NCBI GenBank assembly: GCA_043750125.1
Contig: JAYVCD010000361.1
Span: 1 to 12,713, forward strand
Source: Archangiaceae bacterium
GTDB lineage: Bacteria; Myxococcota; Myxococcia; Myxococcales; Myxococcaceae
DNA length: 12,713 nucleotides
Reading direction: 5' to 3'
Positions 1 to 12,713 of the stretch are shown here, piece after piece. Both the position numbers and the translations under genes were made by a program. The notes below the pieces were generated by a model. That model was not told the origin of the DNA. It made no database searches and saw nothing but the letters and a program-made list of their open reading frames with translations. Position 1 is the first letter of the stretch; the number at the start of each line of letters is the position of its first letter.

Positions 1-409
1 GACACGAGTCGTGAAGCATCGCGTCAAGTCGAGATCCAACTCGCATGATCCAAAGCGAAGACAATAGATAGAACTGGACACTTGGATTCGCGAGCAGCCG
101 AAACTCGGGTGGATGTCGGCCGACCCCCTTGTTTTTAAAATAGTCCCACTCCGCATCTGCTCCGGAGAACGCCAGTTCTGCACGGTGGACTAAGGCCATG
201 GGCTTCGGAATCGCAATGACCTTTCCCAAGGGATCCGATGCCCACTGAAAGTCCTTTCCGTCGAGGTCAGCCTTAAGTTGGCGAAGGCGTTTCCCTAGTC
301 CTGACTCGTATTCAAGAAACTTCAGTGCAGAGTTTGAAGTCTTTTCGTACCAAGCATCTGACTTTGCTCGTCGGTATGCGAACCACAATTCGTCATCGGT
401 TGTTTTCAA
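1..409 (-). CDS. 5' part (136 codons, runs off the window edge) of a probable defence-associated reverse transcriptase, UG1/DRT1-like (RT-nitrilase class)
   Basis: Hand translation from TTG at 409 is stop-free to the edge: MKTTDDELWFAYRRAKSDAWYEKTSNSALKFLEYESGLGKRLRQLKADLDGKDFQWASDPLGKVIAIPKPMALVHRAELAFSGADAEWDYFKNKGVGRHPPEFRLLANPSVQFYLLSSLWIMRVGSRLDAMLHDSC. The pattern AYRxAKxDxxYE...FxxYExxL...LG(x)5PK...FRL...SxxFxxLSxLWIxxVGxxLD resembles, from recall, the RT0-RT2 region of nitrilase-fused UG RTs. In-frame TAA at 428-430 bounds it upstream; G-rich RBS-like run 10-15 nt before the TTG. The catalytic YxDD motif is outside the window. Confidence 0.72.
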   Translation of the reverse strand, partial: MKTTDDELWFAYRRAKSDAWYEKTSNSALKFLEYESGLGKRLRQLKADLDGKDFQWASDPLGKVIAIPKPMALVHRAELAFSGADAEWDYFKNKGVGRHPPEFRLLANPSVQFYLLSSLWIMRVGSRLDAMLHDSC

Positions 410-449
410 GATTCGTCGGCCCCCAAATTACTCAAACCGTGAGCCGCTG

Positions 450-478
450 AGAATGAGCCCGAAATGAACGTGGGGCAA
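450..478 (-). promoter_or_regulatory. Candidate sigma70-type promoter for the RT-like gene
   Basis: On the minus strand: TTGCCC (478-473), 17 nt, CATTCT (455-450). Predicted transcription start near 443, about 35 nt before the TTG. Confidence 0.4.
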
Positions 479-519
479 CGAGAACGCACATTTCGAAGTC
501 CGCAGCTTGCCCGACTGGA

Positions 520-805
520 TTACGGATTCAGTGTGGTGGCAAGACTTCCCGCATCGACCTCGAAGATGCGACGGTCGTCGAAGTTCTCGCCGCCGTCCGC
601 GCTTTGAACCCGAACAAGCCCGCTCCGAAGAAGAACGCCGACGCCGCACTCATCACCAAGGCCCTCACTGCCTCGAAGCACGAAGGTCTCACCGTTCTCG
701 TCACGAGGTCCGGCATCACCTTCCGCGGACTGACCATCGAGAAGCTGCAATCGCTCGCGAACGTCCTGCTCCGCACCAAACTGCCCACAGCCGAACCGCA
801 CCTCC
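520..805 (+). pseudogene. 5'-truncated remnant of a host-type hypothetical protein (C-terminal part only)
   Basis: Frame +1 is open from 457 to 903 with no ATG/GTG or RBS. From about 520 it has GC3-rich codons and reads LRIQCGGKTSRIDLEDATVVEVLAAVRALNPNKPAPKKNADAALITKALTASKHEGLTVLVTRSGITFRGLTIEKLQSLANVLLRTKLP. It resembles, from recall, C-termini of a myxobacterial hypothetical family. Protein-like character is lost before about 520 and after about 805. Confidence 0.5.
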
Positions 806-823
806 GGCGGGTTGTTGATTGTA

Positions 824-861
824 GAAAACGGACTGCCGCCTGCCCCGGCCGGCGGCAGTCC
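824..861 (-). terminator. Intrinsic terminator of the tautomerase gene
   Basis: Perfect 11-bp inverted repeat GGACTGCCGCC (830-840) / GGCGGCAGTCC (851-861) with a 10-nt loop, followed on the minus strand by GTTTTC; begins 12 nt after the TAG at 874. Confidence 0.7.
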
Positions 862-873
862 CAGCACACTCGG

Positions 874-1074
874 CTAGCCCCGTTTTCTTTTCTCTGTCAC
901 TGAGATTCCGCCGACGCCCCAATTGTCGGTGTCGACCTCGTCGATGATCACGAAGGTGGTGGCCGGGTCTTTGTTCAGGACCCGTACCAGCAGATCCGTC
1001 ACCCCTTTGATCAGCTCGGCCTTCTGAGCGGGGCTCGCTCCGTCGCGGGTAATCCGGATGTTGACGTAGGGCAT
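874..1074 (-). CDS. 4-oxalocrotonate tautomerase family protein (66 aa)
   Basis: N-terminal catalytic Pro (MPYVNIRI), QKAELIKGVTDLL, V-I-I-D-E-V..NWGVGG signature; GAGGT RBS upstream. Confidence 0.95.
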   Translation of the reverse strand: MPYVNIRITRDGASPAQKAELIKGVTDLLVRVLNKDPATTFVIIDEVDTDNWGVGGISVTEKRKRG

Positions 1075-1142
1075 TCGTGACCTCGTTTTCGGGTGGGGGG
1101 CCCCCTGAAAACAGGGGCCGGCTGACGGCGAGCACCGTTACA

Positions 1143-1154
1143 GAACGCTCATTC
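1143..1154. promoter_or_regulatory. Imperfect palindrome, possible TetR-family operator between divergent genes
   Basis: GAACG-CT-CATTC (reverse complement GAATG-AG-CGTTC) just upstream of the AAGGAG RBS of the oxidoreductase. Confidence 0.4.
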
Positions 1155-1174
1155 CAAACCAAAGGAGAAGCGCC

Positions 1175-2101
1175 ATGAGAGCAGCTCAAATCAGTCAGTA
1201 CGGCCACGCGGACGCAATCAAGCTGAAGAACATGCCCAAGCCGAAAGCGGGCAAAGGCCAGCTGGTGATCGAGGTCCACGCCTCGAGCATCAACCCCGTC
1301 GACTCGGCGGTGCGGGAAGGATTCTTCCAGGTCCCGCTGCCCACCACCCTGGGCTTCGATGTCTCGGGAGTGGTCGATTCGGTCGGGGAAGACGTAGCCA
1401 CCTTCAAGGCCGGAGATCGCGTCTACGGCCAGTCGAACCCCCTGCGCGGGGGAAGCGGAGCGTTCGCCGACTACGCCCTCGCTCCGGCCGCGATGCTGGG
1501 AAAAATGCCGGACAAGCTGTCCTACATCGACGCGGCCGCGGTCGCCCTCACCGGGACCAGCGCCCTGCAGGCCCTCACCGAGCACCTCGCACTGAAGCAG
1601 GGTCAGAAGATCCTCATTCACGGCGGAGCCGGGGGGATCGGGTCGATCGCCATTCAGATCGCCAAACACCTGGGAGCGTTCGTCGCGACGACGGTCAACG
1701 TCGATGACGTGGACTTCGTCCGTCATCTCGGTGCGGATCAGGTCATCGACTACAAAGCGCAGCGCTTCGAGCAGCTGGTTTCCGACTTCGACGCGGTGTT
1801 CGACACCGTCGGCGGGGACACCCTGGCGCGCTCGTACCAGGTGCTCAAGCGGGGTGGGATTCTCGTCTCGATGACCACCGCTCCGAACGAGCCGTTGGCT
1901 CAGCAAATGGGAATCACCGCCTTAATGCAATTCACCCAACCGACCCCCGAGCGGCTGGCTGCACTGGCCCGGTTGGTCGATGAGGGGGTGGTCAGCATCC
2001 ACGTCGAAAAGACCTTCCCGCTCGAGCTGGTGGGCGAGGCGTTCAAAGAAAAAGAGTGCGGCCACGTGCGCGGGAAGATCGCGATCGAAGTCAAAAAGTA
2101 G
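1175..2101 (+). CDS. NADP-dependent oxidoreductase, MDR / quinone-oxidoreductase (zeta-crystallin) family
   Basis: ASSINPVD, LGFDVSGVV, GDRVYG, ILIHGGAGGIG nucleotide-binding motif, LGADQVIDY, C-terminal RGKI; no Zn-ligand Cys set; AAGGAG RBS. Confidence 0.95.
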   Translation: MRAAQISQYGHADAIKLKNMPKPKAGKGQLVIEVHASSINPVDSAVREGFFQVPLPTTLGFDVSGVVDSVGEDVATFKAGDRVYGQSNPLRGGSGAFADYALAPAAMLGKMPDKLSYIDAAAVALTGTSALQALTEHLALKQGQKILIHGGAGGIGSIAIQIAKHLGAFVATTVNVDDVDFVRHLGADQVIDYKAQRFEQLVSDFDAVFDTVGGDTLARSYQVLKRGGILVSMTTAPNEPLAQQMGITALMQFTQPTPERLAALARLVDEGVVSIHVEKTFPLELVGEAFKEKECGHVRGKIAIEVKK

Positions 2102-2156
2102 CCTCCTCCCACCCATCCAAAGTGACGGAATGGGTTGAAACCCGCGAGCACCTGAT

Positions 2157-3272
2157 ATGTCCGAGCCCTTGATGCGTCGGGCCTGGGCCTTTTTCAGCGT
2201 GCTGGTGCTGCTCGCCGTACCCGCGAATGCCTACGACGCTGTGCTCTCGGGGTCGGCGTCGGTGGATTACCGCTACGTGAGCGGTCCGATTCCTCCGCTG
2301 AACCCTTCGCCGCTGGGGATCAACGGCCTGACGGTCGAAGTGGCGCAGAAGGTCGTCGTCGACATCGGGCACGGAGTCAGCTTCTCGGCCAAGGCCTGCG
2401 GCGGCTGTCACGGAATCGAAATTGATCAGGCCTACGGGGAAGTGTCGCTCGCACGCGGCTTCAACCTGCGGGTGGGAAGACTGAATGTTCCGTTCGGGGA
2501 GTTCACCGTTCGGCACGACCCGAGCAACTTCTCGACTCCTTCCCGCCCGCTGCCATTCGCGATGGGCGACATGCTGCAGTACGGCCGCGAGGGCTTCAAC
2601 CTCGGAATCGTGCCCGCCCCGTACGTGGACAACGGGGTCGAAATTTTCGGAAGCCTCTCGCTGGGGCAGACCACCCAGTTCGACTATTCGCTCTACGCGG
2701 TGAAGGGGCTGGCCGGCGACAACGACCTCGACTTCGCGCGCTCGCGCACCTACGTCGACAACAACCGGCTGCCCGCGGGCGGGGCGCGCCTGGTGCTGAC
2801 CGGAGACAACTGGGCGTTGGGTGGCTCGGTCAACGGCGGGACCTACGACGCGGCGGACAAGCTGTCGTATTTGATGGCAGGCCTCGAGCTCTACCTGCGA
2901 CTGGGGCCGGTGACCTTCCGCGCCGAAGCGCTGGGGCGGCGAACGGACCTCGACCCCAAAGCCGCGGGCTATCGGTTCGTGCTCACCGATGCCTGGTTCC
3001 TCAAGGCCGGTTGGTACGCCCAGCTTGATTTCGAGCTGGGCAGTCATGTGACCGCGGTCCTGCGAACCGACGGACTGCAGCGGTTGGGGATGCCGCTTCC
3101 GGGCAGTGACCTGCTCGAGTCCTCGAGCGGGGTGCAGCGTCAGACCGCGGCGCTGCTGCTGACCATCAACCAGCACCTGGCGGCCAAGCTCGACTACGAG
3201 CTGTGGACTTTTTCCGGCGTCGCCTACCCGATGCGCCACGTCGTCCGCGTGGGTCTGGTCTTCGGGTACTGA
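2157..3272 (+). CDS. Outer-membrane beta-barrel (porin-like) protein with an internal CxxCH motif
   Basis: Signal peptide ending PANA, alternating amphipathic strands, EIDQAY..FNLRVGRLNVPFG porin-type segment, C-terminal aromatic residue (VGLVFGY). CGGCH is encoded at 2397-2411. The start may be ATG 2172. Confidence 0.8.
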   Translation: MSEPLMRRAWAFFSVLVLLAVPANAYDAVLSGSASVDYRYVSGPIPPLNPSPLGINGLTVEVAQKVVVDIGHGVSFSAKACGGCHGIEIDQAYGEVSLARGFNLRVGRLNVPFGEFTVRHDPSNFSTPSRPLPFAMGDMLQYGREGFNLGIVPAPYVDNGVEIFGSLSLGQTTQFDYSLYAVKGLAGDNDLDFARSRTYVDNNRLPAGGARLVLTGDNWALGGSVNGGTYDAADKLSYLMAGLELYLRLGPVTFRAEALGRRTDLDPKAAGYRFVLTDAWFLKAGWYAQLDFELGSHVTAVLRTDGLQRLGMPLPGSDLLESSSGVQRQTAALLLTINQHLAAKLDYELWTFSGVAYPMRHVVRVGLVFGY

Positions 3273-3273
3273 C

Positions 3274-3855
3274 ATGTTCGCGCTCGTCTTGATGTTGAGC
3301 CTCACCGCCGCTCCGCCGGACGCGCGGATGAGCTACGAAAAGAAATGTCTGTATTGCCATTCGGAAGAAGTCAGCGAGAGCAAGAAGCTCACCGAGCTGC
3401 AGTGGAAGAAGGTGATTGAACAGATGCGGCGCAAGTCGCCCCTGCTGATTGCACGCGCCGATGTGCCGCCGCTGATGAAGTACATCATCGGCACACTCAA
3501 GCTCGGACTGCCGCCCAGGAAGCGGGCCGGGGTGGCAACCTTGAAGAACGAGCCGATCTCCGAAGAGCCGCCGCGCCCCACCGCTGCCGTCCCCGTGCCT
3601 GTCGAGCCTGCGGTGGGCCCCGCCGTGAGCGACGCGCTGCCTTCGCCCGAGGAAGTGGCCAACGCAGAAGAAGGGTTCGAGCTGATGCAGAAGCGCTGCT
3701 CGAAGTGCCACACCCTCTCGCGCGTCTATCGAAAGCTGGACAGCTTCGAGCGGTCGATGGCGGTCGTCGAGCGGATGCGAATGAAGACGGGGTCGGCGAT
3801 CACCGACCACGAGCTGGCGATTCTCGAGACCTACCTGCGCAACCAGTTCGAATGA
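3274..3855 (+). CDS. Exported diheme cytochrome c (two small class-I-like domains, Pro-rich linker)
   Basis: Signal peptide; CLYCH (3346-3360) and CSKCH (3697-3711), each followed about 20 residues later by V(I/V)ExM, a candidate distal Met, as in SorB / P840 cytochrome c551-type domains. Starts 1 nt after the barrel stop. Confidence 0.88.
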   Translation: MFALVLMLSLTAAPPDARMSYEKKCLYCHSEEVSESKKLTELQWKKVIEQMRRKSPLLIARADVPPLMKYIIGTLKLGLPPRKRAGVATLKNEPISEEPPRPTAAVPVPVEPAVGPAVSDALPSPEEVANAEEGFELMQKRCSKCHTLSRVYRKLDSFERSMAVVERMRMKTGSAITDHELAILETYLRNQFE

Positions 3856-3856
3856 G

Positions 3857-5653
3857 TCACAGGCAGCAGCGCAGGCCCAGGTACGCGGCGCCGCCCAGGC
3901 CGGGCAAGACGTAGTCCCGCGCATCGCAGCTGAGCTTCGAGTCGCTTTGACCAAATGAGCCACCGCGCGTCACCCGCTGCGGGGCTCCTTCTCGAAGCGG
4001 CGACGCAGTCCATTCGGCGACGTTGCCGACCAGGTCGAAGATTCCCGTCGGGCCCACGCACCCGCTCATTGAGCCAGAAGCGGCGGGCCCTTTTTCCTTC
4101 TCGCTTCCCCGGGTGAAGCAGCGTCCCTTGCCCAGGCTGTCGCCCCACGGGTAGCGCTGCTTTCCACACCCCATCTGCCACTCGGCCTCGGTGCACAGGT
4201 GCTTTCCGCTCTTGGTGCAGAGGGCGACGGCCTCGGCCCAATCGACCTTCGTCACCGGCACGGCTCCTTTTCGGTTGGGGTACTCGTACCGGTCGATGAA
4301 GACGTCGCCGACCCGCACCATTCCGTTGCGCTGAGCGAAGGCCAGGCGCCGGGCCAGCGAGGCGAGTGGATCATCGGGAGCGACCGGTGCCAGGCGAGCC
4401 GCGGCGGCGAGCAAGGCGAGGGCCTTTTCGGAGTCGCCGCGATCGACCCCCATCTGGGCCTCGTGCCGAAGGGTGGCCCCCACCTTTCCCCGCAGCGCCA
4501 CCCATTCGGGCCGCGCTGGAAAAGCACCCTCGGCGGACAGCAGCTTGTCGAGCGCGAGCAGGGGCGTCCTGGCATCGAGAGCCCGGGTGACCTGCTCAGC
4601 CGCGGCCGCGACGGCGCGGGCGACGGGGTCTGAGCCGACTCCGGCGGGCGCATTTTCCGGCGGAGGTCGAAGGAAAAAGGCAGCGAGCCCGAGGGCGCCG
4701 ACGAGGGCCGCTCCTGCAATCAGGGGCCACCTTCGAGGCTTCGGCTTCAAAGCATCGCGAAGCTCGACCAGCGTTGAGCGCACCTGGGGGGCCGAGGGTC
4801 GTTCTGCGGGATCCACCTGCATCAGCGCGAGGACCAGCGCGTCGAGCTTCTCGGGCACTTCCGACCGTTCTGCACGCACCCGCGGGCGCGCGAGGCCCTG
4901 GTGCATCCTCACCACCTGCTGCGGATCTGAATGGCGAAACGGGAGGTGGCCGGTGAGCAGCTCGAAGAACAGGCAACCCAGAGAATAGAGATCGGAATGG
5001 GGTCCGAGGTTTTGGTTCGCCGCCTGCTCGGGCGCCACGTAGTCCGGGGTCCCCATCGCGTGAGAGGACCGGGTGGTCACCTGCTGCGCGATGCCGAAAT
5101 CGAGCAGCTTGGGAAAAGAAGCGCGGTTGGGGTTGCGGACGATGAAGACGTTCGCCGACTTGATGTCGCGGTGAACGAAGCCCGCCGAATGCGCCGCCTC
5201 GAGCGCGCTGAGCAGCGGCAACACCAGCTCGATCGCCTCGAGAATTCCAAACTTATGACGGGCCATTACCGTCTCGAGCGGCTCGCCCTCGAGCAGTTCC
5301 ATCACCAGGTACGACCGGCCATCGGGCAGCGTGCCGAAGCCGTAGACATCGACGATGCCGACATCGCCAATCGCGTTGACTGCTTTGGCTTCGGCGAGCA
5401 GCGAAGGCAGGCGCGGATCATTGCTCAGGTGGGGGTGAACGATCTTCAGCGCCGCCCGCTTGCCGATGGTCGTCTCGATCGCGGCGTAGACGGCGCCCAT
5501 GCCTCCCAGGCCCAGGCGCTTGAGCACCTGGTAGCCGCCGATGATTGTCCCCAGCAGCGGGTCTTCACTGGCGAGCACCAGCTCTTCCATGTCGTTGGGG
5601 CAGACCACGCTGTTCGCCGGAGCCTGTTGTCCACAGCGGCGACAGACTTCCAA
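3857..5653 (-). CDS. Membrane Ser/Thr protein kinase with C-terminal FGE/SUMF1-like domain
   Basis: N-terminal CxxC..CPxD ribbon; GLGGMG, AALK, HRDIKSAN, DFG, GTPDYVAPE, DLYSLG; TM helix (WPLIAGAALVGALGLAAFFL); IDRYEYPN, LCTEAEW, YPWG, DLVGNVAEW, RGGSF, GLRCC typical of the FGE-sulfatase domain. The TTG start is uncertain. Confidence 0.93.
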   Translation of the reverse strand: MEVCRRCGQQAPANSVVCPNDMEELVLASEDPLLGTIIGGYQVLKRLGLGGMGAVYAAIETTIGKRAALKIVHPHLSNDPRLPSLLAEAKAVNAIGDVGIVDVYGFGTLPDGRSYLVMELLEGEPLETVMARHKFGILEAIELVLPLLSALEAAHSAGFVHRDIKSANVFIVRNPNRASFPKLLDFGIAQQVTTRSSHAMGTPDYVAPEQAANQNLGPHSDLYSLGCLFFELLTGHLPFRHSDPQQVVRMHQGLARPRVRAERSEVPEKLDALVLALMQVDPAERPSAPQVRSTLVELRDALKPKPRRWPLIAGAALVGALGLAAFFLRPPPENAPAGVGSDPVARAVAAAAEQVTRALDARTPLLALDKLLSAEGAFPARPEWVALRGKVGATLRHEAQMGVDRGDSEKALALLAAAARLAPVAPDDPLASLARRLAFAQRNGMVRVGDVFIDRYEYPNRKGAVPVTKVDWAEAVALCTKSGKHLCTEAEWQMGCGKQRYPWGDSLGKGRCFTRGSEKEKGPAASGSMSGCVGPTGIFDLVGNVAEWTASPLREGAPQRVTRGGSFGQSDSKLSCDARDYVLPGLGGAAYLGLRCCL

Positions 5654-5667
5654 ATCGAGGGTGGGGG

Positions 5668-6174
5668 TCAGCGGACGACCTCGATCGCGCCCGCCATTCC
5701 AGCGCCGGCCGGACTGCCATGGGCAAAGCAGTAGTAGCCAAAAATGCCGAGCCCGCGATTAAAGGTCAGCGTGAAGCTCTGCCCCGATGACGCCACCAGG
5801 ACCCCGGCCACCGGACCACACGACTGGCTCAGGGGGTGGACGCCAAAATCGCCGCCCTGAAACGTGACGGTCTGACCGAAACGAATGCGAATGCAGTTGG
5901 GCGCGTAGCGCTCGGTCGCTCCGAATCGAATCACCCGTACGGAAGCGGGGTCGGTGAGATCGACGAAGGTCGCGCAGCCGGCGAAAGCGGGGGCGCAGAC
6001 CGAAGCGGGCGCGACGCAGGCGGTCGCTTCACAGACTCCGCTCGCACACTCGAGCGCCGAGCTGCACCCCCCGTCGACTTCCGGGACGATCTGCCCCGAG
6101 TCGACCCACGGGCCGACGGTGGGCAGGCAAGCACAGGCGAAGAACGCGAGGGAAATGCAGCACAGACGAGTCAC
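5668..6174 (-). CDS. Lipoprotein with Cys-rich segment and plastocyanin/azurin-like cupredoxin domain
   Basis: Lipobox-like [17 protein letters not shown] segment; type-1 Cu ligand set His (GVHPL) plus Cys-x2-His-x7-Met ([14 protein letters not shown]). Stop is 14 nt before the kinase start. Confidence 0.85.
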
Positions 6175-6198
6175 GGGAGGACGCCTACTATGGCGCGA

Positions 6199-7527
6199 AT
6201 GGGCACGACTTTGCGATTGAGCACTTCGGGGGGCCTGGTCCGAATCGACCGGACCACCGGAACGCTGCGCTCGCGGGAATACTATTTGAGCGTGCTCTCA
6301 GGGCCCGACGCGGGGAGCTCGGCGGCGATCGACGGCCCGATGGTGGTCGGCACCGCTCTGACCGCGGGCCTGGTGTTGACCGACGGGGCGGTCTCGGCCG
6401 CCCACCTCGAGTTGTTCCCCAGGCCCGACGGAGTCCGGGTGCGCGATCTGGGCTCGACCAACGGGACGTTCATCGGGGGCGCGCGAATCGCCGAAGCGCT
6501 GCTCGAGGAAGAATCGACTTTGAAGATCGGCCAGACGCTGCTGCGCATCGCGATCATCGACGAGAGCATCGGCGTTCCCGACGGGCCGGCCAATTTAGGC
6601 GGAGCGATCGGCAGCAGTCGCCCGATGCGGCGGCTGTTCGGAATGATTTCGAAGGTCGCCCCCAGCAATTCCCCGGTGGTGTTGTTGGGTGAGACCGGCA
6701 CCGGAAAAGAGGTGCTGGCCCGGGCGATTCACCAGCTCTCGTCGCGCAGCGCAGGGCCGTTTGTCGTCTTCGACTGCGCGGCGGTCACGCCCAACCTGAT
6801 CGAAAGTGAGCTCTTCGGGCACGTGAAAGGGGCGTTTACCGGCGCCCAGACCGACCGCAAAGGCGCCTTTGTAGAAGCCCGAAACGGCACCCTGTTCCTC
6901 GACGAGCTGGGCGAGCTGTCGCTGGACCTTCAGCCCAAGCTGCTGCGGGCGCTGGAAGAGGGAATGGTGAAGCCGGTCGGCAGCGAGGGGTACCAACCGG
7001 TCGATGTCCGGGTGATCGCCGCGACCCACCGCGACCTCGAATCCGAAGTCAAAACGGGAGCGTTTCGGGCCGACCTGTTTTTCCGGCTGTGCGTGGTGCC
7101 GCTGCTGGTTCCTCCCCTGCGCGACCGGTTGACCGACGTCCCCGAGCTCGCGCGGCACTTCGTGCGCCAGCTGGGCGCGCCCGACGTAGAGCTTCCCGCT
7201 TCGCTGCTGCACAAGCTGTGTGCCTATGACTGGCCGGGCAACGTGCGAGAGCTGCGCAACGTCGTCGCCCGCGCGCTGATCGACGAGGCGATCGCGCTCG
7301 AGCCCCACCGGCAGCAGCGCGCCCGGCCGCCGGCGGACAGCGCGGTCTTGGTCGACCTTCCGTTCAAGGCGGCGAAAGAGCGGCTGGTCGACAGCTTCAC
7401 CCGGGACTACCTCGAGGCGATGTTGGCGCGGCACGGGGGGAACATCACCCACGCGGCCAAGGCAGCAGGCATTGCCCGGGCGCACCTCCACAAGCTGGTC
7501 GAGAAGTACGGGCTGAAGGCCACCTGA
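6199..7527 (+). CDS. FHA-domain sigma54-dependent enhancer-binding protein
   Basis: FHA ([13 protein letters not shown]), Walker [40 protein letters not shown], Fis-type HTH ([17 protein letters not shown]). Start set at ATG 6199 (ATG 6190 possible), not 5836. Confidence 0.95.
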
Positions 7528-7538
7528 TCTGCCGGGGG

Positions 7539-7589
7539 GTGTCTTGAGAAAAGGGGGCACCGCTGCTCCGGTGTCAGCTCAGGGCGACA
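7539..7589. promoter_or_regulatory. Candidate upstream activator sites for the sigma54 promoter
   Basis: GTGTC-N12-GGCAC (7539-7560) and TGTC-N10-GACA (7572-7589) dyads, about 80-130 nt upstream of the predicted sigma54 start. Confidence 0.4.
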
Positions 7590-7641
7590 GTGCGGGCCGA
7601 TGAAACGCTTCGAGTTTCATAGACTTGAAAGCCGAATCGCT

Positions 7642-7657
7642 TGGCTTGCCGATTGCG
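7642..7657 (+). promoter_or_regulatory. Sigma54 -24/-12 promoter
   Basis: TGGCTTGCCGATTGCG: GG (7643-44), N10, GC (7655-56) with TGGC and TTGC cores; directly downstream of a sigma54 activator gene. Confidence 0.7.
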
Positions 7658-7670
7658 ATGCGTCCCGTCC

Positions 7671-8723
7671 ATGAACCGATACAACCTGCTCTTTGTCCCG
7701 CTGGTCCTGATGGGATGTTCCCTCTCACAGCCGCCGGCCGGCGCAGCGCGAAGGGTGACCGGTCAGCTTTCCTCAGCGACGCTGTCCCGACTGGACAACC
7801 CGGCGATCGTGCTGCGCACCGCCGATGGCGAACGACGCGTGGTTCACGTCGCGCGGACCGGAGAGTTCAAGCTCGACGTTCCCGTGGGAAAGAGCTGCCA
7901 TCTGAGCGTGGCCTCGACCACCGCTTCGGGTGGGTTGCGCGAAGACTCGACGATCAACTGGCCGCACCGGTGGGGCCGTGTCGACCCCGGGGCCCCGATT
8001 GCGCTCGGGGTGGTTCGCCCGCGCGGACAGTCCTCGAGCGCCTCCAAGCGTGAGCACGACGGCGAAGACGATGACGACGAGGGCCTCGACGGCGGACAGG
8101 ACGGCGACGAGTGCCGGGGCAGCGGCTCTGCAGAAGCAGACCTTCCCTACGACGCGAAGCTTCCCCTCGCGGCCACCTACAAGCTGACCGACTCGTTTCT
8201 CGAGAAGGGCCCGCTTCCCGCGAAGATTCTTTCGGTGACGATGGAAGGCGGCAGCTGGCGCCTGGCTGAGCTGGCGGCGAATACTTCTTTCACCATCACC
8301 CAGGCCGACTGCGCACACGCCGGCAACCGCGACGTGGGCCGGGACCGCATCGAAGTGAAGTGGCAGAACGCCGACGGGTCGATCGACAGCGATCACCTCG
8401 ACCTGCGCTACTGCGACGGCAACACCGCCCCTTCGGCGAATGCGATCGGCGCCGCTCCGGTGACCTCGGTTCCGTGCAACACCGTCGAGCTGTGTGAAGA
8501 GAATGACGGGGACGAGAGCGACTGTGACGCGAAGGATCAGGACGTAAACGAGAGCCTGCCCGGCAACGGCCCGGCGACCTGCGCGCCCCCGACGACTCCT
8601 GCGAATCCTCCCGCGCCGACTCCCCCCGGCCCCGGAAACACCAGCTCGCCCTGCACCACCAACGCCGATTGCCGCACCGGACTGAGCTGCTTCCAGTCGA
8701 AGTGCATCGCGCCGGTGAACTGA
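7671..8723 (+). CDS. Cys-rich, acidic lipoprotein of unknown function
   Basis: MNRYNLLFVPLVLMGC lipobox from ATG 7671; acidic tract (EHDGEDDDDEG), Pro-rich linker, terminal CTTNADCRTGLSCFQSKC module; GC3-rich codons. Confidence 0.8.
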   Translation: MNRYNLLFVPLVLMGCSLSQPPAGAARRVTGQLSSATLSRLDNPAIVLRTADGERRVVHVARTGEFKLDVPVGKSCHLSVASTTASGGLREDSTINWPHRWGRVDPGAPIALGVVRPRGQSSSASKREHDGEDDDDEGLDGGQDGDECRGSGSAEADLPYDAKLPLAATYKLTDSFLEKGPLPAKILSVTMEGGSWRLAELAANTSFTITQADCAHAGNRDVGRDRIEVKWQNADGSIDSDHLDLRYCDGNTAPSANAIGAAPVTSVPCNTVELCEENDGDESDCDAKDQDVNESLPGNGPATCAPPTTPANPPAPTPPGPGNTSSPCTTNADCRTGLSCFQSKCIAPVN

Positions 8724-8735
8724 GCTTTTTTTGCA

Positions 8736-8774
8736 TCGATGAGGCCCGGCTCGTTACCGCCTGGGCCTCATCGA
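8736..8774. repeat. 12-bp perfect inverted repeat (stem-loop)
   Basis: TCGATGAGGCCC (8736-8747) / GGGCCTCATCGA (8763-8774), preceded by T7 at 8726-8732. Confidence 0.75.
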
Positions 8775-8921
8775 AGCGGTGTGCCTGGGGTGGGTTCTTG
8801 AATTCATCATCGGCAACCTCCTGACGGTGGAAAAGCCAGCGACCCCGGGGCCAGATTTCAGCGCCGGATGCGTCGCCAGGCGTTTGGGCTCATCGGGGTC
8901 GCCAAGTAGTCTGTCGAGCCC

Positions 8922-9698
8922 ATGGGCCTTCGGCACCTGAAGCGACTGGTGAAGCACGGCGGCTGGATCTCGATCGCGATCGCTTTGCTCGCCGCGGTGA
9001 CCTGGGTCGTCCCCGAGCCCGTGCTGCGCGGGGCGATCGATGTCGGGGGGAATTTTCTTCAGACCTTCGGTGGGATCTACGGAATCATCGTCGCCTTCGC
9101 GATCTACGTGACGTGGGGCGAGCACAACGACACCCAGGTGGCGATCGAGAAGGAAGCCGTGGCGTTGATCGAGCTGTACCGGGTGCTCGCCTGGTTCCCC
9201 AGCTGGACCGATCGCGGGCTGGTGCGCAAACACCTGCACCGGTACGCGCTGGCGGTCCCCAGGGCCCACCAACCCCACTCTTCGAACAACGAGCGCGAAG
9301 AGCACTCGGTGCTCGACCGGAACCTCGCTTCTTTCCTGAGCCATTCCCCCAGCTCACCCGGCGAAGAGCGCCTCTACCCCCACGCGCTGTCTTTGTTCCA
9401 CGGGCTGAACGAGGCGCGGGAACATCGGGTGACCGTCGCCAGCCTCAAGCTGCCCGAAGGCTTGCGCTGGTTCGTCTTCATCGGCGGCGCGATCTGCGTC
9501 GGGGTGCTCGAGCTGCTGTGGGTCGAGTCGTTCGTCATTCACGCGCTGCTGGTCGCCGGAATGACGTGGGTCATCGTCGCCGCCGCTTCGATCACCCTCG
9601 ATCTCGATGATCCGTACGACGGAGACTTCGTCGTCGACTGGGCCCGCTTTCACAAGACCGCCGACCTGATGGAACAAACGCTGTGCGACGGCGGCTGA
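8922..9698 (+). CDS. DUF4239 / bestrophin-like membrane protein
   Basis: Four hydrophobic segments; GGIYGIIVAFAIYVTW..EKEAVAL, LNEAREHR, LP..LRW, LDLDDPYDG pattern. Confidence 0.8.
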   Translation: MGLRHLKRLVKHGGWISIAIALLAAVTWVVPEPVLRGAIDVGGNFLQTFGGIYGIIVAFAIYVTWGEHNDTQVAIEKEAVALIELYRVLAWFPSWTDRGLVRKHLHRYALAVPRAHQPHSSNNEREEHSVLDRNLASFLSHSPSSPGEERLYPHALSLFHGLNEAREHRVTVASLKLPEGLRWFVFIGGAICVGVLELLWVESFVIHALLVAGMTWVIVAAASITLDLDDPYDGDFVVDWARFHKTADLMEQTLCDGG

Positions 9699-9705
9699 CC
9701 CAGCG

Positions 9706-10977
9706 CTACCCCCCGAAGGCCGGGCGCATCCACACCGCGCGCAGCAAGGGCAAGGTCCGATCTCCCAGCGTCTGGGTCCCCACCACCACCGCGACGACCT
9801 CGACCCGGGTGCCGACCGCGTAGTCCCCGCCCCGGGCCTTCTGGGTGGGCAAGAAGAGGAACACGCTGCGGGGGCCGATCTGCACCACTCCGATGTTCGC
9901 CGTGACCCCTTCGGTGACCACGCCTTCGATCACTGCCGCCTGCCCCACCAACGCTTCGACTTCGTCGAGCCTGGCCAGGTCCGCGCTGCCGACCGACAGC
10001 TTCAGCCGGGGCGAATAGCTGGAGACCGCCTCTTCGAAGCTGGTGACGTTCGGGCCCACGGGCAAGGCGCCGGGGTCTCCGCCTTCTCGGCGATGGGCGA
10101 CCTCGGCTTCGAGCGCCTTGCCTTCGTCGATCATCGCGTCGGGCCGCAGCAGCCTGCACGCCCGCACCCGCTCGAGCCGATTCATCAAAGCCCCGGTGCC
10201 CATCGCGCTCACGGCCGCGAGCTTCTCGTGCGCCAGTTGCCGGCACGCCGAGAACCCTTCGAGCACCTTGCGCGAGCTCTCGTCGAGCTCGACCTCTCGA
10301 CCGAAGAAGACGATTCGGTCCGCGCCCACGGTGGCGAACGCGCTCTCGTCGAACTCCACGACCGACCCGGCGATCCGTTTTCCCTCGGCGGTGGGCTTCT
10401 GCTCGCTCATCAACATCACCGGCCCCTCTACGTCGCGCTCGTTGCAGACGACCTCTCGCTGGGTGGCGACCTGCTCGACCTTCTTCACTTCGGTCTCGAC
10501 GCCCTGGCGCAGGTAGGCAATCGCGCCGACGACCAGCGCCGGGACCCCGATTGAAAAGGCCACGATGCTCCACCCCCGAACTTGAGTGCGCAGCGGGGCT
10601 CCGTACCGGCCTCCTCCATCGATGAACTCGCGGTTGGGCTCGTTCGACAACAGGGGCGAGACCCCGATCATGATCAACCCCGCCAGCGTGCCGACCAGGC
10701 CGGTCGACAGCGCGGGCCCTGCAGCCGTAGAGGTTCGTTCGGTGGTGTGTTCCTCGGCGTATTCCTCGACCACCTGGCTGCGACACAGATCGTGCCCCCG
10801 CAGCGCGACGAACAGCCTGGGCCACTTCGCCGTCACCTCGGCCCGCACCGCGCCCTCGGTCACCTGGTTGCGATCAAAAGTGCGAAGCAGCGGCCCGCGC
10901 TCGACCCGGGTGGTGGATTCGAGGCTGGTGCACCCGCTCACCACGGCCAGGGCCAACCCGAGGACGGCGCGCTTCAC
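9706..10977 (-). CDS. Hypothetical lipoprotein with internal hydrophobic hairpin and possible C-terminal OB-fold
   Basis: GTG 10977 gives MKRAVLGLALAVVSGC (lipobox) and overlaps the upstream TGA (GTGA); two hydrophobic helices; beta-rich C-terminus. Confidence 0.75.
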   Translation of the reverse strand: MKRAVLGLALAVVSGCTSLESTTRVERGPLLRTFDRNQVTEGAVRAEVTAKWPRLFVALRGHDLCRSQVVEEYAEEHTTERTSTAAGPALSTGLVGTLAGLIMIGVSPLLSNEPNREFIDGGGRYGAPLRTQVRGWSIVAFSIGVPALVVGAIAYLRQGVETEVKKVEQVATQREVVCNERDVEGPVMLMSEQKPTAEGKRIAGSVVEFDESAFATVGADRIVFFGREVELDESSRKVLEGFSACRQLAHEKLAAVSAMGTGALMNRLERVRACRLLRPDAMIDEGKALEAEVAHRREGGDPGALPVGPNVTSFEEAVSSYSPRLKLSVGSADLARLDEVEALVGQAAVIEGVVTEGVTANIGVVQIGPRSVFLFLPTQKARGGDYAVGTRVEVVAVVVGTQTLGDRTLPLLRAVWMRPAFGG

Positions 10978-11330
10978 TGAATCCCCTGGATCATTCTCAC
11001 CACGTCCGGATAGCGCTCGAACGCGTCGGCCACGTCGTCGCAGTTGGGGTGGGTCTCTGAGTTCTCGCCCGAGCTCAACAAGCCCAACCGGGCCGTGAGG
11101 AACCGCCCTCGCGTCGGGGTGGTGAAGACGAAAGAATCCGAGATGCAACCGGACTTCGTCTGCAGCGTGGCCTCGCACGAGGTCCCCGCGGTGAAGAGCG
11201 GAACCACCGGGGCACAGACGGGAGCGATGCACACCCGATGGATGTAGTCGCGACACAGCGCTGGATCTGGCGCTTCGGGTCCCTGACAGCCGCACAACGC
11301 CAGGACGATCATCGAGGTCGCAACTCGCAC
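10974..11330 (-). CDS. Small Cys-rich lipoprotein (about 118 aa)
   Basis: GTG 11330 (or ATG 11312) gives MRVATSMIVLALCGC lipobox; six further Cys; stop overlaps the next start. Confidence 0.75.
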   Translation of the reverse strand: MRVATSMIVLALCGCQGPEAPDPALCRDYIHRVCIAPVCAPVVPLFTAGTSCEATLQTKSGCISDSFVFTTPTRGRFLTARLGLLSSGENSETHPNCDDVADAFERYPDVVRMIQGIQ

Positions 11331-11360
11331 GGGGGCGGATGTTAACGCTATGAGGCGCCA

Positions 11361-12215
11361 ATGGCCTGGATGTCCTTGAGTCTCGACGTGAAGAAAACGG
11401 CTGCCGAGGCAGCGCAGGAACTGCTGACCGAGTGCGGGGCGGCGGGGCTGGAACTGCGGGACGGCGAGGGCGGAATGCCCAATGTCCGAAAGCCCGAGCC
11501 CGGCGAGGCGATCGTGATCGGCTTTTTTGCCAAGCGCGCAGCGGCCACCGCGGCGCTGAAGAGAGCCAAGGCCGTGCTCAAGCCGCGCCATGCCGAGCTG
11601 GAAGAAGTGGTCGACAAAGACTGGAGCGAAGAGTGGAAGCGGTTGATTCGCCCGGTCACCGTGGGCCGACTGTGGGTCGGGCCTCCGTGGGAAGTGCCTC
11701 CGAAGGGAAAGGTCTGTCTGTTCATCGAGCCGAAGATGGCCTTTGGCACCGGAGACCACCCCACCACCTCGCTGTGCCTGGCCGCGGTCGACGATTTTCT
11801 GGGCAGCCACCCGGGCGCTTCGGTGCTGGACGTAGGCACCGGGACCGGAGTGCTGGCGTTTGCCGCCAAGAAGCTCGGCGCAGCTCGGGTGGTCGGCACC
11901 GACAATGACCCCATCGCGGTCGAGCTCGCGCTGGAATGCGCCGCCGAGAACGGGATTGAAGGGGTCGAGCTGTCAGGGAAGTCGATCGAAGGGATCAAGG
12001 GCCAGTTCGACCTGGTCCTGGCCAACATCCTGGCCAACACCCTGGTCGCGCTCGCGGGGGCGCTGTCGTCGAAGGTGAAGAAGCGCCTGGTGCTCGCCGG
12101 AGTCCTGGTACCCCAGGCCGACGAAGTCACCGCCGCGTTCGTCGCCGAAGGAATGAAGCCCGTGGGCCGCACGGTTCAAGGCGAGTGGATTCGCCTCGAC
12201 TTCGAGCGACCATGA
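11361..12215 (+). CDS. prmA: 50S ribosomal protein L11 methyltransferase
   Basis: DWSEEWK, PPWE, IEPKMAFGTGDHPTT, VLDVGTGTGVLA, DLVLANILA. Confidence 0.97.
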   Translation: MAWMSLSLDVKKTAAEAAQELLTECGAAGLELRDGEGGMPNVRKPEPGEAIVIGFFAKRAAATAALKRAKAVLKPRHAELEEVVDKDWSEEWKRLIRPVTVGRLWVGPPWEVPPKGKVCLFIEPKMAFGTGDHPTTSLCLAAVDDFLGSHPGASVLDVGTGTGVLAFAAKKLGAARVVGTDNDPIAVELALECAAENGIEGVELSGKSIEGIKGQFDLVLANILANTLVALAGALSSKVKKRLVLAGVLVPQADEVTAAFVAEGMKPVGRTVQGEWIRLDFERP

Positions 12216-12713
12216 GAAGGCTGCACCTTCCCACTGCCGCGGCGGGGCCCCTGCGGCTGGAAGGTCCGCGCTTCCACCACCTGGTCCGCGTGCTGCGGGC
12301 GCGAGCGGGCGAGGTGCTGGAAATCTTCGATGGGCGAGGCACGGTGTTTTCCGCGCAGGTCGACGAAGTGGGGGCGCAGGGGGCGAGCCTGACGCTGGGG
12401 CCGGGCATTCCCCAGGGCGCGGCGAGGGCCATCACCATCGTGCAGGGGTTGCCGAAGTCCGAGAAGCTCGAGTGGGTGCTGCAGAAGTGCACCGAGCTCG
12501 GAGCGGCTGCGTTTTTCCCGGTTTTCTGCGAGCGCACGGTGGTCAAGCCCAGCGGCCGCGAAGAGGCCAAAGTGCTGCGGTGGCAGCGCATCGTCGAAGA
12601 AGCCGCCCGACAGTCGGGACGTGCCGACGTCCCGACGGTTCATCCTCCCCAGCCGCTGCTCGAAGCGGTGCGGGCGCTGTCCGGGGCACGGGTGCTGGTG
12701 CTGGATGAAGAAG
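12212..12713 (+). CDS. rsmE: 16S rRNA m3U1498 methyltransferase (3' truncated by the window)
   Basis: Not in the ORF track. ATGA overlap with prmA; translation includes HHLVRVLR, IFDGRG, QGLPKSEKLEWVLQKCTELG, RWQRIVEEAARQSGR. Confidence 0.96.
   Translation, partial: MRRLHLPTAAAGPLRLEGPRFHHLVRVLRARAGEVLEIFDGRGTVFSAQVDEVGAQGASLTLGPGIPQGAARAITIVQGLPKSEKLEWVLQKCTELGAAAFFPVFCERTVVKPSGREEAKVLRWQRIVEEAARQSGRADVPTVHPPQPLLEAVRALSGARVLVLDEE

Follow-up and report, generated by a model that had tools for sequence, protein, structure and literature searches.

The window, 12,713 nucleotides in length, is an entire contig (G000:C361:1-12713) of a 6.17 Mb assembly that comprises 460 contigs, is 89% complete and has a GC-content of 64.9%. 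The preliminary description of the window, made from its letters, had suggested a myxobacterium-like host, and the genome does look like one of Myxococcota, which is taken as a lead only. The left edge of the contig carries the beginning of a reverse transcriptase (RT) gene, which continues beyond position 1. The features of this end of the window, together with the other copies of one of them in the assembly, are as follows:

2..409, minus strand: first 136 codons of a putative UG5-large reverse transcriptase-nitrilase gene (open reading frame, translation, PADLOC profile, GC3).
410..526, minus strand: RT gene leader with the presumed promoter, forming the right end of the low-GC island (GC 0.50-0.55 per 100-base window).
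527, no strand: right border of the island (strain contigs diverge; likeness to host paralogues begins).
527..828, plus strand: 5'-truncated remnant of a multi-copy host gene of ~225-235 aa, C-terminal ~100 aa (translation, paralogues).
C452:129-806, C251:2329-3009, C44:9198-9869, C53:160-915, C255:2682-3389, C163:9039-9542 and C257:6829-7521, other contigs of the assembly: further loci of the multi-copy gene, the copy in the window being 527-903, plus strand.

The RT frame is stop-free over 136 codons on the minus strand (2-409), starts with TTG at position 409 and leaves the contig at position 1, as the preliminary description had recognised. With default settings, the ORF listing omits frames of this kind that run off the source. 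With the upstream codons included, 142 codons are open, and TTG 409 is the earliest possible start because a TAA stands six codons 5' of it. The gene callers of other assemblies set later starts, at TTG 388 in protein P0004 and at ATG 199 in protein P0002. The N-terminus of the fragment can be aligned residue for residue with the start of P0003, a relative of 944 aa, and M plus six residues precede LWFAYRRAK in both P0003 and the window frame. The low GC-content and the A/T-ending codons remarked on earlier are borne out by counting. GC is 0.520 in positions 1-400 and 0.512 in 2-409, against 0.649 for the genome, and ranges from 0.59 to 0.715 in the 400-base windows from position 401 on. The GC3 of the 136-codon frame is 0.537, compared with 0.791, 0.825, 0.798, 0.807 and 0.818 for five neighbouring genes.

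The translation of the fragment contains FAYRRAKSDAWYE, LGKVIAIPKP and FRLLANPSVQFYLLSSLWIMRVG. These motifs, which the preliminary description had quoted, coincide with the most conserved N-terminal columns of an alignment of 28 family proteins, where AYRxAK..YE, G....PK and FR....S....LS.LWI..VG represent the strongest N-terminal conservation and A4, Y5, K9, L112, W113 and G118 (P0004 numbering) are invariant. The PADLOC model RT_UG5-nitrilase matches residues 4-136 of the fragment to profile positions 22-140 of 907 with an E-value of 9e-25; the sole other PADLOC match is RT_UG5_small (E = 9.8e-4). Neither Pfam nor NCBIfam gave a match for the 136-aa fragment by itself. The likeness of the motifs goes beyond chance, since the PADLOC E-value of 9e-25 was obtained for the fragment alone.

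The course of the DNA past window position 1 is deduced from protein records, contig coordinates and repeats at contig ends. Two proteins continue the fragment. P0002 (554 aa, from a 21,166-base contig) starts at an internal Met and agrees with the window in all 66 residues of the overlap (100% identity); P0004 (617 aa, from a 2108-base contig) is 99.2% identical over 129 residues, the single difference being the start codon read as M. The 2108-base contig, found in runs X1 and X2, reproduces window positions 1-633 without a difference and then runs 1475 bases beyond position 1. The depth in both runs is only about 7, and X1 and X2 may be the source of the assembly under study, so they are not independent of it. 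By P0002, P0004 and the 2108-base contig, the frame extends for 482 codons past the edge and does not close shortly beyond it; an early closure would have spoken against the RT reading. The YxDD motif and the RT profile that the preliminary description expected further along are both present: RVT_1 matches the continuation with 31.1 bits (cut-off 29.6), and R269-Y270-V271-D272-D273 of P0004 is invariant in 28 sequences. The alignment of P0004 with P0003 (47% identity) extends as far as residue 606 of the 944 in P0003.

Codon 136 of the RT gene is where the contig of the metagenome-assembled genome (MAG) starts, and the remaining codons are absent from the assembly: a family search, a search for overlaps of the contig head and tblastn with P0002, P0003 and P0004 all returned the window only. 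Another RT is encoded at the end of contig C167 (12146-13360, minus strand); it is a 404-aa reverse transcriptase/maturase of group II intron type with a YADD motif. As a candidate for the missing part it was rejected, being of group II intron type and unrelated to the UG5 gene. Contigs identical to the window end 43 bases left of position 1 in runs X3 and X4, while those of X1 and X2 continue, which points to a difference between strains within this part of the RT gene. When JGI metagenome contigs were scanned with P0004, none of the 115 pattern matches was a relative. A word-indexed search of 5.8 billion clusters yielded two matches among 554 candidates, and the only near-identical cluster has two members, of 554 and 617 aa; no protein with the same N-terminus and a longer body was found there.

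In order to place the gene among the known defence RTs, profile scores were compared. RT_UG5-nitrilase matches P0002 with E = 6e-78 and P0004 with E = 1.3e-92, it covers residues 2-941 of P0003 with E = 1.6e-188, and all 28 aligned relatives match it. For P0004 the bit scores are 309.7 with RT_UG5-nitrilase, 87.1 with UG5_small and 63.9 with Drt3a, and no non-UG5 RT model exceeds 64 bits on the continuation. The Drt1a model has no match in P0004 at E ≤ 1e-10, and in P0003 it matches the nitrilase region only (704-905; 85.7 bits versus 627.1 bits for UG5-nitrilase). Judged from profile scores, the gene is a UG5-large member of class 3 of the UG/Abi RTs and not DRT1/UG1. The preliminary description had read the frame as a UG1/DRT1-like defence RT; its placement in the nitrilase-linked UG/Abi class is upheld by PADLOC, which it had named as a check, and only the family has to be changed. 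The DRT1/UG1 identity was rejected on the lack of a Drt1a match over the RT part and on size, UG1 proteins having 1200-1300 aa (PMC9226505) and the relatives of the window gene 944 aa. UG5-small was rejected as well, on the difference between 87.1 and 309.7 bits and on the coincidence of the RT/nitrilase separation with the terminus of an insertion sequence (IS), described below.

A reading of the frame as an RT of some other kind (group II intron, retron, DGR or DRT1), or as a low-GC non-coding stretch open by chance, is in keeping with the silence of Pfam and NCBIfam on the fragment and with the group II intron RT encoded on C167. The latter, however, is a different protein, Rfam found no family in the window, the fragment has PADLOC matches to the two UG5 models only, and the continuation scores 309.7 bits on UG5-nitrilase against at most 64 on any non-UG5 RT model. 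We regard this reading as refuted by the PADLOC results for the fragment and its continuations, and its residual probability is negligible.

A HMMER search with the 617-aa continuation against 1.84 billion representatives found 1327 proteins at E ≤ 1e-3, 612 at E ≤ 1e-10 and 166 at E ≤ 1e-30, most of them about 1000 aa long. The closest relatives are P0003 (48% identity) and P0022 (37%), each of 944 aa; the remaining best 150 matches do not exceed 35%. P0003 is an ordinary RT-linker-nitrilase fusion. The preliminary description had held out the prospect of a new architecture, and this expectation finds no support: the nearest full-length relatives show the canonical RT-nitrilase fusion. Among contigs of a collection with one genome per species, 559 of 601 pattern-matched stretches encode relatives, and the best 80 of these 559 are 21-32% identical and come from many phyla. 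P0004 is 26% identical over 85% of its length (E = 9e-35) to the product of a Sinorhizobium meliloti pSymA gene (NZ_CP009145.1, 109368-111053), which is the UG5-large system DRT11 according to PMC13436386.

Within 41 related genomes, the RT was matched in three, including the one under study, and in none of the four of the same genus, the completeness of which ranges from 78% to 97%. In genome G008, the homologue (926 aa) has a response regulator gene on one side and a histidine phosphatase gene on the other, and no gene for a transmembrane (TM) partner next to it. Genome G027, of the same order, has a UG5-large homologue in two open frames of 215 and 812 aa (C162:30538-33485, minus strand), which is either a frameshifted or a split copy. 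In a phage collection, the RT core alone found matches (seven records, 16-17% of the query), and no phage vehicle was identified there.

The lineage is divergent: none of the other proteins found exceeds 48% identity. The supplementary tables of PMC9226505, PMC13275509 and PMC13436386 may already list relatives of it. The architecture, distribution, anti-phage activity and likely mechanism of UG5-large have already been published.

The continuation does not reach the nitrilase. P0002 and P0004 share the ending ...QLARRIARVGLSC, which makes them about 340 residues shorter than P0003; their C-terminus reads ...ARRIARVGLSC, and the likeness to P0003 stops seven residues before their end. In the 2108-base contig, TTG 409 corresponds to position 225 and the start of P0004 to 246, so that its 617 codons end at 2096 with 12 bases left. 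A stop must stand 9 bases before the contig end, because a fully open frame would give 621 codons and not 617. The six residues RVGLSC followed by a stop occur once in the six-frame translation of the assembly, on contig C11, at the first bases of a repeat. A chance origin of this match was rejected: a rough calculation predicts about 0.01 such matches per genome, and the one observed falls precisely on a repeat terminus at the end of a contig.

The same terminus was found 96-99 bases from the ends of six contigs (C11_L, C94_L, C111_R, C207_R, C231_R and C258_R), and an inverted partner terminus, with 18-20 of 22 bases matched, lies 95-99 bases from four others (C22_R, C137_R, C159_L and C345_R). 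The copy on C11 has a one-base variant that gives the Cys; the remaining five copies would give Ser. The match of the RT gene to this terminus is one at the protein level, of six residues plus a stop. The contig of X1 and X2 enters the repeat by 29 bases, or by 30 when the shared C in front of it is included. Taking k = 31 for the Logan assembly, as we presume, this is the length expected for a 31-mer graph at a junction of unique and repeated DNA.

The interior of the repeat is absent from the assembly, and its family was deduced from an element of genome G066, which belongs to another genus; the terminal 96 bases of the two show 72% identity. The single G066 copy examined first gave no Pfam match in nine ORFs and no inverted repeat within 1.7 kb. 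Comparison of three copies defined a related element of 1524 bp with 24-base inverted ends of 83% complementarity. Its 472-aa ORF is matched by NF033572 (ISKra4 family transposase) with E = 1.7e-58 and 198.7 bits (cut-off 205) and has no match in Pfam. The insertion sequence, probably ISKra4-like, interrupts the assembly at 10 or more contig ends. Other repeat families are found at contig ends as well, the largest cluster joining 27 ends. By the shared tail and the position of the repeat, native codon 618 of the RT gene is very probably followed by an ISKra4-like insertion sequence. The predicted insertion site separates the helical middle part from the nitrilase domain, and the RT ORF on record ends at codon 624 in IS-derived sequence, before the nitrilase. 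The C-terminal nitrilase that the preliminary description had proposed looking for is present in the relative P0003, while the continuation itself stops short of it.

A search among shorter proteins with P0003 residues 620-944 produced 15 matches. The best is P0005, a protein of 297 aa from a 3734-base contig of the same source types as P0004, with 59% identity over 87% of the query. It aligns to P0003 651-934 and retains E66, K127 and C169, which do not vary among 16 sequences. The initial M of P0005 falls about 40 residues past the break point, where a gene caller would set a start beyond an insertion. It is plausible, and somewhat more likely than not, that this candidate belongs to the interrupted RT gene.

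It is also conceivable that the gene is an intact, working UG5-large RT-nitrilase of ~950 aa, and that its end at codon 624 is an effect of assembly, that is, of a minority allele carrying the IS or of a graph artefact. The close full-length relatives are all about 944 aa in size, P0005 combines the source types of P0004 with 59% identity to the nitrilase of P0003 and an intact E66/K127/C169, and the depth in X1 and X2 is only about 7. Yet two contigs that differ in length and stem from separate assembly collections share the IS-encoded tail. The X1/X2 contig, moreover, runs 29-30 bases into the repeat, whereas with a co-assembled uninterrupted allele at similar depth it would stop at the junction, and the search of 5.8 billion clusters held no longer-bodied protein with this N-terminus. 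We consider an intact gene unlikely. The interruption by the IS is the reading followed below.

The DNA to the right of the RT start is low in GC up to about position 527. There, the contigs of different strains diverge: X3 and X4 each have one contig that follows the window from 527 to 819 (or 527 to 782) with seven differences and whose 181 bases before 527 are unlike the window. A stretch of 30 bases before 527 in these contigs has 70% GC and extends the plus-strand reading frame, G or C occupying 8 of its 10 third positions. Contigs identical to the window, covering 1-570 and 1-562, are found in X3 and X4 too.

In the plus-strand frame 457-903, TTG 604 is the first start codon. Seven other loci of the assembly resemble this frame with 41-49% amino acid identity, and the matches begin at its residues 13-24 (22-24 in six of the seven), i.e., at about window 523-529. 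The other paralogues have 223-251 aa by ORF call and a GC3 of about 0.8, start with MPESTEG... and end with ...LRRVA*; the copy in the window, with a GC3 of 0.69, has lost ~125 N-terminal residues and the stop of the other copies. The 457-903 query found nothing in 60 further genomes of the same taxonomic family, and the gene family has no match in Pfam or NCBIfam. Its look-alikes in the Atlas are hypothetical proteins of Myxococcota, with a weak structural likeness to ParB-HTH/DUF3102 that serves as a lead only. Three of the eight copies adjoin defence-like genes, namely the RT in the window, a PLD-ResIII-helicase-DUF3427 gene on C255 and SMC_N/AAA_21 plus DUF488 on C251; the remaining loci adjoin ordinary genes.

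GC and GC3, the divergence in X3 and X4 and the start of the paralogue likeness together indicate that the foreign island ends at about 527 and truncated a host member of the multi-copy family. By its composition and sporadic occurrence, the RT gene is taken to be horizontally acquired, on a small compositionally foreign island, in agreement with what was first proposed: GC3 is foreign, and the gene occurs in 3 of 41 genomes and 0 of 4 of the same genus. An empty site could not be defined by synteny in the four same-genus genomes, the neighbours being different; they gave short matches to an ADH gene (G001), a tautomerase gene (G003) and one piece (G002). ARAGORN detected no tRNA that could mark an integration site.

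On the host side of the island, a 66-aa gene of the 4-oxalocrotonate tautomerase family lies at 874-1074 on the minus strand (Pfam Tautomerase, E = 1e-20), with 79% DNA identity to a same-genus genome. It is followed by a GC-rich hairpin (830-861, minus strand) and GTTTTCT, likely the terminator of the tautomerase gene, which the simple terminator scan overlooked. Further into the window are a Ser/Thr kinase fused to an FGE-sulfatase domain (3857-5653, minus strand) and an FHA-domain sigma-54 activator (5836-7527, plus strand), both regulators in typical Myxococcota style.

Since 117 bases separate the RT start from the island border, there is no room for an upstream partner gene. Simple scans of positions 1-1300 returned no sigma-70-like promoter and no terminator sites, and the 117-base leader folds no better than shuffled sequences (z = 0.17). 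A template RNA was not seen by Rfam or in the leader fold, which is a weak negative.

The window gene shares with DRT11 of S. meliloti RMO17 (WP_040120558.1, PMC13436386) the profile family, the AYRxAK motif and YVDD. The RT-nitrilase plus TM system of E. coli E101, cited in PMC9226505, is UG5-large too. That paper gives the definitions of UG5-large and UG5-small and reports a TM partner (clusters 85/1858) in 31 of 299 UG5-large members. Like DRT11 and the G008 relative, the window gene is without an upstream partner gene; it differs from UG5-large as described in being interrupted by an IS before the nitrilase and in residing in a Myxococcota-like MAG. DRT1 likewise belongs to class 3 and combines an RT with a C-N hydrolase effector (PMC13275509), but its priming serine, S402, is reported in the same paper not to be conserved in other class 3 DRTs. 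In UG5-small and UG6, RT and nitrilase are located on separate polypeptides; the state here is the same, reached secondarily via the IS, so that the boundary is a mobile element and not a native gene boundary.

Protection against phages through the active sites of RT and nitrilase has been reported for DRT11 and DRT1 (PMC13436386; PMC13275509). DRT11 protects at low multiplicity of infection and is described in PMC13436386 as having no transmembrane partner and no ncRNA in RNA-seq. For DRT1, PMC13275509 describes DNA adducts by which tetramers and dormant filaments are assembled, with the nitrilase kept in a closed state. Activation needs a phage helicase and ends in abortive infection, and mutants in the active site of either the RT or the nitrilase give no protection (PMC13275509). 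Template-free synthesis of covalently attached DNA is reported there for the class 3 systems 'DRT5S' and 'DRT5L' also, which we take to be UG5-small and UG5-large.

By analogy with DRT1 and DRT11, the RT of an intact member would make template-independent, protein-primed DNA that is covalently retained; the attached DNA would assemble and restrain the nitrilase oligomer, and phage infection would free the nitrilase and lead to abortive infection. The intact ancestor of the window gene, of about 955 aa by summation, would be expected to act in this manner. As it presumably exists in the source population, the horizontally acquired UG5-large RT-nitrilase anti-phage gene would begin at window 409 on the minus strand and read 618 native codons, encoding an N-terminal family-specific region, an RT palm with YVDD and a helical middle part. 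The ISKra4-like element would then add six residues and a stop and separate the nitrilase effector domain from the RT. The copy would be a defence gene in decay, located on a small island of foreign DNA which also truncated a host gene near 527. Since both active sites are needed in DRT1 and DRT11, the copy is most likely inactive. Given the interruption, its loss of function is somewhat more likely than not; a nitrilase encoded by a separate gene works in UG5-small and UG6 (PMC13436386), so that a split copy need not be dead. Overall, we assign a probability of about 0.8 to the reading that the window carries the start of an acquired UG5-large gene which is interrupted by an IS and most likely inactive.

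The insertion might alternatively have split the fusion into two cooperating genes, a 624-aa RT part and a separate nitrilase, perhaps driven from the IS end. Nitrilases in separate ORFs occur naturally (UG5-small cluster 249 and UG6 cluster 285; PMC13436386; PMC9226505), and P0005 starts with M about 40 residues past the break and keeps its catalytic triad. In DRT1, however, the C-terminal regions of a single chain are interlocked, and the nitrilase tetramer is organised by the DNA adduct that the RT makes (PMC13275509), an arrangement that a random IS cut is unlikely to keep. P0005 is, furthermore, a candidate part only with regard to expression and linkage, and P0004 scores 309.7 bits on the fused-type profile against 87.1 on UG5_small. 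Two cooperating genes are a very unlikely explanation, and it is just as improbable that the fused RT-nitrilase was converted by the IS into a two-gene system with its defence function preserved. If true, it would represent an origin, caught in the act, of a UG5-small/UG6-like split from the fused form, in a deeply divergent Myxococcota-associated UG5 lineage.

With the interrupted gene as the preferred reading, the finding opens no new question on how RT-nitrilase systems work. It adds a divergent member (≤48% identity), found in a Myxococcota-like environmental genome, to a defence family with an activity and a mechanism described in 2022-2026. The locus illustrates how defence genes come on small, compositionally foreign islands and are lost again via IS insertion, and how the binning of MAGs drops such regions, with only a 136-codon stub remaining at the contig edge.
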